Source: an uncultured Acidimicrobiia bacterium
Lineage (GTDB): Bacteria > Actinomycetota > Acidimicrobiia > IMCC26256 > JAENVU01
Reading direction: 5' to 3'
Length of the DNA stretch: 64,000 bases
Assembly (NCBI GenBank): GCA_963765075.1
Contig: CAVXVA010000001.1
Coordinates: 870,075 to 934,074 of the forward strand
In this document: positions 1 through 64,000 of the stretch, in pieces
Layout of the letters: each line of letters starts with the position of its first letter
Position numbering within the stretch: the first letter of the stretch is position 1
The notes under the pieces: generated by a model
Told to the model about the DNA's origin: nothing
The model's input: the letters and a program-made list of their open reading frames with translations, nothing else
The model's database searches: none
Position numbers and translations under genes: made by a program

Positions 1-141
1 CGCACCCGACCGGAAGGACTCGAGGAGATGCATGCCTTCATCGACGAGATGTGGAGTGACCGGCTGCTCCACCTGAAACGCGCCGCCGAACGAGCCGACC
101 GAGTCGCCCGCGACGATCCGACGAGAGGAACGACATCATGA
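1..141 (+). CDS. C-terminal fragment of a probable ArsR/SmtB-type transcriptional regulator (5' end outside the window)
   Basis: The frame is open from base 1 (RTRPEGLEEMHAFIDEMWSDRLLHLKRAAERADRV...) and ends at TGA 139-141. That stop overlaps the next ATG (ATGA). The family call rests on weak tail similarity and on the usual ArsR-SRPBCC gene pairing. Confidence 0.4.
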   Translation, partial: RTRPEGLEEMHAFIDEMWSDRLLHLKRAAERADRVARDDPTRGTTS

Positions 142-578
142 CCGACGCTGCCACTGCGACCGACGTCGTCGAGCAGACCATCCGCATCGACGCCCGACCC
201 GAGACGGTCTGGACCTTCTGGACCGAGCCGGCCCGGCTGTGTGAATGGTGGGGCGTCGAGGCCGAGACCGTGGTGGAACTCGGCGGAGTGTTCCGCGTGG
301 TCATGGAGGGCGGCCCGGTGATGCGGGGCGAATTCCTCGAACTCGATCCCCCGCGTCGGTTGGTGTTCTCGTTCGGCTGGGAGGGCGGGGCTCCGAGCGG
401 TCCTCTCCCGCCGGGTTCCTCGCGCGTCGAGGTCCTCCTGGTCCCGGACGAACAGAACGGGGTGACCCAGTTGACGTTGCGCCACGAGCTTCCGGCCATC
501 CACGCCGCCGACCACGCGCGGGGCTGGGCGTACTTCATCGGTGAACGCATGGTCGCCCTGGCCACGGAGTCGGCGTGA
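138..578 (+). CDS. SRPBCC / AHSA1 (Activator of Hsp90 ATPase homolog 1-like) domain protein
   Basis: 146-aa ORF with high GC3. The pattern ...IRIDARPETVWTFWTEPARLCEWWG...RLVFSFGW...TQLTLRHE is typical of AHSA1/SRPBCC proteins. The start overlaps the upstream stop. Confidence 0.8.
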   Translation: MTDAATATDVVEQTIRIDARPETVWTFWTEPARLCEWWGVEAETVVELGGVFRVVMEGGPVMRGEFLELDPPRRLVFSFGWEGGAPSGPLPPGSSRVEVLLVPDEQNGVTQLTLRHELPAIHAADHARGWAYFIGERMVALATESA

Positions 579-1288
579 CCGCGAACATCGGCACCCGCGC
601 CGAGTGGCTCGCCGCGCGCCGCGACCTTCTCGATCAGGAGAAGGAGCTGTCGCGCGTGCGCGACGAACTTGCGCGGCAGCGACGGGAGCTGCCATGGGTT
701 CCGATCGATGCCGACTACGTCTTCGCGACCGAGTCCGGCCCGGCCCGACTGATCGACCTGTTCGACGGTCGCACCCAACTCGCGGTGTACCACTTCATGT
801 TCGGGCCCGAGTGGGACGCCGGATGCCCGAGCTGTTCGTTCTGGCTCGACAGCTTCGACGGCGTGCGCGACCACCTCGCACACCGAGACGTCACACTGAT
901 CGCGGCGTCGCGAGCACCGCTCGACCGGCTTCTGGCGTATCGATCGCGCATGGGCTGGACGATTCCATGGGTGTCGACGCTCGCCACCACGTTCAATCAG
1001 GACTTCAACGTCTCGTTTCCCGCCGAGGCACCGGTCGACGCACCGATGTACAACTTCGCCCCCGCGAGCGACCCGGGAGAGGAAGCCCCCGGGCTCAGCA
1101 CGTTCACCATCGCCGACGGCAGGGTGTTCCACACGTACTCCACCTATGCGCGCGGGCTCGACGTCTTCAACTCCGCGTACCAGATCCTGGACGCGATGCC
1201 GATGGGACGCGACGAGGCCGACCTCGAATGGAGCATGGCCTGGCTCCGCCGCCACGACGAGTACGAGACCGACGGAAGAACGACGTGA
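575..1288 (+). CDS. DUF899 thioredoxin-like family protein
   Basis: 237-aa ORF. GTG 575 overlaps the previous stop (GTGA). It has the CPSCSFW motif and ...YHFMFGPEW...STF... characteristic of DUF899. Confidence 0.8.
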   Translation: MTANIGTRAEWLAARRDLLDQEKELSRVRDELARQRRELPWVPIDADYVFATESGPARLIDLFDGRTQLAVYHFMFGPEWDAGCPSCSFWLDSFDGVRDHLAHRDVTLIAASRAPLDRLLAYRSRMGWTIPWVSTLATTFNQDFNVSFPAEAPVDAPMYNFAPASDPGEEAPGLSTFTIADGRVFHTYSTYARGLDVFNSAYQILDAMPMGRDEADLEWSMAWLRRHDEYETDGRTT

Positions 1289-1455
1289 TGGATCAACCCG
1301 TCGCGATCGGTGCCCGGGTCCGGCGACACGCCCGCTTCCGGGACAGTTCGCGTGGATGCCGGGGTTCCTGATCCACGCGGCGATGCGATCCTCGTTGGCG
1401 AAGGACCTCAAGCACCTCGAAGCCGTAGCCGCCGCGTCGTAACGCGAACGCCCGG

Positions 1456-2085
1456 TCAGGTCGTGAGTGAGAGGACGAGCAACGCTTGGGCGACGTGGTA
1501 GGTCACGATGATCGTGAGCGGTTGCCACGAGCGTGAGTGCACGAAGCGATCTTCGCCGATGAACGCATCCGAGACCATGAACAGCACGGCACCGATCGCG
1601 GCCACCGCGTTCCCACTCGCGACCGCACTGCTCACCATCACCAGGATCGTGAGCACGTAGGCAACGACCGGCACCACCAGTTCCGGATGCCCGGCGACGC
1701 GAATCCCCCGCACGAGACGGGTCCCCATCAACGCGACGATGACCACGACCGGCGCGGCGAGCCACCAGTTGCCATCCGACGACTGATTGAGCCCAACCAC
1801 GTAGGCCACATGTCCGAGCAAGAAGGATGCGAGCCCGGCGACGAACGCGTCGGTCGGCAGCATGAGGAAGACGTCGCCGGCCAGCGAGAGGGCCAACGCG
1901 ACCACGAACCACGTGCGCTGAGTCGACGACAACGGGTCGAGGGCGACGGCCGCAGCAATCATCAGCACCAAGGTCAACGGCTTGCAGACGTACACGCCGA
2001 CCGGCCGGCGGCGGGCGACTGACACCCAGTTCCCGAGGGCCAGAACGCCTGCCGCAGTCAAGAGCCCGGTGGCAAGCGCGTTCAT
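1456..2085 (-). CDS. YhhN-family lysoplasmalogenase-like membrane protein
   Basis: 209-aa ORF with about 7 hydrophobic helices. It carries ...LSLAGDVFLM... and ...VLFMVSDAFIG... YhhN-type motifs. Confidence 0.75.
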   Translation of the reverse strand: MNALATGLLTAAGVLALGNWVSVARRRPVGVYVCKPLTLVLMIAAAVALDPLSSTQRTWFVVALALSLAGDVFLMLPTDAFVAGLASFLLGHVAYVVGLNQSSDGNWWLAAPVVVIVALMGTRLVRGIRVAGHPELVVPVVAYVLTILVMVSSAVASGNAVAAIGAVLFMVSDAFIGEDRFVHSRSWQPLTIIVTYHVAQALLVLSLTT

Positions 2086-2131
2086 GTCATTCCTCGGATC
2101 AGCAGCACCGCACGGTCCTCGACGTCACGGG

Positions 2132-3040
2132 TCACTCTGCCAGTTCCTCGAAGTACGTGCGCAGCGTTGTCGTGCCGAGCGGTGGGCCGACACCGTCCAC
2201 CTCGCCTGCGACCACGATGAACTCGGTGAGGTCTCCGAACTGTTTCGAGAGGAGCCGAACGCCCTTCACGACCCCGCGTGCAAGGCGGAGGGGGACGACC
2301 GTGATCTTCGGAGGTTTTCCCAGAACGTCGAACGCCAGCTCCGCCGCTTCACGCTGGGTCATCACCTCCGGACCACCCACGACGACCTCGCGAACGTCAC
2401 CCTCGGTCACGTCGACGCACACCCGGCCGAGATCCCGGCCATGAATCGGACTCATGCGATTCGAACCGTCGCCGACGAGCAACACCCGCCCCCTCCTGGC
2501 CATGGACAGGAGGGCGCCCATGTCGGAGAAGTAGCCGCAGGGCCGGACGATCCGAAAGTCGAGCCCGGACGACTCCAACGCGCGGACCACCTTCTCGTGC
2601 GCCTCGGTGATCGCGAGACCTGCGAGTTCGGGCGAGTCGGCACCCTGCATCGAGACGTAGACAAACTGCTTGACGCCCGCCTCCCGTGCCATCTCGATCA
2701 GCCGACGGTTGCACTCGTAGTCGACGTGCTCAAACGTCAGACCATCGCGTTGGCGCGAGATGCCCACCGACGAGAACACGATCTCGACACCGTCCATGAG
2801 GCCGCCGAGGGTGTCGGCGTCGGTGATCTCGCCGACGAAGACATCATCGGTCACGTCGGCTCCGATCGCGGGCGCGGCGAACGGGCCGGGCGCGGCGAGT
2901 CGTTCCGCGCTACGGGTCAAGGCCCGGACGCGATAGCCGCGCTCCGAGAATGCCTGAGCCACAAATCTTCCGAGGTATCCGGTCGCGCCGGCGACCAGTA
3001 CCCGGGTCCCGTCGGGAGAGGATTCTTCGGCCGTGCTCAT
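2132..3040 (-). CDS. NAD(P)H-binding NmrA/atypical-SDR family protein
   Basis: Rossmann motif VLVAGATGYLGRFV follows ATG 3040. That ATG overlaps the stop of the upstream gene (ATGA at 3037-3040). The longer ORF start at 3115 is rejected because it is an Arg-rich extension. Confidence 0.8.
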   Translation of the reverse strand: MSTAEESSPDGTRVLVAGATGYLGRFVAQAFSERGYRVRALTRSAERLAAPGPFAAPAIGADVTDDVFVGEITDADTLGGLMDGVEIVFSSVGISRQRDGLTFEHVDYECNRRLIEMAREAGVKQFVYVSMQGADSPELAGLAITEAHEKVVRALESSGLDFRIVRPCGYFSDMGALLSMARRGRVLLVGDGSNRMSPIHGRDLGRVCVDVTEGDVREVVVGGPEVMTQREAAELAFDVLGKPPKITVVPLRLARGVVKGVRLLSKQFGDLTEFIVVAGEVDGVGPPLGTTTLRTYFEELAE

Positions 3041-5313
3041 GCTCGACCCGCGGCGGCCTCGTCGGCCCGACTGCGTCCGGTCAGCCGGATGAGTTCCTCG
3101 TGCAGCTCGAACCACACGGTGTGGTAGCTGTCCTTGAGCGGATGGGCGAACATCTCCCGGTCCCCCGCCTCGACCGATCTCAGTGCCGCCCCGAGCCGGT
3201 GGGAGTAGCGCACGAAGCGAGGCTCGGCGGCGGCGATCACGTCGACGATCGGGAGGATGGCCGCGTGAATCTCGGCCCGGAGTCGTTCGACGACGGCCGT
3301 GTCGTACGTCGTATCGGCATGATCGTTGGGTTGCTCACTCCCGCCGATCGTCCGGACCTGCCACGAGACCACGACCTGCTTGAACGCGAGGTTGAGGTCG
3401 TGGAAGCCCTCCCAGCGTGGTTCGATCACTGCCCGGAGACGAGCGGCATCGGCGCGGAATCGCTCGTCGACCCGGGCGATCACCGGAGCCAGAGGACGAA
3501 CTCGGCCACCAGGAAGCGATTGCACCAGTTCGTCGGCCGCAAGTTGCTCGATGATCGCGTCAACTGCGGCGCGAGCGCATCCGAGGACGTCGGCCACCAT
3601 GTCAGCGGTCGCCGCGCCCTTGAGCGCGAGCACACGTTCACACGCGTCGGTCGTCGCGGCTTCGACGAACTCACCGGATTCACGGACGGGACGCGCCGAC
3701 CGGCTCGACGGCGCGGCGACCGCGGCCAGATCAGCCTGCCACCGGCGCAGAATCGCGACTTCCTCGACCTCGATCGCGTCGGCCGGGTGGTCGCCCAGCA
3801 GCACCGTACCGAGTCCGCCGTCGACGGTCAGGACGGTGCCGGTCGGGTAATGGGTCCCGGCGATGTCGACACCGTCGGTCCCGACGGTGATGTCCGAGGC
3901 ACCGACGATCGCGGGGATGCCCCAACTGCGGGCCACCACCGCGGCATGACTGACCAAGCCACCGAGGGTCGTCACGATCCCGGCGGCTTCGGCGATGCCG
4001 GCGATGTCGGCCGGGGAGGTCTCGCGCCGGACCAAGATGATGGACTCACCGCGCGCGCCGGCGGCGATGGCATCATCGATGTCGACACAGACGCGGCCGG
4101 TGACCCGGCCGGGTGACGCGGGCAAGCCCCGAGCCAACTCGGAGTCGGCGGAGCCGACCGTGTCGCTCGGGTTCGTGCGGGTGGGCGGATCCCTCAGGAT
4201 GTCCGCGACCGACGCGAGCGCTTCCGCGCGCGTCACCGAGAACCCGGGGTCCTCGGCCAGATCGATGGCGATACGGAGCGCCGCGGTTGCGCTGCGCTTG
4301 CCCCGTCGCACCTGGAGGAGCCAGAACTCGCCCTGTTCCACGGTGAACTCGATGTCGGCCATGTCGGCGAGTTCCTGCTCGAGCACGACGGCGGCGGCGT
4401 CGAGTTGATCGGCGATCTCCGGCCAACGCGAACGGAGCGCGGCGAGCGGGAGCGTCGCGTGCGTTCCGGCGACGACATCCTCGCCTTGGGCGCCGACCAT
4501 GAAATCGCCGACCACCGTCCGCTCGCCGCTCGACGGATCCCGCGTGAACGCCACCCCGGTACCCGAACGCTCACCCAGGTTGCCGAACGTCATCATCTGG
4601 ATCGTCGCCGCGGTTCCGAGGCCGTCGTCGATCCCTTCGACTCGCCGATAGGTGCGCGCGCGGTCGGACGACCACGACGTAAAGACCGCGGCCACCGCCT
4701 CGGTCACCTGGCGGGCCGGGTCCGGCGGGATCTCGAACCCCGCGCCGGAGAGCGCGTCGCGCAGGTTGCCGGTCGCGGTCGCGAGCTCGACCGCGACCAA
4801 CGATCGGCCCTCATCGGGGCCCAGCGCGTCGGCTGACAACCGAGCGAGAAGTTCGGGAGGCACGCCCAGCACGATCGACGAGTACGACTGGATGAAACGT
4901 CGCGCGGTGTCCCAGGCGAACCGTTCGTCGCCGGTGGCCCGGCCGAGCGCCACGGCTACGTCGTCGGTCATGCCCACGTTGAGGACCGTGTCCATCATCC
5001 CCGGCATGGAGACAGCCGCGCCGGAACGCACGCTCACCAGGAGCGGATCGACCGGCGAACCCAGCACCCGACCCGATGTCACCTCGAGGTCGATGATCCC
5101 GGCCGCAATCGCGGCGTCGAGATCTCCGAACCACCCGTCGGCCTCCACCCTGGCGCACGCCTCCGTCGTCAGCGTGAATCCCGGCGGAACGGGAAGCCCC
5201 ATCTCGGTCATGCGGACCAAGGCCGCGCCCTTGCCGCCGAGTAGCCGCTTCCGGTCGGCGAGTGGCATCCGGTTCGCGGCGGCGAACGACGCGTGCCACG
5301 CGCCGAGTGTCAC
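3037..5313 (-). CDS. PEP-utilising (PPDK/PEP-synthase-like) phosphotransferase: ATP-grasp N-domain + phosphohistidine swivel domain + non-canonical C-terminal domain
   Basis: The N-terminus LLGGKGAALVRMTEMGLPVPPGFTLTTEAC matches the PPDK_N type. The swivel motif GIVTTLGGLVSHAAVVARSWGIPAIVG has its His near aa 456. The last ~250 aa do not resemble the PEP/pyruvate TIM-barrel. GTG 5313 overlaps the E2 stop (GTGA). Confidence 0.8.
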   Translation of the reverse strand: MTLGAWHASFAAANRMPLADRKRLLGGKGAALVRMTEMGLPVPPGFTLTTEACARVEADGWFGDLDAAIAAGIIDLEVTSGRVLGSPVDPLLVSVRSGAAVSMPGMMDTVLNVGMTDDVAVALGRATGDERFAWDTARRFIQSYSSIVLGVPPELLARLSADALGPDEGRSLVAVELATATGNLRDALSGAGFEIPPDPARQVTEAVAAVFTSWSSDRARTYRRVEGIDDGLGTAATIQMMTFGNLGERSGTGVAFTRDPSSGERTVVGDFMVGAQGEDVVAGTHATLPLAALRSRWPEIADQLDAAAVVLEQELADMADIEFTVEQGEFWLLQVRRGKRSATAALRIAIDLAEDPGFSVTRAEALASVADILRDPPTRTNPSDTVGSADSELARGLPASPGRVTGRVCVDIDDAIAAGARGESIILVRRETSPADIAGIAEAAGIVTTLGGLVSHAAVVARSWGIPAIVGASDITVGTDGVDIAGTHYPTGTVLTVDGGLGTVLLGDHPADAIEVEEVAILRRWQADLAAVAAPSSRSARPVRESGEFVEAATTDACERVLALKGAATADMVADVLGCARAAVDAIIEQLAADELVQSLPGGRVRPLAPVIARVDERFRADAARLRAVIEPRWEGFHDLNLAFKQVVVSWQVRTIGGSEQPNDHADTTYDTAVVERLRAEIHAAILPIVDVIAAAEPRFVRYSHRLGAALRSVEAGDREMFAHPLKDSYHTVWFELHEELIRLTGRSRADEAAAGRA

Positions 5314-6650
5314 GCTTCCTCCCAGTGTTCGAGCCGGTCACGCACCGCGGCGCCGAACTGCGCGGCCGGTGCACCGTCGAACGCTCGGTGGTCCCAGGTG
5401 AGGCTGAGCGTCAACACCGTGGTCGGAACCGCGACTCGGTCAACCCACCGCACCGACTCGCGTAGCCGGCCGATTCCCAGGATCGCGGTGTTCGGTGGGT
5501 TGATCACCGGTGTGAACGAATCCACGCCGAAGGCCCCCAACGCCGTCACCGAGAACGTTCCTCCCTCGAGATCGGCCAGTGCGAGCCGACCGGCGCGCGC
5601 CGCATGCGCCACTCGCGTCGTCTCGGCGGCGAGTTGACTCATGCTCAGCTGATCGGCGTTACGAACGACCGGCACGACAAGTCCACCGTCGAGGGCGACC
5701 GCCAGACCGACGTTGATCTCGGGCAGCAGGTTGACGGCACCGTCGGCGATCTGGCTGTTGACGATCGGGTGGTGCACGAGCGCCCGAGCTACCGCGGCGA
5801 TGACGTAATCGGTGTAGCCGGCCCGATCGCTCGGGTCGGCGCCGACGCGGTGGGCAACCACCGCGTCCATCACCACCTCCATCGTGAGCGTGAGTTGAGC
5901 CATCTGCGCCAAGGAGTCGTGCATCCGTTGCGCGATCGTGCCGCGCATTCCCGTCAGCGGGATCCGCTGAGTCGGCTCCTGGAGCAGCGGCGCCTCCGCA
6001 AGGGCCGGCGGGCGGCCTGCGGCACTCAGTTGCTCGCGTACGTGACGCTCGACGTCAGCCCGATCGATGCGGCCACCGACCCCGATCGATCGGACCTGGG
6101 TGAGGTCGACACCGAGCCGGGTCGCGGTCTGGCGGGCGGCCACCGTGGCCGACACCCGAAGGCGCTCACCGGCGGGCGGGACGTCGGCGGCCACGATGCG
6201 TCCTCCCGGGCCGCTCCCGGTGAGCGCGCCAAGGCTGATACCCCGTTCGGCCGCCACCCGGCGCGCGTAGGGCGAGGCGAAGATCCGGGCACCGTCACGA
6301 CCGTTGCCGGTGGGCGTGAGCCCCAGAGCACCGGGTTCGGCGAGGGACACGACGCTCCGGTCGGCTGCGCCGGGCGTCGTCGAGTGCGCCGCGTCGGCCT
6401 CCGGTGGATCCTCTCCCGGCTCGAGGAACCAGCCAATCCGGGCTCCGCACGCGAGTACGTCACCGACTCGGCCGGTGATGTGGAGCACGCCCGAATCGCT
6501 CGCCTCGACATCGGTGTCGACCTTGTCCGTCTCGATCGTCAACACTGCGGTGCCGGCTTCGACGACCGTGCCGCTGTCGACCAGCCACGCGGTGATCGTC
6601 CCCTCTTCCATCGTGAGGCCCAACTTGGGCATCTGGAACTCGATCGGCAC
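5310..6650 (-). CDS. Dihydrolipoamide acyltransferase, E2 component of a 2-oxoacid/acetoin dehydrogenase complex
   Basis: It has a lipoyl domain (...VLTIETDKVDTDVEA...), a peripheral subunit-binding domain (ASPYARRVAAERGISL) and a catalytic domain with TWDHRAFDGAPAAQF. The start is a GTG. Confidence 0.9.
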   Translation of the reverse strand: MPIEFQMPKLGLTMEEGTITAWLVDSGTVVEAGTAVLTIETDKVDTDVEASDSGVLHITGRVGDVLACGARIGWFLEPGEDPPEADAAHSTTPGAADRSVVSLAEPGALGLTPTGNGRDGARIFASPYARRVAAERGISLGALTGSGPGGRIVAADVPPAGERLRVSATVAARQTATRLGVDLTQVRSIGVGGRIDRADVERHVREQLSAAGRPPALAEAPLLQEPTQRIPLTGMRGTIAQRMHDSLAQMAQLTLTMEVVMDAVVAHRVGADPSDRAGYTDYVIAAVARALVHHPIVNSQIADGAVNLLPEINVGLAVALDGGLVVPVVRNADQLSMSQLAAETTRVAHAARAGRLALADLEGGTFSVTALGAFGVDSFTPVINPPNTAILGIGRLRESVRWVDRVAVPTTVLTLSLTWDHRAFDGAPAAQFGAAVRDRLEHWEEA

Positions 6651-6653
6651 GAC

Positions 6654-7671
6654 TCAGCGTCCTTGGCCGGGCGCCGGTCGGTGGAGGGTGGCGCGGACCT
6701 GGGCCGCGATCCGGGCCGCATCGGGCACGTAGGCCGACTCGAGCGCGGGACTGAACGGGACCGGCGTCGAACGGCGCGCCGACGCGACCGACCGGCGCAT
6801 CGAGATAGTCGAAGGCATGTTCCTGCACCTGCGCGGCGACTTCGGCCCCGAGGCCTCCCTCGCGCACGGCCTCGTGGATCACGACGACCCGGTTGGTCCG
6901 GCGAGCCGAGTCGAGTACGCACTCGATGTCCATCGGGGAGACGGTGCGGAGATCGATGACGTCGCAACTGATCCCCTCGGCGGCCAGGAGATCGGCCGCG
7001 GCCAGCGACTCGACCGCCATGCGACTCCACGACACGAGCGTGACATCCGATCCGCTCCGGGTCAGTGCCGCCCGCCCGAGCGGCACCTCATAGATCGCTT
7101 CGGCGACCGGCCCCTTCGTCCCGAGCATCTTCTTGTGGAGTACGACCACCACGGGATTGTCGTCGCGGATTGCCGCGACCGTCAGCCCCTTCATGTCGCT
7201 CGGGGTCGACGGCATGACCGTCTTGAGTCCGGGGACGTGGGCCAGCATGGCCTCGAGGCTCTGACTGTGCTGGGCACCGGCGGAGAGCCCGGCTCCCCCC
7301 ATCGTGGTGATCGTCAGCGGCAGCGTGGCGTTGCCGCCGAACATGTACTTGAGCTTCGCGGCCTGATTCGCGAGTTGGTCCATCGAGACAAGCACGAAGT
7401 CCATGAACATCAGGTCGACGACCGGACGGAGTCCCACGACTGCGGCGCCGATGCCGAGGCCGATGATCGCCTGCTCCGAGATCGGCGTGTCGACCATCCG
7501 GCGCTCGCCGAACCGTTCGAAGAGGCCGTCGAAGTTGTGGAAGACGCCTCCGGTGCGGCCGACATCCTCGCCAGCGACGAACACATCCGGATCTTCGTCC
7601 ATCACCTGGGCCAGACCCTCGTTGAACGCCTGGAGGTAGCTGAGATGCCGTTCGGCCGCCTCGGTGGCCAT
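6654..7671 (-). CDS. 2-oxoacid/acetoin dehydrogenase E1 beta subunit, with an apparent 1-nt frameshift near the 3' end
   Basis: MATEAAERHLSYLQAFNEGL...MVDTPISEQAIIG... is canonical E1-beta. After ...LDAPVGRVGAP the conserved tail TPVPFSPALESAYVPDAARIAAQVRATL continues in another frame and stops at TGA 6654-6656, 3 nt before the E2 start. The length is 1018 nt (3n+1). The uninterrupted ORF would otherwise run to 6460, 190 nt into E2. Confidence 0.8.
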
Positions 7672-8645
7672 CAGCGCGCTCCGGTGTAGACGTTGTCGGT
7701 CAGGTCCTCGGCTTTTGGCATCGGGCTCTCCTCCGCGAAGCGGATCGCCGTGTCGACCTCGAGTTCGACGCTCGCACGGACCGCCGCGATCTCCGCGCCG
7801 GTTGCCACACCGCCGGCGACCATCGATGCCTCCAAGGCCTCGATCGCGTCGCGACTCCGCCACCGCTCCACCTCGTCGTCGGTCCGATACTTCGCGCCGA
7901 GGGTCTGGATACCGTGGTGGTTGTAGTAGCGGTACGTCTTGGCTTCGAGGAACACCGGGCCGGTGCCGCTGCGTATCGAGGCGAGCGCCTGAGTGGTCGC
8001 TTCCCAGACGGCCACGGCGTCCATGCCGTCGACCACGATGCCCGGCATTCCGTAGGCGGCCGCCCGCTCGACGACATCGTCGATCGCCATCGTGCGCGAT
8101 CGCGCGGTGTACTCGGCGTATTCGTTGTTCTCACAAACGAACAGCACCGGCAACGCGAGCGCGGCCGCCATGTTGGCCGCCTCGTGGAACGCGCCGATGT
8201 TGGTGGTGCCGTCCCCGAAGAACGCGACCGACACCGTGTCGTTGTCGCGGTACTTGTTCGCGAACCCCGCGCCGACGGCGATCGGGACTCCACCGCCGAC
8301 AATCCCATTCGCACCGAGCATGTTGAGGTCGAGGTCGCAGATGTGCATCGACCCGCCCTTGCCGTTGCAGTACCCCGTCGCCTTGCCCATCAGCTCGGCC
8401 ATCATCCGGGCGAGATCGCCACCCTTGGCCACGAGATGCCCGTGGCCGCGGTGCGTAGAGCTGATCTGATCGTCGGGTCGGAGTGCAGCACAGACTCCGG
8501 CCGCAACCGCTTCCTGGCCGACGTAAAGGTGGATGAAACCGGGGATCCGGTTGGACTCGAACAGCCGGCCCGCGGCCTCCTCGAACAGCCGGATCCGCAC
8601 CATCCGCTCGTGGAGATCGCGCACGGTCTCGGTCGGAGGACTCAT
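7671..8645 (-). CDS. 2-oxoacid/acetoin dehydrogenase E1 alpha subunit (TPP-dependent)
   Basis: 324 aa with ...IPGFIHLYVGQEAVAAG...STHRGHGH... and the TPP motif GDGTTNIGAFHEAANMAA...ENN. The stop overlaps the E1-beta ATG by 1 nt. Confidence 0.9.
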   Translation of the reverse strand: MSPPTETVRDLHERMVRIRLFEEAAGRLFESNRIPGFIHLYVGQEAVAAGVCAALRPDDQISSTHRGHGHLVAKGGDLARMMAELMGKATGYCNGKGGSMHICDLDLNMLGANGIVGGGVPIAVGAGFANKYRDNDTVSVAFFGDGTTNIGAFHEAANMAAALALPVLFVCENNEYAEYTARSRTMAIDDVVERAAAYGMPGIVVDGMDAVAVWEATTQALASIRSGTGPVFLEAKTYRYYNHHGIQTLGAKYRTDDEVERWRSRDAIEALEASMVAGGVATGAEIAAVRASVELEVDTAIRFAEESPMPKAEDLTDNVYTGAR

Positions 8646-8712
8646 CGATGTTCCGCCTTCGGGTCGTTACCGCTCGGATGGAATCGGAGGGCCGCGCCGG
8701 CCGCAGTGATCA

Positions 8713-9480
8713 TCATGACTCCGCGCCCATCGCCCATCGCAGCGCCCGCCGCAACAGTTCGCGATATTCGGGGAGCTCCCACGACCCGCGGTCCACCGTG
8801 GGCCACCAGTCCCGCCGGGGCGCCATGTCGTAGTGGCCGCGGCAATGCCCGAGCGTGTTGTAGAGCACGCCACCGGCGCCGAGCGGACGAAGATATTGGA
8901 CGGCGCGTTCGGCCGAGCCAGTGGTCCAGTCGGACTCGGCGAACCCATCGGCGGTCCCGACCCAATGCGTGACGAGCTGCGTTTCGAGCGCGGCGGGATC
9001 GTGATGTTCCATGAGGTACAGCTCGTCGGTGGTCTCGAAGTCTCCGATCCCTGCAACGAGCCAATGGTCGGGCGCTGCGTTGGTCACGGTATACGGGCCG
9101 ATCGGAGGATGCGCAACGAACTGACTCCCAAGGGTGTCGGCGAAGGTCGGGAAACTGCGGGGGCTCTCCACGCCGCGAGGCCCTCCGAGGTCGAGGGCCG
9201 AGTTGGTGGCGTGGAGCGCGAGGAGCCGACCCCCCGCATGAACCCAGTCCCGCAACCCAACCTGGGCCGCCGGCGACGGTCGCACGTCGCAGGTGTAGCT
9301 CACGATGAAGCGGGACGCGCCGATGACGTCGAGGTCCTCCCAGTCGTCGCGCACGGTGACCCGAACCCGTTCGTGCTCCCCGAGCAATCCGAGGAGTTCG
9401 CGTCGGGCGTAGTCGATGTCGTGATAGCGCCCGCCGGCAACCAGGCATGCCTCGATCCGCTCGGGATGTCCACCACTCAC
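8713..9480 (-). CDS. ThuA domain-containing protein (trehalose-utilisation-like)
   Basis: 255 aa. ...GGRYHDIDYARRELL...GGRLLALHATN... shows the class-I glutamine-amidotransferase-like ThuA pattern. Confidence 0.75.
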   Translation of the reverse strand: MSGGHPERIEACLVAGGRYHDIDYARRELLGLLGEHERVRVTVRDDWEDLDVIGASRFIVSYTCDVRPSPAAQVGLRDWVHAGGRLLALHATNSALDLGGPRGVESPRSFPTFADTLGSQFVAHPPIGPYTVTNAAPDHWLVAGIGDFETTDELYLMEHHDPAALETQLVTHWVGTADGFAESDWTTGSAERAVQYLRPLGAGGVLYNTLGHCRGHYDMAPRRDWWPTVDRGSWELPEYRELLRRALRWAMGAES

Positions 9481-9483
9481 GGG

Positions 9484-10251
9484 TCAGTAGTCGACGCGCT
9501 TGAGGAAGCCGCCGTCGACGGTCAGGTTCACGCCGTTCACATGCGCCGCCGCGTCGCTCACCAGGAACAGGACTGCGTTGGCGATGTCCTGGGTCGTGCC
9601 GATTCGGCCGGTCGGATGACTCGCCACCGTGGCCGCGTAGAACTCCGGTTTGGCGGTGGCGATGGTGTCCCAGTCGCCACCATCCACGAACACCGGCCCG
9701 GGGGACACGACATTGCAGCGGACCCCGTCGGCCCCGAGCACCTGGGCCTGACCGAGCGTCCAGTTGGTCATGGCCGCCTTCAACGCGCTGTAACTCCCCG
9801 AACCCGAACCGAAGTGTTCTGCACTCGCCGTCGTTCCGATGCTCACGAGGGCGCCGCCCCCGTCGGTCAGTGCTTCGCGTGCCACGGCCACGCCGCCGAC
9901 GAGCGCGACGAGGTCGACCCCGAAGTTCTTCACCCAGTCGCCGAGTTGCTTCTGGGGTTTCCCCGACGTGTTGTGCACGTAGATGTCAAGACCGCCGAGT
10001 TGCGCGATGGACTCGCGCACCCAACTCTCGAGCGCGGGCAGGTCGCCGGCATCGAGCGGGTTCCCGACGATCTGCGCCCCGGCGCGGGCGAGTGGTTCCA
10101 GCGCTGCGACGGCCGCGGCAACATCGGCCGCGTCCCGCGCTCCGATCGCGACCGAGGCGCCCTCGGCCAACAGCGCCTCGGCAATCGCGCGACCAATGCC
10201 CCGCGTCGAGCCGGTCACCAGTGCACGCTTGCCCTCGAGTCCCAGATCCAT
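9484..10251 (-). CDS. SDR family oxidoreductase
   Basis: MDLGLEGKRALVTGSTRGIGRAIA (TGxxxGIG), YSALKAA (YxxxK) and NVVSPGPV are present. ATG 10251 is preferred over the upstream GTG 10314. Confidence 0.85.
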   Translation of the reverse strand: MDLGLEGKRALVTGSTRGIGRAIAEALLAEGASVAIGARDAADVAAAVAALEPLARAGAQIVGNPLDAGDLPALESWVRESIAQLGGLDIYVHNTSGKPQKQLGDWVKNFGVDLVALVGGVAVAREALTDGGGALVSIGTTASAEHFGSGSGSYSALKAAMTNWTLGQAQVLGADGVRCNVVSPGPVFVDGGDWDTIATAKPEFYAATVASHPTGRIGTTQDIANAVLFLVSDAAAHVNGVNLTVDGGFLKRVDY

Positions 10252-10380
10252 GTCGTCGTGCTCCTCGTCGTCGGTGACCTGCTGGGCCGGTGGAAGAGTG
10301 GCGCGGTCGGCCACCGGGAATTGATCGAGTGGTTAGTTATTCCAGCATCATCGCGGCCGCTCGGCAACACGAGCGGGTCA

Positions 10381-11619
10381 TCAGCGCGGAATGTCCTTCC
10401 AGGGCAGGCCTTTGTCGGCCCGAGGCTCGGCCGGAAGCCCGAGCACACGCTCACCCAGAATGTTGCGCTGAATCTCATCGGAACCGCCCGCGATGCGGTA
10501 CCCCGGGGCGCCGAGCAGGTGTTCACGCCACTCCCAGGTGCCGGGCTCGCCGCTCTCGGCACCGATGCGCGGCCCGAGCATGCGAGCCGCGACCTCACCC
10601 AGTTTGGTCATGCCTTCGGTCCACATCAGCTTGCCCAGTGAACCCTCGGGACCCGGGGTCCCACCCAGAGCCAGGTCGGCCGCCCGTTGGTTCAGCAGAA
10701 CCTCGACGCGCTTGTGGACATAGACCGCCATCAATTCCTGCCGCACCAGGGGATCTGTGGTCAGCCCGAGCGCCATGGCGGTGGCGAGCAACTGGGCCCA
10801 GGTCCCGCCGGGCCGGTCGGCGCCGGCTTCACCGGCCGGGTCGCTGTGGTCGCGTTCGAATCCGAGCGTGGTCAACGACACCCGCCAGCCATCGCCGACC
10901 TCCCCCAAGCGGAGCGAATCCGGGAGACGACAGCCGGAGAAGAACACTTCGTTGAACGAGGTGCCACCACTCATCTGGCGAATGGGCCGTACTTCGATGC
11001 CATCGCGGTCCATGGGAACCAGGAAGGCCGTCAGTCCCCGGTGCTTCACCGCGTCGATATCGGTCCGCGCAATCAGGAGCCCCCACTCGCAGAACTGCGC
11101 GCCCGAACTCCACACTTTCTGGCCGTCGATCACCCAGTCGTCACCATCGAGGACGGCTCGACACGCGAGCCCGGCGAGGTCCGACCCTGCCCCCGGTTCG
11201 GAGAACAGCTGGCAACACAACTCGCGCGCCCCAAGGAAGGAAGCAACAAAGCGTTGCTGCTGCTCCTCGGTCCCGAAGACGGCGACGGTCGGCGCGATGA
11301 GGTCGGTCGTGACGCTGAACGACTCGTGAGGCTCCGGCACCCGGTACGCGCGTTCGAGGGCGGCAAAGACCTGCGCATACTCCGCGCCCAGCCCGAGGCC
11401 GCCGAACTCCGGCGGGCCCGTGATCGCATGGAATCCTTCGCTTGCCTTCAGGCCGTGCCACCGCTGGGCGTCGGCCAGAACCGCACGTTCCGGCTCGAAG
11501 TCGAGGTTATGGAACACCGCGACGTTGAAATCGCGTCCGCTGCTCGCCGCCCGCGGTTCGCCGTTGCGGGCGAGCCATTCACCGACTCGGTGCGTGAACT
11601 CCTCGAGTGATTCGGACAC
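10381..11619 (-). CDS. Acyl-CoA dehydrogenase family protein
   Basis: 412 aa with ...LFSEPGAGSDLAG..., ...KVWSSGAQ... and a C-terminal ...RIAGGSDEIQRNILGERVLGLP typical of ACADs. Confidence 0.9.
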   Translation of the reverse strand: MSESLEEFTHRVGEWLARNGEPRAASSGRDFNVAVFHNLDFEPERAVLADAQRWHGLKASEGFHAITGPPEFGGLGLGAEYAQVFAALERAYRVPEPHESFSVTTDLIAPTVAVFGTEEQQQRFVASFLGARELCCQLFSEPGAGSDLAGLACRAVLDGDDWVIDGQKVWSSGAQFCEWGLLIARTDIDAVKHRGLTAFLVPMDRDGIEVRPIRQMSGGTSFNEVFFSGCRLPDSLRLGEVGDGWRVSLTTLGFERDHSDPAGEAGADRPGGTWAQLLATAMALGLTTDPLVRQELMAVYVHKRVEVLLNQRAADLALGGTPGPEGSLGKLMWTEGMTKLGEVAARMLGPRIGAESGEPGTWEWREHLLGAPGYRIAGGSDEIQRNILGERVLGLPAEPRADKGLPWKDIPR

Positions 11620-11625
11620 GGGCGC

Positions 11626-11631
11626 AGGGTA
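11626..11631 (-). promoter_or_regulatory. -10-like hexamer TACCCT, 6 nt upstream of the ACAD GTG start (leaderless geometry)
   Basis: The minus-strand sequence TACCCT fits the TANNNT consensus. It is followed by a 6-nt spacer and GTG at 11619, with no SD sequence. Confidence 0.35.
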
Positions 11632-11662
11632 TTCGGTGGACCGACGGTTCCGGCGGTCGACC

Positions 11663-11668
11663 TACGAT
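11663..11668 (+). promoter_or_regulatory. -10-like hexamer TACGAT, 7 nt upstream of the TetR ATG (leaderless geometry)
   Basis: TACGAT is followed by cgaggca and ATG at 11676. It fits TANNNT, and there is no room for a leader with an SD sequence. Confidence 0.35.
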
Positions 11669-11675
11669 CGAGGCA

Positions 11676-12296
11676 ATGGCCGTCAAGAACCAGCGGCTCG
11701 GCCGCCCACCCGCGTCGAGCTCAGCCCAGACCCGGGCGCGCATCATCGAAGTCGCGCGCCGCAGCTTCGCGGATCATGGCTACGGCGCCACCACCAACCG
11801 AATGCTGGCCGCCGATATCGGGATCACGCCCGGGGCGATCTACCACTACTTCGATTCCAAGCTCGACATCTACCGGGCGGTGCTCGAGGAAGTGCAACAG
11901 CAGGTCTACGACGCCTTCGAACTCGCGGAGGCGAGCGCCGACAGTTTCCTCGACAAGCTTCAGGCCGTCTACGACTGTGCCCATGCGATGAACAGTTCCG
12001 ATTCAAGCATTGCGAGGTTTCTCGGATCGGCCCGCATCGATCGCCTGCGCGACGGCGACCTGTCCCGTGAACTCGGTCCGACCGATCGACGAGGTGAGGG
12101 ATTCTTCGAGTCCATCGTCGACCGCGGGATCGGGAACGGCGAGGTCGACCCGAGCGACCGCGACCGCATCGTCAGCTACATCCGAGCCTTCAACGTCGGT
12201 TTGACCGACGGACTGTCGGCCGACGTTCACGAACATCGACGTGCAGTCGACGGTTTCATGCTGGTGCTGCGCGGCTACGCGAGCACGCTCGACTGA
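11676..12296 (+). CDS. TetR/AcrR family transcriptional regulator
   Basis: The N-terminal HTH ARIIEVARRSFADHGYGATTNRMLAADIGITPGAIYHYFDSK is present. The gene is divergent from the ACAD gene. Confidence 0.85.
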   Translation: MAVKNQRLGRPPASSSAQTRARIIEVARRSFADHGYGATTNRMLAADIGITPGAIYHYFDSKLDIYRAVLEEVQQQVYDAFELAEASADSFLDKLQAVYDCAHAMNSSDSSIARFLGSARIDRLRDGDLSRELGPTDRRGEGFFESIVDRGIGNGEVDPSDRDRIVSYIRAFNVGLTDGLSADVHEHRRAVDGFMLVLRGYASTLD

Positions 12297-12346
12297 GGGC
12301 AGAGGCGAATCGGTGGGTGCTCGGCCGGCCCGGCGAGACCGTGAGG

Positions 12347-12577
12347 TCAGTGGACATCCGGCTCGGCAATGCGATGGTGCGGGACCTGGGGACCGGCCAC
12401 CCACCCGCAGAGGTGCGGGTCACAGTCGGTCAGCGATCCCTCGATCCACGATCCATCCGAACGGAAGCGACCCTCGCGAGCACCGTCGGTCACGAGTACG
12501 ACCACCTCGCCCGGGGCTCCGACCGCGCGGTCACGTTCGTAGAGCGCGCCCGACAGCGGATGCACGATGCCCTTCAC
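12347..12577 (-). CDS. Hypothetical small protein (76 aa)
   Basis: The ORF has high GC3. Its GTG start overlaps the Rieske oxygenase stop (GTGA at 12574-12577), which suggests translational coupling. No family was recognised. Confidence 0.4.
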   Translation of the reverse strand: MKGIVHPLSGALYERDRAVGAPGEVVVLVTDGAREGRFRSDGSWIEGSLTDCDPHLCGWVAGPQVPHHRIAEPDVH

Positions 12578-13941
12578 GGCCCTGACTCGGTTCCGGTGAT
12601 GTCGCCGATGCCCATGAACGCGTCGAGCCGCTGGTGCAGCCAGCGGATCTTCGACTCTTGGTAGTTCCCGAGCGTCACACCGGGTTTGCGGGTCGTCTCG
12701 AGCCCCTGCTGGACCCGCGCCATGTTGAACAGATCCTGGTTGAAGACCTTGCCGAGCATGCCGAGTTCCGGCGCGTCGGTGAACTGCTCGTCCTCAGTCA
12801 GGAAATGAACCGGCGCATTCGGCGGCCGGTCCCCGCGGAACGGGGCGAGGAACAGACACTCCATGATCGAGCTGCGGTGGTCGTCGCCGTTGGGGCGGAA
12901 TCGGTACACGATCCGATTGAAGGCTCCCCACGGATGAAAGTTCGGGAACACCGTGTAGTCGATGCTGTCCATCAACTCCGCGTCCGACATCCACTCGACC
13001 CGTTCCCCGGCAAACGGCCGCCATCGATCTCGGCTCGCTTCGGCCCCGACGGCGCGCATCGACTCGCCCTCGGACACCGGCAGCGGAGAGGGGTCGTCCA
13101 CGCGCGTGTCGGTCATCGCGCGCATCATCTCGTCCTGGGTGGGTGTCCAGTCGAGCAAGGGGCTGGGGGTGCCGCCCGCAGTGATCACGCGTGCGAAGTT
13201 GTCCCAGATGTCGACCTGGCTGTTGGTGTCGCCCAGGTACGGAAGGATCTGCGGATGGGTGGCCCCCACATGGAAGGCCTCACAGAAGGCCTCCTGGGCG
13301 ACCTTCCAGTTCGCATGAATCACCTTGGCGACGTGGGCACCGGTGTAGCGCTCGGCCAGATCCCAGGTCGCGAACTGCCCGACGATCTCCCCGAGGAATT
13401 CCTCGAGCGGCATCGCATCAGGATCGGGATTGATCATCACGAAGCCGGCCCAGATCCCGACCTGACACTCGGGAAGCGACCACTCCGCCTCGACGACATG
13501 CGGGAAGTCCCAGTCCGCCGGCACGCGGCGGAGCCCACCGTCGAGCGCCCAGGTGAAGCCGTGAAACGGGCACCGAATCTCACTGCATCGCCCGGCATGG
13601 TCCTTGAGGCGCCGACCGCGATGAAGGCAGGCATTCGGGAAGGCCTTGATCTCCGTGGGTGACGTCCGCATGACGATGAACGAGTCCCGCACGATCTCGT
13701 AGAGGATGTGATCGCCGACCTCGGGGATGTCGTTCTCCCGGCAGGCGAACTGCCAGACCCGCGGCCAGAGCCGTTCCGCCTCCAGTTCGTGACGTTCACG
13801 CGAGATGTAGTTCGCGACGGGGAGGTCGTCGCGGCCGAGATACCGCGGCGACGTGAGCCGCAAGACGTCCGGGACGGGATGGGTGTCGGTGTCGAGCAGC
13901 TGCTGGTAGGTGATCCCGGGTGAGCGCGCTTCGCCGTTCAC
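12574..13941 (-). CDS. Rieske (2Fe-2S) aromatic-ring-hydroxylating oxygenase, alpha subunit-like
   Basis: The Rieske motif is CLHRGRRL...CPFHGFTW. The catalytic-domain pattern is ...NWKVAQEAFCEAFHVGATHP.... GTG 13941 overlaps the upstream SDR stop (GTGA). The alternative start at 14019 would overlap that gene by 82 nt. Confidence 0.85.
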   Translation of the reverse strand: MNGEARSPGITYQQLLDTDTHPVPDVLRLTSPRYLGRDDLPVANYISRERHELEAERLWPRVWQFACRENDIPEVGDHILYEIVRDSFIVMRTSPTEIKAFPNACLHRGRRLKDHAGRCSEIRCPFHGFTWALDGGLRRVPADWDFPHVVEAEWSLPECQVGIWAGFVMINPDPDAMPLEEFLGEIVGQFATWDLAERYTGAHVAKVIHANWKVAQEAFCEAFHVGATHPQILPYLGDTNSQVDIWDNFARVITAGGTPSPLLDWTPTQDEMMRAMTDTRVDDPSPLPVSEGESMRAVGAEASRDRWRPFAGERVEWMSDAELMDSIDYTVFPNFHPWGAFNRIVYRFRPNGDDHRSSIMECLFLAPFRGDRPPNAPVHFLTEDEQFTDAPELGMLGKVFNQDLFNMARVQQGLETTRKPGVTLGNYQESKIRWLHQRLDAFMGIGDITGTESGP

Positions 13942-14732
13942 TGGTCCGCCCGCCGGCCGTACGAGACCGCGCGGTGCGTGCGTCCGCCGGCGACGAGGAT
14001 CAGTTGTCCCGTCACCCACGACGCGGCGTCCGACGCGAGGTAGACGACGGCACCGGCGATGTCGTCGGGGGTACCCGTCCGTCCGAGTGGCACCGAGGCG
14101 GCGATCGCCGCGAGCTGCTCCTCGTCGGCAGTCAGCGTTTCGAGAAAGGCCTCGGTGACGACCGGCCCGGGCGCGACGGTGTTGACTCGGATGTCAGGTG
14201 CCAACTCGAGCGCGAGGGTCTGACTCAGGTTGTTCATCCCGGCCTTGGCCGCCGCATAGGGCCCGGTCATCGGCGAGCCGCGGGTACCGGCGCCCGACGA
14301 GATGTTGACGATCGAGCCGCCCGGACCCATGTGCGACGCCGCGGCTTTGCACCCTTGGAACGCGCTCGTGAGGTTCAGTTCGAGTTGAGCACGGAAGACG
14401 TCGTCCGGTGTGTCGAGGAGCGTACGGGTCTGTTTGTCGTCTGATCCGCCGACGTTGTTGACCCACACGTCGAGGCGTCCGAACTCCGCGACGGCCCGTT
14501 CGGCGATGGTCGCCGACAGATCACGGATGTCGCCGGCGACGATCAGGGCGGCTCGGCCGCGCGCCCGGACGCCGGCCGCGGTCACTTCCAGGTCTTCGAT
14601 CCGGCGGGCGTTGACCACCACATGGCAGCCGAAATCCGCGAGACCCCAGGCGATCGCGCGCCCGATTCCCTGGCCCGAACCGGTGACCACCGCCACCCGG
14701 TCGGTCATGTCGAACCTGTCGCGGAGACTCAT
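13938..14732 (-). CDS. SDR family oxidoreductase (FabG-like)
   Basis: VAVVTGSGQGIGRAIA, NISSGAG, YAAAKAG and NTVAPGPV are present. ATG 14732 lies 7 nt downstream of a TAGTTT box. The track's TTG 14738 is an alternative start. Confidence 0.85.
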   Translation of the reverse strand: MSLRDRFDMTDRVAVVTGSGQGIGRAIAWGLADFGCHVVVNARRIEDLEVTAAGVRARGRAALIVAGDIRDLSATIAERAVAEFGRLDVWVNNVGGSDDKQTRTLLDTPDDVFRAQLELNLTSAFQGCKAAASHMGPGGSIVNISSGAGTRGSPMTGPYAAAKAGMNNLSQTLALELAPDIRVNTVAPGPVVTEAFLETLTADEEQLAAIAASVPLGRTGTPDDIAGAVVYLASDAASWVTGQLILVAGGRTHRAVSYGRRADQ

Positions 14733-14739
14733 CGGCAAG

Positions 14740-14761
14740 AAACTAACTCAGCGATTAGTTT
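14740..14761. promoter_or_regulatory. Perfect palindrome AAACTAA-N8-TTAGTTT in a 36-nt divergent intergenic region (two -10 boxes and/or a shared operator)
   Basis: Each arm contains TAGTTT (TANNNT) exactly 7 nt from a start codon: ATG 14732 on the minus strand and GTG 14769 on the plus strand. The same ACTAA-N8-TTAGT core recurs at 21896-21913. Confidence 0.5.
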
Positions 14762-14768
14762 TGTGCAC

Positions 14769-16931
14769 GTGTCCGAGACGATCACGACCTTCTGCCGGGT
14801 CTGTCATGCCGCATGCCCGGTCGAGGTCGAAGTCGAGTCCGGAACCCGAGTCATCGGAGTCCGCGCGGCCCGGAGCGATCCGCTCTTCGGCGGGTACACC
14901 TGCATCAAAGGTCGACAACTCGCGGACCAGCATCACCACCCCGACCGCCTGCGTTCGGCGCGGCGGCGCGGGGCCCATGGCTTCGAGGCCATCGGGTCGG
15001 ACACCGCGCTCGATGAAATCGCGGCGCGCCTCGAGAGAATCGTCGCGCTCCACGGCCCGCGCGCCGTCGCAACCTATGTCGGCACGGGCGCATTCCAGAA
15101 CTCCACCGCCGTCGCCGTTGCCACCGCGTGGCACGCTGGGTTCGGCTCACCGTCGTTCTACACATCGGTCACGATCGACCAGCCGGCGCACCGGGCCGCG
15201 GGGTTGCGAATGGGCACGTGGGAAGCCGGGTGGGACAACTTCACCGATGCCGACGTTTCGCTGGCGGTCGGCTACAACCCGCTGGTGTCGAGCTATGCGC
15301 CGGCCGGAGGTTTGCAGGGCACGAACCCCTTCGTGCGCTTGCGCGAGGCCCGAGAGCGGGGTCTGCGATTGATCGTGATCGACCCGCGCCGAACCGAGTT
15401 GGCCGCGGCGGCCGACGTGTGGCTCCAGGTCCAGCCCGGAGAGGATCCGACCCTCCTCGCCGGCATGATCCGCCACCTCCTCAGTGAGGGTCGGTACGAC
15501 CACGACTTCTGCGCCCGCTGGGTCGACGGGATCGATGCCCTCGCGGCGGCGGTCGAGCCCTACGACCTCGCCCGGGTCGCCGACCGTTGCCGAGTCGAGG
15601 CGGCCGACGTGGTCGCGGCCGCCGAGTTGTTCGCGGCGGGTCCGCGTGGCGCAGCCGGCACCGGGACCGGGCCGAACATGGCGCCGCACTCCATGCTCAC
15701 CGAGCACTTGACCCTCGCGCTCAACGTGCTGTGCGGGCGCGTACGGCGGGCCGGCGAGTTCATCGAGAGCGGGGCCTTCCTGACCCCGGGCAACACCCGG
15801 CGGGCCCGGGTCGTCGCGCCGTCGGATCCGACTCCGGGCGCACCACACCGGATGGGCGGCCTCTCGGGCATGCCGGGCGAGATGCTCACGAACCGGCTGG
15901 CCGAGGAAATCCTCGAACCCGGTGCGGGCCAGGTGCGCGCGCTGATCGTGGCCGGAGGGAATCCGGTCGTGGCCTTCCCTGACCAATCCCGGACGGAGGC
16001 TGCGCTGCGATCACTCGACCTGCTCGTGGTGATCGACGCCCGGATGACGCCCACCGCCGCGCTCGCCCACTACGTGATCGCACCGCGCCTCGAGCTGGAG
16101 CGCGCCGACGTCCCCCACATCATGGATGGTCGGATCGCCGCTCCCTACAGCAACTACACGCCGGCCGCCGTCACCACCGACGACGATCTCCTGTCCGAGT
16201 GGGAGGTCTTCGCCGGCCTCGCCGCTCGCGGCGGCACCACCATCGATCTTCCCGGAGGCCCGATACCGATCGAGGGCGGCGCAGTCGCCGAACTCGTCGA
16301 CGACGACCTCGTTCTGGATCTCGTCTACGCGCGGTCACGTATGCCGATGGACGAAATCCGGGCGAATCGGGGGGTCATCCATCCGGACCGTCGGATCGCT
16401 GTCCTGGCCGCCGCGGAATCCGACACGGCGCGGTTCGCGCTGGCTCCCGCCGACGTCGTCACCGAGTTGGCTGAGGTTGCGATCCAGTCGTGTGTCGAGG
16501 CAGTGCTCGACGGGCGCGATCCGGCCGAGTTCCCGTTCCGGCTGATCAGCCGAAGAATGCGCCACGTCGTGAACTCACTCGGTCCCGAACTACCGGGCCT
16601 CGCCCGCCTCGGCACGACCAACCCCGCGTATCTCCATCCCGATGACCTCGCCGAGCTCGGCGTCGCCGACGGGGCGCTCGTGCTCATCGAGTCGCCCCAC
16701 GGGTCCGTCACCGGCGTGGCCGCCCGCGCGAACGACGTCAAACGTGGGGTGGTCTCGATGTCGCACGCATGGGGTGGCGGCTCCGATGCCGGTCAGGACG
16801 AAGCCGTCATACGCGGTCGAGGCATGCCCACGAACCGGCTGGTCTCGGCGACCGCCGGCTTCGATCCGATCACGGGCATGGCCGTGCAGAGCGCGATCCC
16901 GGTACGAGTCAGCGCAGTCGGAGCCGATTGA
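14769..16931 (+). CDS. Molybdopterin-dependent oxidoreductase (DMSO reductase/formate dehydrogenase superfamily)
   Basis: The N-terminal Fe-S motif is CRVCHAACPVEVEV...GGYTCIKG. It has molybdopterin-binding domains and a C-terminal molydop-binding barrel (...GALVLIESPHGSVTG...). The start is GTG 14769, or GTG 14763. Confidence 0.85.
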   Translation: MSETITTFCRVCHAACPVEVEVESGTRVIGVRAARSDPLFGGYTCIKGRQLADQHHHPDRLRSARRRGAHGFEAIGSDTALDEIAARLERIVALHGPRAVATYVGTGAFQNSTAVAVATAWHAGFGSPSFYTSVTIDQPAHRAAGLRMGTWEAGWDNFTDADVSLAVGYNPLVSSYAPAGGLQGTNPFVRLREARERGLRLIVIDPRRTELAAAADVWLQVQPGEDPTLLAGMIRHLLSEGRYDHDFCARWVDGIDALAAAVEPYDLARVADRCRVEAADVVAAAELFAAGPRGAAGTGTGPNMAPHSMLTEHLTLALNVLCGRVRRAGEFIESGAFLTPGNTRRARVVAPSDPTPGAPHRMGGLSGMPGEMLTNRLAEEILEPGAGQVRALIVAGGNPVVAFPDQSRTEAALRSLDLLVVIDARMTPTAALAHYVIAPRLELERADVPHIMDGRIAAPYSNYTPAAVTTDDDLLSEWEVFAGLAARGGTTIDLPGGPIPIEGGAVAELVDDDLVLDLVYARSRMPMDEIRANRGVIHPDRRIAVLAAAESDTARFALAPADVVTELAEVAIQSCVEAVLDGRDPAEFPFRLISRRMRHVVNSLGPELPGLARLGTTNPAYLHPDDLAELGVADGALVLIESPHGSVTGVAARANDVKRGVVSMSHAWGGGSDAGQDEAVIRGRGMPTNRLVSATAGFDPITGMAVQSAIPVRVSAVGAD

Positions 16932-16965
16932 TGCCGAAGTCCGCAGTCACGGTGAGGAGGCCCCG

Positions 16966-18024
16966 GTGCTGGCAGCAGTGATCACCGGCGCACGCCGACT
17001 CGAACTCCGTGAGTTCGCCGAACCAGTCCCCTTCGCCGGCGGAGTGGTCGTGGAGGTCTCGTTCTGTGGCATCTGCGGGACCGACCTCGGCGCATATTCC
17101 TCCGGGCGCCCATACCGCCCCGCGTTGTGTGGCCATGAGTGGACCGGGACCATCGCGAGCATCGGTATCGGAGTGGATCAGGTCAGCGAGGGTGACCGCG
17201 TCGTGGTCGGTCTCCCCACACCCTGCGGGCAGTGTGGCGAATGTCGGGCCGGTCGCGCCGATCATTGCCGCACGGTCGTGGCGATGCTCCATGGCCGCGA
17301 CCCGGCCGCGCCGGCCCATGGGGGCTTCGCTCCCCGGATCGCAGTGCCGGTCGCCCGAGTCGTCGCGGCCCATCCCGGCCTCGACGACGAGACCCTCGCC
17401 CAGGTCGAGCCGGTCTCGATCTGCCTGCACGCGGTCGAGCGGAGCGGCCTGATCGCGGGCGACACGGTCGCCGTGCTCGGCGCCGGCCCCGTCGGGCTCA
17501 CGACCGCGCAATGCGCCGCCGCCATGGGTGCCGCGCGGGTCATCGTCATCGAACCCGATGACGAACGACGCGCGCTCGCGGTTCGGCTCGGTGCCCGCGG
17601 CCCGGTCCCGGTCCTCGCGGGGGCGGTCGCTTCGGCCCGCGACCTCGTCGACGAGCACACCGCCGGCCTTGGGGTGGATGTGGTGTTCGACTGCGTCGGG
17701 GGCGGCGATGCGCTCGCCGACAGCGTCGGACTGACACGCCGCGGTGGCACGGTCTGCATCGTCGGGCTCGCCCACGGTCCCGCGGTGTTCGAACCCGCAG
17801 ACTGGCTCCGCAAGGAGATCACGGTGACCACGACGATGGGGTACGTGCGCCGCAACATCGAGGCGGCCATGCAGCTCCTGGTCGACGGTCGCGTGCGCGT
17901 CGCGGACCTGCACACGTCCACGACTCGTCTCGATGCCCTCCCCGAAGTCTTCGAGCAACTCACGACGGCCGGGAACGGCCAGCTCAAGGTGCTCGTCAAC
18001 CCCAACTGGAGTTCCAACCCATGA
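16966..18024 (+). CDS. Zinc-dependent alcohol dehydrogenase / MDR family oxidoreductase
   Basis: CGICGTDL, GHEWTG and CGQCGECRAG are present with the Rossmann motif VAVLGAGPVGL. GTG 16966 is preceded by GAGGAGG. The longer ORF start at 16642 overlaps the previous gene. Confidence 0.85.
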   Translation: MLAAVITGARRLELREFAEPVPFAGGVVVEVSFCGICGTDLGAYSSGRPYRPALCGHEWTGTIASIGIGVDQVSEGDRVVVGLPTPCGQCGECRAGRADHCRTVVAMLHGRDPAAPAHGGFAPRIAVPVARVVAAHPGLDDETLAQVEPVSICLHAVERSGLIAGDTVAVLGAGPVGLTTAQCAAAMGAARVIVIEPDDERRALAVRLGARGPVPVLAGAVASARDLVDEHTAGLGVDVVFDCVGGGDALADSVGLTRRGGTVCIVGLAHGPAVFEPADWLRKEITVTTTMGYVRRNIEAAMQLLVDGRVRVADLHTSTTRLDALPEVFEQLTTAGNGQLKVLVNPNWSSNP

Positions 18025-18500
18025 CATCCATCCTGCCCGTTGCCGACGGCCTGTTCACCTGGCCGAGCGATCGCCCGGCCCTGCTCGGCGGTCGGTGCAC
18101 CGCGTGCGGCAATCACACCTTTCCCGCCCAGGACGGTTGTCCCAAGTGTTCCGGCGCCGATACCGAAACTGTCGAACTGGCGCGCCGGGGCACCCTCTGG
18201 ACCTGGACGGTGCAGGCCTTCCCACCCAAGTCACCGCCGTACGCGGGCAACCCAGATCCCGCGACCTTCCAGCCATTCGGCGTGGGGTATGTCGACCTCG
18301 ACGGCAAGCTGTTGGTCGAGACCCGGCTGACCATTGCCGATGCCGATGAGCTGGAAATCGGCATGGAACTCGAACTGGTCATCGAACCGCTCTATATCGA
18401 CGACAACGGGAACCAAGTCGTCACCTTCGCGTTCGGACCGGTCGGTGCGGAAGCCACAACCGGTGGAGCCGCCACCTCGACGGAAATGAGCACCTCATGA
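18021..18500 (+). CDS. Zn-ribbon + OB-fold (DUF35) protein, thiolase partner
   Basis: CTACGNHTFPAQDGCPKCSG is followed by an OB-fold. The ATG overlaps the ADH stop (ATGA), and the stop overlaps the thiolase start. Confidence 0.85.
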   Translation: MTSILPVADGLFTWPSDRPALLGGRCTACGNHTFPAQDGCPKCSGADTETVELARRGTLWTWTVQAFPPKSPPYAGNPDPATFQPFGVGYVDLDGKLLVETRLTIADADELEIGMELELVIEPLYIDDNGNQVVTFAFGPVGAEATTGGAATSTEMSTS

Positions 18501-19645
18501 GCGACGACGTCGCGATCATCGGCATCGGCATGCATCCGTTCGGACGGCACCCGGGAGTCGAGGGGATCGATCAAGGGGTGGTGGCAGTGCGGCGGGCGCT
18601 CGTCGACGCCGGGCTCCAATGGAGCGACGTCGAGTTCGCGTTCGGCGGGAGCCAAGCCGCCGGCGCCGCCGACGTGATGGTGTCCAAGCTCGGGTTGACC
18701 GGCCTGCAGTTCATCAATGTCTCCAACGGCTGCGCGACGGGAGGTTCCGCGTTGTTCTCGGCCTACAACTCCATCCGCGCCGGGATGTTCGACATCGGCA
18801 TGGCAGTCGGTTTCGACAAGCACGAGCGGGGCGCGTTTCGAGTCGACCTCAAGGAGAACGGCCTCGAGGAGTGGTACGGGGAGTCCGGCCTCGCACTGAC
18901 GACTCAGTTCTTCGGCATGAAGATCAACCGGTACCTGCACGACTACGACATCAGCATCGACACGCTGGCGCGGGTCGCGAACAAGGCGAGCCGCAACGGC
19001 GCGGCGAACCCGATGGCGTGGCGCCAGAAGGAACTCTCGACCGACGAGATCCAGGCGTCGCCGATGGTGGCCTGGCCACTGACCCAGTACATGTTCTGCT
19101 CGCCGGCCGAGGGCGGCGTGGCCTTGATCCTCTGCCGGGGTGACCGCGCTCGCGAGTTCACCGACACGCCGATCTTCCTCCGGGCCGCCGCCGTGCGCTC
19201 ACGCCGCTTCGGCTCCTTCGAGGTGATGGCGCCACATCTCGCGACCGAGCGCGGCGACGGGCCGACCATCGACGCGTCCAAGGCCGCCTTCGAGATGGCA
19301 GGGATCGGCCCGGACGACATCGACCTCGCCCAACTCCAGGACACCGAGGTCGGCGCGGAGATCATGCACATGGCGGAGAACGGTTTCTGCGAGCACGGCG
19401 AACAAGAACAGATGATCCGTGACGGTGACACCGAGATCGGCGGTCGATTCCCGGTGAACACCGATGGCGGCTGCCTCGCCAACGGCGAGCCGGTAGGCGC
19501 CACCGGCCTCCGGCAGGTCTACGAGAATGTGGTGCAGCTCCGAGGCACCGGCGGGGCCCGTCAGGTGGCCGGAAACCCTCGGGTCGCGTACACGCACGTC
19601 TACGGTTCGCCGGGCATCTCCAGCGTCACGATTCTGAGTCGCTGA
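18497..19645 (+). CDS. Thiolase-fold (SCP-x/lipid-transfer type) protein
   Basis: 382 aa. ...NVSNGCATGGSAL... holds the active-site Cys, and the C-terminus is ...NTDGGCLANGEPVGATGL.... Pairing with DUF35 is typical. Confidence 0.85.
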   Translation: MSDDVAIIGIGMHPFGRHPGVEGIDQGVVAVRRALVDAGLQWSDVEFAFGGSQAAGAADVMVSKLGLTGLQFINVSNGCATGGSALFSAYNSIRAGMFDIGMAVGFDKHERGAFRVDLKENGLEEWYGESGLALTTQFFGMKINRYLHDYDISIDTLARVANKASRNGAANPMAWRQKELSTDEIQASPMVAWPLTQYMFCSPAEGGVALILCRGDRAREFTDTPIFLRAAAVRSRRFGSFEVMAPHLATERGDGPTIDASKAAFEMAGIGPDDIDLAQLQDTEVGAEIMHMAENGFCEHGEQEQMIRDGDTEIGGRFPVNTDGGCLANGEPVGATGLRQVYENVVQLRGTGGARQVAGNPRVAYTHVYGSPGISSVTILSR

Positions 19646-19647
19646 CC

Positions 19648-20352
19648 ATGACCCGCGTTCGATCCGTCGATCTGGGCAGCTCGTTCCTGGCTCACCTGGA
19701 TGGGGTATGCGAGTTGCTGCTCGTGCGGCACGGCGAGCAACAACTGCGAACCAACATGGCGATGGCCGACGCCGTGGATGCCCCGCTCTCGGACCTCGGC
19801 CGGCGCCAGGCCGAGGCCGTGGCCCGACGCCTGGCCGCGGTCGGAGTAGATGCCGTGTACAGCTCGACGATGGATCGGGCTCGCAGCACGGCACGCGCGA
19901 TCGCCGCGCCGCACGCGCTGGAAGTGAGCGAGGTGGCCGAGTTGGTCGAGATCGACTTGTGGCGCGACCTGCCCCAACACGAAGGCTTGCTCGATGCGCT
20001 CGACCGGGATGAACTGCGCCGGATCATGCGCGAAGGAAATCGGACCCAGCGGTGGGACGCCTACCCGTACGCGGAACCGAGCAAGGAGTTCCGGGCCCGC
20101 ATCGTCGACGCCATCGACGGCATCGTCGAACGCCACGAGGGAGATCGAGTCGTGGTGGCCTGCCACAGTGGGGTCATCAACGGATACCTTGCCCATGTCA
20201 TGGCGTCATCGCTCGACACCCCGTGCACGCTGCACCACACGTCAGTGAGCACGGTGCGGGCGATGGGAGATCAGCGCCGGGTGGTCCAGGTCAACGACTT
20301 CGACCATGTCCGGTCCTTCCAAGACCGACTCGACCCGATCAACGCCCTCTGA
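19648..20352 (+). CDS. Histidine phosphatase (phosphoglycerate mutase-like) family protein
   Basis: LLLVRHGEQ (RHG motif) and ...VVACHSGVING... are present. Confidence 0.8.
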   Translation: MTRVRSVDLGSSFLAHLDGVCELLLVRHGEQQLRTNMAMADAVDAPLSDLGRRQAEAVARRLAAVGVDAVYSSTMDRARSTARAIAAPHALEVSEVAELVEIDLWRDLPQHEGLLDALDRDELRRIMREGNRTQRWDAYPYAEPSKEFRARIVDAIDGIVERHEGDRVVVACHSGVINGYLAHVMASSLDTPCTLHHTSVSTVRAMGDQRRVVQVNDFDHVRSFQDRLDPINAL

Positions 20353-20355
20353 TCG

Positions 20356-21900
20356 ATGCCCACCTTCTCCGCAGATCTGGCCCGCAGTCGACCCGACGAA
20401 CCGGCGCTGGTCGACGGCGACCGAGCACTCGGCTGGGCGGAAGTCGATTCGATCCTCAACCGGGTCGCGAATGCAATGCTCGGCACCGACCTGGGGTCCG
20501 AACATCGAATCGCCGTCTTCGCCGAGAACGCGGCGGAGACCGCGCTCGCCCACTTGGGCGGTCTGCTCGGTGGTGCGTCGAGCGTCCCGGTCAACTTCCA
20601 CCTGACGGCGGACGAGACCGCCTACATCCTCGACGACTCCCAGACCGCCGTGCTCTTCGTTGGTCCCGAGACTGCGCAGCGGGGTCTCGACGCGGCGCGG
20701 CTCGCCGGCGTCACGACCGTGGTGGGTTGGGGACGCGATCTGCCCGACGGCGTGACGCCGTGGGCCGACTGGCTCGCCCGCTCCTCGGACGAAGATCCCC
20801 CCGAGGACGTCCGACCGCGTCCGAACCTGCTGTACACCTCGGGGACAACCGGTCGACCCAAAGGCACCGATCTGCCGCCCACGATGTTCGCCGGCGGCGA
20901 CACCATGACCGAGCACCTCGAGGCGCTCAAGACCGCTCGATTCGTCGAGTACGGCCCCCACCTCGTGGTCGGGCCGATGTACCACACGGGTCCGTTGTCC
21001 GGGATGCGGATCCTGGTGGCCGGCACACCGTCGGTCATCTTGGGTCGGTTCGACGCGGAGGCGACGCTCGCGGCAATCGATCGACATCGCACGCGCAGTG
21101 CGGTGATGGTGCCGACTCACTTCGTTCGCCTGCTGGCCCTCCCTCCCGAGGTACGGGATCGCTACGACGTGTCGTCGATGGAGTACGTCGCCCACACCGG
21201 AGCCAGCTGCCCGCTGGAGGTGAAGCGGGCGATGATCGATTGGTGGGGGCCCGTGTTCCTCGAGGCCTACGGCGCCAGCGAGGTGGGCACCACCTGCTCG
21301 ATCGACAGCCACGAATGGCTGGCTCATCCCGGATCGGTGGGTCAGGCGGATCCTCCCTTCGCAGCATTGATCGTGGACGAATCCGGACGAGAGCTTCCGC
21401 CGGGAGAGGAAGGTCGGCTGTACTTCCGTGACGCCTCCGGGCGGGGCGTCGTGTACCACAACGACCCGGTGAAATCGGCCGAGGCTCACCTCGCGCCCGG
21501 CGTCTTCACCCTCGGCGAGATGGCCCGGATGGACGCCGAGGGCTACGTCTACATCACGGACCGATTCTCCGACACCGTCGTCTCGGGTGGCGTCAATCTC
21601 TATCCGGCCGAGGCGGAGAACGTGCTCATCGAGCACCCCGCAGTCGTCGACATCGCCTGCATCGGAATCCCCGACGCCGAGATGGGTGAGTCACTCCACG
21701 CGCTGGTCATCCTGGTGGCGGGCACCGAACCCAACGGCGACGAACTCATCCGCTGGTGTCGGGAACGCCTCTCCGCGTTCAAGTGCCCGCGTTCGGTGGA
21801 GTTCGTCGACGACCTGGGCCGCAACGCGATGGGCAAGATCAGTCGGCGGGCGCTCCGTGCCCCCTACTGGGACCGCGGCGGCTCCGAGGCAAAGAACTAA
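20356..21900 (+). CDS. AMP-dependent acyl-CoA synthetase/ligase
   Basis: The AMP-binding motifs YTSGTTGRPKG, ...EAYGASE... and ...GEMARMDAEGYVYITDR... are present, with the C-terminal ...NAMGKISRRALR. Confidence 0.9.
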   Translation: MPTFSADLARSRPDEPALVDGDRALGWAEVDSILNRVANAMLGTDLGSEHRIAVFAENAAETALAHLGGLLGGASSVPVNFHLTADETAYILDDSQTAVLFVGPETAQRGLDAARLAGVTTVVGWGRDLPDGVTPWADWLARSSDEDPPEDVRPRPNLLYTSGTTGRPKGTDLPPTMFAGGDTMTEHLEALKTARFVEYGPHLVVGPMYHTGPLSGMRILVAGTPSVILGRFDAEATLAAIDRHRTRSAVMVPTHFVRLLALPPEVRDRYDVSSMEYVAHTGASCPLEVKRAMIDWWGPVFLEAYGASEVGTTCSIDSHEWLAHPGSVGQADPPFAALIVDESGRELPPGEEGRLYFRDASGRGVVYHNDPVKSAEAHLAPGVFTLGEMARMDAEGYVYITDRFSDTVVSGGVNLYPAEAENVLIEHPAVVDIACIGIPDAEMGESLHALVILVAGTEPNGDELIRWCRERLSAFKCPRSVEFVDDLGRNAMGKISRRALRAPYWDRGGSEAKN

Positions 21901-21914
21901 CCGCGCGGTTAGTA
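21895..21914. promoter_or_regulatory. Palindrome AACTAACC-GCGC-GGTTAGTa overlapping the stop codon of the CoA-ligase gene; candidate operator/internal promoter
   Basis: It has the same ACTAA-N8-TTAGT core and spacing as 14740-14761. TAGTAT (TANNNT) lies 40 nt upstream of the next ATG. A second imperfect hairpin follows at 21913-21943 (TATTCGCGTTTTCG...CGAAAGCGAATA). Confidence 0.45.
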
Positions 21915-21955
21915 TTCGCGTTTTCGTCAGCCGAAAGCGAATACAGGGGGCATCA

Positions 21956-22735
21956 ATGGGACAGCTCGACGGACGGGTGGCCTGTGTCACGGGCGGGACC
22001 CGCGGCATCGGACGCGCAGTGGCGGAGGCCTTTCTCCGAGAAGGAGCCAAGGTCGTCGTCAACGGCAAGGACCCGGCCAAAGGAGCAACGGCCGTCGCAG
22101 AAATGGGCGGCGGAGCCAACATTCACTTCATTGCCGGCGATGTCACCGAGCGGGCGGATTGCGAAGCGTTGATCCAAGGCACGGTCGATCACTTCGGGCG
22201 GATCGACATCCTTCACGCCAACGCCGGCGGTGCGGTCGGTCCCGGCCCGATCGCCGAGATGTCCGATGAGTCGATGGCCGACACGATGCAATGGAACTTC
22301 TGGCACACCTTCTGGACCATGCGGGCAGCACTGGGTCACATGATTCCGCAGGGTTCGGGCCGGATCATCGCGACCTCGTCGGTGGAGAGCAAGCGCGGCA
22401 CGCCGGGTCTGGCCGGCTACGCCACCTCGAAGGCGGCCATCAACGCGCTCGTCAAGACCGCGGCGCAGGAGGTCGGAACGCTCGGCATCACCGTGAACTC
22501 GGTGTGCCCGGGGGCGATCGAGACCGATTCCATGCGCGACGCCGCCCCCGCCGCGGCGGAGGCGATGGGGATGACGTACGAGGAGCTGAAAGCGATGTTC
22601 GCGGAGGGATCCGCGATCAAGCGGCTCAACGAGGTGGGCGAGGTCGCCGCGGTGGCGGTGTTGCTCGCTTCGGATGCCGGCGCCGGCATCACCGGGACCA
22701 ACCTGTCGATCGACGGCGGCACTTCTCCGTTCTGA
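21956..22735 (+). CDS. SDR family oxidoreductase
   Basis: MGQLDGRVACVTGGTRGIGRAVA, YATSKAA and NSVCPGAIET are present. ATG 21956 is preceded by CAGGGGG. Confidence 0.85.
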   Translation: MGQLDGRVACVTGGTRGIGRAVAEAFLREGAKVVVNGKDPAKGATAVAEMGGGANIHFIAGDVTERADCEALIQGTVDHFGRIDILHANAGGAVGPGPIAEMSDESMADTMQWNFWHTFWTMRAALGHMIPQGSGRIIATSSVESKRGTPGLAGYATSKAAINALVKTAAQEVGTLGITVNSVCPGAIETDSMRDAAPAAAEAMGMTYEELKAMFAEGSAIKRLNEVGEVAAVAVLLASDAGAGITGTNLSIDGGTSPF

Positions 22736-22767
22736 CCCTCAGGGACCGAGCATCGGGGACGACGGAC

Positions 22768-24507
22768 ATGCACGACGGATATCTCACCGACTGGCCGATC
22801 AGCGAGCGGTTTCCCCACTACACCCGCGCCAACGCGGGCGAGGTGATGGGCGATCCGGTCAGTCCGCTCGGGTGGACCTACGGCTGGGACGGGGCAATGG
22901 TCCTCGGAATGCGAGACGGGTGGATCCGCGGCGGGACCCACGAGATCGAGGACTTCGATCCGGACCATCCGGAGACCTTCGGCATGTTCGGTGGCTACTT
23001 CTATCTGAACCTGGCGAGCTGCCGACTCCAGGGAGTGCGCAACCCTGGGGTCACCGTCGAGCAACTCGACATTGCGTTCTTCGGCGATCACCCCGACGTG
23101 CCGCCCTACGTTGCCCATCCCGACGACGAGAAGCCGCATCTCGTCGAGAAGATCGAGGCCAATACCGCGTGGGCGATGGCGGCATCAACCTGGCCCGAAC
23201 TCGACGCGGACAAGGCCGGCGCCGATGCCCTACGGGAAAGTCGAGGGGACCTGAGCGCCGCGACCGACGCCGATCTGCTTGCCCGCGCCCGGACGATCCG
23301 TCCGATGCTCCGTCACCTGTTCGAACAACACGTGATCTCCGGTTCGAGCGCCGCGATCGGCCCGGGGATTCTCGCCGCCGTCGGCGATGGTATCGGTGAT
23401 CCCACGATTCCGATGAAGCTGCTCGCCGGCATCGGCGATATCGATTCCGCGTTGCCGAGTCACGCGCTCTGGGAAATGTCGCGCGCGATCCGCGCCGACA
23501 ATGAGCTGACCGCTGCTTTCGATGCCGGCCTGGACGGCGTCCTCGAACGCGTCGCCGGCATCGACTCCGACGCTGCTCGTTCGCTGCTCGCCGATTGGGA
23601 CTCGTTCATCGCGGCGTTCGGTTCGCGGGGCCCCAACGAGTGGGACATCCACGGAACCAGCTGGGAGACCGAACCGGCACTCCCACTCGCCGCGCTGGAC
23701 CGGGTGAGGTTCCAATCCGACGACGAGTCGCCCGCACGTCGGCATGCCGCGATCGCAGCCCAACGCGAGCAGATGACCGACGAAGTACGAGCGAAGGTGG
23801 CCGGCAACGAGGAGCTCGCCGGCATGCTCGAAGCCGCGCTCGTCGCGGCCAACATGATGGCCTACCGCGAGCGGACCAAGACCACGATCGTGAAGACCAT
23901 TCACGAGGCACGAACGGTCTTCCTCGAGCTGGGACGTCGCCACGCGGCCGCCGGGAATCTCGCCGATGCCGATCATGTCTTCATGCTCCTCGAACCCGAG
24001 CTCGAGGCATTCGTGGCCGATCCAGGATCCTTTCGCTCGGTGCTCAGCGATCGGGCCGACGACTACGCGGCGCGATGGGACCTCGTCCCGCCGTTCATCA
24101 TTCGCGACGGAAACCTGCCACCGACGAGTTCCTGGGAGCGGCGCACCGAGGCCGCGGCCAAGCCCGCGGCGGTCGCGGGGACCGAACTGGTCGGGATCTC
24201 GGGCTCGCCGGGCGTCGTGCGCGGGATCGCCCGCGTCGTGCTCGATCCCGGTGATCCCATGGGGCTCGAACCCGGCAACATCCTGGTCGCGCCCTATACC
24301 GACCCGTCGTGGACCCCCTTGTTCATGACCGCCGGCGGGGTCGTGGTCGATGTCGGTGGTCAGATCAGCCACGCGGTGATCGTGTCGCGCGAACTCGGCC
24401 TGCCGTGCGTCGTGTCCGCAACCGGTGCGACCGAGGTGATCCCGCAGGGTGCCACCATCGAAGTGAACGGCGACACCGGCGTCGTCACCGTCGTCGACGT
24501 TCCCTGA
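22768..24507 (+). CDS. PEP-utilising-enzyme mobile (phosphohistidine swivel) domain protein lacking an ATP-grasp domain (PpsA/RPH-middle-domain-like)
   Basis: The C-terminus is ...GSPGVVRGIARVV...ILVAPYTDPSWTPLFMTAGGVVVDVGGQISHAVIVSRELGLPCVV.... The preceding ~450 aa are helical and uncharacterised. The ATG at 22768 was chosen inside the longer ORF. Confidence 0.75.
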   Translation: MHDGYLTDWPISERFPHYTRANAGEVMGDPVSPLGWTYGWDGAMVLGMRDGWIRGGTHEIEDFDPDHPETFGMFGGYFYLNLASCRLQGVRNPGVTVEQLDIAFFGDHPDVPPYVAHPDDEKPHLVEKIEANTAWAMAASTWPELDADKAGADALRESRGDLSAATDADLLARARTIRPMLRHLFEQHVISGSSAAIGPGILAAVGDGIGDPTIPMKLLAGIGDIDSALPSHALWEMSRAIRADNELTAAFDAGLDGVLERVAGIDSDAARSLLADWDSFIAAFGSRGPNEWDIHGTSWETEPALPLAALDRVRFQSDDESPARRHAAIAAQREQMTDEVRAKVAGNEELAGMLEAALVAANMMAYRERTKTTIVKTIHEARTVFLELGRRHAAAGNLADADHVFMLLEPELEAFVADPGSFRSVLSDRADDYAARWDLVPPFIIRDGNLPPTSSWERRTEAAAKPAAVAGTELVGISGSPGVVRGIARVVLDPGDPMGLEPGNILVAPYTDPSWTPLFMTAGGVVVDVGGQISHAVIVSRELGLPCVVSATGATEVIPQGATIEVNGDTGVVTVVDVP

Positions 24508-24644
24508 TTCGACTTCGACACCGGTTCCGGACGGATTCGATCTCAACGACCCCGAGGTCCGCCGTCACCGGCGGTGAGTTCGACCGCATCAAGGCCGACC
24601 CCACGAGGGCGAGGTCCCGGCCCGGCTTCCCACGCGGCGCGGCG

Positions 24645-25251
24645 TCAGGGGCTGAGGCGCCCGACGGACCAGCCGGCGTCGGCGCGGCGAATAGACCACG
24701 CGGTCGTGGACCCGATCTGCACCGGCCCGCCAGAACTCGATTCGTTCCGGGGTGATCCGGTAGCCGCCCCAATATGGGGGCAACGGCACATCGCCGGGGT
24801 ACTCCGCCTCGGCGGCCGCGAGTTGGGCCTCGAGGGTGGCCCGATCCGGGATCGGCGCGCTCTGACGCGACGCCCACGCACCGAGCTGATGACCCCGCGG
24901 CCGCTGCGCGAAGTACGCCTCTGATTCGGTGGCGCTGACGCGCTCCGCCGTCCCCTCGATCCGGACCTGCGCGTCGAGTTGGGCCCAGTAGAGCACCGCG
25001 GCGATCGCCGAGTTCTCCGCGAGTTCGTGACCCTTCCGGCTCTCGTAGTTCGTATAGAAGACAAACCCGCGGTCATCGACGCCACGCAACAACACCACTC
25101 GAGCCGACGGATGACCGTCCGGCGTCGCCGTGGCGATGGTCATGGCCGCGGCGCGATCGCCGGTGGCGTCGACCGCGGCGGCATGCCAGGCCGCGAACTG
25201 GGCGAAGGGGTCGGGGTCGACGGTTCGTTCGTCCGGGGGATCGATCGGCAT
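24645..25251 (-). CDS. pdxH: Pyridoxamine 5'-phosphate oxidase, with an apparent 1-nt frameshift near the 3' end
   Basis: ...RVVLLRGVDDRGFVFYTNYESRKG...YFAQRPRGHQLGAWAS...PPYWGGYRI.PERIEFW...HDRVVY is canonical PdxH. The conserved tail RADAGWSVGRLSP-stop lies in another frame (TGA 24645-24647). The length is 607 nt (3n+1). The uninterrupted ORF runs to 24589. Confidence 0.8.
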
Positions 25252-25257
25252 CTCTTG

Positions 25258-25263
25258 ACCCTA
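25258..25263 (-). promoter_or_regulatory. -10-like hexamer TAGGGT, 6 nt upstream of the pdxH ATG (leaderless geometry)
   Basis: The minus-strand TAGGGT is followed by a 6-nt spacer and ATG at 25251. Confidence 0.3.
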
Positions 25264-25325
25264 CGCCGTGTGTGAGATTGCGGCCCTAGGCGACAGGGGT
25301 ATCGGATCTGAGCGAGAATCAGGGG

Positions 25326-25853
25326 ATGGGATTCCACCACCTCGCCATTGCCACCCGCGACCTCGAAGCAAACCACGCGTTCTACGAGGGCGCGATGGGT
25401 TTCACCCTCGATCGGGTGATCGCCGCGCCCACTCCCGAGCACGGCTGGGCCCGCCACGTGTTCTACGACACCGGGAACGGGGAACAGATCGCGTTCTGGG
25501 ACATCCACGACGACCCGAGCATCGGCGACTTCGAACCGTCGATCTCCAAGGGACTCGGGCTCCCCGAATGGACGAACCACATTGCCTTTGATGCCCCGAC
25601 CCTCGACGACCTCGCGTCGGCGCGGCGGCGATGGCTCGACCACGGTCTCTACGTCTACGAGATCGACCACGGCTGGTGCACGTCGATCTACACCACCGAC
25701 CCGAACGGCATCATGGTCGAGTTCTGTTGCACCACCGTCCCGGCGACCGCCGAGGTGCGTGCGGAGGCGCTGCGCCTCCTGACCGCCACGAAGCCCGACC
25801 TCGAGGCCGCGCCGACCGGCACGCTCTACGCGCCCGAAGGTGCACCGGCCTAA
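25326..25853 (+). CDS. VOC (glyoxalase/bleomycin resistance/dioxygenase) family protein
   Basis: MGFHHLAIATRDLEANHAFYEGAMGF... and ...NHIAFDAP...DPNGIMVEF are present. Confidence 0.8.
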   Translation: MGFHHLAIATRDLEANHAFYEGAMGFTLDRVIAAPTPEHGWARHVFYDTGNGEQIAFWDIHDDPSIGDFEPSISKGLGLPEWTNHIAFDAPTLDDLASARRRWLDHGLYVYEIDHGWCTSIYTTDPNGIMVEFCCTTVPATAEVRAEALRLLTATKPDLEAAPTGTLYAPEGAPA

Positions 25854-25885
25854 CTGCTCGCGGCGAGCGGACCCGACGAACTCGG

Positions 25886-27082
25886 TCAGCCGATCACGCC
25901 GGCATTGCGCAGGTCGGCCAGCGCAGATTCGTCGAGGCCGAGGAGCCGACCCAGCACCGCATCGGTGTCCGCACCGAGTTCGGGTCCGACCGAATGAATC
26001 GCGCCGGGCGTACGCGACAGTTTCGGCACGATCCCGGCCATCGGGACCGAGCGCTCGAAACCGGCCGCCAAACGCACGATCATCTCGCGGGCGGCGATGT
26101 GCGGATCGACCGCAAGATCCGGGGCAGTGTTGATCAGCCCGCACGGGATCGAGTGTTCGTCGAGCCGGGCGAGCACGTCATCCGCCGGCATCGTCATCGT
26201 CCACGACGCCACCTCGGTATCGAGTTCGATCTGGCCCGCCGCCCGTGCGGCATGGGTGGCGTAGGGCGCAGCGAGATCCGGTCGGCCCATGGCCACCACG
26301 AGGCGGGCGAACACCGCGTCGGCGTTCGCGGCGATGACGACGTCCCGCCCGTCGGCGGTCGGATACGCATTCGACGGCGCCACGCCGGGGAGGAACCCCC
26401 CACTGCGCCCGCGCACTTCGCCGCCGAGTTCGAAATCGGCGACGGTGGACTCCATCAATGCCATGACCGCTTCGTAGATCGCGACGTCGACCTCCTGGCC
26501 TCGGCCGGAGCGGCTCCGCTCGGTGACCGCGGCCAAGGTCCCGATGACCGCGAACAACGCCGCCAGCGAGTCGCCGAGCGAGATGCCCGCCCGCGCCGGC
26601 GGTCGATCGGCATCACCCGTCGTGTGCCGGATTCCGCCCATTGCCTCACCGATCGCACCGAATCCGGGCTCGTGGGCTCGCGGCCCGGTCTGGCCGAACC
26701 CCGATACGTGGGTGAGGACCAGGCCGGGGTTGGTCGCCCCGAGCGTCGGGTAGTCGAGGCCCCACTTCGCGAGCGTGCCGGGTTTGAAGTTCTCGATGAT
26801 GATGTCGACCTCGGCGCTCAGCCCGCGGATGAGTCCGCGCCCGGCGTCGGTCCGGAGATTGACGACGACCGACTTCTTGTTGCGCGCGATGGCCGGCCAC
26901 CAGAGTGATCGACCGTCGACCGTCACGCCCCAGGCGCGCATGGGATCCCCAACCGCCGGCGGTTCCACCTTGATCACTTCGGCGCCGAGATCACCGAGCA
27001 GTTGACCGGCGAACGGGCCGGCGATGAACGAGCCCAGTTCGAGCACGCGCAGCCCGGCGAGAGGAGTGGTCGTATCCGTCAC
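25886..27082 (-). CDS. CaiB/BaiF family III CoA-transferase
   Basis: LAGLRVLELGSFIAGPFAGQLLGDLGAEVIKVEPP... is present. GTG 27082 was chosen, and the 245-aa upstream extension of the ORF is rejected. Confidence 0.85.
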   Translation of the reverse strand: MTDTTTPLAGLRVLELGSFIAGPFAGQLLGDLGAEVIKVEPPAVGDPMRAWGVTVDGRSLWWPAIARNKKSVVVNLRTDAGRGLIRGLSAEVDIIIENFKPGTLAKWGLDYPTLGATNPGLVLTHVSGFGQTGPRAHEPGFGAIGEAMGGIRHTTGDADRPPARAGISLGDSLAALFAVIGTLAAVTERSRSGRGQEVDVAIYEAVMALMESTVADFELGGEVRGRSGGFLPGVAPSNAYPTADGRDVVIAANADAVFARLVVAMGRPDLAAPYATHAARAAGQIELDTEVASWTMTMPADDVLARLDEHSIPCGLINTAPDLAVDPHIAAREMIVRLAAGFERSVPMAGIVPKLSRTPGAIHSVGPELGADTDAVLGRLLGLDESALADLRNAGVIG

Positions 27083-27172
27083 GCGCCCCAGCCTGCCATC
27101 CGCACCCGACCCGATCAGGACCGAAGCCCGCGGCGGTAGGGTGCGGCCCCGCGAGCATCGAGGACTCCGCCC

Positions 27173-28066
27173 ATGAAAGTGCGAATCGGATACGGCTTCG
27201 GCGCACAGCGCGGATTCACCGCCGACGGATTCGGCGCAATGGTCGACGCGCTCGACCAACTCGGCTTCGACTCCCTCTGGCTTTCCGAACGCGTCACCGC
27301 CGACGCCCCCGATCCCGTCATCGGGCTCGCAGTCGCGGCGGGCCGGTCGAGCCGGCTGAAACTCGGGACCAGCGTGCAGGTCCTCCCGGGGCGCAATCCG
27401 GCACTCCTGGCCAAGGAACTTGCCACCCTCGACGTCTTGTCGGGCGGCCGATTCCTCCCGGCCTTCGGCCTCGGGATCGCCCACCCCGCCGAGCAACAGG
27501 CGTTCGGTATCGAGCGGGGCGAACGGGCCGCCTACTTCGAAGAGGCGCTCCCGCTTCTGCGCCGGTTCTGGCTCGAAGACGCGGTCGACCACGATGGGGA
27601 ACGCTTCCAGTACTCCGGGCTGCGAGTGCGTCCGCATCCGGTGCAACGGCCACCCGACATCTGGCTCGGTGGACGGGCGCCGGGCGAACTGCGCCGAGTG
27701 GGTCGTCTCGCCGACGGTTGGCTGGCATCGTTCTCGATGCCGACCGAGTGCGCCGCGGGCCGCACGGTGATCGAGACGACAGCAGCCGAACACCACCGCG
27801 AGATCGACCCCGAACATTTCGGCGCCATGATCTTCTATTCACCCGGGGAGATCCCCGAACCGATCCGCGCGTTGATCGCGCAACGCTCCCCCGCCGTCGA
27901 CCCGAACGAACTCGTTCCGAGCACGTTGGACCAGTTGGAGCGTCGTATCGGCGAGTACGTGGCGGTGGGATTCTCGAAACTGGTCCTGGTCCCCATGCAC
28001 AACCCCGAGCACTGGGCCGGGGAACTCGAACCGATCGCCGCGCGCGTCCGCCCGCTCGAGACCTGA
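27173..28066 (+). CDS. LLM-class (luciferase-like) F420-dependent oxidoreductase
   Basis: ...FDSLWLSERV...LKLGTSVQVLPGRNPALLAKELATLDVLSGGRF.PAFGLG... is present. Confidence 0.85.
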   Translation: MKVRIGYGFGAQRGFTADGFGAMVDALDQLGFDSLWLSERVTADAPDPVIGLAVAAGRSSRLKLGTSVQVLPGRNPALLAKELATLDVLSGGRFLPAFGLGIAHPAEQQAFGIERGERAAYFEEALPLLRRFWLEDAVDHDGERFQYSGLRVRPHPVQRPPDIWLGGRAPGELRRVGRLADGWLASFSMPTECAAGRTVIETTAAEHHREIDPEHFGAMIFYSPGEIPEPIRALIAQRSPAVDPNELVPSTLDQLERRIGEYVAVGFSKLVLVPMHNPEHWAGELEPIAARVRPLET

Positions 28067-28069
28067 CCG

Positions 28070-28957
28070 TCAGGGGGTGGCCGGCGTCACGGGCGGGTGG
28101 CCGGGACCGTCCTCGCCGGTCACGAACGGCGACCGGGCGAGACGGACCACCCCGATCAACATCGCCGCCGCGGCAAGCCCCACAATCAGGTACTGCACGA
28201 CACCGTGGGCCTTGAGCTGCTCCTCGAACAACAAGATCCCGAGGAACGACGACAAGACCGGATTGGTCACCGCGAGCGCGGGGAGCGACGCGGCGAGATG
28301 GCCCGCATTGAAGGCGCTCTGATTGAGGAGCAATCCACCCACTGCGAACCCGACGAGGGCGTACACCGGCCAGTGCATGAACAAGTCGGTGACGTCGTGG
28401 TCACTCAAGAACTCGACGACCTGCTTGGTCAGCGCCGCAGTGCAGGCGTAGAACGCACCGGTTGCGACCCCAAGACCGAGTGCCCGATTGTGCGGTCGAG
28501 CGTTCCTGGTGATGATGATCATCGACGCCGCGATTCCGATGCAGATGCCGAATGCGAGCACCCACTCGAGCGAGGTCGCAGTGTCCGAGGAACCGATCGG
28601 TTCCCCCACCCCCAGGAACACCGCGATGCCGAGCGCGACGACCGCCGCCGCGATCCATTCAGCACGCCCGGGACGGTTGGTCCGCCCGATCGCCGAAAGC
28701 GGCAACGCAAAGAGCAACCCGCTCACCATCAAGGTTTGCACCAACACGATCGACCCGACGGCCAGCGCGGCCGCTTCCAGGACATAGGCCCCAACATCGA
28801 GGCCGATGCCCAACAACCAGATCGGCCGCTTGGCGAGTTCGAGCAGGAGGCCGGGTCGCAACGACAGATTCGATGGTGCGTCGGCCGCGACCCGGTGTTG
28901 TATCACCGATGCCACGGCGTAACAGAGGCCGGCACTCAATGCGAAGATGAAAGCCAT
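28070..28957 (-). CDS. DMT/EamA-like integral membrane protein
   Basis: 295 aa with about 10 TM helices starting MAFIFALSAGLCYAVASVIQ. ATG 28957 lies 2 nt after the stop of the upstream gene. Confidence 0.7.
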   Translation of the reverse strand: MAFIFALSAGLCYAVASVIQHRVAADAPSNLSLRPGLLLELAKRPIWLLGIGLDVGAYVLEAAALAVGSIVLVQTLMVSGLLFALPLSAIGRTNRPGRAEWIAAAVVALGIAVFLGVGEPIGSSDTATSLEWVLAFGICIGIAASMIIITRNARPHNRALGLGVATGAFYACTAALTKQVVEFLSDHDVTDLFMHWPVYALVGFAVGGLLLNQSAFNAGHLAASLPALAVTNPVLSSFLGILLFEEQLKAHGVVQYLIVGLAAAAMLIGVVRLARSPFVTGEDGPGHPPVTPATP

Positions 28958-28959
28958 CG

Positions 28960-29715
28960 CTACGCCGCGACCGCCAGTCGGTCGGGAATGCCGTGCTCGC
29001 CCACCGGCCCGACTCGAAGCGACCGAGCATCCAGTTCGGCGGCGAGCCGCGGGAGCGCGGCGAGCGCCGCCTGCCAACTGTCCGGAGACGACGTGCAGTC
29101 GGAGTCGTGCAGGAGCACGGTCCCGCCGTCGACGTAGCCGTGCAAGACGTCGGCCACGACCGAATCCGGTGTCGCGTCCGGCCGCCAGTCCCGGCCCCAC
29201 GCGGTCCACAGCACCGTGCGCAATCCGGCGCGGCGGGCGCCTCGCAGGCCACCGAGCGACAGCGTGCCGTAGGGAGGCCGGAACCACTCAGGTGCGACAC
29301 CGGTTGCATCATGAATCGCCGCGCGGGCCCGTTCGAAGTCGTCGGTCACCGACCGGGACGTGAGCCGTATCTGGGACCGATGCCGATCACCGTGGATCCC
29401 GATCTCGTGGCCGGCGCCGGCTACTTCCGCGGCGAGCCCCGGCGCGCGACGGACCATATCGCCGAGCATGAAGAACGTCGCACGCCATCCGAGCGAGTCG
29501 AGCGCGGACAAAAACTCCGGTGTCGATGCCGGGTCCGGGCCATCGTCGAACGTCAACGCGACGTGACCGCGAGCACCGACACCCGCCAGACTCGGCGAGA
29601 GGAACCGACCGACCGACGAGAGCGCGATCAACGACGGTGCGGAGTGCACCGCAAGCCCGGCCGCACCCGCGGCGCCCACGCCCGCCGCGACGATCACGGC
29701 CGGTCGCGCGTTCAT
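28960..29715 (-). CDS. Polysaccharide deacetylase (NodB homology domain) family protein
   Basis: VALTFDDGPDP, HEIGIHGDRH and FRPPYG motifs are present with an N-terminal TM/signal segment. The start overlaps the upstream stop (29712-29715). Confidence 0.85.
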   Translation of the reverse strand: MNARPAVIVAAGVGAAGAAGLAVHSAPSLIALSSVGRFLSPSLAGVGARGHVALTFDDGPDPASTPEFLSALDSLGWRATFFMLGDMVRRAPGLAAEVAGAGHEIGIHGDRHRSQIRLTSRSVTDDFERARAAIHDATGVAPEWFRPPYGTLSLGGLRGARRAGLRTVLWTAWGRDWRPDATPDSVVADVLHGYVDGGTVLLHDSDCTSSPDSWQAALAALPRLAAELDARSLRVGPVGEHGIPDRLAVAA

Positions 29716-31493
29716 CGCAACGCCGACAACGGCGCGGACCTGATCGATGCCCGCGTCAACAACACTTCGAGGTCGACCAGCGCGACTCTCAGCGACTCCG
29801 GATCGCTCCCTCGACCATCCAGGACGTACACCCGCCGGTCCTGCAACGCGTCGGGCATCGCCGCGGGCCGGATGACGTGATCGGCGCGTACCAGCCGTTG
29901 GCCGTGGCGCCGAGCGTAGATCTGATCGAACGCGTCGAACCGCCGGTCGGGAACGAACTCCAGGACCCTGGCCCCGTCAATGGTCTTGGTAATGGCGTCG
30001 GCGGACTTGACGACGTCGGCCTCGGCCCTCAGGGGCCGGAAGGCTCGGCCTTCGCCCCATCCGCCATTGCCGAGGTCGACATCTCGGTCCACGAGCGCTT
30101 GAATCGCCGCGGATCCGGTTGCCTCGACGGTGCGGCCGTCGATGATCGCGGTGGCGTTGAGGCGATCGACGGCAGCCCGGATCGACGGTTGGTTCAACTC
30201 GGCGGCCGTAAGTCGTACCCCGACGAACACCTCGTCGTGAGCATGGCGCGGCGGTGCGGCGACGCCGACGCCGAAGGCCGCGACGGCTTGTGCGCCCAGG
30301 GTCAACACTCCGTACAGCGTGAGCATCACGACTGCGGTCCGGCGCGCCCGACGCGCCAGCCGCGGCATCTCGATTGGGGTCGACGTCCCTTCGGCCGAAC
30401 GGCGTTGGGCTTCGACCACGACGTCGTCCGCGGGATCCGAGGCAAACAATCCGAAGGCTCGCGCGATCTGTTCCTGGCGCTCGATACCCGGCCGACTCAA
30501 AAGGTCCAACGACTCCCGCAGTTCGTCGGCGTTGCGCGCGTAGCGAGTCACGCCGATCGAGGCCATGCCTTCAGCGTTGTCCTTGCCGTGGCCCGCAATC
30601 GGGAAGTACGTGACCACCGGGAGGCCGGCTGCGAACGCTTCGTTGGCCGTGAGCCCGCCGGCGTTCTCGACCATGACGTCGCACGCGGCCATGAGCGACG
30701 GCATGTCGTCGGTCCAGCCGAGGATCGTTCCTCGGCCATGAGCTACGAGTTCCGCGCTCAGTTTGGCATCCCGACCGCACACCACCACCGGGTGGAAATC
30801 GCCGGCCGCACAGATCGCGTCGTAGGTACCGGACACGTCGCCGACGCCCCACGAGCCGGCGACCACGAGCACCGCGCGTTCGGTCTCTTCGATCCCCAAT
30901 GCGGCACGGGTCGAGATCCGGGTCCCGGCTCCGTCGTCGGCCGTCCGAAACCGATCGGCAACGAGCGGACCCGGCGCCCGGGCGTCTTCACCCCCGCGGG
31001 TCCTCGCCGTCGCGGCCGCGAACTCGCTGGTCGCGAGATGAACGTCGACATGGGGATGCACCCACAACGGGTGCACGGCGAAGTCGGTCAGGTACGTGAT
31101 CACCGGGACCCGCAGCCACCGCTTCTTGCGCATGTTGCCGAGCACGAGCGACGAGAGTGGGTACGTGGATACCACGACGTCGGCGTCGGCATCGGCGACG
31201 GCTTCCCGAATCCGCTTCCCGGCGATGAAGGTGTCGAGCCGAACGATGAAGCTCCACGTGGACGGCATCCGGTACCAGAGCCGGTAGGTCAGCTCGTAGC
31301 TCCACGGCGCCACTCGCAACTGCACCATGTAGCTCCACTTGATGAACCAGCCGATGCCCAACGGGCAGCAGTCCAGGAAGTCGACCACCGAGACGGTGTG
31401 GCCGGCCAGCTCGAGCCGGCGCCGGAGTTCGTGCGCAGCACCGTCGTGCCCTGCGCCCATCGACGCCGAGATGATCAGGATCCGCCGGCCCAT
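29712..31493 (-). CDS. GT28/MGDG-synthase-like glycosyltransferase fused to a TM segment and a ~200-aa C-terminal domain
   Basis: The N-terminus is RILIISASMGAGHDGAAHEL and the GT-B C-lobe is ...VMVENAGGLTANEAFAAGLPVV.... A TM helix (TAVVMLTLYGVLTLGAQAVAAFGV) follows, then an extra domain. Confidence 0.8.
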   Translation of the reverse strand: MGRRILIISASMGAGHDGAAHELRRRLELAGHTVSVVDFLDCCPLGIGWFIKWSYMVQLRVAPWSYELTYRLWYRMPSTWSFIVRLDTFIAGKRIREAVADADADVVVSTYPLSSLVLGNMRKKRWLRVPVITYLTDFAVHPLWVHPHVDVHLATSEFAAATARTRGGEDARAPGPLVADRFRTADDGAGTRISTRAALGIEETERAVLVVAGSWGVGDVSGTYDAICAAGDFHPVVVCGRDAKLSAELVAHGRGTILGWTDDMPSLMAACDVMVENAGGLTANEAFAAGLPVVTYFPIAGHGKDNAEGMASIGVTRYARNADELRESLDLLSRPGIERQEQIARAFGLFASDPADDVVVEAQRRSAEGTSTPIEMPRLARRARRTAVVMLTLYGVLTLGAQAVAAFGVGVAAPPRHAHDEVFVGVRLTAAELNQPSIRAAVDRLNATAIIDGRTVEATGSAAIQALVDRDVDLGNGGWGEGRAFRPLRAEADVVKSADAITKTIDGARVLEFVPDRRFDAFDQIYARRHGQRLVRADHVIRPAAMPDALQDRRVYVLDGRGSDPESLRVALVDLEVLLTRASIRSAPLSALR

Positions 31494-31579
31494 ACGGGGC
31501 GGAGCGTACCGCCGACTCTGACGCTCAGGACGGTTTTGTGGACCTGGTCAGGACCGCGACACTCCCCGCCCGGAATCGC

Positions 31580-32596
31580 TCACCAGCCGACGATGACCCC
31601 GATGATCATGCCCAAGATGAGCAACCCGCCCGCCCGGCGGGTCACGAGGAACGAATGGGGCGCAAACCACAGTGGCCACACCGGGTTCGGCACCGGCGAT
31701 TCGGCGGGTTTGGGCGCGCCGTAGACCTTCCAGACCTGCACCATCAGCGGCATCGACGCGAACACGAGCACGGTCGCGACGGGAAGGATCCGGGCGATCG
31801 CGAGCCCCACGACCAGCGCGTAGAAGGCCACGAACATCCCGCGGGTGACCTGGCGCGCCGGGCCGTCGCCGAGGATCACCGGCAACGTGTGGGTGCCGGC
31901 CGGACCGTCCCACGGCGCCTTGTCGATGTGCTTGCCCATCAGGACCGTCGTGCACAAGATCGCGTACGGCAGGGAGGCAAGCAGCACCACGGCCGGGATC
32001 GATCCCGTGGCGGCGTAGTAGACGCCACCCACCATGAGCGGTCCCCACACGATCACCACCGTGGGCTCGCCCAGGCCGTGCTTCTTCAGCCGCAGCGGGG
32101 GTGCCGTGTAGGCCGCCGACAGGAAGAAACCACCGAGGGCAAACCCCAGGATCGCCGGACCGCGTTCCGCAGTGAGAAAGATCATCACTGCAAGACACAT
32201 CAGGTTGACGACCAACCCGTAGACCGCGAGCCGGGTGCGGGTCACCACCCCCGAGATCACCGGATGCGGCGAGTAGAGGTTGCGGGGGTAGTCCTTGGTG
32301 TCGGTCCCGACCTCCAGATCGAACAGGTCGTTCATGATGTTGTTCGCCATGTGGGAGAGCACGAGACCCACCGCGGCGACGGTGAAGAGCCCCCAGTCGA
32401 CATCGGCATCACGGAAGGCGGCGAGCAAGCCGCCGAGACCCGCGGCGACCAGCGTCATCGGCAACACGCCGGCCCGGGTGAGCCACAGCCACTTCGACAC
32501 CGGGTCGAGCGTGCCCTTCGGCGGGTTGGTCGTGGCCAGGACGTACAACCACTTCTTCGGCAAGCTCTCGCGCTCACCCACCACGGCGTCAGTCAT
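31580..32596 (-). CDS. UbiA family prenyltransferase
   Basis: 338 aa, polytopic, with the Asp-rich motif NNIMNDLFDLEVGTD. Confidence 0.8.
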   Translation of the reverse strand: MTDAVVGERESLPKKWLYVLATTNPPKGTLDPVSKWLWLTRAGVLPMTLVAAGLGGLLAAFRDADVDWGLFTVAAVGLVLSHMANNIMNDLFDLEVGTDTKDYPRNLYSPHPVISGVVTRTRLAVYGLVVNLMCLAVMIFLTAERGPAILGFALGGFFLSAAYTAPPLRLKKHGLGEPTVVIVWGPLMVGGVYYAATGSIPAVVLLASLPYAILCTTVLMGKHIDKAPWDGPAGTHTLPVILGDGPARQVTRGMFVAFYALVVGLAIARILPVATVLVFASMPLMVQVWKVYGAPKPAESPVPNPVWPLWFAPHSFLVTRRAGGLLILGMIIGVIVGW

Positions 32597-32603
32597 ACCG
32601 CCG

Positions 32604-32609
32604 AGGCTA
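32604..32609 (-). promoter_or_regulatory. -10-like hexamer TAGCCT, 7 nt upstream of the UbiA-family ATG (leaderless geometry)
   Basis: The minus-strand TAGCCT is followed by a 7-nt spacer and ATG at 32596. Confidence 0.3.
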
Positions 32610-32667
32610 CCGCCGCGTCACCGACCCGTCATCTCCCTGCACGTCACCGCGTGAGAGGCTCCCCCTT

Positions 32668-33606
32668 GTGCATCGGCGCAGGGTCTTGGCGATCATGGTG
32701 TCGGTCGCGCTGGTCGCGGCGTGCGAGAGCGACACGGATTCCGGTCCCGCAACCCCAGCACGATCGCTGATCCGGTTCGACCCGATCGGCAGGGAGTCGG
32801 CCCCTCGGCGACCACTCGCCCCCGAGAAGTTGCCGGCAGGTTGGTCGATAGCCGGGGGTCATCTGAGTGAGGGCACAGCACCGCGCATTTCGGCGACGAA
32901 CAGCCTCTTCATGCCGGTGACCTCCACGGCCGATGCCGGTCCCGCATTGGTTGCGGGATACGTGAACGACGACGAAGCTCCGCCATATTTCTGTGCGATG
33001 AGGCGGGCAAACCCACACGGACCCTTGGCGTTTCCCGGGACGCTCGGGCACCCGGACATCCTCCGTTGGGGACAAGATTTGACTGCACTGCCCGTCGCAC
33101 ACACCACCAGTTCGACAGTCGGTTCCGCCAACGAAGTCTTCGTCCTGGGACGCGAGGTGTCCGATGCAGAACTTCGAAAGGCGGCAACATCCGTCCAGTG
33201 GAGCGATCGAGGTGACAACCCCCCGACACTCACCCTGCCGCCTGGCTTCCGACTGCGGGCAACCACCAACCTCGCCGCCCAGGAGCACCCGTTCGGAGCC
33301 AGCCTCGCACTCGAACGAGGCGCGTCCTCCGTGGGTATCAGCCAAGAGGATGCCAACGCTTCGGCGCGGTTCTTCGTGCGCTTCTGGTCAGCCGTCACCA
33401 AGGGTCAAAAGTGCCGGGAGTTCCGGTCCCAGCACACGAGGATCCGTGGTCAGACGATCGTGCGACTCTTCGACGATGACTCCGCGGCGAGCCGAGCCGC
33501 GGTCTCGAAGTTGTCACGCTCGCTCCGACGCGGCTCCGCCAATGCCTACTGCGCTGTTCTCCCCGACGCTCGCGCCGAGCTGGCCGAGCGATGCACCACC
33601 TGGTGA
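32668..33606 (+). CDS. Hypothetical lipoprotein
   Basis: The GTG start is followed by a signal peptide with the lipobox ...VALVAAC. No family was recognised, and GC is somewhat lower than in neighbouring genes. Confidence 0.55.
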   Translation: MHRRRVLAIMVSVALVAACESDTDSGPATPARSLIRFDPIGRESAPRRPLAPEKLPAGWSIAGGHLSEGTAPRISATNSLFMPVTSTADAGPALVAGYVNDDEAPPYFCAMRRANPHGPLAFPGTLGHPDILRWGQDLTALPVAHTTSSTVGSANEVFVLGREVSDAELRKAATSVQWSDRGDNPPTLTLPPGFRLRATTNLAAQEHPFGASLALERGASSVGISQEDANASARFFVRFWSAVTKGQKCREFRSQHTRIRGQTIVRLFDDDSAASRAAVSKLSRSLRRGSANAYCAVLPDARAELAERCTTW

Positions 33607-33619
33607 CCCGTCGCCGCAC

Positions 33620-34177
33620 TCAGCCGCCGTAGTTCATACGGGTGTCACTCATACCCAGGACCGGCGTGTCCTCGTCCTTGAGGAAATGGCAGTCGACGAC
33701 CTCGCCGGCGAAGAAGGTGTGGTTGCCGATCTCCATGCGGTCACGGAGTTCGCAGTCGAGGAACGCGACCGACTGCGTCAACACGGGCGCGCCGGTCGTG
33801 TGCTCCTCGTACGCGAACCCGTTGAGGGTCTTCGCATCCAGATCGACGTCGACCGGTTTGGTGAACTTGCGCACGATCGCGCGGTCTTCCTGATCGATGA
33901 GACACACACTGAAGACCTGGCCCGCCTCGATGAGTTCGTGCGTGAAGGCGTCGCGTTCGATGCCGACACCGACCCACTTCGGATCGAAGCTCAGTTGGGT
34001 GACCCAGTTCGTGGTCATGCCGTTGCGGCGGTCGCCCCTGTCGGTGCTCCCGACCACGTAGAGACCCGACGGCATCTTCCACAGCACCCGCCGCCGCAAC
34101 TTGTCGTACTCGATCTGATCGTCAGCAGAACTCACCCGCGCGGGGTAGGGCCCGACCGGCCCGTCTTTGGTTGCCAT
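33620..34177 (-). CDS. Flavin reductase family protein
   Basis: ...LWKMPSGLYVVGS...NGMTTNWVTQLSFDPKWVGVGI... is present. ATG 34177 was chosen inside the longer ORF. Confidence 0.85.
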   Translation of the reverse strand: MATKDGPVGPYPARVSSADDQIEYDKLRRRVLWKMPSGLYVVGSTDRGDRRNGMTTNWVTQLSFDPKWVGVGIERDAFTHELIEAGQVFSVCLIDQEDRAIVRKFTKPVDVDLDAKTLNGFAYEEHTTGAPVLTQSVAFLDCELRDRMEIGNHTFFAGEVVDCHFLKDEDTPVLGMSDTRMNYGG

Positions 34178-34183
34178 CGCCTC

Positions 34184-34189
34184 AGGGTA
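34184..34189 (-). promoter_or_regulatory. -10-like hexamer TACCCT, 6 nt upstream of the flavin reductase ATG (leaderless geometry)
   Basis: The minus-strand TACCCT is followed by a 6-nt spacer and ATG at 34177. Confidence 0.3.
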
Positions 34190-34302
34190 GGCACACCGCA
34201 GATCGGTCGAGGATGCGCTCGACGAGTTTCGGTGCAACGATCGGGTCGACCCCGAGACAACACCCTCATCTGATCGACGGGCAGGATCGAGGAGGCACAG
34301 CC

Positions 34303-35913
34303 ATGGACATGGTGAAGATCGCAACCTGGAGCGAGATTCCCGACCGCGAACCCATCGGCGTCACCGTCGAAGGCATCGACCTGGTGATCGTCCGCCAGGA
34401 CGATGAGCACTCCGTGCTCTACGGCCGGTGCCTCCACCGGGGCGCGCTCCTCGCCGACGGCCACATCGAGGGTGAGGACCTCATCTGTGGTGTCCACGGC
34501 TGGGACTACCGCATCGAGTCCGGCGTCAGCGCCTACAACAACGCCGAGGCGCTCGAGAAGTTCACCAGCGCGGTCGAAGGCGACGACCTCTTCGTGAACC
34601 GCACCGAGGTGTTGCAGTTCGCGATGCGTCACCCGCAGCCGTACACGCCCGACGTGTACCAGGGCTACTACCAAGACCCACACATGGTGCCGGAAGAACC
34701 GTTCGTCGCCTACATCCACGAGCTCGCGGGCAACGGTCTCACCAAGACCGGCCACCACGGTCCGCTCGGGGCGATGGGCGTGCCGCGCGACGAGCTACCG
34801 AAGTGGGACCACATCCAGTTCGTGACCGCGCAGCTCGCGCGGCTCCCTCACCTCGACGACGAGCCCGTCGGCACCGAGGTCTGCATCGGCCCGAATGCCG
34901 ACAAGCCGCTGTGGCTCGACATCCCGCTGTTCGTGTCGGACATGAGCTTCGGCGCGCTCTCCGAAGAAGCGAAGACCGCGTTGGCCCGCGGTGCCGAGCT
35001 CGCGGGCACCGGCATCTGTTCCGGCGAGGGCGGGATGCTGCCCGAAGAGCAAGCTGCGAACAGTCGGTACTTCTACGAGCTCGCCTCGGCCCGGTTCGGC
35101 TGGAACTGGGACGCGCTGAAGAAGGTGCAGGCATTCCACTTCAAGGGCGGCCAGGGCGCGAAGACCGGGACGGGCGGCCATCTTCCGGGCGACAAGGTGG
35201 TCGGCAAGATCGCCGAGGTGCGGGGCCTCCCCGAAGGCACCGCCGCCATCTCACCCGCGACGTTCCCGGACTGGCATTCGGTCGACGACTTCCGGCGGTT
35301 CGCCGACGATGTGCGCGAACAGTCGGGTGGGATCCCGATCGGGTTCAAACTCTCGGCCCAACACATCGAGGAAGACCTCGACGCAGCCCTCGCCATCGGC
35401 GTCGACTACGTCATCCTCGACGGTCGCGGCGGCGGGACCGGCGCGGCGCCGCTGTTGTTCCGGGACAACATCTCGGTGCCGACCATCCCCGCCCTGGCCC
35501 GCGCCCGTCGCCATCTCGACCGGCGGAACCGTCGCGACATCACGTTGGTCGCGACCGGCGGGCTGCGCCACGCGCCCGATTTCGCCAAGGCCCTCGCCCT
35601 CGGTGCCGACGCCGTGGCCGTCGCCAACTCGGCGATCCAAGCCATCGGCTGTCTCGGGATGCGCGCCTGCAACACCAACAACTGCCCCGTCGGAATCGCG
35701 ACCCAGAAGCCGCATCTGCGCGCCCGGCTCCCGGTCGACGAGGCCGCCGAACGACTCAACCGGTTCCTTCGGGCGACCGTGGAGCTGATGCAGATCCTCG
35801 CTCGTGCCTGTGGCCACACTCATCTGCGCGAGTTCTCGGCCGACGACCTCACCACGTTCGACCGTGAGATGGCCCACCTCACCGGCATCGCCTACGGCGG
35901 GGTAATGCTGTGA
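34303..35913 (+). CDS. Rieske [2Fe-2S] domain fused to a glutamate-synthase domain-2-like FMN/Fe-S oxidoreductase
   Basis: The N-terminus is CLHRGALL...CGVHGWDY. GltB-FMN-domain motifs follow: GGQGAKTGTGGHLPG, VILDGRGGGTGAAP and CLGMRACNTNNCPVGIATQ. GAGGAGG lies 9 nt before the ATG. Confidence 0.85.
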   Translation: MDMVKIATWSEIPDREPIGVTVEGIDLVIVRQDDEHSVLYGRCLHRGALLADGHIEGEDLICGVHGWDYRIESGVSAYNNAEALEKFTSAVEGDDLFVNRTEVLQFAMRHPQPYTPDVYQGYYQDPHMVPEEPFVAYIHELAGNGLTKTGHHGPLGAMGVPRDELPKWDHIQFVTAQLARLPHLDDEPVGTEVCIGPNADKPLWLDIPLFVSDMSFGALSEEAKTALARGAELAGTGICSGEGGMLPEEQAANSRYFYELASARFGWNWDALKKVQAFHFKGGQGAKTGTGGHLPGDKVVGKIAEVRGLPEGTAAISPATFPDWHSVDDFRRFADDVREQSGGIPIGFKLSAQHIEEDLDAALAIGVDYVILDGRGGGTGAAPLLFRDNISVPTIPALARARRHLDRRNRRDITLVATGGLRHAPDFAKALALGADAVAVANSAIQAIGCLGMRACNTNNCPVGIATQKPHLRARLPVDEAAERLNRFLRATVELMQILARACGHTHLREFSADDLTTFDREMAHLTGIAYGGVML

Positions 35914-36028
35914 AAGACACCACTTGCCGGTCGCTCCGCTCGCACTCCGTCCCGTTGTCGAGGCCGGGGCTCGCTGCGCGACTGCTCGCCTCTTCTCGTT
36001 CCTCGCTCCGGCTCGGAGGTCGTCGACC

Positions 36029-37990
36029 ATGACCCGCGACTCCAATGACCACACGCTGACGTTTCACAAGGTGGCGGAGTTGGATGATCTGCCGGATGGG
36101 CGGGTGCGGACGGTGCTGGCGGGCAAGCACTCGATCGCGTTGACTCGGGTCGGCGACCAGTACGGCGCGCTCGACAACCACTGCCCGCACCAGGGCGGAC
36201 CGCTCGGCGAAGGTTCGATCGAGAAAGGGATGCTGCGCTGCCCCTGGCACGGGTACGACTACGACCCGCTCACCGGAACTCCCCCATCGGGCTTCTCCGA
36301 CGCGCCGGCCTGCTACCCACTCGAAGTCCGCGCCGACGGTATCTATGTCGGCCTCCCGGCCGATCATCCGCACGAGCGGACCGTCTCGGATGTCATGGTC
36401 GAGACGATGGTCGAGTGGGGCGTCACCCACGTATTCGGCATGGTCGGACACTCCAACCTCGGATTCGCCGACGCGATGCGGCGCGCCGAAGTCGCCGGTG
36501 ACCTCACCTTCGTCGGGATCCGCCACGAAGGTGCCGCCGCGTTCGCGGCGTCGGCCTACGGCAAGCTCACCGGTCGGCCGGCCGCGTGCTTCGCGATCGC
36601 CGGCCCGGGATCGACGAACTTGCTCACGGGCCTCTACGACGCGAAGGCCGACCGCGCACCGGTGCTCGCGATCTCGGGTCAGGTGCCTTCGAAGGTACTC
36701 GGGCGGGGCGCGTTCCAGGATGTGGATCTCAACGCGGCGTTCGCCGCGGTGTCGTCCTACTCCAAGACCGTGCTCCCTGATTCGGACCATGCCGAGTTGA
36801 TGACACTCGCACTGAAACACGCGACCGTCCAGCGTGAGGTCGCGCACCTCGTGTTCCCCGACGAGGTACAGGAGAAGGTCGTCGGTGACTCGCCGCGCCC
36901 ATCCTCACCCGTCGGGCGCGTGGCCGATACGCAGATCGCTCCCCCCGCCGACGCGCTCCAGCGCGCACTCGACCTCATCGAGTCGGCGCGGCGACCGGTG
37001 ATCGTGGTCGGCCACGGAGCCCGCTTCGACATGGACGCGGTCCTCGAGCTGGCCAACACGCTCGGGGCGCCGGTGCTGACCACGTTCAAGGCGAAAGGGC
37101 AGATCTCCGACCACCATCCGCTCGGCGCGGGTGTGTTGGGGCGCAGCGGCACGCCGGTCGCGAGTTGGCTCATGAACGAATCCGACGTCCTGATCGTGCT
37201 CGGCGCGTCGTTCTCCAACCACACCGGGATCGCCTCGTACAAGCCCATCGTGCAAGTCGACTTCGACCCGATGGCGCTCGGTCGGTTCCATCCTGTCACC
37301 GTCCCGGTTCACGGTCACGTGGGCGTCACCGCGCGGCTGATCGTCGAACGGCTGGCACCGGGCGGCGAACGGGTCGATCAACGGCCCGACGTCGCCGCCC
37401 GCTGGGAGATCTGGCGGGCCGAGAAGGCGCGCCGGGTGGCCGACGACCGCGGGCTCGGAGTGTCGTCTGCGGCGATCTTCGACGCGATGAACCGGCACGT
37501 GCCGACCGACGCGGTGATGACCGTCGACGTCGGGAACCAGGCCTACTCGTTCGGTCGCTACTTCGAATGCACCGCACAGTCGGTGCTGATGTCGGGCTAC
37601 CTCGGTTCGATCGGATTCGGCTTCCCCGCGGCAATGGGTGCCTGGGCGGCCGTGGGCGACACCCGCCCAATCGTCGCGGTGACCGGCGACGGCGGGTTCG
37701 GTCAGTACCTTGCCGAGCTCACCACGGCCGTGAAGTACAACATGCCGATCACCCACGTGCTGCTCGACAACGCATCGCTCGGCAAGATCACGAAGGAGCA
37801 ACGGGCCGCGGAGTACGAGGTGTGGCACACCGATCTCCTGAACCCGGACTTCGCGGCCTACGCCGAGTTGTGCGGGGCGATGGGTCTCCGGGTCGATCGG
37901 GCCGACCAACTCGACGACGCGTTGACCCGCGCCCTCGCTCACGACGGCCCCGCGCTCGTCGCCGTGACCGCAGACGCCGAACTCATCTGA
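36029..37990 (+). CDS. Rieske [2Fe-2S] domain fused to a TPP-dependent pyruvate-oxidase/acetolactate-synthase-like enzyme
   Basis: The N-terminus is CPHQGGPL...CPWHGYDY. The TPP enzyme N-domain (...GVTHVFGMVGHSNLGF...IRHEGAAAFAASAY...) follows, with the TPP motif GDGGFGQY...NMPITHVLLDN. GGAGG precedes the ATG. Confidence 0.85.
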   Translation: MTRDSNDHTLTFHKVAELDDLPDGRVRTVLAGKHSIALTRVGDQYGALDNHCPHQGGPLGEGSIEKGMLRCPWHGYDYDPLTGTPPSGFSDAPACYPLEVRADGIYVGLPADHPHERTVSDVMVETMVEWGVTHVFGMVGHSNLGFADAMRRAEVAGDLTFVGIRHEGAAAFAASAYGKLTGRPAACFAIAGPGSTNLLTGLYDAKADRAPVLAISGQVPSKVLGRGAFQDVDLNAAFAAVSSYSKTVLPDSDHAELMTLALKHATVQREVAHLVFPDEVQEKVVGDSPRPSSPVGRVADTQIAPPADALQRALDLIESARRPVIVVGHGARFDMDAVLELANTLGAPVLTTFKAKGQISDHHPLGAGVLGRSGTPVASWLMNESDVLIVLGASFSNHTGIASYKPIVQVDFDPMALGRFHPVTVPVHGHVGVTARLIVERLAPGGERVDQRPDVAARWEIWRAEKARRVADDRGLGVSSAAIFDAMNRHVPTDAVMTVDVGNQAYSFGRYFECTAQSVLMSGYLGSIGFGFPAAMGAWAAVGDTRPIVAVTGDGGFGQYLAELTTAVKYNMPITHVLLDNASLGKITKEQRAAEYEVWHTDLLNPDFAAYAELCGAMGLRVDRADQLDDALTRALAHDGPALVAVTADAELI

Positions 37991-37991
37991 C

Positions 37992-39221
37992 GTGCTGATC
38001 GACCTCGCGCGTTCGCATCGCGGAGCGGTGAGGTACGAGCGGTCGACGTCGTCGCGGAATGGCAGGGCCGATTGGAGTCGGCGCACGCCGCGACGAACTG
38101 TGTCGCGGCGTGGAACCCGGCCGCGCTCGATGAGGCGGCGGAGCTTGGATCGGCAGCGGGCCGCCGAGGGTCCCATCGGTCCGCTCCATGGCGTTCCGGT
38201 CACGATCAAGGACTGGATCGACGTCGCCGGGATGGCCTGCTCCGGCGGTGAGAGCGATCCACCGCGATCGGGTGCCCGCGCGCAACGCGACCGTGGTGGA
38301 TCGCCTCCGAGCCGCCGGTGCTGTCGTGCTCGCGAAGACCGCGGTCCAGGTCGACAGCGAACTCTTCGGTGTCGTCCGCCACCCGCTCGCGCCGGATCGG
38401 TCACCGGGCGGGTCCAGCAGTGGCGAGTGTGCGGCGGTCGGTGCTGGCGGATCGCCCGTCGGATTCGGCAGCGATTCCGGCGGCAGCATCCGCGTTCCCG
38501 CCGCGTGGTGCGGGGTCGCCGGGCTCAAGCCGTCGGCGGGCCGAGTGTCGACCGTCGGGCACTTCCCCCATGCGGGCGAGCGGCTCGACGGCCGCACCCA
38601 GATCGGCCCCATCGCTTTGTCGGTCCGCGAACTCGCCGCGGTCCTGCCGATCATCGCCGGGCCCGACGGCCTCGATGCCGGACTCGCGCCGGTGCCACTC
38701 GGCGAACCGAGCGCCGTGTCGATCCGCGGCCTGCGCGTCGGGTGGGCGTTCGACGCCGCCGTCGAGACGCACGGGCCCATCGTCGACGCCGTGCATCGCG
38801 CCGTCGACACGCTCATCGCGAGTGGCGCCCAGCCCGCGGGTGTAGTCCCTCAGCACTTCGACGAGGCCATGACGGTCACGCTCGGCTATTGGCAGCGACG
38901 GGCCGGCCGGACTCTCCGGTTGGGACGTCGACGCCCACTTCGGGGCGTGGGATCGGTATCGACATCCGCATGCTCCGCGCCCATGCCGATGTCGACGTGG
39001 TCGTGATGCCGGCGACTACGGACCCGGCGCCGTTGCACCGCGAGATGACCGTCGAGGACTACCGGTACACGCTTCCCGCGAGCCTCACCGGCGCGCCCGC
39101 AGTGGTCTTCCCCATGGGTTCGGCCGATGGGCTACCCATCGCGGTGCAGGTGGTTGCGGCCCGCTGGCGCGACGATGTCGCACTGGCCGCCGCCATCGCG
39201 ATCGAAGCCGCACACCCATGA
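37992..39221 (+). pseudogene. Amidase (amidase-signature family) disrupted by at least five frameshifts
   Basis: Conserved amidase segments are spread over all three frames:
- LIDLAR / AFASRSGEVRAVDVVAEW...NPAALDEAAEL
- DRQRAAEGPIGPLHGVPVTIKDWIDVAGMACSGGE
- IHRDRVPARNATVVDRLRAAGAVVLAKT...GGSSSGECAAV...GSDSGGSIRVPAAWCG...LGYWQRR
- GPAGLSGWDVDAHFGAWDRY
- IDIRMLRAHADVDVVVMPATT...GAPAVVFPMG.ADGLPIAVQVVAARW. Confidence 0.75.
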
Positions 39222-39715
39222 CCGCAACGAAACTCAAGGCCCGAGGATCGGACCCATGGTCGATTGCCGCGGCCGTCTTGGCGGTTCCCGCCGCGACCGC
39301 GACGGCGTGGTTCGTGATCGGCGACCTGACGACGACCGAACCTGCTGGTGCCGACTACATCTTCCGGCAACCCGCTTGGCTCTCGGAGCACGAATCTGTG
39401 ATCGGCGTCGTGAGCATCGCCCTCCTCGCGATCGCACTGTTGGTGCTGGTTCTCCGGTGGCACCAACGCGAGACCCGAACCGAATGGCGAACGCTGACCA
39501 TCCTGTGGGTCGCCGCCGGGATTGGCATCGGGCTCACCGAACGAACGGTGACGATGGGCGTGATCGGCGCCAACATCGGCGGTGGCGCGCTCCTGCTCTT
39601 CGTTGTACCGGCAGGGATGCTCGTGCTGATCGTCATGAGCGTGGGGCTCATCCGGTCCGGGCGGCGCGCGGCCTCGCCGCCGAAAGCGGATGAGCCCAGC
39701 GATGGTCGCTCCTGA
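39218..39715 (+). CDS. Hypothetical membrane protein (about 4 TM)
   Basis: 165 aa with high GC3. The ATG overlaps the amidase stop (ATGA). No family was recognised. Confidence 0.6.
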   Translation: MTATKLKARGSDPWSIAAAVLAVPAATATAWFVIGDLTTTEPAGADYIFRQPAWLSEHESVIGVVSIALLAIALLVLVLRWHQRETRTEWRTLTILWVAAGIGIGLTERTVTMGVIGANIGGGALLLFVVPAGMLVLIVMSVGLIRSGRRAASPPKADEPSDGRS

Positions 39716-39728
39716 AGTCGGAGGCGCG

Positions 39729-40124
39729 TCACCTCGGGGAACGCGGTGAGTACGCGTCGACCTCGATCTCCACGAGATGTTCGGGATCGATCAGCCTCGA
39801 CACCTCCACCATCGTCGCCACGGGACGAACCGCGGCGAACACTTCGGCGTGCGCCCGACCGACGGCCTCCCAATCGCCGATCTTCACGACATACATGCGC
39901 GTCCGGACAACATCCGCGAACGACGCACCGGCCCGGGTCAGGGCATCGCCGATGATCCGCAGCGCCACCCGCGCTTGTTCCTCGGCATCGCCGATCCCGC
40001 CGACCACACCATCCACCGTCGCGGTCGTTCCCGCGACGTGGACGTGATCGCCGGCCCGCACGACCCGGCAGTAGCCGACCGCGACTTCCCAAGGGCTGTC
40101 GCTTCCATACCGCTCGATGGCCAT
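39729..40124 (-). CDS. RidA/YjgF family (reactive intermediate/imine deaminase-like) protein
   Basis: MAIERYGSDSPWEVAVGYCRVVRAGDHVHVAGTTA...TMVEVSRLIDPEHLVEIEVDA is present. ATG 40124 was chosen inside the longer ORF. Confidence 0.8.
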   Translation of the reverse strand: MAIERYGSDSPWEVAVGYCRVVRAGDHVHVAGTTATVDGVVGGIGDAEEQARVALRIIGDALTRAGASFADVVRTRMYVVKIGDWEAVGRAHAEVFAAVRPVATMVEVSRLIDPEHLVEIEVDAYSPRSPR

Positions 40125-40162
40125 GCCAACAGTGTGCTCGGCCGGTTCGCGGCGACGCGTGA

Positions 40163-41308
40163 TCACTCCAGCCGGTGCTGACTGGCGGGGAGCACGTAGA
40201 ACCAGAACGGCTGGGGTGCACCCGCGTCCTTCATCGCCTGCTGGGCCCGATGCAGCATCTTCCCGGTGACGGTCTGCTGCGCGAACCAGCTCTCGGCCGA
40301 TCGCGCGCCCGGGACGTGCTCCGAAAGCCCGGCGGCCGCCTGTTCGTAATAGCCGCGGATCGCGAGCCCGGCCGTCACCGGATTGTCGGGAATCTCGGCC
40401 TGATCCCACGGCGTGGCGTCGTCGGCGATCCGGGTGAACCCGCGGAGGGCGGCCTCCACGACGTCGGGATCGACCGCCGCCCGTATCCCACCCGATGCGC
40501 GATCGAATGCCTTGCGCAGACCGCGCATCTCGTCAACGGCCGCAGGGAGCGACGGATCGAGTCGCGCCGGCATGGGGCACGCGAGCGCAACGTCGACCTC
40601 GTCTTCGATCACGACCGGATAGGTCGCAAGCGTCGGTTCGGTCGCGTCGAGCAATCCAAACGCGGCCCGAAGCACCTCGTGTTGGAACTCAGGGTCGCGC
40701 GGTTTGCCGAGCGGCCGCCCGAGCGGGAACTGGCAGTAGAGGCCGCGCGGGATCGGCATCCGCGCCGCAACTTCGTGCATCGAGATCAGCGAGACGGTGG
40801 CGATCCCTGCGGCTTCGAACGTGTATGCGAGCGCACCGACCGTGCGCGTACAGAGCGGTCAGACGGGAGTGAGGAGGACGACGTCGGTCCCCTGCTCCTG
40901 CAAGCGATGCGCGGCCTGCGGGCCGGTGTCGTGGAGGATCGTCGCGAGGTCGGACTGCGCACCCATGAACGAAAAATGATTCGGCGCGACGCTTCCGATG
41001 GTTCCGTCGGCCGCGAGCTCATCGAGCCGATCCACCGGGTAGACGACGTTGCGGTCGAGCATCATGCCGCTGCGGTCGAGGTTCTGACTGTTGTGACTGA
41101 TGGTGACGTCGTCGCGGCCGTGCGGGAGGACCCGGTAGCCCGGGTCGAAGATGCCGAAACTGTCTTCCGACGCCAGATGCAGACCGGCGGTGGTGACGAT
41201 CGCAACTTGCGCGTCGGCGAGGTTCGGAGCAGCCGCGAACGGAGCGCCCTCCAGCTCGGGCACGGGCAGCGACGCCATCACTGCTCGCATGTCGTGGTCA
41301 GCACCCAT
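40163..41308 (-). CDS. Glycine/sarcosine/betaine/D-proline reductase selenoprotein-B (GrdB/PrdB) family protein; predicted selenocysteine encoded by in-frame TGA at 40859-40861
   Basis: Two track ORFs (40859..41341 and 40163..40780) are in the same frame and separated only by one TGA. Read-through gives ...VVLLTPV-U-PLCTRTVGALAYTFEAAGIATVSL...FPLGRPLGKP.... A SECIS-like hairpin follows the TGA. ATG 41308 is preceded by GAAGGA. Confidence 0.7.
40822..40852 (-). promoter_or_regulatory. Candidate bacterial SECIS element (selenocysteine insertion hairpin)
   Basis: In the mRNA, nt 15-31 after the U of UGA read GCGCAC-GGUCG-GUGCGC. That is a perfect 6-bp stem with an apical loop containing GGUC. 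A lower helix UGUA/UACA is possible. Confidence 0.6.
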
Positions 41309-41347
41309 GAAACGTCCTTCGCTCGTCCAGGCGGCCGGCAATCGGGG

Positions 41348-41578
41348 TCAAGCTACCCGTGTGCGTGCATGTACTGAGTCGCCGAGCACGCCAACGAAGA
41401 ACGAGGCGAGGCGAGCGACATCGGTCGTCGCGAGCTGGAAGGTCGACGCACACGCACCATCGCGCCAGTGACTCATCACGACGACGCGGTCGGCGTGATG
41501 CCAGGTGGCCCGCAGGCACGTGTCCCGAGAGTCGGCCAGAAGCATTGACGGCGAAGCGACGAGCTCAGTCGAGATCAT
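41348..41578 (-). CDS. Hypothetical small protein (76 aa)
   Basis: High-GC3 ORF ending 40 nt upstream of the GrdB-like start. No family was recognised. Confidence 0.45.
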   Translation of the reverse strand: MISTELVASPSMLLADSRDTCLRATWHHADRVVVMSHWRDGACASTFQLATTDVARLASFFVGVLGDSVHARTRVA

Positions 41579-41965
41579 GTACGCAGTATGGGCCTCCGGA
41601 TGGAGTTCGACAACCAGGAGCGCGCGGCGTCACTCGGGACGTGGAATACGTGCGGGATATCCACTCCCGCCGCCGCGATCCCACCGCCAGAACACGACGT
41701 CGGGCGCTGCTCTCACTAGGGGCAACAAGAATCAGATCGGTGAACCGACCTCGGCAGCACCACCCGCTTCGGCACGCACCCCGACGACGCGACGCTACCG
41801 GGAGCCACACCAATCTCGATGGGTGGTGGAGTCGATGAGCGTTCGTGTCGACGGTCATCAAATACCACCGCGCATCAGGAATAGAACCCGTGAGCCGGCT
41901 GGACACTTGGAAGGACTTCGCAGCTTCCGGGGCATTTGTGCAGTCTGAGGGGTGGTCTCACCCTC

Positions 41966-43174
41966 ATGCCAGAATGCGAACTGATGTTCGATACTGACGA
42001 TTTCGTTGCTGATACGGCGTTCGCAGGGGTGGCCGAGACCATCGACCGGCTCCGCAGCGAGTCACGGGCCGAATGGTGCAGCGCGGCACGATCGCAACGG
42101 GTCAAGCAGATCGGTCAGAGCATCGAGGCGCTCCACGCCGAGTTCATCCGTGCCGTTGAGGTGTGGGACGGGGCGGGTGACCACGCCGCGGAGGGGGCCC
42201 TGAGTTCGACCGCATGGCTGACCCAGCATGTTCCGATGACCCGCGCCGCCGCGTCTCGGGCCGTGTCGGCGGCGCGCATGATCCGTCGTTCGGAACCATT
42301 GGCCGCGGCCCTTCATGATGGGCGTACCACCGTCGCGCACCTCGAGCAGGCGGCGAGGGCCGTCCACCGTCGCGAGGACATCTTCGAAACCCACGGAACC
42401 TCGCTGGTCGATGCCGCGACCGACGTCAGCCCCGAGGACTTCCGCGAGTGTGCCGCGTCCTGGCGGGCAAAGGCCGACGATCTCATCGGCGCACTCGACG
42501 ATCCGTTCGACGATGCCCGGGACGAACTCATCCTCTCCCCGACCACCGGTGGGCTCGGTCTGCGCGGATGGTTCCACGCCGCGGCCGGCGTCGAGATCAT
42601 GAACTTGATCGACACGTACGACCACCCCGACCCTGTGGACGGGGATCGTCCGCCTCGCACGATCGCTCAACGTCGGGCCGCCGCACTGTACGCGTTGTTG
42701 TTCGACGGTCGGGCGCTGAGCCCGAAGCAGGTCGATGTCGTGATCGACAAGGAGACTCTTCGCGCCGAATGGACGTCGGATCTCATTCGGACGCGCACCC
42801 ATGTCGAGGGCTACGGACCCGTTCCCTGTTCGCTCATCCGCAGCTGGCTGACCGAGGCGACACTCCGCCGCATTGTGTCCACCGAATCCGAAATCCTTGA
42901 CGTCGGGCGGAGCGCCCGCCTTGCCTCTCCTGCGCAGCGGCGGGCACTTCGCCACCGCGACGGTGGGTGTGTCATCCCGGGATGTCGCCGTCCGCCCCAA
43001 TGGACCGACGCTCACCACATCGTGACCTACCTCGGCGGAGGGCTGAGCGACCTCGCGAACTTCGCGCTGGTCTGTCGGCGCCACCACCGCATGCTCGACC
43101 GTGGCTGGATGCTCACGGGAAGTCCCGTCGCCGGGTGGGAGTTTTCCTCGGCGCTCGACCAGGCGCCGCCGTAG
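41966..43174 (+). CDS. DUF222 domain / HNH endonuclease (13E12-repeat-like) protein
   Basis: The C-terminal HNH motif is RHRDGGCVIPGCRRPPQWTDAHHIVTYLGGG...LVCRRHHRMLD, with a DUF222-like N-terminus. The start is uncertain (41966 or 41984). Confidence 0.85.
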   Translation: MPECELMFDTDDFVADTAFAGVAETIDRLRSESRAEWCSAARSQRVKQIGQSIEALHAEFIRAVEVWDGAGDHAAEGALSSTAWLTQHVPMTRAAASRAVSAARMIRRSEPLAAALHDGRTTVAHLEQAARAVHRREDIFETHGTSLVDAATDVSPEDFRECAASWRAKADDLIGALDDPFDDARDELILSPTTGGLGLRGWFHAAAGVEIMNLIDTYDHPDPVDGDRPPRTIAQRRAAALYALLFDGRALSPKQVDVVIDKETLRAEWTSDLIRTRTHVEGYGPVPCSLIRSWLTEATLRRIVSTESEILDVGRSARLASPAQRRALRHRDGGCVIPGCRRPPQWTDAHHIVTYLGGGLSDLANFALVCRRHHRMLDRGWMLTGSPVAGWEFSSALDQAPP

Positions 43175-43239
43175 CGACGGCTGGGCCGAACCCTCGGGTG
43201 TCCCATGCCCACAGATTGCATGCCCCCGCGAGAGGACCC

Positions 43240-43911
43240 ATGATGGAATCAGTGAGCGAGCCGGGTGGGTCCACACACGAAGACGATGAGCTCGTCGCGC
43301 GACTTCGCGCCGGCGATGAGACGGCGTTTCGGGATTTGCTCGACCGATTCGACTCGCCGCTCCGACGCGCCGCACGCACCTACGTGGCGACCGATGCCGC
43401 CGCCGACGAGGTCGTCCAGGACGTGTGGGTTGGCGTGCTTCGGGGCATCGACCGGTTCGAGCAGCGATCGTCACTCAAGACCTGGATCTATCGCATCTTG
43501 ATGAACATCGCCCGGACCCGCGGCACGCGCGACAAGCGCAGCATTCCGTTCGCGAGCCTGGGCCGTGACGTCGAAGACGACGATACGCCGACCTTTTCGC
43601 CCGACCGGTTCCACGACGCGCAGGGCGCGCATCCCGGACACTGGTCGGCGTTCCCGACGCGCTGGCACGATCTTCCTGAAGTGCGGGCCGTGGGCCACGA
43701 GACACTCGCCGTGGTTCGGGACGCGCTCGATCGTCTCCCGCCGACCCAGCAAGAAGTCGTCCGGCTCCGCGATGTGGAGGGATGGACGAGCGTCGAGGTC
43801 TGTAACACCCTCGATCTCACCGAGACGAACCAACGAGTGTTGTTGCACCGAGGCCGCGCCAAACTGCGGGCAGCGCTCGAGTCCTACTTCGACACCGAGG
43901 GGGAAGCGTGA
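43240..43911 (+). CDS. ECF (sigma-70 family) RNA polymerase sigma factor
   Basis: Region 2 is ...VQDVWVGVLRGIDRFEQRSSLKTWIYRILMNIAR and region 4 is ...PPTQQEVVRLRDVEGWTSVEVCNTLDLTETNQRVLLHRGRAKLR. GAGAGGA precedes the ATG. Confidence 0.9.
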   Translation: MMESVSEPGGSTHEDDELVARLRAGDETAFRDLLDRFDSPLRRAARTYVATDAAADEVVQDVWVGVLRGIDRFEQRSSLKTWIYRILMNIARTRGTRDKRSIPFASLGRDVEDDDTPTFSPDRFHDAQGAHPGHWSAFPTRWHDLPEVRAVGHETLAVVRDALDRLPPTQQEVVRLRDVEGWTSVEVCNTLDLTETNQRVLLHRGRAKLRAALESYFDTEGEA

Positions 43912-44174
43912 GCGACCTGGTCGACGAGATGGCCTGCCAAGAGTTGGTCGAACGGGTCACTGAGTATCTCGACTCGGCGCTGCCCGTCGTCGATCGCGAC
44001 CGCTTCGAGGAACACGTCGCCGAATGCCCCGGCTGCGAAGAGGTCCTGGGCCAGTTCCGCGCGGTCGTCGCGGTGAGCGGCCGCCTGGCGGCCGCCGACG
44101 TCGCCGCCCTGGACCCGTCGACGCGCGGCCAACTCCTCGACCTCTTTCGAGGGAGACCTCCAGGATCCTCCTGA
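43908..44174 (+). CDS. Anti-sigma factor, zf-HC2 type
   Basis: 88 aa with the H-x3-C-x2-C motif (EEHVAECPGC). GTG overlaps the sigma factor stop (GTGA). Confidence 0.8.
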   Translation: MSDLVDEMACQELVERVTEYLDSALPVVDRDRFEEHVAECPGCEEVLGQFRAVVAVSGRLAAADVAALDPSTRGQLLDLFRGRPPGSS

Positions 44175-44182
44175 CCAAGACG

Positions 44183-44188
44183 TAGCGT
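44183..44188 (+). promoter_or_regulatory. -10-like hexamer TAGCGT, 6 nt upstream of ATG 44195 (leaderless geometry)
   Basis: TAGCGT is followed by aggttt and the ATG, with only 20 nt of intergenic space. Confidence 0.3.
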
Positions 44189-44194
44189 AGGTTT

Positions 44195-45493
44195 ATGCCT
44201 ACCCTGACGCTGAGCCCGTCCGAAGCCGCCGCCCGTCTCCGCGAGCGTGACTCGCTCGGCATCCCACTGGGGCCGGGCCAACCACCTGCGTTTCTCCACG
44301 CGCTCGGCGGACGCGACGACTGGGTCGAGCTGACCGTCTTCGGAGCGCTCCTCGTCGACCTCTACGAAGTGTTCATGAAGCCCGGCGTGCGGTACTTGTC
44401 CGGGTTCTTCGGTCCCGCGGAGCGCTTCTTGGTCGACAGCGGCGCGCGGGTGGAGTTCATTCCGGCCGACTTCCGTCGGTTCACTCGAATCGCGGAACAA
44501 CTGAACCCTCGAGTCGTCGCGACCGTCGCGTCCCCGCCTGACCGCGACGGCTTCATGTCGCTCTCACTCCACGCGGGCGCCACCATCGAGGCGATCAAGG
44601 CCGCAGGTGCGGACCCAGAACGGCTCCTGATCGTCGAGGTCAACGCCAAGTTCCCCCGCACTCGCGGCCTCCTTCCCGACTACCCCCATCGGATCCACCT
44701 CGACGACATCGACATCCTCGTGGAATCCGACCGCGACCCGTTCGTGCTCCCCGAGGATGAACCGAGTGACGTCGACCGTGCTATCGCCGCCCACGTGGCG
44801 CCCCTCATTCCCGACGGCGCGACCCTCCAGACCGGCATCGGTGGCATCCCGTCCACGATTGTCAGCCTCCTCGCGGAAGGCGACGGTGGCGACTACGGCG
44901 TGCACTCGGAGATGTTCACGACCGGGCTCATGCAGCTGCACCGAGCCGGCAAGGTCTCGAACGCGCACAAGGGCCAGTTCGACGGGCTTTCGATCACGAC
45001 CTTCGCGGCCGGGACGCTCGCGTTGTACGACTGGCTCCAGGACAACGACGAGGTCGCATTTCTGCCGGTCGACGTGGTGAACGCCCCCGACGTCATCGCG
45101 CGGAACCGCACGATGATCACGATCAACGGCGCGCTCACCGTCGACCTCAACGGCCAAGTGGTCGCGGACACGATCGGCGGTCGCCAGTTCTCGGGCATCG
45201 GCGGCCATGAGGACTTCATCGCCCAGTCCGGCCTCTCGCTCGAAGACCGATCGTTGATCTGCCTGCCGTCGACGTCGATCGTCGACGGAGTCTGCATCTC
45301 GCGGATCTCGATGGCGTTGGCACAGGGTTGGATCGTGACGACGCCGCGCCACCAACTCGACCTCGTCGTCACCGAGCACGGCGTTGCCCACCTGCGCGGG
45401 CGCACCGTGCGCGAACGGGCGCGGGCCCTGGCCGAGATCGCCGCCCCCCAGTTCCGTGACGAACTTCGCGCCCAGGCGGAGCAACTCAACTGA
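44195..45493 (+). CDS. Acetyl-CoA hydrolase/transferase family protein (4-hydroxybutyrate CoA-transferase-like)
   Basis: 432 aa with ...LQTGIGGIPS...GVHSEMFT... and ...NGALTVDLNGQVVADT...QFSGIGGHEDF.... Confidence 0.85.
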   Translation: MPTLTLSPSEAAARLRERDSLGIPLGPGQPPAFLHALGGRDDWVELTVFGALLVDLYEVFMKPGVRYLSGFFGPAERFLVDSGARVEFIPADFRRFTRIAEQLNPRVVATVASPPDRDGFMSLSLHAGATIEAIKAAGADPERLLIVEVNAKFPRTRGLLPDYPHRIHLDDIDILVESDRDPFVLPEDEPSDVDRAIAAHVAPLIPDGATLQTGIGGIPSTIVSLLAEGDGGDYGVHSEMFTTGLMQLHRAGKVSNAHKGQFDGLSITTFAAGTLALYDWLQDNDEVAFLPVDVVNAPDVIARNRTMITINGALTVDLNGQVVADTIGGRQFSGIGGHEDFIAQSGLSLEDRSLICLPSTSIVDGVCISRISMALAQGWIVTTPRHQLDLVVTEHGVAHLRGRTVRERARALAEIAAPQFRDELRAQAEQLN

Positions 45494-45557
45494 GGCGGCT
45501 CTGATTCGTGGTCGCACGATACGGGTACGGTCGAGGTCTCCGACCGAAGGACCGCTC

Positions 45558-45884
45558 ATGACCGAGATCTCCGACCGCTACCGTCGGCTCGCCTCCGAGT
45601 TCGCAACGTGCATCGATGCCGTTGGGGACGATCGCTGGTCGGCGCCGTCACCGTGCGAAGGGTGGAGTACACGCGACGTCGTCGGGCACGTCGTGGGCAC
45701 GCAGGCGATGTTCCTCGGGTTGGTCGGCCGTGAGATGCCCGCCGACGCGGTGCGGGTCATCGCCGGTGTCGCCGCGTTCGGCGACGCGATCCGGAGCCCC
45801 CAGGCCTGCGGGCCCGAGATCCCGGTACCGGAAGACGCCGACCTCACCACGCGCATGCTGGCACTCGTCGGCCGCGTGGCCTGA
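45558..45884 (+). CDS. Truncated mycothiol-dependent maleylpyruvate-isomerase/DinB-like (TIGR03086-like) protein
   Basis: The N-terminus is ...DRWSAPSPCEGWSTRDVVGHVVG and the C-terminus is ...PEIPVPEDADLTTRMLALVGR. At 108 aa it is about half the usual length. GAAGGA precedes the ATG. Confidence 0.55.
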   Translation: MTEISDRYRRLASEFATCIDAVGDDRWSAPSPCEGWSTRDVVGHVVGTQAMFLGLVGREMPADAVRVIAGVAAFGDAIRSPQACGPEIPVPEDADLTTRMLALVGRVA

Positions 45885-45918
45885 CGGGCGCGAACACACG
45901 CTCAACGGGTTCGGGCGA

Positions 45919-46917
45919 TCAGACGCAATGGATGGCCACGTAGTTCTTCAGGTTCGCGGTGGTCGTGAAGTAGCCCGTGAAGTGGGCCAACCCCACCCCG
46001 ACGCCCCGTGAGGCCCCCGGCGCAATCCCACCGAAGGGCAGCCGCTTCCAGTTCCCGGGGGTCCCGTACGCAAGCGCCAGCGGATTGGGCGTGTTGTTGA
46101 AGATGGTCACGTTGCAGCCGATCGGGTTCCACGAACTCAGGGTGAACGACCGGGGCGTGAAGACCGGGAGTCCGCCGGCGTTGAGGGTGATGGTCGTGAC
46201 CGGCGTAGTCGAGATGCCGATGAGCGTCTGGGCCAACGGAACCGCCGTGATGGACGGGTCGTCGTTCACATCACCCGAGTAGTTCGCCGTGACTAGATGG
46301 GTGCCCGGGTAGAAGCTCGGGTACAGATCGGTGAGCGCCAGCGAGGCCTTGCCCAACGCGTCGAGATCGGCGGTCCAGTAGTACCCACCGTCGACCGAGA
46401 AGTCCACGGTCCCGGTCGGAACACCCGCTCCCGGCGCGACCGCCTTCACGGCGGCGGTGATCTTGCCGGCGTCGCCGTAGTGGGCGTTCGGGTTCGACGA
46501 CGTCAGCGTGATCGTGGTGCTGGCGACCGCGACGACCTGCACCATCGACGCCGATGTCGTCACGCTGCCACCGGTCGAAGTGAAGCTCGCGGTGATGTCG
46601 TGCGCCCCTGCACTGAGTGCCCGGGTGACCAGTCGGGCCGTGCCGGACTGGATCGTGGTGGTCGTCCCGATCGCGGTGGCGCCGTCGAGAAACGTGACGA
46701 AACCGGCGATCGACGCCACCGGGATCGTCGGGTCGATGATCTTCGCCTTGAGCGTGACCGCCTGGCCGAAGACCGACGGGTTCGCCGTGGAACTCACGGT
46801 CACCGTTGTCGTCCCGGCGGCTGCGGCGGCGGACTGCACCACCAGCACGCCGCCCGACGCCAGTGTGGCCACCAGCGCCGTCGCCGCGATCCGGGTGAGG
46901 AGCTTTGTGGATCTCAT
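45919..46917 (-). CDS. Secreted Ig-like-domain repeat protein
   Basis: A signal peptide (MRSTKLLTRIAATALVATLASGG...AAAAAG) is followed by repeated segments such as ...GFVTFLDGATAIGT...G.ARLVTRALSAGAHDITASF... and ...GTVDFSVDG.... Confidence 0.75.
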   Translation of the reverse strand: MRSTKLLTRIAATALVATLASGGVLVVQSAAAAAGTTTVTVSSTANPSVFGQAVTLKAKIIDPTIPVASIAGFVTFLDGATAIGTTTTIQSGTARLVTRALSAGAHDITASFTSTGGSVTTSASMVQVVAVASTTITLTSSNPNAHYGDAGKITAAVKAVAPGAGVPTGTVDFSVDGGYYWTADLDALGKASLALTDLYPSFYPGTHLVTANYSGDVNDDPSITAVPLAQTLIGISTTPVTTITLNAGGLPVFTPRSFTLSSWNPIGCNVTIFNNTPNPLALAYGTPGNWKRLPFGGIAPGASRGVGVGLAHFTGYFTTTANLKNYVAIHCV

Positions 46918-46937
46918 GATTCACCTTCCAAGGAGAA

Positions 46938-46960
46938 CAACCGAATGTCTGCTTCGGTTG
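46938..46960 (-). terminator. Stem-loop CAACCGAA-N7-TTCGGTTG followed by TTCTCCTT (possible terminator/attenuator between two same-strand genes)
   Basis: A perfect 8-bp stem lies about 100 nt after the LLM gene stop and 20 nt before the start of the Ig-like gene. The U-tract is weak. Confidence 0.3.
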
Positions 46961-47062
46961 TAACCGTCGGTCGGTCAGGAATCGGCCAAGAGATCCACTC
47001 GGGAACGCAAGAGTCGGCAAGGTTGTGACGAAGGTCCCGACTGCGCCGGCCTTGCTCCCCGG

Positions 47063-47926
47063 TCAGCGGACGCGGCTCGCGAACTCGCCGAGGCGATCGA
47101 GCCACTCGGCCCGGGTCGTGCACCCATCGAACCCGACCGCGAGCCAGTCGACACCGAGATCGGTGAACACCTGGAGGTCGTCCGACGGGGCGAACGGAGC
47201 GAAACAGATCGTCAGCGGATCGGTCCGGCCGATCTCGTCGGCGTAGGCCCGGGCGGTGTCGAGTCGGGCCGCGAACTCGTCGATGGTGGTAATCGCCGGC
47301 GTCTTGACCGCCCGGGAGGCGGCGGGCGGATTCGGGAACGGCGACCACCCGTCACCGATCTCGACCGCACGGCGCATGGCGCGAGTGCTGTTGCCGCCGA
47401 TCCAGATCGGCACCGGCGCAGGGTGCGGGAGTTGGGTCACCCCGCGCGCATGGGTACGAGGCGTATCGACCGCGACCCCCTCCTCGGCCCAGGCGCGCCG
47501 CATGATCGTGACGGTCTCGTCGAGCAGGTCGTTGCGAGCGTCGAAGTCGACGCCGAGGGCCGCGAACTCCGGCTTGAGGTACCCGGCGGCGACGCCGAGG
47601 ATCACCCGGCCGCCCGCAAGATTCTGCAGCGTCGCCACCCCTTTGGCCGCGAGGAAGGGGTTGCGATATGCGGCCACATACACGTGGGTATGGAGCATCA
47701 GCCTCGTCGTGGCCGCTGCCGCAAATGCCAGGGCGATGAGCGGGTCCTGGGCATGATGGCCGCCACCCGCAAGCCAACGATCGTCCGGCGCCGGGTGATC
47801 GGTGACAAACACTGCATCGAGTCCCGCAGCTTCCACGGCCGCGGCCATCTCGGCGATGGCCCCACCGGTGACGAACTCGTCGCCGAACGCGACATGGTCA
47901 ACTGGAAGGCCCACGGAGTAACGCAT
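47063..47926 (-). CDS. LLM-class F420-dependent oxidoreductase
   Basis: ...LDAVFVTDHP...LMLHTHVYVAAYRNPFLAAKGVATLQNLAGGRVILGVAAGY... is present. Confidence 0.85.
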   Translation of the reverse strand: MRYSVGLPVDHVAFGDEFVTGGAIAEMAAAVEAAGLDAVFVTDHPAPDDRWLAGGGHHAQDPLIALAFAAAATTRLMLHTHVYVAAYRNPFLAAKGVATLQNLAGGRVILGVAAGYLKPEFAALGVDFDARNDLLDETVTIMRRAWAEEGVAVDTPRTHARGVTQLPHPAPVPIWIGGNSTRAMRRAVEIGDGWSPFPNPPAASRAVKTPAITTIDEFAARLDTARAYADEIGRTDPLTICFAPFAPSDDLQVFTDLGVDWLAVGFDGCTTRAEWLDRLGEFASRVR

Positions 47927-47973
47927 CAGTCGGGCACGCTACCGTCGGTACGACCGACTCCAAGGAGAACCAC

Positions 47974-49215
47974 GTGTCCATCGTTGACGACGTCGCACTG
48001 AGCACGCCCGAGTTCTGGGCCGCGCCCGAGGCCGACCGCGAAGCGGGGTTCCGCCGTCTGCGCGACGACGCCCCGATCACCTTCTACCCCGAACCGGACT
48101 ACGGCCCTGATCTTCCGCCGGGCCCCGGGTACTGGTCGCTCTCCCGCTTCGACGACGTCGTGTACGCCAGCCGGCACCCGGAGCTGTTCTGCTCCGGCCG
48201 GGGTGGTACGAACATCGGCGACCTCCCCGACGGCATCGCCGAGTTCCTCGGCTCGATCATCAACATGGACGACCCACGACACAAGAAATTGCGCGGGCTC
48301 GTCAACCACGGATTCACGCCGAAATCACTCGCGGCGCTCCTCGACAGCGTGCGAGAGCGGACCACGGAGGTCATCGACGCAGTCGCCGAGAAGGGCGAGT
48401 GCGATTTCGTCGCCGAGATCGCCGCCCCGATGCCGCTCGCGATCGTCTGCGACATGGTCGGCGTCCCCCCCTCGCAGCGTCAGACGGTCTTCGAGGCCAG
48501 CAACGTGATCCTCGGCGTGGGTGACCCGGAATACGTGCAGACCATGGAAGACCTGATGGCCGCGTTCATGACGCTGCACCAGATGGCAATGGAACTCGGT
48601 GAGCACCGGCTCGCGAATCCGGCCGACGACATCGCCACGACCCTCATGCAGGCCGAGGTCGACGGCGAGCGCCTCACGGTTCCCGAGTTCGCCTCGTTCT
48701 TCATCCTGCTGGTCGTCGCGGGCAACGAGACCACTCGGACCGCGATCAGTCACGGCATGTGGGCGCTCCACCAGCACCCCGACCAGCGCGCCCTCTGGAG
48801 TGGGGATTTCGAGACGCACGCAGTCAACGCCGTCGAGGAGATCGTGCGGTGGGCGTCACCGGTCATCCACTTCCGCCGCACCGCCACCCAAGACACCGAG
48901 ATCAGTGGTCAGCCGATCGCCGAAGGTGAGAAGGTCGTGATGTGGTTCAACTCGGCGAACCGCGACGATCGCATCTTCGCCGACCCGTACCGCTTCGACG
49001 TCACCCGCTCGCCGAACCCCCACCTCGGTTACGGCGGCGGCGGACCGCACTTCTGCCTCGGCGCCAACCTCGCCCGACGCGAGATCCGGGTGATGTTCGA
49101 GCAGCTGTTCACTCGGCTGCCGGACTTGGCGATCACCGCGGAACCCGAGATTCTCCAATCGAGTTTCATCCACGGCATCAAGCGCATGCCGTGCCAGTTC
49201 ACTCCGGGCGGCTGA
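47974..49215 (+). CDS. Cytochrome P450
   Basis: The heme-binding loop is HLGYGGGGPHFCLGANLARRE, the I-helix is ...LLVVAGNETTR and the EIVRW motif (ExxR) is present. AAGGAG precedes the GTG start. Confidence 0.9.
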   Translation: MSIVDDVALSTPEFWAAPEADREAGFRRLRDDAPITFYPEPDYGPDLPPGPGYWSLSRFDDVVYASRHPELFCSGRGGTNIGDLPDGIAEFLGSIINMDDPRHKKLRGLVNHGFTPKSLAALLDSVRERTTEVIDAVAEKGECDFVAEIAAPMPLAIVCDMVGVPPSQRQTVFEASNVILGVGDPEYVQTMEDLMAAFMTLHQMAMELGEHRLANPADDIATTLMQAEVDGERLTVPEFASFFILLVVAGNETTRTAISHGMWALHQHPDQRALWSGDFETHAVNAVEEIVRWASPVIHFRRTATQDTEISGQPIAEGEKVVMWFNSANRDDRIFADPYRFDVTRSPNPHLGYGGGGPHFCLGANLARREIRVMFEQLFTRLPDLAITAEPEILQSSFIHGIKRMPCQFTPGG

Positions 49216-49279
49216 CCCCGGAGGGTCGTCCCGCCCGCCGATTCAGGGCTTGACGGTAGAAACCGCCACCATCCCGGCG

Positions 49280-49990
49280 CTACCGATGGGAACGGGGACG
49301 GGTGGGTGGAAGGTTGCGATCGAGGAACCCGACGGTGCGTTGCCATGCCAGCCGCGCCGCCTCCGGGTCGTACGCGTCGGGCCGATCCCATTCGAAGAAC
49401 CAATGGCCCGTGCCGGGATAGCGGTAGAACTCCGCCTCACGACCGGTCGCGCGCAGTTCGCGTTCCTGGCGCGTCACGCGCTTCGGCCCGACGAAGGGGT
49501 CCGACTCCGCGAGATGGAACTGGAACGCCGAGATGCTGTTGGTGAAGTCACCGCCGCGGGTGGCGTAGAACACCGTGGTCGCCGAGATCGGTGGAATCTC
49601 CGGGCGAGATTGCTTCGCTAACCACAACGCCCAGTGTCCACCCATCGAGAATCCGATCTGACCGACCGCCGCCGCCCCGTGTGCCACCCTGGCCGGTTCG
49701 ACCGCGGCGATGATCTGGCGCCACATCGGCGTGGAGCGCCTTCGGGCGCGCAGCGCGGCAGCTTCTTCCGCGGTCGAAGCGATCTCGCCGCCGTAGAGAT
49801 CGGGCGCCACCGCGACGTACCCCAACTCGGCCAGGTCATCGCACACCCCGGTGATGACCTCCGTCAGCCCCCACCATGCATGAAGTACGACAATCGTCGC
49901 CCGAGCCCGGCCGGCCGGGGCGACGACGTACGCGAGGTCGGACCGAACCGCGTCACGCGTGGTGAGTCGTCGATCCGATGGTCGCGGCAC
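49280..49990 (-). CDS. Dienelactone hydrolase family protein
   Basis: ...IVVLHAWWGLT...YVAVAPDLYGG...GFSMGGHWALW... places it in the alpha/beta hydrolase fold. Confidence 0.8.
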   Translation of the reverse strand: MPRPSDRRLTTRDAVRSDLAYVVAPAGRARATIVVLHAWWGLTEVITGVCDDLAELGYVAVAPDLYGGEIASTAEEAAALRARRRSTPMWRQIIAAVEPARVAHGAAAVGQIGFSMGGHWALWLAKQSRPEIPPISATTVFYATRGGDFTNSISAFQFHLAESDPFVGPKRVTRQERELRATGREAEFYRYPGTGHWFFEWDRPDAYDPEAARLAWQRTVGFLDRNLPPTRPRSHR

Positions 49991-50218
49991 TCGTTCTCCT
50001 CCCCACCGGGTCCAGGGCGCGATGATGATGGCGTGCCACCTGCATCATCCCACCGGACGGGCAGATCCGAAGAATCACGATCGGATCGATTCGCGAACAA
50101 CTCAGAGGAGGCGACCCGCGCACCCCGGGGAACACCCCAGCGATCGTGGCACTCGTGCTCGGCGAACCCAATCGGCTCGAAGCACGGCTGTTGACCGAAT
50201 TCGGGTGAGTACCAATTC

Positions 50219-51565
50219 ATGGAGGCGCCGCTCGTGACGTCGCATCGCGGCCCCATCGATCGCGCGACTGCCGAGGACTTGGTGTCACTCGCGACGGATG
50301 TGGGTTCTGCGCCCATGCAGGTTGGGGCCGTGCTGCTCCTCGACACGGGTCTCGGGTTCGACTTGGAGCGCGCGACCGCGGCGGTTGCCGAGCGGATCCG
50401 CAGCGTCCCTCGGTTGCGACAGCGTCTGGTTCCTACACCGGTGGGGTGTGGCCGGCCGATCTGGATCGATGACACTGACTTCGACATTGGTAGCCACGTC
50501 TCGATCATCGACTGCCCTGTTCCCGGCGACGAGGCGGCATTGCTCAACGTGGCCGCCGGAGTGATCTGCACCCGACTCCCGGCCGATCGGCCACTCTGGC
50601 GAATGGCACTCGTCACGGGCCTCGCGGGTGAACGAACCGCGTTGATCGTGGCGTTCCATCACGTGCTCGCCGACGGGATCGGCGGTCTGGCGGTGCTCGT
50701 CAACCTGGTCGACGGAGTTCCTGCCGATCCGGTTGACGGATTTCCTCGGCCCGCACCGACGAACCTTCAGCTGCTGCGTGACGCGGTCCGGAGTCGTTGG
50801 GCCGCGCTCGCCACCTTGCCGGCGTCGGTGCGCAGGGCTCGTGCCGCGATCGTCCAACTGCGCCCGGCGGCGAGCGCGCATCCGGCACGGAGTTCGCTGA
50901 ACCGGCCGACGGGTGCCCTGCGACAGTTCGGGGTTGCCCGTGCCGACCTGGAAGAGGTCCGTCGTGTCGCGCATGCCTCACACGCGACGGTCAACGACGT
51001 CGTCCTGACCGCAGTTGCGGGGGCCCTCCATACGTTGCTTCGCGCCCGTGGTGAAGCCGTCGATCGATTCACCGTGTCGGTTCCGGTATCGGCTCGGCAA
51101 CAGGCGAGTGCGACGCAACTCGGCAACCAGGTCGGCGTGATCCCGATCGAGCTCCCTGCGATCGGTGATCCCCTCGTGCGGCTCCGCACGATCGCCGACG
51201 CGACCCGAGCCGCGAAACAGGCGCCACCGGCGGCGTCGACCGCCCTGCTGGGACCGATCTTCCGGCTCCTCGCGCGCCTCGGCATCTTCCAATGGTTCAT
51301 CGACCGCCAGCGACTCGTGCACACGTTCGTCACGAACCTGCGTGGGCCCGATGCCCGGCTCCACTTCCTCGGCGCGCCGATCATCGATGTCGTTGCGATA
51401 GCCGTGGTGACGGGCAACGTCTCCGTTTCGTTCGCCGCGATCTCCTACGCAGGCATGCTCGATGTGACGGTGATCGCCGACCCGGATGTTTGCCCCGATC
51501 TCCTCACGCTCCGGAATGCCGTCCAACACGAACTCGACCGGCTGATCGGAACGAGCCCGGCCTGA
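50219..51565 (+). CDS. Wax ester synthase/diacylglycerol acyltransferase (WS/DGAT) family protein
   Basis: It carries the HHVLADGIG catalytic motif and the C-terminal ...TNLRGP.... Confidence 0.85.
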   Translation: MEAPLVTSHRGPIDRATAEDLVSLATDVGSAPMQVGAVLLLDTGLGFDLERATAAVAERIRSVPRLRQRLVPTPVGCGRPIWIDDTDFDIGSHVSIIDCPVPGDEAALLNVAAGVICTRLPADRPLWRMALVTGLAGERTALIVAFHHVLADGIGGLAVLVNLVDGVPADPVDGFPRPAPTNLQLLRDAVRSRWAALATLPASVRRARAAIVQLRPAASAHPARSSLNRPTGALRQFGVARADLEEVRRVAHASHATVNDVVLTAVAGALHTLLRARGEAVDRFTVSVPVSARQQASATQLGNQVGVIPIELPAIGDPLVRLRTIADATRAAKQAPPAASTALLGPIFRLLARLGIFQWFIDRQRLVHTFVTNLRGPDARLHFLGAPIIDVVAIAVVTGNVSVSFAAISYAGMLDVTVIADPDVCPDLLTLRNAVQHELDRLIGTSPA

Positions 51566-51615
51566 GCCGAGGGCGGATTTCCCCGCGATCGACCGGCTCG
51601 TTGAGGGCTACGCCC

Positions 51616-52424
51616 TCAACGAGCCCGCGCTGGCCTCGGGTTCCCCCGGGTACCGTTCTCCCACCACTTCAGCACCCGCAGGGCCCGGAACGTCGACCAC
51701 CGGCTGGGACCCGGTGACTCGAACCGGATCCAATACCTGCCGGGGTACGGGCGGTACATCGGCCACGTTCCGTCGCGGCGGCGGGCCCGCCTGAGAACTC
51801 GCGCCCTCGCCTCAGCGCGTCCGCGACACCAATCGTTCGACCCGACCGTTGGTAGGCCGACAGAGCTTCGAGGGCCGTGATCGAGGTGTGAAACGAGCCG
51901 TGCGTCGAACCAGAGCGGATCGATTCGCAGTTCCAGCCGCCGTCGCCGAGTTGCTGGCCGACGAGCCACGCCACTGCCGGGTCGAGCCGTGGATCTTCGT
52001 AATGGAACGAGACGGCCAAACGAATGAGCATGCCGGTGATGCAAGTCTCGGGTTGACGGATGGTCTTGGCGAACGTGAGTCCACCTTCGAACCATCGAGC
52101 CGAGTCCCAGAGTTGTCGACACCCGGCGATCGCTTGCGGGTGTCCGGATTCGAGACCGAGGCGTTCCAGTAACAGGAGGGTGTAGGTGGTCGACGTCCAC
52201 TTCGGGCTGTACGACGCTCCTGCCCATCGCCCGTCGTGATCCTGCGCGGCGAGGAGTTGGGCACCCCAGCCTTCGGTCCCGACGCGAGCCCGCTCCTCGA
52301 CCACTTGCGCCTCGGGTGCCCCGATCAGGTCCCGGAGTATCTGCCACCGCAGCGCCGGATCACTGTCCAACAACCATGGGTGCAAGCGCGTGGTCTCGAC
52401 GTCGGCCTCGTGCTCGCGTTTCAT
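51616..52424 (-). CDS. Squalene-cyclase/prenyltransferase-repeat-like (alpha/alpha toroid) protein, with an apparent 1-nt frameshift near the 3' end
   Basis: ...DHDGRWAG...QQLGDGGWNCE... repeats are present. After ...ADALRRGREF the conserved tail VLRRARRRDGTWPMYRPYPGRYWIRFESPGPSRWSTFRALRVLKWW continues in another frame, to TGA at 51616. The length is 809 nt (3n+2). Confidence 0.65.
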
Positions 52425-53625
52425 GGGCTTGGACTCCCGGTCGCCGTCCGGAGTGCCGACGACTCACGCGTCGGATCCCTGCTGCCGCCGCCCAGCTCAG
52501 CGCGAAGGAGCAGATGACCGCCGTTGGAAGCAGAATCGCCAGGCGCACCTCGGGCACAACTGAGAGTCGGCGTAGTGCCAGCGCACCGGCGACGAGAACC
52601 GGCGTCTGCCAGACGTAGGCGCCATACGCCGATCGGGCAAGCACGCGAGCGCGCGGAGTCTCGGCGCTCCATCGACTGGCGAACCATCCCAACACCCAAA
52701 CGGAAGCGCTGACGGCAAGCGCGCCCTCGATGAACGCGGTCGCGAGCGACTCCCAGTGCAGTCCACCGGCGAAGCGCTCGGACGAAGCATTCTCGGCGAA
52801 GGCGCCCCCCGCCGCCATCACCACGACGAGGGCCACGATGGCGGCGGCGGTCACCCAGCCGCAGGTGCGTCGAAGGGTTCCCGGGACTTCTCGCAGCCAA
52901 CCCCGTTCGGCGCACACCGCACCGAAGCTGAACATCGCGATGAACTGGGGCCACTGGAAAACGTGAAGATTCATGACCTGGTCCGAGTCCATTGGGAACT
53001 GCAGCCGCAGGAGAAACGACGAGACCGAGATCCCGATGGCCATGAAGATCAAGAAGCGTGCATCGAAGGCGCGAACGGTTCCGGTACGTGCCGGCACATT
53101 CCCGCGCAGCAATAGGTAGACACCGGAGAACAGCAGCAACACCCCGACGAACCAGAGCGGACCGGTGTCGAGATCGGCAATGCGGGCTCGGAAGAACGGA
53201 ACGACCGGACCGTGGGCGCCGCCGGCCTGGTACGCGACCAGCGTGTTGACGGCCGGCGTGACGATCACGATGAACGCGACGAAGGGAATGCCCAACTTCA
53301 CAAGGCGGTCGATCACGAACCGCCGCGCGCCTTTGTGCGCCAGCGCGGTCGGTGTGAACCAGCCACCGATGAAGAAGAACAGGCCCATCGCGAAGAGCGC
53401 GCCGACGAGGCCGGGCATGAACACCAAGACCGTGGCAGCTTCTCCGAGGTTGCGCTCCTGGTAGAACCAGTCGCCACCGTCGGCGTAGGTCAGGACGGCG
53501 TGCGTGCTGATCACGCCGACAGCGAGCACGGTCTTGAGATTGTCCAAGTCGGCGCGACGCGATCGCGCGCTCCAGGTCGGTGGCGCCGCCGCGGCACGCC
53601 CGCTCACATCGGTCGGAAGAGCCAC
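52360..53625 (-). CDS. Acyltransferase family 3 (OafA/OpgC-like) membrane protein
   Basis: 421 aa with about 10 TM helices. ...LDNLKTVLAVGVISTHAVL... is present. The GTG start and the 65-nt overlap with the downstream gene make the exact 3' end uncertain. Confidence 0.75.
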   Translation of the reverse strand: MALPTDVSGRAAAAPPTWSARSRRADLDNLKTVLAVGVISTHAVLTYADGGDWFYQERNLGEAATVLVFMPGLVGALFAMGLFFFIGGWFTPTALAHKGARRFVIDRLVKLGIPFVAFIVIVTPAVNTLVAYQAGGAHGPVVPFFRARIADLDTGPLWFVGVLLLFSGVYLLLRGNVPARTGTVRAFDARFLIFMAIGISVSSFLLRLQFPMDSDQVMNLHVFQWPQFIAMFSFGAVCAERGWLREVPGTLRRTCGWVTAAAIVALVVVMAAGGAFAENASSERFAGGLHWESLATAFIEGALAVSASVWVLGWFASRWSAETPRARVLARSAYGAYVWQTPVLVAGALALRRLSVVPEVRLAILLPTAVICSFALSWAAAAGIRRVSRRHSGRRPGVQAHETRARGRRRDHALAPMVVGQ

Positions 53626-53774
53626 CGCTTCCCCTTCTGCCTCGAACGACTACAGCTTGCACCCAACCGGAGGCAGGCGACAGAGGCCTTGGACCGTCCC
53701 GTTGACGCGGCGGCAGTGAGCGCGTGTGACCTTCGCCCCTGTTCGGATCGAGTTCCTCGTATCACGCTCGACCG

Positions 53775-54008
53775 ATGAAGAAGGGCTTCTGGGTTGGCGT
53801 CGTACTCATCGGACTCCTGGCGCTGGCCAAGCGCTTCGGTCCGAAGGTTCCGAACGTCGATTGGGAGAAGCGGCTCGAACGAATGCCGGACAATGCTCCG
53901 CCGAAATGGATGTTCGGCAACATCACCGCGATCCGAGAGAACACCGACCGAATCCTCGAGATCCTCGACGAGAAAGCGGTGGTCGAAGAACGGGAGGACG
54001 TGCAATGA
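53775..54008 (+). CDS. Hypothetical small membrane-anchored protein (77 aa)
   Basis: The N-terminal TM is MKKGFWVGVVLIGLLALA, followed by a charged tail. The stop overlaps the next ATG (ATGA). Confidence 0.5.
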   Translation: MKKGFWVGVVLIGLLALAKRFGPKVPNVDWEKRLERMPDNAPPKWMFGNITAIRENTDRILEILDEKAVVEEREDVQ

Positions 54009-54292
54009 CAGACAGGGCCGACGTCGAGAATGGAAGTGTCCAAACGTCCGAGTACGAACGGGCTCGCAAGCGAGTGGAGCGAAAGCGCAAGTTCCGGAGC
54101 GATCTGGTCGCGTACGTCGTGATCAACGTGTTCTTGATCGGGGCGTGGGCGGCCACGGGCACGGGGTATTTCTGGCCGGGATGGGTCTTGGCCGGGTGGG
54201 GCGTGGCCTTGTTGCTCGACGGGTGGAACCTCTACTACCGGCGACCGATCACCCACGACGACATCAACCGAGAGATCCGCGACGGGCACTGA
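54005..54292 (+). CDS. 2TM domain-containing protein
   Basis: ...RARKRVERKRKFRSDLVAYVVINVFLIGAWAATG...GWVLAGWGVALLLDGW matches the 2TM (PF13239-like) pattern. Confidence 0.7.
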   Translation: MTDRADVENGSVQTSEYERARKRVERKRKFRSDLVAYVVINVFLIGAWAATGTGYFWPGWVLAGWGVALLLDGWNLYYRRPITHDDINREIRDGH

Positions 54293-54496
54293 ACCAAGGA
54301 CAACACGCACTGCAACGGGAGACTTCATCGGCTTCCGGGCCATGGACGGAACCCGCTTCGAGTTGTTCCATGAGCCAAATCTGTGCGATCGGAGCAGCCC
54401 GCAACCTCCGAAGTGTTTCTCGTCTCGTATCTCACCTCGCTGGTGGCGTAGCGCCTGACACCTCGGCGCGGCGAGGGGCGCCTACGGTTCAACGTC

Positions 54497-55357
54497 ATGA
54501 CCGGTGTCGAACCGTTCGATCCTGGGTTCGGACCCCTCGCCGGAACCACAGTGCGGGTAGCGGCCTGGAACCTGTGGGCCACCTATGCCGCATGGCCGGT
54601 CCGGGGCCCGATCATCGAAGCGCAACTCCGCGCCGCCGCGCCCGACATCGCGCTCCTCGTCGAGGTATGGGAGGACCCCGCGGGTCGATCCCAAGCGGAG
54701 GAACTCGCGCAAGCGCTCGGCGGCTACGAACACGTCTGGGCATCGAACCTCACCTTTGCCGACGGCGTTCACGCCGGAAACGCAATCCTCAGCCGGTGGC
54801 CAATCGTGCGTTCGGAGGTCCGGACGCTCCCACGCGAGGCGCCGAATGGTGCGCGCGACGACGAGGGCGAGGAACGCCTGTGTGTCTTCGCCGAGATCGA
54901 TGGACCGCGCGGGTTCATACAAGTCTTCTGCGCCCACCTGTCCTGGCGCGAGGACCACGGTGCGATTCGCCAGGAGCAGGTCCGCGCCATCGCGGAGTTC
55001 GCCCGCGAGACGCGACCGCGGGCGTTCCCCGCGATCCTCGGGGGTGATCTGAACGCGGCGCCCGACACCGACGAGATCCGCATGCTCACGGGCCACGCGG
55101 CCGTGCCCGTACCCGGGATCTGGTTCCGCGACGCGTGGGTACACGCCGGCGATGGCCCGGGCTACACGTGGTCGAACACAAACCCGTGGGCAGCCACGAG
55201 CCTCGACGTCGATCGCCGGATCGACTATCTCCTCGTCGGTCACCCCAAGCTCGGTGGCGTCGGCCATCCCGTCCACGCCGAACTCCTCGGCGACGAACCG
55301 GTCGACGGTGTCTACGGCTCGGACCACTTCGGTCTCGTCGCCGACCTCCGCTACTGA
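54497..55357 (+). CDS. Endonuclease/exonuclease/phosphatase (EEP) family protein
   Basis: ...VAAWNLW...LLVEVW...GGDLNA...SDHFGLVADL are present. Confidence 0.85.
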   Translation: MTGVEPFDPGFGPLAGTTVRVAAWNLWATYAAWPVRGPIIEAQLRAAAPDIALLVEVWEDPAGRSQAEELAQALGGYEHVWASNLTFADGVHAGNAILSRWPIVRSEVRTLPREAPNGARDDEGEERLCVFAEIDGPRGFIQVFCAHLSWREDHGAIRQEQVRAIAEFARETRPRAFPAILGGDLNAAPDTDEIRMLTGHAAVPVPGIWFRDAWVHAGDGPGYTWSNTNPWAATSLDVDRRIDYLLVGHPKLGGVGHPVHAELLGDEPVDGVYGSDHFGLVADLRY

Positions 55358-55358
55358 T

Positions 55359-56141
55359 TCACGATGCGCGGAACCATTCGCGCGCCAAGGTGTCGAACTC
55401 GGTTCGGTACGTGCGATAGGCCACCCGCAACGCCCCGCCCGGCCACGGCTCGGGAAGCAGCGCCGCCGGCAACCACGGATCGGCGCGGATGTGCCGGAGC
55501 GCGGCGGCCCCGGCGAGAAACGCGTCGGTGATCGCCTCCTCGCGATCACTCCGCACGGCATCGGTCGCCCGGTACAACTGCGTCAGCAGGCTGTCGGCCC
55601 GTGCTCGCCACGCTCGCGGGGCGAAGAGGTCGTCGGCCAACGCCACCGGATCCGCATCGGGCCGCGCGTCGAGCCACGAACACCGCGGATCCTCGACGAG
55701 ATCGGGCACGTTCGCGGGTCGGATCCACACACCCTCGCGCCACTCGGCCAACCGGGCCCGCTTCAGTGCGAGCCGGACGTCGGCCCGAACCCCCGCCGGG
55801 CGCGCATCGCCGACCACGATCGCCATCCGCCACGAGCCGTCCCATCGGGCCGGTCGAGCCACGAGACTCGACTGCTGTTCACGCTGACGCTGCGCCAGCG
55901 GGCCGACGAGCACATACGACCCCGAGTCGTTGCGTTCCAGTTCCCCGGCGGTCGTCATCCGATGGAGCGCGACGCGAGCGGTCCCGGGCGCGATCCCGAA
56001 CAGCGCACACCAGCGCACCAGATCCCGACCCGAGGCCCGCGCGGATCGGCGCCCGAGCAGCAAGCTGGCCATGACCGATCGAGCCGAGAGTGGCCGTGCT
56101 CGTTCGCCGGCCAGTTCGAAGAAGTTACGTGATTGCACCAT
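55359..56141 (-). CDS. PaaX-family transcriptional regulator
   Basis: ...LSARSVMASLLLG...LVRWCALFGIAPGTARVALHRMTTAGEL... and ...WDGSWRMAIV...REGVWIRP... are present. Confidence 0.8.
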   Translation of the reverse strand: MVQSRNFFELAGERARPLSARSVMASLLLGRRSARASGRDLVRWCALFGIAPGTARVALHRMTTAGELERNDSGSYVLVGPLAQRQREQQSSLVARPARWDGSWRMAIVVGDARPAGVRADVRLALKRARLAEWREGVWIRPANVPDLVEDPRCSWLDARPDADPVALADDLFAPRAWRARADSLLTQLYRATDAVRSDREEAITDAFLAGAAALRHIRADPWLPAALLPEPWPGGALRVAYRTYRTEFDTLAREWFRAS

Positions 56142-56156
56142 TTGTTGTAATCATTG

Positions 56157-56162
56157 TAACGT
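56157..56162 (+). promoter_or_regulatory. -10-like hexamer TAACGT, 7 nt upstream of the desaturase GTG (leaderless geometry)
   Basis: TAACGT is followed by catcgcc and GTG at 56170. It lies inside a 28-nt AT-rich divergent intergenic region that carries TTGTAA direct repeats. Confidence 0.35.
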
Positions 56163-56169
56163 CATCGCC

Positions 56170-57120
56170 GTGGTCGCCACCGTCATTCCTGCACCCGGTC
56201 TCCTCGTCGCACCGAGCGTCGAGAGCCCAATCGCACCATCGGGGAAACCCAAGCCCGAGCTGCGAGAGGAACTCCGCCGCATCCCGACCCTGCACAACGT
56301 GATGAACGCGCTGGTGCTCTACGCGGTGACGATCGGGGTCTTCGTGACGGTCGCGTGGGCTGACAACGTCTTCGTGTGGATCGCGGCCTTCCTCGCCATG
56401 GGACCGATCCATGCGCGGTTCGCGATCTTCATGCATGAGGCCGCGCATCGACTGCTCTTTGCGAATCGCAAGGCGAACGACTTCTTCGGCAAGTGGTTCA
56501 TCGCGTTCCCTGCGTTCGTGCCGATCGACCTCTACCGCCGCGGCCATATGGCGCACCACCGGGAGGAGTTCGGACCCAACGAGCCCGACATTCCCCTGTA
56601 CCGCGGGTATCCGATCCCCCGCGACTCGATGATGCGCAAACTGCGTCGCGACGCGTTCGGCATCACCGGGTGGAAGCTCACGCGGGGATTGTTCCGCGGT
56701 GTGGTGGCCGAGGACGTGAAGGTGCGCAACCAGGCCCGCGGCATCGTGGTTGTCCAGCTCGTGATGTTGGGAATCTTCACCTTGGCGGGCCATCCGTGGA
56801 TGTACTTCATCCTCTGGTTCCTCCCCCACCTCACGGTGTGGCGGGTGATCAATCGACTGCGCGGCATTGCCGAACACGGTGGCATGAAGCACTCGACCGA
56901 CCGCCGCGAGACCACCCACTCGGTGCGCCAGCACTGGCCTGCTCGGCTCACGATCGTCCCGTACTTCACCGGCTGGCACCTGGCCCACCACGTCGACTCG
57001 GGCATCCCGATGCGCAACCTGCCGCGTCTGCACGAGGAACTGATCCGCTCCGGTTACATCCAGCCCGGCCTCGAGTACCCGAGCTACCCCGCCCTCTGGC
57101 GCGCCCTCGCCTCCGGCTGA
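56170..57120 (+). CDS. Fatty acid desaturase family protein
   Basis: The His boxes HEAAH, HMAHHRE and HLAHH are present, with 4 TM helices. GTG 56170 is the only in-frame start upstream of the conserved N-terminus. Confidence 0.85.
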   Translation: MVATVIPAPGLLVAPSVESPIAPSGKPKPELREELRRIPTLHNVMNALVLYAVTIGVFVTVAWADNVFVWIAAFLAMGPIHARFAIFMHEAAHRLLFANRKANDFFGKWFIAFPAFVPIDLYRRGHMAHHREEFGPNEPDIPLYRGYPIPRDSMMRKLRRDAFGITGWKLTRGLFRGVVAEDVKVRNQARGIVVVQLVMLGIFTLAGHPWMYFILWFLPHLTVWRVINRLRGIAEHGGMKHSTDRRETTHSVRQHWPARLTIVPYFTGWHLAHHVDSGIPMRNLPRLHEELIRSGYIQPGLEYPSYPALWRALASG

Positions 57121-57150
57121 CCCCCCACCTCGCACTGACCCACCCCGCAT

Positions 57151-57262
57151 CGTTTGGCGGATCTTGGCGCGGAGCGCGCCACCAGCCGCCAAACGCTGAC
57201 GGTCGGTGTCGACGTTTGGCGGATCTTGGCGCGGAGCGCGCCACCAGCTGCCAAACGCTGAG
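57151..57262. repeat. Tandem direct repeat (2 copies, 50 nt, period 62) of a compound hairpin
   Basis: The two copies, 57151-57200 and 57213-57262, differ at one base. Each folds as CGTTTGGCGG-ATCT-TGGCGCG-GAG-CGCGCCA-CCAG-CCGCCAAACG. Confidence 0.8.
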
Positions 57263-57269
57263 GAGTGGG

Positions 57270-58004
57270 GTGGGTGAAACGTGCCATGCTCACCACGTGG
57301 GTCGGTTGGCGGTCATTGCCGGGAGCGCGTTGCGCGACAGTGCGTTCGCAGCGGCTGGGACTCGAGTGGAGTTCTGCGGCGTCGCGGTCACCGACGTGGG
57401 CGGCACGATCGTGTTGCAACGGCACGGGCTCGACACGTGGTCCCCGCCGCATCGCATCGACCATCGGGCGCACATCACGGCCCTCCTCGATGCCGACGTC
57501 GACCGGATCTGCGCGATCTCGTCGGTCGGAAGCCTGCGCACGGACTGGCCCGTCGGCACGTGCGCGATCGTCGACGACTTCTACGCGCCCGGCGAGACCA
57601 CGAGCTACTTCGACGATCCCCGCAGCCACATCGTTCCGGGGTTCGACCCGGTGTGGCGAGGTGCAGTGCTCGACGCGTGGCGCACCACAACGACCACGGC
57701 GATCCACGATGGCGGGGTCTACGCACAAACGAGCGGCCCGCGCTTCGAGACCCCTGCCGAGGTGCGGGCGCTGACCCACGTGGCCGATCTCGTCGGCATG
57801 ACCGTCGCCTCCGAATGCATCATGGCCGCCGAAGCCGGCGTGGCGTACGCCGCGATCTGTGTCGTCGACAACTTGGCCAACGGTCTCGGCCCCACCGACC
57901 TGACCATCGCCGAGTTCGAAGCGGGCGTCGCCACCAACCGCGCCCGGCTCGTCGCCGACCTCGACGCGCTGATCCCCGCGCTCGCACCGTTGGGTCGATC
58001 GTGA
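57270..58004 (+). CDS. S-methyl-5'-thioadenosine / methylthioinosine phosphorylase (PNP family 2)
   Basis: ...LAVIAGSAL...ICAISSVGSL...YAQTSGPRFETPAEVRAL...ADLVGMTVASEC... is present. The start is GTG 57270 (AGGAG 4 nt upstream) or GTG 57297. Confidence 0.8.
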   Translation: MGETCHAHHVGRLAVIAGSALRDSAFAAAGTRVEFCGVAVTDVGGTIVLQRHGLDTWSPPHRIDHRAHITALLDADVDRICAISSVGSLRTDWPVGTCAIVDDFYAPGETTSYFDDPRSHIVPGFDPVWRGAVLDAWRTTTTTAIHDGGVYAQTSGPRFETPAEVRALTHVADLVGMTVASECIMAAEAGVAYAAICVVDNLANGLGPTDLTIAEFEAGVATNRARLVADLDALIPALAPLGRS

Positions 58005-59302
58005 CGCTCACGGTCACCAACGCAGTGTTGGACGGCGAGACCGTCGGGTTGCGCGCAGTCGACGGCATCATCTCCGAGATCGGGCCTGATGTCGCCGCGA
58101 TGCCCGGCGACGAGCACCTCGACGCCGGCGGACTCGCGCTCACGCCCGGGCTCGTGAACGGTCACGGTCACGCGGCCATGACCCTGTTACGCGGCTTCGG
58201 CGACGACCTGCCGCTGATGGAGTGGCTGGAGACCCGCATCTGGCCCGCCGAGGCACGCGTCACGCCCGACGACGTCTACTGGGGAACCCGGCTCGCGTGC
58301 CTGGAGATGATCCGCTCGGGGACCACGCACTTCTGGGACATGTACTGGTTCCAGTTCGATGCCGCGCGGGCGGTGCAGGACAGCGGGATGCGGGCCACGG
58401 TGAGCCAGGTCTTCCTCAACTTCCCCGGCGCGCCCGAAGAAGCGCGGCCCGAAGCGGCACCGGATGGTCTCGCCCGACTGGCGAGTTTCGGCCCGAGGAT
58501 CACCCCGAGTCTCGGACCGCATGCGATCTATACCGTCGACGAACCGACGCTGGGGATCGTGGCCGAACTGTCGGCCGCGCACGCCGCGCCGGTCCAGATC
58601 CACCTCTCCGAGATCGAGAGCGAGGTCATCGACTGCCTGGCCGCGCACGGATGCCGACCGGCGGAGTACCTCGACCGCGTCGGCCTGCTCACCGAGCGCA
58701 CCGTGCTCGCGCACTGCGTGTGGCTCGATGATGCCGAACTTGCCCTCATCTCGGAACGGGGCGCGACCATCGTGACCAACCCGGCATCGAACATGAAGCT
58801 CGCCGTGGGCCGCGCGTTTCCGTACGTGCGAGCGCGGGCCGCTGGGATCCCGATCGGTATCGGCACCGACAGTGCCGCGTCGAACAACTCGCTCGACCTG
58901 CTGGCCGAGCTGAAGCTGCTGACCCTGCTCCAAAAGCACACCGAGTCGGACGCCCGCGTCCTCCCTGCGCCGGATGCGTGGGCAATCGTGACCGGGGCGG
59001 CGGCGCCCGCCCTCGGCGGGAGCCCGCTCGCGGTCGGCGCTCGGGCCGACTTCCTCCTCGTCGACCAGCACTGCGCCGAGATGACGCCGTCTCCCCTGCT
59101 CGACGCACTCGTGTACTCCGGCTCGGGTGCGGTCATAGACACGACGGTGGTCGACGGTGTCGTGCTCATGCGGCACCGCCACGTCGACGGCGAAGCCGAA
59201 ATTCGCGGCCCGCGCGCGCACCGCATCGCAACGTATCCAAGCGGCGACATGATCCAGACCGGCGCCGACGTACGAATCACACCGACGAAAGGCCGACCAT
59301 GA
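58001..59302 (+). CDS. Amidohydrolase, 5'-methylthioadenosine/S-adenosylhomocysteine deaminase (MtaD)-like
   Basis: ...PGLVNGHGHAAMTLLRG...MEWL...IHLSE...LAHCVWL...GIGTDSAASNN... is present. GTG overlaps the phosphorylase stop (GTGA). Confidence 0.85.
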   Translation: MTLTVTNAVLDGETVGLRAVDGIISEIGPDVAAMPGDEHLDAGGLALTPGLVNGHGHAAMTLLRGFGDDLPLMEWLETRIWPAEARVTPDDVYWGTRLACLEMIRSGTTHFWDMYWFQFDAARAVQDSGMRATVSQVFLNFPGAPEEARPEAAPDGLARLASFGPRITPSLGPHAIYTVDEPTLGIVAELSAAHAAPVQIHLSEIESEVIDCLAAHGCRPAEYLDRVGLLTERTVLAHCVWLDDAELALISERGATIVTNPASNMKLAVGRAFPYVRARAAGIPIGIGTDSAASNNSLDLLAELKLLTLLQKHTESDARVLPAPDAWAIVTGAAAPALGGSPLAVGARADFLLVDQHCAEMTPSPLLDALVYSGSGAVIDTTVVDGVVLMRHRHVDGEAEIRGPRAHRIATYPSGDMIQTGADVRITPTKGRP

Positions 59303-59988
59303 CCGAGACCCAGCTCCCTCCGCTCAGTGCGGCATACACCGATCTCCGCGGGCGGGTGACCGAGCTCGTCCGCGCCGCGACGCCGGAACAACTCGATGCG
59401 ATCGCACCGGCGACCCCGGAGTGGCGCGTCCGTGATGTCCTCGCGCACCTCGTGGGGGTGACCGCCGACGTGCTCGCCGGCCGGTTGGACGGTGTCGCCA
59501 CCGATGAATGGACCCAAGCCCAGGTCGATGCCCGCGCCACGACACCGATCGAGACGATGCTCGCCGAGTGGGCCGAGAATGCGGTGACGGTCGAGCCGAT
59601 GATCCCCGATTTCGGCGTCAGCGGCGGCCAGGCGGTCCTCGACGCGTGCACCCACGAACACGACCTCCGCGACGCCCTCCGCCAGCCGGGTGCCCGGGAC
59701 TCCACTGCGGTGCACATCGGGAGTGCATGGCTCGGCGATCGGATCGGCGAGTTCAACGGCTCGACGGGCCACGGTGCGATCCGCATCGAGACCGACCTCT
59801 GGAGCCTGACCTACGGCGAGAGCGAACCGACCTCCACCCTGCGGGTCTCGGCGTTCGAACTCATGCGCGGGTCGACGGGCCGGCGAAGCCAGGCCCAGCT
59901 CGACGCATGGGAATGGATCGGTCCGGCTCGCGGCGAACTCGTCGTGATGCCGATCTTCACGGCCCGGGCCACCGACTTCGACGGGTAA
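59299..59988 (+). CDS. Mycothiol-dependent maleylpyruvate isomerase family (DinB-like, TIGR03083-type) protein
   Basis: ...PATPEWRVRDVLAHLVGV... is the N-terminal MDMPI motif. The ATG overlaps the upstream stop (ATGA). Confidence 0.8.
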   Translation: MTETQLPPLSAAYTDLRGRVTELVRAATPEQLDAIAPATPEWRVRDVLAHLVGVTADVLAGRLDGVATDEWTQAQVDARATTPIETMLAEWAENAVTVEPMIPDFGVSGGQAVLDACTHEHDLRDALRQPGARDSTAVHIGSAWLGDRIGEFNGSTGHGAIRIETDLWSLTYGESEPTSTLRVSAFELMRGSTGRRSQAQLDAWEWIGPARGELVVMPIFTARATDFDG

Positions 59989-60038
59989 CGGACGAGTAGC
60001 GAGGCGCGTGAGTTGATCACGCTACGGTTCCGCGGCCG

Positions 60039-61301
60039 ATGCCCTCCCCTTTCGCACCGTTCAAACATCGAGTCTTTGCCGCCTTCTGGTTCGGCGCGTT
60101 CGTCTCCAACATCGGTACGTGGATGGAGACCGTCGGCATCGGGATCTACGTCACCAACGCGACGGGCAAGTCCGGGTGGACCGGCCTGGTCGCGGCCGCG
60201 GGATTCCTGCCCGGAGCGATACTCGGGCCGGTGGGCGGCGCGCTGGCCGACCGACTCCCGCGCAAGGCGGTGCTGATCACCACGACGTCGATCCAAACCG
60301 CATTGGCCACCGTGCTCACGATCCTGGCTGCGACCGGTTCGCCGAGCCCCGCGCTCGTGACGCTCATCGTGTTCGCCAGCGGATGTGCCCAGGCGATCGG
60401 CTTCCCGACGTACCAGTCACTGTTGCCCGATCTCGTCCCGCCCGAAGACCTGGTCGGCGCGGTCGCGCTCTCGAGCGCGCAGTGGAACCTGGGCAGAGTC
60501 CTCGGGCCCGCGCTCGCCGCCGTGGTCATCGGTATCGGGGGGTACGCGTGGGCCTTCGGCATCAACGCCGTCAGCTTCCTCGCGGTGATCGCCGCGGTGA
60601 TGATGCTCACGCTGCCTCCCCCCCGGCCCCATCTCGGTCAGACCATTCGCGCCGCGATCGGCCAGGGCGTCGGGTACGTGCGCCGCGACCCCGGTCTGCG
60701 GGTCGTCATGGGCTACATGTTCATCAACACGTTCCTCGCCGCACCGTTCATCGCGCTCGTGCCGGCGATGAGCATCATCGTGCTCGACGCAGGAGAAGGC
60801 GGCACCGGGCTGCTCATCACTGCTCAGGGCATCGGTGCCGTCATCATGGCGCTCAGTCTCGCCCATCTCGCACACCGATTCGGCGGCCGCCGCGTCATGC
60901 TCGTGGCGTTGTGGGCGCTGCCGCCCGCGCTCGCCACCTACGCCGTCATGCCAAACCTGTGGTCGTCGGCCGTCTCGCTGTTCTTCGTCGGCCTCATCTA
61001 CTTCGGCGCGTTGTCGAGCTTCATGAGCATCGCCCAGATCCGCGCGCCCGCCGAGATCCGCGGCCGCATCGTGAGCCTGCTGGCGGTGGTCCTCGGATCG
61101 CTGTATCCGCTCGGTTCGGTCATCCAAGGTCAGGTCGCCGACATGATCGGCCTTCGGGAGACAACGCTGATCGCCGCGGGACTCATGTTGGCCGCACTCG
61201 TGGTCATGAAACTCCGCAACCCCCGCTTCGCCGACGCGCTCGAACTCCCGTCGGCTCCCGTCGCGGTACCGTCCCCATCCCTGGAGGAGGTCGCCGAATG
61301 A
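60039..61301 (+). CDS. MFS transporter (MFS_3/EntS-like)
   Basis: 420 aa with about 12 TM helices. ...FRVFAAFWFGAFVSNIGTWM...GGALADRLPRK... is present. Confidence 0.85.
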   Translation: MPSPFAPFKHRVFAAFWFGAFVSNIGTWMETVGIGIYVTNATGKSGWTGLVAAAGFLPGAILGPVGGALADRLPRKAVLITTTSIQTALATVLTILAATGSPSPALVTLIVFASGCAQAIGFPTYQSLLPDLVPPEDLVGAVALSSAQWNLGRVLGPALAAVVIGIGGYAWAFGINAVSFLAVIAAVMMLTLPPPRPHLGQTIRAAIGQGVGYVRRDPGLRVVMGYMFINTFLAAPFIALVPAMSIIVLDAGEGGTGLLITAQGIGAVIMALSLAHLAHRFGGRRVMLVALWALPPALATYAVMPNLWSSAVSLFFVGLIYFGALSSFMSIAQIRAPAEIRGRIVSLLAVVLGSLYPLGSVIQGQVADMIGLRETTLIAAGLMLAALVVMKLRNPRFADALELPSAPVAVPSPSLEEVAE

Positions 61302-62065
61302 CAGCTGTCCAAACCGAACGTAACGGTCGGGTCGGGATCATCCGATTGAACCGACCCGAGGCCCGCAACGCCGTCAATGGCGAACTGGCGAATGGCGTCG
61401 AGGCCGCGCTCGACGAGTTCGAGGCCGACGCCGACATTCAGGCCGTCATCATCACCGGGACCGGACCGGTCTTCTGCGCCGGTGCCGACCTGAAGTTGGT
61501 CGCGACCGGCAAGGCCGGCGAGATGGCCACCAAGCGCGGCAGCTTCGCGGGTCTCGTCACCCGCGACTTCCCGAAGCCGCTCATCGCCGCGGTCAACGGC
61601 CCGGCGCTCGCCGGGGGGTTCGAGATCGTGCTGTCATGCGACCTCGTCGTCGCCGCGGATCACGCGACGTTCGGTATCCCCGAGGTGAAGCGAGGCCTCT
61701 TCGCCGCCGCGGGTGGGCTGATCCGCCTCCCCAAGCGGATCCCGCGGGCACTGGCGACCGAGCTGGCCGTGACCGGTGACCCGATCAGCGCCGACCGCGC
61801 CCTGCAACTCGGGTTGGTGAATCGCGTGGTCCCCGCGGATGACGTGATGGACGCCGCGCTCGAACTCGCGGCGCGCATCGCCGAGAACGGCCCGCTCGCG
61901 ATCAAGAACTCGCTCCGAATGGTGCGCGAGGCCGCGGACCTCAGCGAAGCCGACGCGTGGACACGGAGTCACGAACTGGCCATGGAAGTCTTCGTTTCGA
62001 AAGACTCCATCGAGGGGGCAACGGCGTTCGCCGAGAAGCGCCCTCCGAAATGGACCGGCACCTGA
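61298..62065 (+). CDS. Enoyl-CoA hydratase/isomerase (crotonase) family protein
   Basis: ...IIRLNRPEARNA...FCAGADLK...AAVNGPALAGGFEIVLSCDL... is present. The ATG overlaps the MFS stop (ATGA). Confidence 0.9.
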   Translation: MTAVQTERNGRVGIIRLNRPEARNAVNGELANGVEAALDEFEADADIQAVIITGTGPVFCAGADLKLVATGKAGEMATKRGSFAGLVTRDFPKPLIAAVNGPALAGGFEIVLSCDLVVAADHATFGIPEVKRGLFAAAGGLIRLPKRIPRALATELAVTGDPISADRALQLGLVNRVVPADDVMDAALELAARIAENGPLAIKNSLRMVREAADLSEADAWTRSHELAMEVFVSKDSIEGATAFAEKRPPKWTGT

Positions 62066-62087
62066 CCGTCGGACCCACCACGAGGGT

Positions 62088-63050
62088 TCAGGCCACGTTG
62101 CGGGACGCCTGCTGGCGTGCCTCGTGCAATGCGGTGATCGAACCGACCATCGCGAACGCGGCCAGCGACGCCAGGATCACCGCGACCGCGCCCACCGTCG
62201 CGACGATACGGGCCGCGGTGGTGTCGAAGAGCGCTTGCGCCGGGAAGATCAGCAGCCCGCAGAGCGTGGACGTCAACCACAGGATCCACCACCGCTGCAC
62301 GAGACCACGGGCGGGATCGTCGGCCGGGATCATGTCCATCGCCGACTGGTACGGCCACCAGAAGTTGACGATCGGAATGATGAAGGAAAGAGTTCCGAGC
62401 AGTGGGCTCCGCCGAGCCGGCAATCCCGACGCCCACGCCGCACGTGCCGCTCGGTAGAACCACATCATGAAGAGCACGCCGACGAGGAGTGCGACCGGCA
62501 GGACCATTCCGGCCAGGGGACCGGTGTCGGGAGCCCGCAAGTTGGTCGCACCGCCGGGCCGGGTGAGTTCGTCCCAGTGGGCCACGAACCATTTCGCCTG
62601 CGCGGCACTCGAGAACATCCCGGCCGCCTGCACGACGCCCGCGACGATGAGGAGCGGTTGAACCCAGCGCAGGAGCGACCGTTCCCTGGCGACGTCGGCC
62701 TCGATCGTGACCGGAGCCGCGATCGCGGGCGGCCCGGAAACGTGACCGGTCCAACTCGACCCGTCCCACCAGCGCAGACCCGCAATGCCCCAAGGGTCGG
62801 GATGCCAACCGGGGACCGCGGCGCCGATCGCCTCGGGCGGAGCCACGACCGGCAGTTCGGCCGCGGCGGTCGGGGTCGCGACCGTCGGCACCGAATCGAG
62901 CGAAGCGTCCGCCGGGGGAACCACACGCGGCGAGTCCCCGTCGCCGACGACGCGCGTCTCGCGCGCCCACGACGAACCGTCGAAGAATCGCTCGTGCTCG
63001 GTCCCCCATGGGTCGGGGTACCAGCCCGGTTCTCGCGTTGCGTCGGTCAC
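62088..63050 (-). CDS. Membrane protein with two DUF2510 repeats and a DUF4328 domain
   Basis: GWYPDPWG...FDGSSW and GWHPDPWG...WWDGSSW are followed by a 4-TM domain. GTG 63050 with the GAGAGGGAG RBS is preferred over TTG 63137. Confidence 0.75.
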   Translation of the reverse strand: MTDATREPGWYPDPWGTEHERFFDGSSWARETRVVGDGDSPRVVPPADASLDSVPTVATPTAAAELPVVAPPEAIGAAVPGWHPDPWGIAGLRWWDGSSWTGHVSGPPAIAAPVTIEADVARERSLLRWVQPLLIVAGVVQAAGMFSSAAQAKWFVAHWDELTRPGGATNLRAPDTGPLAGMVLPVALLVGVLFMMWFYRAARAAWASGLPARRSPLLGTLSFIIPIVNFWWPYQSAMDMIPADDPARGLVQRWWILWLTSTLCGLLIFPAQALFDTTAARIVATVGAVAVILASLAAFAMVGSITALHEARQQASRNVA

Positions 63051-63136
63051 TCGAACTCCCTCTCGTTGCGTGCCATGCTCGCGCAGATGGTCACTCGAGA
63101 CGGGCTCGCGGTCGGAATGCCTTGCGGGAGATGCCA

Positions 63137-64000
63137 ATGAAGGTCCCCGAGGTCCCGACCCCCGCGCTCATCGTCGACGTCGCGACCTTGGACCACAACC
63201 TCGCCACCATGGCGGCCGCGCGGCCGGGCGATAGCTGCCGCCCTCACGTCAAGGCCCACAAGACCACGGCCCTCGCGGCCCGGCAGGCTGCGGTCGGCCA
63301 CCTCGGGTTCACCGCCGCGACGCCGCGTGAGGTCCTCGGACTCGCCGCGGCGGGCCTCGGTCATGATCTGCTCCTGGCCAACGAGACCCTCGACCTCGAG
63401 CGCCTGGCTGCGATGGCGACCTGCGGAGCACGCGTCACGATCGCGGTCGACTCGCCCGAGACAATTGCCGCGGCCGCCGCCGCCGGAATCCGCGAGGTCC
63501 TCATCGACGTCAACGTCGGGCTGCCTCGCTGCGGATGCGAACCCGCGGCCGCCGGTTCGCTGGCCGACGCGGCCCGACAGAGTGGCCTCGAGGTTCGCGG
63601 CGTCATGGGCTACGAGGGCCACGCGTACTTGTACGAAGATCGCGCCGAGCGCGCGCTGGCAACCACGCTGGCGATGGCCCAGCTGCAGATCGCAGCCGAT
63701 CAGGTCGGCGGCGACATCATCTCCGCCGGGGCCACCGGCACCTACGACCTCAACCTGACCGCGACGGAGATCCAGGCCGGGTCGTACGCGTTGATGGACA
63801 CCGCGTTCGCCGCGTTCATCCCCGAGTTCCGGCCTGCCGTGTGGATCGAGGCCACTGTCATCAGCGTATCGGCCAAGTTCGCGGTCGCCGATTGCGGGCT
63901 GAAGGCACTCGGGATGGACCACGGCAACCCGACCGTCGACGGGGGTCGGGTCCTGATCGTCTCCGACGAGCACTTGACGTTCCGACCGGAGCGTCAAGCC
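63137..64000 (+). CDS. D-threonine aldolase/D-serine dehydratase-like PLP enzyme (alanine racemase N-terminal fold), 3' end outside the window
   Basis: This gene is not in the ORF track because there is no stop in the window. Manual translation from ATG 63137 gives MKVPEVPTPALIVDVATLDHNLATMAA...CRPHVKAHKTTALAARQ...IDVNVGLPRCG...GVMGYEGHA...IQAGSYALMD..., open to the window end. Confidence 0.75.
   Translation, partial: MKVPEVPTPALIVDVATLDHNLATMAAARPGDSCRPHVKAHKTTALAARQAAVGHLGFTAATPREVLGLAAAGLGHDLLLANETLDLERLAAMATCGARVTIAVDSPETIAAAAAAGIREVLIDVNVGLPRCGCEPAAAGSLADAARQSGLEVRGVMGYEGHAYLYEDRAERALATTLAMAQLQIAADQVGGDIISAGATGTYDLNLTATEIQAGSYALMDTAFAAFIPEFRPAVWIEATVISVSAKFAVADCGLKALGMDHGNPTVDGGRVLIVSDEHLTFRPERQA

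Follow-up and report, generated by a model that had tools for sequence, protein, structure and literature searches.

The DNA analysed here, a window of 64,000 nucleotides, comes from a freshwater-sediment Acidimicrobiia bacterium and carries two adjacent genes, A and B, each of which encodes an enzyme with a fused N-terminal Rieske [2Fe-2S] domain (Table 1). The open reading frames of both genes and of a neighbouring flavin reductase-like gene match the coordinates given in the initial annotation, and every motif string quoted there was found in the translations. A GGAGG ribosome-binding site precedes gene A and gene B alike, and many relatives have a 4-nt overlap of the two genes in place of the spacer. 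No match to the sigma-70 consensus was found in the divergent intergenic region, and no terminator-like site in the A-B spacer. The sequencing runs containing this sequence are DNA runs only. In addition, a luciferase-like monooxygenase is encoded at 27173-28066, 5.5 kb upstream.

Table 1. Features of the A-B locus, numbered from the first nucleotide of the window
Feature	Position	Strand	Basis or remark
Flavin reductase-like protein, 185 aa	33620..34177	-	Flavin_Reduct PF01613, E 6.6e-35 (Pfam); divergent from gene A
Divergent intergenic region, 125 bp, flavin reductase/gene A	34178..34302	.	Contains gene A GGAGG site; sequence read
Gene A: Rieske [2Fe-2S] + GltS-type FMN/[3Fe-4S] enzyme, 536 aa	34303..35913	+	
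Rieske domain of A, aa 1-105	34303..34617	+	PF00355, aa 4-77, E 5.7e-14 (Pfam)
Rieske ligand codons of A	C43 34429-34431; H45 34435-34437; C62 34486-34488; H65 34495-34497	+	
Linker and N-terminal extension of FMN core, A aa 106-198	34618..34896	+	Alignment, model
GltS-type FMN barrel of A, aa 199-504	34897..35814	+	Glu_synthase PF01645, E 4e-86 (Pfam)
[3Fe-4S] Cys codons of A	C450 35650-35652; C456 35668-35670; C461 35683-35685	+	
A-B spacer, 115 bp	35914..36028	.	Contains gene B GGAGG site
Gene B: Rieske [2Fe-2S] + pyruvate oxidase/PoxB-type TPP enzyme, 653 aa	36029..37990	+	
Rieske domain of B, aa 10-110	36056..36358	+	PF00355, aa 13-84, E 2.4e-14 (Pfam)
Rieske ligand codons of B	C52 36182-36184; H54 36188-36190; C71 36239-36241; H74 36248-36250	+	
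TPP_N aa 118-234, TPP_M aa 310-435, TPP_C aa 500-646 of B	36380..37966	+	TPP_enzyme_N E 3.9e-35, TPP_enzyme_M E 1e-31, TPP_enzyme_C E 4.8e-35 (Pfam)
Cofactor-activating Glu of B, E167	36527-36529	+	
GDG of B, 553-555	37685-37693	+	
Mg-binding N581 of B	37769-37771	+	

Rieske domains and cofactor sites

Both N-termini are true, ligand-complete Rieske domains, fused as initially annotated to a GltS-type FMN module in A and to a TPP enzyme of the pyruvate oxidase (POX)/acetolactate synthase type in B, and no oxygenase catalytic domain accompanies them, again as proposed. The ligands of each domain have the spacing CxH-x16-CxxH and show no variation across homologues in a 35-sequence alignment. 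Among 162 related loci, they are present in 87 of the 92 full-length A ORFs and 91 of the 100 full-length B ORFs, the exceptions being miscalled ORFs or one CDGSH variant. The two domains share 28% identity, which contradicts the earlier view of one and the same built-in module, and the Rieske domain of B is nearer to that of a Ferric_reduct membrane partner, described below, than to that of A. The label "NirD-like" also proved imprecise, as PF13806 scores under the cutoff for B and is absent for A; among solved structures, A comes closest to T4moC and the NDO ferredoxin, and B to CarAc (5.5e-12) and T4moC (1.4e-9). Both domains thus resemble the ferredoxin type of oxygenase systems rather than NirD.

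Judged from its sequence, A holds sites for a Rieske cluster, a [3Fe-4S] cluster and FMN. The GltS [3Fe-4S] motif, C450-x5-C456-x4-C461-P, had been missed in the initial annotation, and a motif census finds it in all 92 of the full-length A ORFs. Alignment to 7mfm, 1ea0 and 1llw shows that GltS residues E903, Q969, K972, R992 and S1011, which belong to the 2-oxoglutarate site, have their counterparts in E242, Q284, K287, R307 and S326 of A. GltS Q978 is replaced by H293, a His in 90 of the 92 A ORFs, so that the substrate of A may not be glutamate/2-oxoglutarate. The stretch between the Rieske domain and the barrel is conserved in sequence, yet its residues 111-133 and 149-169 are of low model confidence, and the AF2 model of A as a whole is mediocre (pLDDT 67.7).

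B, by its sequence, likewise has sites for a Rieske cluster and for TPP. Its scaffold is of the PoxB/POX type, a type that as a rule also binds FAD. Its end lies five residues past the point aligning with PoxB residue 527 of 572, and therefore the C-terminal membrane peptide of PoxB is absent from B. The Rieske-TPP junction is modelled rigidly by AF2 (pLDDT 84-92, pTM 0.81).

Pairing, partner genes and module exchange

The A-B pairing is conserved far beyond the source genome: adjacency was found in Acidimicrobiia, Alpha- and Gammaproteobacteria, Myxococcota and Bdellovibrionales, hence in at least four phyla, and is often translationally coupled. Both genes are present in 51 of the 162 loci, and in 39 of these A is followed by B on one strand, many with a 4-nt overlap, a linkage that speaks for the favoured reading below. 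Of about 80 loci retrieved with A, about 35 show the pairing, as do 32-34 of the 80 retrieved with B, and among loci having full flanks, B is lacking from 17 of 37 A loci and A from 5 of 13 B loci. It is therefore facultative, being present in about half of the well-flanked loci. In L113 and L144, B partners divergent GltS-like genes (34% identity). The initial annotation recognised no characterised system with this pairing, and the literature search likewise found no published work on the A-B pair or on either Rieske fusion.

No conserved third partner lies beside A/B in the Acidimicrobiia loci. Elsewhere, the operon of at least 10 loci includes a Ferric_reduct (PF01794)-Rieske membrane protein and, after it, a protein of about 255 aa with no Pfam match. 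The membrane protein, in whose PF01794 domain two His are invariant and three nearly so, lies beside A and B in L046, L063, L090, L110, L115, L141 and L155, and within the sequence available it accompanies A only in L074 and B only in L146 (a 4.9-kb contig); it is not encoded within the 64,000-nt window. Together with A and B, it accounts for all Rieske-fused proteins in the 162 loci, and one stand-alone Rieske ferredoxin (105 aa) occurs in the suf operon of L065. DUF5996 also joins related operons.

In relatives, the N-terminal domain is exchanged for other modules. CDGSH x2 replaces the Rieske domain on a GltS-like core 58% identical to that of A (P0243, P0244), and other GltS-like relatives carry Fer4_19+CDGSH, CDGSH+Fer4_19+Rieske, rubredoxin+CCG or 2x[4Fe-4S]; the B family includes CDGSH-Rieske-TPP and CDGSH-Fer4_19-CDGSH-Rieske-TPP variants. 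This swapping marks the domain as an interchangeable electron module. It also argues, together with the invariance of all four Rieske ligands, against the very improbable alternative that the Rieske domains are redox/iron sensors or dimerisation modules and that A-B adjacency reflects co-regulation only. ECF sigma factor genes, which recur near A/B in nine loci, and the stress induction of relatives of the CD0828 type (compared below) would fit such a role, but the [3Fe-4S] relay kept by A would serve no purpose other than to exchange single electrons with a centre outside the enzyme core.

The flavin reductase was initially counted as part of the system. It reaches no NCBIfam equivalog cutoff, the best being StyB, with 65 bits where 200 are required, and it adjoins A in 11 close loci among L003-L014 only (A at least 88% identical), being absent next to A from all loci in which A is at most 85% identical. 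The upstream UbiA and glycosyltransferase genes are conserved in the same 11 loci, so the adjacency is block synteny and not independent evidence; the reductase is a possible but unproven partner of A/B. A three-component, NAD(P)H-dependent system of the Rieske oxygenase kind, in which the reductase would reduce the Rieske domain of A, A would substitute for GltBD and B would merely share the operon or the reductase, is accordingly improbable. The divergent reductase here and in the 11 close relatives is consistent with it, as is an FMN_red flavoprotein (PF03358, non-homologous to the PF01613 reductase) next to or near B in six unrelated loci; moreover, flavoprotein reductases reduce the Rieske ferredoxins of oxygenases, to which the two domains are closest among solved structures. 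However, the PF01613 adjacency is limited to one clade, FMN_red adjoins B, which cannot accept electrons in POX-type chemistry, and the luciferase-like monooxygenase is an alternative client of the reductase. Of the initial interpretation, the ligand-complete fusions and the wide pairing stand, the latter as a facultative feature; the common module does not, the NirD label is imprecise, and the reductase link is confined to the closest clade.

Direction of electron flow

We tentatively favour, at somewhat less than an even chance, a reading of the sequences in which A and B are separate substrate:Rieske oxidoreductases that donate to a shared acceptor. The Rieske domain would serve as a built-in low-potential ferredoxin between the catalytic cofactors and an outside partner. 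B would oxidatively decarboxylate a 2-oxo acid, most likely pyruvate, with electrons passing from TPP through FAD to Rieske, whereas the substrate of A would be an alpha-amino acid, with L-glutamate the likeliest, which would be oxidised to the imino acid at FMN and so yield 2-oxoglutarate and NH4+, with electrons passing from FMN through [3Fe-4S] to Rieske. The two may work in sequence on one carbon skeleton, A turning the amino acid into a 2-oxo acid that B would then convert to an acid and CO2. For many Proteobacteria and further marine lineages, the proposed acceptor is the operon-encoded di-haem Ferric_reduct membrane protein with its cytoplasmic Rieske domain; for the Acidimicrobiia clade, a candidate is the FMN flavoprotein encoded next to the pair.

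The donor role of B is suggested by its closest characterised relatives, PoxB (E 6e-66) and POX, which are oxidative and electron-donating, and by the Rieske domain, with its rigidly modelled junction to the TPP part, that B has in place of the membrane peptide of PoxB. For A, the retained residues of the GltS 2-oxoglutarate site are in keeping with this reading. A GltS-like core 47% identical to that of A is fused to rubrerythrin and a rubredoxin-like domain and must be a donor, since rubrerythrin can only take up electrons; this relative and the rbr operon of CD0828 argue for the same direction in A. The occurrence of the membrane protein with both genes or with either speaks for a shared acceptor.

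The main rival, which we consider rather unlikely, is a closed donor-acceptor couple: B oxidises pyruvate, its Rieske domain reduces that of A, and A aminates 2-oxoglutarate with free NH4+. If true, the pair would amount to a glutamate synthase driven by pyruvate and independent of NAD(P)H, with B supplying the electrons otherwise delivered by GltD/ferredoxin. In vivo, canonical GltS works reductively and receives its electrons at the [3Fe-4S] cluster, which is also present in A; this counts against the favoured reading, and so does the coupling of a donor B, whose relatives are obligate donors, to a potential acceptor A, as such a loop makes a third partner needless. The A-then-B order with 4-nt overlaps in several phyla is typical of fixed-ratio subunits, the Acidimicrobiia loci hold no other conserved partner, and other GltS-like paralogues also pair with B. 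However, many well-flanked loci hold A alone or B alone, the membrane protein implies an external acceptor or donor, rubrerythrin-fused and CDGSH-only relatives suggest a donor role for A, and A, having neither amidotransferase domain nor ammonia tunnel, would rely on free ammonia. Also counting against the favoured reading, the neighbouring flavin reductases of NAD(P)H type (PF01613 here, PF03358 in the six other loci) would more naturally be donors. The A-B pair is probably the sign of a route, so far unstudied, by which electrons leave the metabolism of amino acids and 2-oxoacids.

Comparison with known systems

A shares with the GltS alpha subunit and Fd-GltS (1ea0, 1llw, 7mfm) the PF01645 FMN TIM barrel, the [3Fe-4S] motif and the five site residues, but lacks the amidotransferase, central and GXGXG domains, scores 135 bits against an NCBIfam cutoff of 1047, has His at Q978, and has a fused Rieske domain rather than ferredoxin or GltD as electron partner. 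CD0828 of C. difficile, a rubredoxin-GltS-like FMN/[3Fe-4S] protein of the rbr-perR-sor operon, protects against H2O2 and was assayed with NAD(P)H only, showing slow reduction (PMC11980386). Like A, it has a short (about 500 aa) GltS-like core, preceded by a linker and a small iron-sulfur domain for electron transfer; unlike A, it has rubredoxin, belongs to a peroxide-defence operon of an anaerobe and has no TPP partner. It is a relative of similar architecture rather than an established orthologue. Type 5 CDGSH proteins, catalogued only (Lin et al., 2011, PMC3174974), combine tandem CDGSH, in place of Rieske, with the GltS-like core of A, and one such gene adjoins a B homologue in L096.

B is matched best, both by structure and in NCBIfam, by E. 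coli PoxB (pyruvate:ubiquinone oxidoreductase, 3ey9/3eya) and L. plantarum pyruvate oxidase (1pox), which share its full TPP_N/M/C scaffold, cofactor-activating Glu and GDG...N motif. With 390 bits where 742 are required, B nevertheless reaches no equivalog cutoff, and it differs in having a Rieske domain added and the lipid-binding peptide absent. The oxygenase Rieske-type ferredoxins (CarAc, T4moC, BphF, NDO ferredoxin) have the same ligand spacing as A and B and likewise no bc1-type disulfide cysteines; A and B differ in their covalent fusion to the client/donor enzyme and in the absence of an oxygenase component. Finally, the membrane partner shares its PF01794 transmembrane domain with the di-haem proteins of the Ferric_reduct superfamily (MsrQ/YedZ, NOX, FRE), and carries a fused cytoplasmic Rieske domain in place of their FNR-like/flavin partner.

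Domain architecture of the Rieske fusion proteins A and B

The window encodes two adjacent proteins, A, in which a Rieske domain is fused to a GltS-type FMN enzyme, and B, in which a Rieske domain is fused to a TPP enzyme of the pyruvate oxidase (PoxB) type, together with a flavin reductase. All three open reading frames lie where the initial annotation had placed them and contain every motif it quoted, and domain scans found PF00355 and PF01645 in A, and PF00355 and TPP_enzyme_N/M/C in B. In this DNA of 65-70% G+C, the best relatives of which are Acidimicrobiia MAGs from freshwater sediment, a GGAGG ribosome-binding site precedes both A and B, and nothing terminator-like was seen in the spacer between them. 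Scans of the window revealed no sigma-70-like promoter sites, terminator-like matches at a frequency not above that in shuffled sequences, and no Rfam or tRNA matches. The sequencing runs that carry the window sequence are DNA runs only, from freshwater-sediment and groundwater metagenomes, with no RNA runs among them.

Coordinates of features in the window and in related loci (L-numbers; loci found with A or B)
Feature	Location	Coordinates	Strand	Remarks
Flavin reductase	window	33620-34177	divergent from A	PF01613, E 6.6e-35
A	window	34303-35913	+	536 aa; Rieske PF00355 aa 4-77, E 5.7e-14; Glu_synthase PF01645 aa 199-504, E 4e-86
B	window	36029-37990	+	653 aa; Rieske aa 13-84, E 2.4e-14; TPP_enzyme_N/M/C, 1e-31 to 4e-35
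Amidase	window	37992-39221	+	just downstream of B
PrdB/GrdB-like ORF	window	40163-41341	-	in-frame TGA at 40859-40861
HNH-motif protein (DUF222 type)	window	41936-43174	+	
ECF sigma, zinc-finger anti-sigma	window	42967-44174	+	
CDGSH-Rieske-TPP form of B	L096	128-3886		directly followed by CDGSH-type A
Long form of B	L127	7332-9944		870 aa
Long form of B	L130	3542-6154		870 aa
Long form of B	L144	6289-9036		870 aa
DUF5996	L031	7578-8471		
DUF5996	L055	7621-8403		
DUF5996	L084	481-1326		
Membrane di-haem-Rieske gene	L046	7953-9771		
Membrane di-haem-Rieske gene	L063	7982-9810		
Membrane di-haem-Rieske gene	L074	6602-8276		
Membrane di-haem-Rieske gene	L090, L110, L115, L141, L146, L155			
Na+/H+ exchanger (PF00999)	L155	6303-7541		
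Na+/H+ exchanger (PF00999)	L063	4722-5972		
THAP4-like gene	L060	5239-5802		

Both Rieske domains (A 52.2, B 53.4 bits) exceed the PF00355 gathering cutoff of 20.3. Their ligands, C43/H45/C62/H65 in A with the spacing CxH-x16-CxxH and C52/H54/C71/H74 in B, are invariant in 35-sequence homologue alignments of the two proteins (A3 and A4, respectively), and the ligand set is present in 87 of 92 A ORFs and 91 of 100 B ORFs from related loci. On the basis of this invariance we reject cluster-less NirD-like domains, and we regard it as very improbable that the Rieske domains are non-redox. A Rieske non-haem iron oxygenase system is also rejected, since A, B and the neighbouring genes contain no catalytic mononuclear-iron domain, in agreement with the initial annotation. 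The same annotation had called the two domains NirD-like and one and the same module, and both terms are imprecise: B matches the NirD-type PF13806 at 21.6 bits, below the gathering cutoff of 27, A gives no match, and the two domains share only 28% identity. Both are closest to Rieske ferredoxins of oxygenase systems, the nearest solved relatives being T4moC for A (1.2e-6) and CarAc (5.5e-12) and T4moC (1.4e-9) for B.

The part of solved glutamate synthases to which the core of A can be aligned is limited to residues ~856-1190. It has in common with GltB and Fd-GltS the FMN barrel, the [3Fe-4S] cysteines (C450-x5-C456-x4-C461-P in A, kept in 92 of 92 related ORFs) and the 2-oxoglutarate-site residues: E242, Q284, K287, R307 and S326 of A align, in a numbering counted off the alignment, with E903, Q969, K972, R992 and S1011 of Synechocystis Fd-GltS, which we take from the GltS structural literature to have catalytic or binding roles. 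The exception is GltS Q978, which corresponds to H293 in A and to His in 90 of the 92 ORFs. However, PF00355 and PF01645 are the only domains in A; the Ntn glutamine amidotransferase, central and GXGXG domains of GltB and Fd-GltS are absent, and the score against the GltB equivalog NF008730 is 135.5 bits, far below the NCBIfam cutoff of 1047. These features mark A, as judged from its sequence, as a GltS-related FMN/[3Fe-4S] enzyme and not a glutamate synthase large subunit. It holds predicted sites for a Rieske cluster, a [3Fe-4S] cluster and FMN; its AF2 model has a pLDDT of 67.7, and confidence is low for the cofactor loops and residues 111-169.

The TPP part of B is nearest to E. coli PoxB (6e-66) and pyruvate oxidases, ahead of acetolactate synthases, and falls under every NCBIfam cutoff (best PRK08611, 389.7 vs 742 bits; PoxB PRK09124, 310 vs 792 bits). 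It carries the TPP_N/M/C domains and the GDG-x24-xN Mg/TPP motif of pyruvate oxidase and PoxB; the activating Glu E167, G553-D554-G555 and the Mg-binding N581 are invariant among homologues, and the position before N581 is mostly D/H/K/R, not N. Because the last PoxB residue aligned is 527 (of 572) and B stops 5 residues on, the C-terminal membrane-binding and activation peptide of PoxB is missing from B. Predicted sites for a Rieske cluster and TPP are carried on a POX scaffold, and the AF2 model is good (pLDDT 81, pTM 0.81), with a high-confidence Rieske-TPP junction. A sequence search of structures found no solved chain spanning a Rieske and a catalytic domain.

The N-terminal modules vary in both families. 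In the sister proteins P0243 and P0244, tandem CDGSH replaces Rieske on a 58%-identical GltS-like core, and other modules found on this core are Fer4_19+CDGSH, CDGSH+Fer4_19+Rieske, rubredoxin+CCG and, in an archaeal type, 2x[4Fe-4S]. Similarly, B also occurs as CDGSH-Rieske-TPP and as a long form, CDGSH-Fer4_19-CDGSH-Rieske-TPP, which in L130 and L144 lies beside or near an FMN_red flavoprotein. The predicted domains of the A and B families come from a common set of small iron-sulfur modules, and the swaps in both families are strong evidence that the N-terminal domains would act as interchangeable electron wires. A further homologue, P0262 (625 aa), combines a GltS-like FMN/[3Fe-4S] core, 47% identical to A, with a C-terminal rubrerythrin and a rubredoxin-like domain, which implies that this protein may be a substrate-driven peroxidase.

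Distribution and pairing of A and B

Homologue searches with A and with B scored at least 8000 sequences each, and the best 120 clusters of each all show the architecture of the query at 76-100% identity. At 50% clustering, the A family collapses to essentially one representative (P0241, 67%), and farther Rieske-GltS proteins share 39-44% identity. With each species represented by a single genome, a scan detected A in 337 of the genomes, and 80 of these loci were kept for analysis. Between phyla, A is 67-72% identical. Identity to A is 79-99% in Acidimicrobiia loci and 67-77% in Gammaproteobacteria, Alphaproteobacteria, Nitrospinaceae, Planctomycetota, Myxococcota, Gemmatimonadota, Chloroflexota, Acidobacteria and others.

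B adjoins A in ~35 of the 80 loci found with A. These include nearly all close Acidimicrobiia (A at least 79% identical), with L021 lacking B, and also Arenicellales, Porticoccus, Kordiimonadaceae, Sulfitobacter, Bdellovibrionales and Myxococcota; on two complete-chromosome-scale contigs the genes overlap by 4 nt amid unrelated flanks. When metagenome contigs were scanned with B in turn, 32-34 of 80 loci proved to have A or a GltS-like gene that is divergent. Where full flanks are available, B is present in 20 and absent from 17 of 37 loci found with A, and A is present in 8 and absent from 5 of 13 loci found with B. Altogether, both genes occur in 51 of the 162 related loci, across phyla, so we reject chance adjacency. 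In 39 of the 51, A precedes B on the same strand. The pairing is therefore conserved well beyond this genome, in several phyla, and the link between A and B is far above chance, yet facultative.

The flavin reductase fared differently. The divergent gene beside A is real, as initially described, but its link to A is limited to the closest syntenic clade: tblastn located it in 11 loci only, in each of which A is at least 88% identical. An upstream UbiA prenyltransferase and an MGDG-synthase-like glycosyltransferase are also kept in those 11 loci, so the adjacency provides no evidence independent of shared ancestry. The protein shares PF01613 with two-component flavin reductases (HpaC/StyB/RutF), but its best NCBIfam match, StyB, reaches 64.8 bits against an equivalog cutoff of 200, and no flavin-dependent monooxygenase adjoins it, a luciferase-like gene lying 5.5 kb off. 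A chain in which NAD(P)H would reduce A through the flavin reductase and the Rieske domain is a lesser rival that we consider improbable. A non-homologous FMN_red protein (PF03358), which six unrelated loci encode next to B or close by, gives some indirect support for a flavoprotein partner.

Neighbouring genes and possible electron flow

Neighbouring ORFs in the related loci were clustered with a GC3 filter against the antisense ORFs of high-GC DNA. DUF5996 (PF19459), which has no known function and on which a literature search found nothing, occurs in 19 loci, where it frequently separates A from B, and an SDR gene recurs in 10 loci. At least 10 loci contain, in operons with A and/or B, a membrane protein in which a Ferric_reduct (PF01794) transmembrane domain is joined to a Rieske domain at the C-terminus. 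In this membrane di-haem-Rieske protein, two His are invariant and three more nearly so; six helices are predicted, and since both its ends are positive, the positive-inside rule would place its Rieske domain in the cytoplasm. Among cultured bacteria, Glaciecola sp. 33A carries A together with this membrane protein. In eight loci its gene is followed by that of a ~255-aa membrane-anchored Cys-rich protein without a Pfam match (p255), and in L141 the gene order is A, membrane-Rieske, p255, DUF5996, B. Within the window, none of these partners was found. Across the 162 loci, no Rieske-fused proteins other than A, B and the membrane protein occur, and a lone stand-alone Rieske ferredoxin (105 aa) is encoded in a suf operon in L065.

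Several other genes were observed nearby. A Na+/H+ exchanger adjoins A or B in 14 loci of marine lineages, and 4 loci have a gene for a periplasmic YHS-domain protein. In L039, L042, L060, L070 and L080, stand-alone A is immediately preceded by the gene for a THAP4-like haem-binding beta-barrel (nitrobindin-type); four of these five loci are Nitrospina-group. ECF sigma factors occur near A or B in 9 other loci, and the window itself, from sequence alone, has an HNH-motif gene of the actinobacterial DUF222 type followed by ECF sigma and anti-sigma genes ~5 kb downstream of B. The amidase gene next to B is split over two frames, with at least six single-base indels relative to the intact L003 orthologue (91% DNA identity); the adjoining A and B are intact, and a pseudogene in decay is more probable than a general assembly error. 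In the PrdB/GrdB-like ORF (selenoprotein B family), the TGA is followed by Pro-Leu-Cys (U-x-x-C), and with read-through the NCBIfam PrdB score increases from 80 to 115 bits, the match crossing the stop. In a search for a SECIS element, the 70-nt stretch that surrounds and follows the TGA folded no better than shuffles; this ORF is a candidate selenoprotein or Cys-to-stop pseudogene.

The membrane di-haem-Rieske protein is a candidate membrane acceptor, or transmembrane electron conduit. Because POX-type chemistry is oxidative, B would donate electrons, and these would exit via the Rieske domain, standing in for the membrane anchor of PoxB. A could in principle run in either direction. We tentatively favour A as a donor as well, at somewhat less than an even chance, because the rubrerythrin-fused paralogue must be a donor and because CDGSH-only paralogues would poorly reduce FMN. 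The latter point assumes that these CDGSH domains have potentials near 0 mV, like that of mitoNEET. In addition, the membrane di-haem-Rieske protein shares operons with A alone or with B alone, and as B can only donate, a common acceptor is the simplest reading. The main alternative is a closed couple in which B would pass its electrons to A, giving glutamate from pyruvate, 2-oxoglutarate and ammonium; this would fit the translational coupling of A and B and the Acidimicrobiia loci without a third conserved partner, and we judge it possible, if rather unlikely.

The Rieske domain might be a plug shared for docking and electron transfer in a modular "bus". Such a bus would be an input branch of bacterial electron transport that avoids NAD(P)H and has not been described before; this wider proposal is doubtful. 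A, B and similar cytoplasmic dehydrogenases would each bear a Rieske (or Rieske + CDGSH/Fer4_19) wire, and electrons would pass from Rieske to Rieske, either between A and B or onto the membrane di-haem-Rieske protein, which would deliver them either into the quinone pool or, across the membrane, to a partner in the periplasm.

Significance and relation to known systems

The catalytic families, the Rieske ferredoxin fold and fused electron-transfer domains as a theme are already well known. What is new is that Rieske domains are fused to a GltS-like core and to a TPP enzyme resembling POX, that the pairing of the two fusions is conserved, and that a wider gene set surrounds them. Both fusions occur commonly, with very strong conservation, and the "bus", if true, would be widespread in sediment and marine bacteria. 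If A and B are dehydrogenases, glutamate-type and pyruvate-type carbon would enter electron transport independently of NAD(P)H in sediment and marine lineages such as Acidimicrobiia, Woeseiaceae, Nitrospinaceae and Planctomycetota. If, instead, B drives A, glutamate would be made by a new route that needs neither reduced pyridine nucleotide nor ferredoxin.

A and B proteins are annotated with generic names only, and full-text literature searches found nothing on the two Rieske fusions or their pairing; papers cataloguing the CDGSH-GltS fusion and one study of CD0828, the sole studied relative found, alone surfaced. A and B would also help to explain what substrate is used by short GltS-like proteins bearing a fused iron-sulfur domain, such as CD0828 and type 5 CISD. 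CD0828 of C. difficile is a rubredoxin-GltS-like protein encoded in the rbr-perR-sor operon; its mutant is H2O2-sensitive, and the protein is reduced by NAD(P)H only slowly (PMC11980386). The CDGSH-GltS fusion, listed in catalogues as "type 5 CISD" (PMC3174974; PMC5859297), has tandem CDGSH before the FMN domain, whereas A of the window has a Rieske domain in that place.

Follow-up and report, generated by a model that had tools for sequence, protein, structure and literature searches.

Two open reading frames that gene callers keep apart on the minus strand of the 64,000-nt stretch analysed here (the window) form one gene of 381 codons, in which the UGA at codon 150 almost certainly encodes selenocysteine (Sec), as judged from comparative sequence evidence. 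We hold it to be highly probable that the complete reading is correct: a single 381-residue selenoprotein with Sec150, a PrdB-like core joined to a domain private to its family, a U-x-x-C chemistry assigned by analogy, and a likely stand-alone mode of action. From the single gene, the conserved UGA, the pairing of this codon with Cys and with a characterised Sec, and the downstream hairpin that covaries, we infer that Sec insertion is SelB-dependent. The features of the locus are listed in Table 1.

Table 1. Coordinates of the predicted selenoprotein gene, its parts and its downstream neighbour in the window.
Feature	Position	Strand	Basis or remark
Predicted complete selenoprotein gene	40163..41308	-	381 codons + stop; homologues align full-length, no frameshifts
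Start ATG	41306-41308	-	Homologues start there too (MGADHD...)
Terminal TGA of the gene	40163-40165	-	
Shine-Dalgarno-like GAAGGA, 6 nt upstream of ATG	41315..41320	-	Direct sequence reading
In-frame TGA, codon 150, almost certainly read as selenocysteine; opens the U-P-L-C motif	40859..40861	-	TGA column, 155/163 loci
SECIS-like hairpin, 17 nt	40831..40847	-	Minimum-energy fold, pairing conservation, covariation
Hairpin 5' arm GCGCAC	40842-40847	-	
Hairpin loop GGUCG	40837-40841	-	
Hairpin 3' arm GUGCGC	40831-40836	-	
PrdB/GrdB-homologous alpha/beta core, residues 29-219	40652..41224	-	TIGR04483, GRDB, alignment to genuine PrdB
Family-specific, mostly helical C-terminal domain, residues 223-381	40166..40642	-	Absent from genuine PrdB
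RidA (Ribonuc_L-PSP) gene, 38 nt downstream of the stop	39729..40124	-	Pfam PF01042, 80 bits

One reading frame across a conserved TGA

The first-pass annotation had joined ORF 40859..41341 to ORF 40163..40780 on the grounds that both share a frame and that a single TGA separates them. This was confirmed on the minus strand, where the TGA is in frame with both ORFs and is the only stop that breaks the reading frame of the gene. The read-through protein of about 381 aa that had been proposed corresponds to the 381 codons counted from the ATG, and homologues align with it from end to end; the Sec residue, by the earlier count implied to be number 149, is residue 150. Both halves of the gene are compositionally like real genes, with a GC3 of 0.82-0.83 against a GC2 of about 0.5 in each (the G+C content of the window is 68%). 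When the 64 kb were scanned for in-frame TGAs flanked by coding-like sequence, only this codon and the one at 9484-9486 were returned. The latter was rejected as a second recoding site, being an ordinary gene-gene junction.

Conservation of the TGA extends throughout the relatives retrieved. Each of the 80 best relatives, all from distinct species genomes, carries TGA at exactly this column (LLTPV-TGA-PLCTRTV), and the residues on either side are conserved in these loci. A scan of metagenomes seeded with an alignment of the Cys form gave 77 readable relatives, 75 with TGA and 2 with Cys, and when all readable fetched loci are pooled the TGA is present in 155 of 163. The nearest relative is a syntenic locus (L001) in an Acidimicrobiia metagenome-assembled genome (MAG), with approximately 93% DNA identity and 97% amino-acid identity to the window gene. 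Differences between the two genes are mostly synonymous: 16 synonymous and 6 non-synonymous in codons 1-149, 3 and 1 in the 26 codons from the TGA to the first ATG, and 21 and 3 in codons 177-381. These counts point to purifying selection on both flanks of the TGA, including the 26 codons ahead of the first ATG. Given the conservation of the TGA together with this synonymous excess, the pattern is incompatible with a true stop, with a pseudogene and with a sequencing error.

It had also been claimed that non-Sec homologues carry Cys at this position, and that the TGA column should align with Cys or Sec elsewhere in the family; both statements are borne out. Full-length database homologues mostly have Cys at the TGA column (CPxC), with Gly, Ala or Ser in a few. 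Codons of the Cys form, checked in the DNA, are TGT or TGC (L084, L162, L164, L165 and L166); the other non-TGA codons found in DNA are GGG, GCG and one TCA, the last in L081, from a contig with a coverage of 1.7x. On the Sec side, annotated PrdB (L167 and L168), the selenoprotein of D-proline reductase, has its own in-frame TGA at exactly the position of the window TGA in the alignment. The column thus matches the Cys of homologues as well as the Sec of a characterised enzyme: in Clostridioides difficile PrdB, Sec151 is essential, and the U151C variant is inactive in the assay (PMC11229817). The predicted context, T-x-x-U-x-x-C followed by an FPLG segment, aligns with PrdB of Terrisporobacter and Peptoclostridium, where PrdB LLTAG-U-GTCHRS lies opposite LLTPV-U-PLCTRT of the window protein, and VPMGANAGEP opposite FPLGRPLGKP. 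The genuine prdB genes used here were located on clostridial plasmids of Terrisporobacter and Peptoclostridium acidaminophilum, and that of Terrisporobacter directly follows prdA and a small gene in a prdA-prdH-like-prdB operon.

A covarying hairpin downstream of the UGA

An alignment of 80 sequences revealed a hairpin that starts 11 nt after the UGA; its stem is 6 bp and its loop 5 nt long, and 17 nt lie between UGA and loop. Positions 2 and 3 of the loop are an invariant G and U (G28 and U29 of the alignment). Across the 80 sequences 99.8% of the cells are paired, with compensatory double changes at 3 of the 6 pairs, and none of 500 shuffles matched the pairing and covariation of the hairpin. 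When the 40 nt that follow the UGA in the window are folded, the hairpin is the structure of minimum energy.

The covariation can be followed at the level of codons. Among 147 distinct Sec-form sequences, the stem pair 24-34 is U-A in 85, C-G in 61 and G-U in 1. Accordingly, an Arg codon CGU occurs with ACG four codons later in 85 of the 147, and CGC with GUG or GCG in 60; the exceptions comprise one CGU/GCG case that still forms a U-G pair and one CGC/GCA case that keeps the C-G pair. The codon preceding the ACG, GUG or GCG codon ends in U, which pairs with A, in 143 of the 147 sequences despite their G+C-rich genomes, and the remaining 4 end in C and carry a compensating G. The non-Sec forms available as controls, only seven in number (5 Cys, 1 Gly and 1 Ala), encode peptides similar to those of the Sec forms and have 2-4 of the 6 pairs left.

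The encoded Thr-Arg-Thr-Val likewise constrains the G-U of the loop and several bases of the stem, and part of the conservation of the hairpin is also explained by this peptide.

The SECIS element of Escherichia coli fdhF has a minimal 17-nt upper stem-loop located 11 nt after the UGA, and SelB contacts G23 and U24 of its loop. Like this element, the stem-loop in the window spans 17 nt and lies 11 nt past the UGA, and its loop GGUCG has G22 and U23 when the U of the UGA is taken as position 1. Unlike the fdhF element, the window stem has no bulged U, and the commonest loop of the family is CGUGA. The stability of the fold does not exceed that of shuffled G+C-rich sequence (z = -0.11 over 40 nt and +2.1 over 81 nt); the gene itself is G+C-rich, so folding stability by itself is uninformative, and the case for a recoding signal therefore rests on the comparative evidence. 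A search of Rfam gave no match at the gathering threshold for the whole window and none at E <= 10 over 40700-40950. At 17 nt, the spacing of UGA and loop falls inside the 16-37 nt given for the distance from UGA to apical loop in bacteria (PMC10778597), and the hairpin has the G in its loop as well as covariation.

These data allow other readings of the TGA to be weighed. If it were a true stop, the locus would encode two polypeptides of 149 aa and, from the ATG at 40780, about 205 aa, which is what gene callers report and how most database entries, as C-terminal fragments, are recorded; TGA is moreover the usual stop codon in this genome and ends most coding-like ORFs of the window. Against this, 155 loci keep the frame open on both sides of the TGA, the 26-codon stretch from the TGA to the first ATG is conserved as protein and under purifying selection, and no start codon is conserved for the second polypeptide, the called fragments ranging from approximately 203 to 239 aa. 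Furthermore, the Cys forms are single fused proteins, and the Sec/Cys residue sits within a conserved catalytic motif, making two separate products extremely unlikely. A pseudogene, or a sequencing error that turned a sense codon into TGA, might be suspected because the nearby amidase gene (37992-39221, identified by eye from its translation) has several frameshifts relative to L001, a sign of decay or error in the region, and because the low-coverage L081 has TCA in place of TGA. This we regard as having a negligible probability: the TGA occurs independently in 155 loci of different assemblies, the gene is otherwise free of defects, and synonymous changes prevail in the comparison with L001.

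A further possibility is read-through of the UGA with another amino acid than selenocysteine, for instance by near-cognate Cys or Trp insertion, in a lineage that has lost its Sec machinery. Such machinery is not seen in the 64-kb window, where ARAGORN found no tRNA gene and tblastn with SelA, SelB and SelD of an Iamiaceae MAG locus (L043) found no selA, selB or selD. The same search over the window and the 80 genome loci matched these three proteins only in L043 itself, where the family gene has tRNA-Sec, selD, selA and selB immediately upstream of it, encoded on the opposite strand. Beside this complete sel cluster next to a family member, SelA is common in the Acidimicrobiia, a class in which it is abundant among the 120 SelA matches listed; none of these 120 sits on a contig of the same length as that of a family locus, an outcome that says nothing on co-occurrence. 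The SECIS-like hairpin, which would not persist without SelB, is intact in the window and in L001-L006 and degraded in the non-Sec forms. Read-through of this kind is therefore very unlikely, and Sec, in the U-x-x-C motif already predicted by the first-pass annotation, is the reading that agrees with the TGA at 155 of 163 loci, the alignment to the Sec of genuine PrdB and the covarying hairpin.

A PrdB-like paralogue with a domain of its own

The protein had been placed in the GrdB/PrdB family, GrdB being selenoprotein B of glycine reductase, and comparison with PF07355 and TIGR01917/01918 had been suggested. At the level of the superfamily this assignment stands. Pfam GRDB (PF07355) matches residues 14-147 with 24.4 bits, marginally above its gathering cut-off of 22, and the match stops two residues short of the TGA, at profile position 345 of 347. 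The best NCBIfam match is PrdB (TIGR04483), with 115.3 bits and an E-value of 2.9e-33, aligning residues 29-219 to positions 26-217 of a 238-position profile; its equivalog cut-off is 300. The GrdB-type models (TIGR01917/01918 and NF040794/5) score 30.5-46.3 bits, below their cut-offs of 65-800, and these matches begin at profile positions 203-281, thus covering the second half of the models only and leaving the N-terminal 200 residues unmatched. As the best NCBIfam matches, those to the PrdB and GrdB models, all fall below cut-off, the family is covered by no curated model. What did not stand is an identity with either namesake: the predicted protein is related to PrdB as a paralogue, has an additional C-terminal domain, lacks a PrdA partner, and is neither PrdB nor GrdB proper.

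With PrdB it shares a homologous alpha/beta core at roughly 30-34% identity (tblastn) and a Sec codon in the identical column, within T-x-x-U-x-x-C-x-R and followed by P-x-G-x-x-x-G-x-P. Genuine PrdB has 237-241 aa and ends opposite residue ~233 of the window protein, which continues to residue 381 and so has about 150 extra C-terminal residues. Unlike prdB, the window gene has no prdA, prdH or prdC neighbours, and unlike PrdB of amino-acid-fermenting Clostridia, its family is found mainly in Acidimicrobiia. With GrdB, GrdF and GrdH, the selenoproteins B of glycine, sarcosine and betaine reductases, it has the superfamily and the U-x-x-C motif in common, but it matches only the C-terminal half of GrdB, from profile position 204 on; unlike GrdB, it has no grdA, grdE or grdC nearby in the window, and its motif is U-x-x-C-T-R as against the U-x-x-C-x-x-C reported for GrdB (PMC13188914).

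The landmarks of the protein are T147-P-V-U150-P-L-C153-T-R155 and F194-P-L-G-R-P-L-G-K-P203. Residues invariant among homologues include C153, R155, the FPLGRPLGxP loop, C244, E260, Y321 and W341. The C-terminal domain, of approximately 160 residues, has no Pfam match. A search through all of 1.84 billion representatives recovered it from only 165 proteins, nearly always as the C-terminus of the same PrdB-like family; one 1019-aa match (P0246), a possible clue to a fusion, has no Pfam domain. A structure model was made from a protein 71% identical to that of the window (P0001) and not from the window protein itself. It is confident (pLDDT 95, pTM 0.93), also in the C-terminal domain, and comprises an alpha/beta core followed by a helical domain. 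Residue 150 comes after beta strand 143-147 and C153 opens helix 153-166 in this model, so that the placement of Sec150 and Cys153 appears to resemble that of many CxxC redox sites. No solved relative exists: a sequence profile search of the PDB gave no match, and Foldseek against the PDB returned none at E <= 0.001, the best being a photocobilin B12-binding protein with a TM-score of 0.29-0.33.

The neighbourhood contains no evident partner. Pfam scans of the flanks (31580-37990 and 39218-45493) identified UbiA, Rieske fusions, RidA, a membrane protein, DUF222/HNH, an ECF sigma factor with its anti-sigma factor, and a CoA-transferase; no prd or grd gene is present among the window neighbours examined. 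RidA is possibly co-transcribed with the selenoprotein gene. Among the relatives, only L001 and L002, the closest, have it next to the family gene, and it is not a conserved partner. Clustering of the flanking ORFs of the 80 related genome loci revealed no recurring partner gene, and the glyoxalase-family genes (L083 and L165) and GcvH (L166) seen beside individual members have a homologue in no other locus. In the absence of a PrdA or Grd partner, and of any conserved neighbour whatsoever, a stand-alone reductase is most likely, and membership in a pyruvoyl complex less so.

It may nevertheless be asked whether the gene encodes genuine PrdB or GrdB, whose pyruvoyl partner would be encoded elsewhere. 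TIGR04483 as best NCBIfam match speaks for this, as do the Sec column and the U-x-x-C-x-R motif common to the window protein and true PrdB, and JGI names several homologues 'D-proline reductase (dithiol) PrdB'. The scores are far from those of true members, at 115 bits against 300 for PrdB and 30-46 against 65-800 for the GrdB models; no partner gene recurs in the window and the 80 loci, whereas true prdB follows prdA; and the ~150 extra C-terminal residues have no counterpart in PrdB. The hosts, too, are mostly Acidimicrobiia, with P450s and luciferase-like monooxygenases among the neighbour genes, and do not suggest a Stickland fermenter. The chance that this reading is right is very small, and we consider it largely refuted: the window protein is not a D-proline reductase, and it cannot be the classical Stickland proline reductase.

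Proposed mechanism, distribution and significance

In the mechanism that we propose for a stand-alone selenoenzyme, the hairpin 11 nt downstream of the UGA would recruit SelB with GTP and Sec-tRNA(Sec) to the ribosome, where this complex would compete with release factor 2 at codon 150. The protein is likely to be a selenol/thiol (U-x-x-C) reductase. By analogy with PrdB and GrdB, the selenolate of Sec150 may attack an atom of the substrate, and Cys153 would then resolve the adduct to form a selenenyl-sulfide, which a cellular dithiol, for example thioredoxin, would reduce again.

A scan with one genome per species placed a relative of this family in at least 593 species genomes. The expectation that standard gene calling would yield fragments holds for the databases at large: about 99 of the 120 best protein-database matches are C-terminal pieces of around 226 aa (203-239 aa) that start just past the TGA, called "hypothetical protein" where they are named, and the other 21 are full-length forms without TGA. 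An exact look-up of the C-terminal ORF of the window gave no record. Hundreds of relatives are stored in public databases as truncated proteins. The family keeps Sec far more often than Cys.

Marine members, including some from Tara, are present in the family, and the group has very probably been counted before. In three marine surveys, "Proline reductase PrdB" ranked third in abundance among the selenoprotein families of the Sargasso Sea in 2005, with 42 Sec forms against 1 Cys form (PMC1088965); PrdB was among the top selenoprotein families of the GOS data in 2008, with 235 Sec and 110 Cys forms (PMC2398784); and a later survey put "Proline reductase" at 6.4% of marine selenoprotein genes (PMC9402790). 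As described there, this group resembles the window family in its pfam07355 assignment, its UxxC motif, a large excess of Sec over Cys and its abundance in aerobic surface-ocean samples. The marine members and the matching descriptors make it very probable that the two are the same, a match made by descriptors. The surveys file the group under PrdB, and their accessible portions make no mention of a missing PrdA or of an extra C-terminal domain. PrdB-type Sec in UxxC, and the splitting of such genes by gene callers, are long established, and genes of this kind have been catalogued since 2005.

We lean towards the view that the proteins described here constitute a distinct family of stand-alone selenoenzymes, spread over more than 590 bacterial species, mostly aerobic-looking Acidimicrobiia, in which a PrdB-like core is combined with a private helical domain bearing the invariant Cys244, no pyruvoyl partner is needed, and the reaction is a reductive one other than the cleavage of D-proline. 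If this is true, it would explain why 'PrdB' ranks so high in abundance among surface-ocean selenoproteins. Being widespread and Sec-rich, and no Stickland proline reductase, the family represents an abundant selenoenzyme of free-living Actinomycetota and marine bacteria, and finding its reaction would explain part of the selenium demand in such organisms.

Sec machinery beside the family gene of L043, and a probable read error in L081

Among the 80 genome loci L001-L080, the best relatives in species genomes, Sec machinery adjoins the family gene in L043 only. In this Iamiaceae MAG, selB, selA, selD and tRNA-Sec form a single cluster that lies directly upstream of the family gene, on the opposite strand. 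In L081, a homologue with 71% identity on a low-coverage contig, TCA (Ser) occupies the column where all close relatives have TGA; the hairpin is perfect despite this codon. The TCA is probably a read error, and P0001, the database protein derived from L081, is likely a mis-read selenoprotein.

Within the window, a single TGA at 9484-9486 (-) separates two same-frame genes, the upstream one ending in ...GGFLKRVDY. This site was rejected as a Sec candidate, being an ordinary gene-gene junction.

Gene neighbourhoods of Sec and non-Sec forms

Compared with the intact L001 orthologue, the amidase gene beside the selenoprotein gene shows at least six single-base indels; either it is a pseudogene or the assembly is poor at this spot. 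The adjoining selenoprotein gene (40163-41308) has no indel defect like that of its neighbour. Both genes of an adjacent pair in the window have a Rieske [2Fe-2S] domain at the N-terminus, in fusion with a second enzyme, which is a glutamate-synthase/FMN-dehydrogenase domain in one and a full thiamine-pyrophosphate enzyme in the other; their synteny is kept in L001 and L003-L006.

In the window, a DUF222/HNH-endonuclease gene sits a short way upstream of the selenoprotein gene on the opposite strand; in L082, the gene immediately after the Gly-form homologue is likewise a DUF222 gene. In two loci with non-Sec forms, L083 and L165, the family gene is overlapped at its start by a gene of the glyoxalase/VOC family, and in a third, L166, a glycine-cleavage H (lipoyl carrier) gene lies 3' of the family gene. 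Homologues of these glyoxalase/VOC and glycine-cleavage H genes were found in no other locus.

Features discussed and their coordinates
Feature	Location	Coordinates	Strand	Remarks
Rieske fusion genes	window	34171-35913; 35924-37990	+	adjacent pair
Amidase gene	window	37992-39221	+	
Amidase orthologue	L001	8092-9315	-	intact, 407 aa
DUF222/HNH-endonuclease gene	window	41936-43174	+	just upstream of selenoprotein gene, opposite strand
sel cluster	L043	82-4283		
Family gene	L043	4697-5851		
L081 homologue	ERZ841185 contig			contig of 1607 bp, coverage 1.7x
DUF222 gene	L082	2240-3179		
Glyoxalase/VOC gene	L083	4518-5399		
Glyoxalase/VOC gene	L165	7432-8004		
Glycine-cleavage H gene	L166	9236-9628		
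Cys-form relative (CPVC)	L169, Roseomonas plasmid NZ_CP061179.1	3722-4630		302 aa; annotated 'selenoprotein B family protein'

A Cys-form relative in Roseomonas

The gene of the L169 relative adjoins selO (protein adenylyltransferase). Its protein is shorter and has a different C-terminus; the relative seems to represent a further stand-alone branch of the superfamily.

Follow-up and report, generated by a model that had tools for sequence, protein, structure and literature searches.

Bacterial SECIS elements have been described by a consensus (bSECISearch, Zhang and Gladyshev) that allows a loop of 3-9 nt on an upper stem of 4-16 bp, with G at loop position 1 or 2 and, as a rule, G or U after it, a distance of 16-37 nt from the UGA to the apical loop, and a minimum free energy (MFE) of at most -7.5 kcal/mol (PMC13188914). 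Another summary gives a stem of 6-8 bp and a conserved G some 20 nt 3' of the UGA (PMC4605307). In the E. coli fdhF SECIS, the upper stem-loop spans nt 15-31, 11 nt away from the UGA, and a G and a U in its loop are essential (PMC8659212). Among selenoproteins, PrdB has been listed with a UxxC motif (PMC1088965), and in reports since 2005 the PrdB UxxC family has ranked among the most abundant selenoprotein families of the sea, with 42 Sec forms to a single Cys form in the Sargasso Sea data and 235 to 110 in those of GOS (PMC1088965, PMC2398784). Here we describe a 17-nt stem-loop at positions 40831-40847, on the minus strand of a 64-kb window (the whole stretch of 64,000 nucleotides analysed, from an uncultured Acidimicrobiia bacterium). 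From the comparison of its homologues, we consider it highly likely that this stem-loop is a SECIS that directs the SelB-dependent insertion of Sec at codon 150 of a gene related to prdB.

The candidate selenoprotein gene, of the PrdB/GrdB family, occupies positions 40163..41308 of the minus strand and has 381 codons, from the ATG at 41308 to a terminal TGA at 40165-40163. Its in-frame UGA (40859..40861, minus strand), which we read as Sec150, opens the motif U150-P-L-C153, at the place that corresponds to the Sec of PrdB/GrdB, and C153 is invariant among the homologues. The protein matches PF07355 (GRDB) just above the cut-off (24.4 bits vs 22). It also matches TIGR04483 (PrdB) over residues 29-219 with E = 2.9e-33, at 115 bits far below the equivalog cut-off of 300, while TIGR01918 stays below its cut-off (36.5 bits vs 65.45). 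An additional C-terminal region of about 160 residues has no family match, and a search by sequence found no homologue among solved structures. Like the marine PrdB family, the protein combines the UxxC motif with a domain of the PF07355/TIGR04483 type and with Sec forms that far outnumber the Cys forms; many of its homologues come from marine Acidimicrobiia. Unlike PrdB, it scores below the equivalog cut-off, carries the additional C-terminus and has no PrdA-like neighbour. The neighbouring genes encode Rieske-fusion enzymes, an amidase, a DUF222/HNH protein and an acetyl-CoA hydrolase/transferase, and no PrdA or Grd partner genes were found among them. Judged by these matches, the window protein would be classed as PrdB-like and is not demonstrably a proline reductase.

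TGA is the terminal stop of 28 of the 30 confidently called genes in the window, the host gene included, which rules out a reassignment of this codon. On both sides of the in-frame UGA, GC3 is of the coding type (0.82-0.83), and the dN/dS downstream of it, which ranges from 0.04 to 0.25 in the comparisons with orthologues, equals the upstream value, arguing that translation continues past the UGA. Because TGA is an ordinary stop in this window and dN/dS is alike upstream and downstream, the data point to site-specific recoding, and neither to a reassigned codon nor to a dead gene. When the window was scanned for in-frame TGAs with coding-type GC3 on either side, this gene and two ordinary gene junctions came up, which leaves its UGA as the only convincing case inside coding sequence; the flanks of all fetched loci, scanned likewise, gave gene junctions only. 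Protein searches, in turn, gave two classes of homologues: full-length proteins, about 380-410 residues long, whose residue at the site is Cys or, in rare cases, Ser, Gly or Ala, and many fragments of 220-230 residues that start after the site. The latter are the typical product of a gene caller that stops at a Sec codon.

It could still be argued that this genome has lost its Sec machinery and that the gene survives in it as a relic, whose UGA terminates the protein after 149 residues. The content of the window would agree with such a loss: it contains no tRNA genes, tRNA-Sec included, no SelA, SelB or SelD was found among the 20 window ORFs scanned with Pfam, and tblastn with the SelA and SelD of an orthologous locus (L042) gave no match in the window or at any other locus. 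We nevertheless regard a relic as very unlikely. The reading frame is unbroken before and after the UGA, its GC3 being of the coding type, and downstream of the UGA the dN/dS is 0.04 against L001 (an Acidimicrobiia MAG, JANLRZ010000245, syntenic and 92-94% identical to the window) and 0.06-0.09 against L002 and L003. The hairpin, moreover, is identical in the window and in L001-L005. In addition, selenoprotein genes and sel genes are as a rule not linked, and therefore the absence of the latter from 64 kb says little. The locus that provided the queries, from an Iamiaceae MAG, carries the gene with the majority form of the hairpin; a tRNA-SeC gene (anticodon tca) lies about 400 nt upstream of it, followed by selD (TIGR00476, 307 bits vs a cut-off of 125) and selA (TIGR00474, 386 bits vs 268).

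All hairpin positions given here are counted on the minus strand, nt 1 being the first letter of the UGA (U, 40861). Around the UGA, this strand reads CCC GUC up to the codon itself, which is followed by an 11-nt spacer, CCGCUCUGUAC (nt 4-14, 40848..40858), that leads to the base of the helix. Then come the 5' arm of the helix, GCGCAC (nt 15-20, 40842..40847), the apical loop GGUCG (nt 21-25, 40837..40841), which contains the conserved G22-U23 (40840-40839), the 3' arm GUGCGC (nt 26-31, 40831..40836) and, below it, UC GCA UAC ACG. An earlier note on this DNA had placed an fdhF-like hairpin in the interval 40822-40852, that is nt 40-10. The mRNA sequence that it quoted downstream of the UGA matches the minus strand exactly, and the perfect 6-bp stem that it described around the GGUCG loop is present, GCGCAC being the exact reverse complement of GUGCGC, with six Watson-Crick pairs.

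These features place the hairpin within the published descriptions. As the consensus demands, it lies directly downstream of an in-frame UGA inside a conserved ORF. The 5-nt loop, the 6-bp stem, the G at loop positions 1-2 followed by U, the 17 nt (nt 4-20) between the UGA and the loop, and the MFE of -11.6 kcal/mol (family mean -8.9) are all within the limits, and the summary of PMC4605307 is fitted as well. The loop pattern given in a review, N1 G [G|U] N N2, is not matched exactly, as here a covarying pair, 21:24, encloses only the G-U. No match to Rfam was obtained in the window at the gathering thresholds, nor at E <= 10 on positions 40760-40920, and it seems that Rfam holds no curated model for this hairpin element.

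How far does the window sequence alone carry this reading? The MFE given above is that of nt 13-33 (21 nt), where z = -2.9 and none of 200 dinucleotide shuffles was as stable. The 31-nt interval of the earlier note folds with z = -1.3, and longer contexts are not better than shuffles (z = +0.8 for 51 nt, z = +2.6 for 101 nt). As a baseline for chance, 10 of the 1,477 TGA trinucleotides of the window (0.7%) show 6/6 pairs in the same register, and among these ten stems G22-U23 is present only at the TGA studied here. If the register is relaxed, so that any 6-bp stem counts that has a loop of 5 nt and lies 16-37 nt downstream, the proportion of window TGAs rises to 7.3%. Thus, taken from a single sequence, the hairpin is moderately beyond chance and no more. 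This one sequence is suggestive; what decides the matter in favour of the hairpin is the comparative evidence.

For this comparison, we assembled 174 homologous sites, the window included, from the best 80 loci of the 593 GTDB relatives detected (loci of GTDB representative genomes), 80 loci from metagenomes and 12 look-ups of named homologues. The homologous codon is TGA in 160 of the 174 sites, including 80/80 of the best genome loci and 79/80 of the metagenome loci; the remaining sites have Cys (11), Ser, Gly or Ala. All six stem pairs are formed at 155 of the 160 TGA sites (97%). In an ungapped alignment of 150 distinct Sec sequences the helix is 99.4% paired, and the RNAalifold consensus consists of the same helix. 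The pairing is maintained while the letters change: double changes are found in three helix pairs, with compensation at 18:28 (UA in 92 and CG in 57 of the 150 sequences), at 19:27 (AU in 147, GC in 3 of the 150) and at 15:31, and at 17:29 G-C alternates with G-U. On a neighbour-joining tree that was computed from the protein after removal of the SECIS codons, the UA/CG double switch at 18:28 occurred in at least 18 independent events. Each switch combines a synonymous change of an Arg codon (CGC/CGU) with the choice of Ala/Val vs Thr three codons later. Through this coupling of codon choice with an amino-acid change, the pairing of the RNA shapes the sequence of the protein.

A different explanation would be that the hairpin has no function at the RNA level, being either a by-product of the amino-acid sequence or one of the GC-rich hairpins that arise by chance in a genome of 67% G+C. 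Several stem positions are indeed first or second codon positions of conserved residues, and the 7.3% of window TGAs followed by some stem of this size, together with the 51-nt and 101-nt folds, would fit this explanation. The codons themselves make it scarcely credible. When synonymous codons were resampled according to each gene's own codon usage, a complete stem appeared in 0.7% of the sequences (1.35% for the window), against the 97% observed. Third-position entropy across nt 15-33 is 0.06-0.95 bits, compared with 1.3-1.9 bits at flanking four-fold sites, and outside this stretch the third positions vary freely among the homologues, both in the spacer (nt 4-14) and at nt 36, 39 and 42. The codon at nt 25-27 may specify Gly, Ser or Cys and yet it has U27 in 151 of 154 sequences, in the form of AGU, GGU or UGU, codons that are rare or unusual for these G+C-rich genes; the codon that follows it ends in G in 153 of the 154. 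The repeated compensatory double changes speak against a by-product as well, as do homologues that have the same peptide without the UGA, in which other codons are used and the stem is lost.

The latter belong to a set of 13 non-Sec homologues (Cys 11, Gly 1, Ala 1) that served as controls. The six pairs are complete in none of the 13 (range 2-5, mean 3; Fisher p = 7e-16), and the mean local MFE is -3.9 kcal/mol, compared with -8.9 kcal/mol in the Sec forms. The stem is lost even where the peptide is identical to that of Sec forms (TRTVCVL, TRTVSVL, RTVGTL). For example, L086 (TRTVCVL) uses ACG CGA ACC GUG UGC GUG CUC, whereas Sec forms use ACG CGC ACC GUG UGU GUG CUC; similarly, L170 (TRTVSVL) and L168 (RTVGTL) encode the same peptide as Sec forms with other codons. 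The non-Sec homologues are scattered among the Sec lineages, with at least nine state changes on the tree, and thus the loss of the helix tracks the loss of the UGA repeatedly. The earlier note had proposed to look at exactly these two groups, expecting that UGA orthologues would preserve the structure and that Cys-codon orthologues would not keep an identical hairpin. Neither group contradicted it: the six pairs are preserved in the former, with compensatory changes, and gone from 13/13 of the latter. As in a bacterial SECIS, the helix covaries in the UGA orthologues and is lost in the Cys forms (155/160 vs 0/13, with L084 as a caveat).

Two loci depart from this simple picture. The Cys form L084 has a strong 7-bp hairpin with a CGC triloop (-12 kcal/mol), located one nt out of register, and its sister L082 has 5 bp only. 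In L081, the site is TCA (Ser) and the hairpin is intact; the coverage of this contig is 1.7x, and the TCA has probably arisen very recently or through a sequencing error.

The structure, its conservation by compensatory changes and by constraint on synonymous sites, and its tie to the presence of the UGA are thus properties of the aligned sequences. The alignment also resolves the apical loop. The loop is CGUGA in 86 of 152 distinct Sec sequences, CGUGG in 22, CGUGU in 18, GGUCG in 11 and GGUCU in 6, besides a few others, GGUCG being the loop of the clade to which the window belongs. G22 is invariant, and U23 is found in 150 of 154 distinct Sec sequences. The GGUC loop emphasized in the earlier note is therefore conserved in its G-U, while the four letters as such are a minority form (17/152) next to the majority CGUGA. 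Flanking the G-U, nt 21 (40841) and nt 24 (40838) form a covarying Watson-Crick pair (CG 125, GC 17, AU 4, other 4; n=150). Both are synonymous third positions, of a Thr and a Val codon respectively, and codon usage would predict Watson-Crick pairing in 36% of cases, compared with the 97% observed; at least 14 changes at 21:24 can be placed on the tree. The combination ACC GUC, which is the commonest one in non-Sec homologues, is absent from all Sec forms. Nucleotide 25 is variable and unpaired. We also considered a pairing of nt 21 with nt 25, to which the published loop pattern might be taken to point, and rejected it, as these two nucleotides are G and G in the window, and C and A in the majority loop. 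The best description that the alignment offers is a 6-bp helix closed by the 21:24 pair, with an exposed G-U and the single unpaired nt 25.

It is of interest that the SECIS of Moorella thermoacetica fdhA, which has reportedly been crystallised with the winged-helix domains 3-4 of SelB, is reported to have a plain helix with a GGUCU pentaloop. In that complex, the G and the U are reported to be flipped outwards onto SelB, with the G and C beside them stacked or paired. GGUCU and GGUCG both occur as loop variants in the family studied here, a likeness to the Moorella element that we take as a lead only. The Moorella element belongs to another gene, and its helix is reportedly longer.

Below the 6-bp helix, the conserved structure ends. 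The earlier note had drawn a lower helix between UGUA (nt 10-13) and UACA (nt 37-40). The two segments are complementary, but the MFE fold of the window does not use them and pairs UGU with GCA instead, and across the family this lower helix is not conserved, with 55.8% of cells paired and its two inner pairs broken in 122-128 of 150 sequences; we rejected it as part of the element. The RNAalifold consensus has a possible extension of two pairs at another place, between nt 34-35 (GC, 40827..40828, minus strand) and nt 11-12 (40851-40850). It is weak and unproven: it shows no covariation, only G-C/U-G variation, and both of its sides are fixed by Cys and Ala codons.

Compared with the E. coli fdhF SECIS, the hairpin has the same nt 15-31 span, the same 11-nt spacer and an apical G-U, and in the window's clade also the letters GGUC. 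The position of the fdhF upper helix and its essential loop G and U, on which the earlier note had relied, agree with the review (PMC8659212). In contrast to fdhF, the bulged U17 is absent and six uninterrupted pairs are found in the window and throughout the family; because there is no bulged U17, the G-U stands at nt 22-23 here and at nt 23-24 in fdhF. The loop is a pentaloop, and in fdhF it is a GGUC tetraloop (G23, U24), and the lower helix of fdhF (nt 4-14 with 32-41) has no conserved counterpart. We read the hairpin as an element that fits the general bacterial SECIS consensus and would work like the fdhF SECIS, and not as a copy of the fdhF type. In our assessment, the absence of the bulged U that E. 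coli SelB needs was counted against a SECIS, and so were the window without sel genes, the folds of long contexts, the L084 hairpin, the TCA of L081 and the number of controls (n=13).

If the hairpin is a SECIS, the events at this codon may be pictured as follows. When the UGA (40861-40859) enters the A site, the hairpin, 11 nt downstream, would be at the mRNA entrance. Its apical part, namely the 6-bp helix, the 21:24 pair, G22-U23 and the one unpaired nucleotide, would bind the C-terminal winged-helix domain of SelB, and SelB-GTP would bring Sec-tRNA(Sec) to the UGA, so that codon 150 would be read as selenocysteine, within a redox motif of the form U-x-x-C. Afterwards, the ribosome would melt the hairpin and translate it as Thr-Arg-Thr-Val-Gly-Ala-Leu. 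In this sequence of events, we infer the binding of SelB and the insertion of Sec.

A functional hairpin could, in principle, do without SelB, for example by pausing the ribosome or favouring near-cognate read-through at the UGA, or it could serve regulation or stability. Structures 3' of a stop codon can promote read-through in other systems, and the scanned ORFs of the window include no SelB gene. We consider a SelB-independent role of this kind most improbable, given that the conserved features (loop G-U, 6-bp helix, 11-nt spacer) are those of SECIS elements that bind SelB, that the UGA stands in place of a redox Cys, in a UxxC motif of the kind typical for selenoproteins, and that the L042 orthologue lies beside tRNA-Sec, selD and selA. 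The SECIS reading accounts for these points, and the role that the earlier note gave to the hairpin, as support for Sec decoding, is upheld by its UGA-linked conservation, by compensation and by the constraint on synonymous sites.

What, then, does the element add to what is known? Very probably, hairpin and gene together are an ordinary and well-supported case of a known signal in a known selenoprotein family. No new mechanism is revealed, and the added value lies in the annotation and in clean covariation data, including the 21:24 pair. It is tempting to go further and to speculate that the PrdB-like SECIS is a recognition module, defined sharply and with more specificity than the published consensus, which is loose, although we hold this tentatively and would not yet wager on it. 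Such a module, on the same rather hesitant reading, would consist of the 6-bp helix, a Watson-Crick 21:24 pair that encloses only the extruded G-U, and an unpaired 3' nucleotide; and, with the same reserve, constraint on synonymous sites, and even coupled choices of amino acids, might have preserved it across several phyla. If this is true, the module could become the starting point of the first covariance model made for a class of bacterial SECIS elements, and it would be a natural mutational map of SelB recognition.

Irrespective of this, the family offers an uncommonly clean natural experiment, in which 160 Sec and 13 non-Sec forms, with many independent compensatory switches, reveal which nucleotides of a SECIS are selected. 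This data set could improve the annotation of SECIS elements and selenoproteins in the high-G+C Actinomycetota. For the organism itself, two hypothetical fragments in the gene calls, of about 150 and 220-230 residues, would become one selenoprotein of 381 residues, and the same correction would be applicable to hundreds of orthologues in Acidimicrobiia and in other MAGs.

Several homologues of the PrdB-like selenoprotein carry another codon where the window gene has TGA. The closest full-length homologue, P0001 (L081:838-870), is 71% identical and carries a Ser codon, TCA, at the TGA position, with the SECIS hairpin wholly intact; the coverage of its contig is only 1.7x, and this TCA probably reflects an error in sequencing or a mutation that arose very recently rather than a true Ser form. 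In the Cys-form clade represented by the homologous loci L084 and L082, the motif reads TTVCPFCPRTACAI and a hairpin with a CGC triloop lies out of register by one nucleotide (L084:1464-1480, 7 bp, -12 kcal/mol; L082:3469-3481, 5 bp). This shifted hairpin could be a decayed SECIS or could have arisen by chance. Two further loci encode Gly (GGG, L086:1463) or Ala (GCG, L087:1448) at the Sec/Cys position and retain the second, downstream Cys of UxxC. Proteins of this kind, if they are real, would be without the redox-active residue and might serve a different function.

The window protein also runs about 160 residues past the end of the PrdB model, which has 238 positions. This C-terminal extension (residues about 220-381; window 40163-40700, minus strand) gave no Pfam match and no PDB match by sequence, and it is kept in homologues; C244, a conserved Cys, lies within it, as does a YYE-AA motif. 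Near the window gene there are no genes for PrdA or Grd partners, and the Acidimicrobiia hosts are presumably aerobic.

Among the neighbours in the window are two adjacent plus-strand genes (34171-37987), each with an N-terminal Rieske [2Fe-2S] domain, fused in one to a glutamate-synthase-type FMN domain (580 aa) and in the other to a three-domain thiamine-pyrophosphate enzyme (688 aa); the next gene after the pair is amidase-like. Both fusions are unusual. On the other side, some 0.6 kb past the selenoprotein gene's start and on the opposite strand, lies a DUF222/HNH endonuclease gene (41936-43171, plus strand), which may be a mobile-element neighbour; in L086, a DUF222 gene likewise sits directly downstream of the PrdB-like homologue.

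Genes of the Sec machinery were found beside one orthologue, in an Iamiaceae MAG (L042). Here, a tRNA-SeC(tca)/selD/selA cluster (L042:153-2587, minus strand) stands about 400 nt upstream of the PrdB-like gene, with an ABM monooxygenase gene between them. This linkage was seen in only 1 of 82 loci by tRNA scan, and the SelA and SelD proteins of L042, used as queries, had no match in the other fetched loci.

Finally, the gene with the same hairpin is also present in ten loci (L002, L004, L012, L024, L031, L034, L039, L057, L059 and L078) from MAGs labelled as Deltaproteobacteria, Gammaproteobacteria/Pseudomonadales, Burkholderiales, Chloroflexota, Planctomycetaceae, Acidobacteriota and even Bifidobacteriaceae. 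This distribution points either to horizontal transfer of the PrdB-like gene with its SECIS or to errors in binning or labelling.
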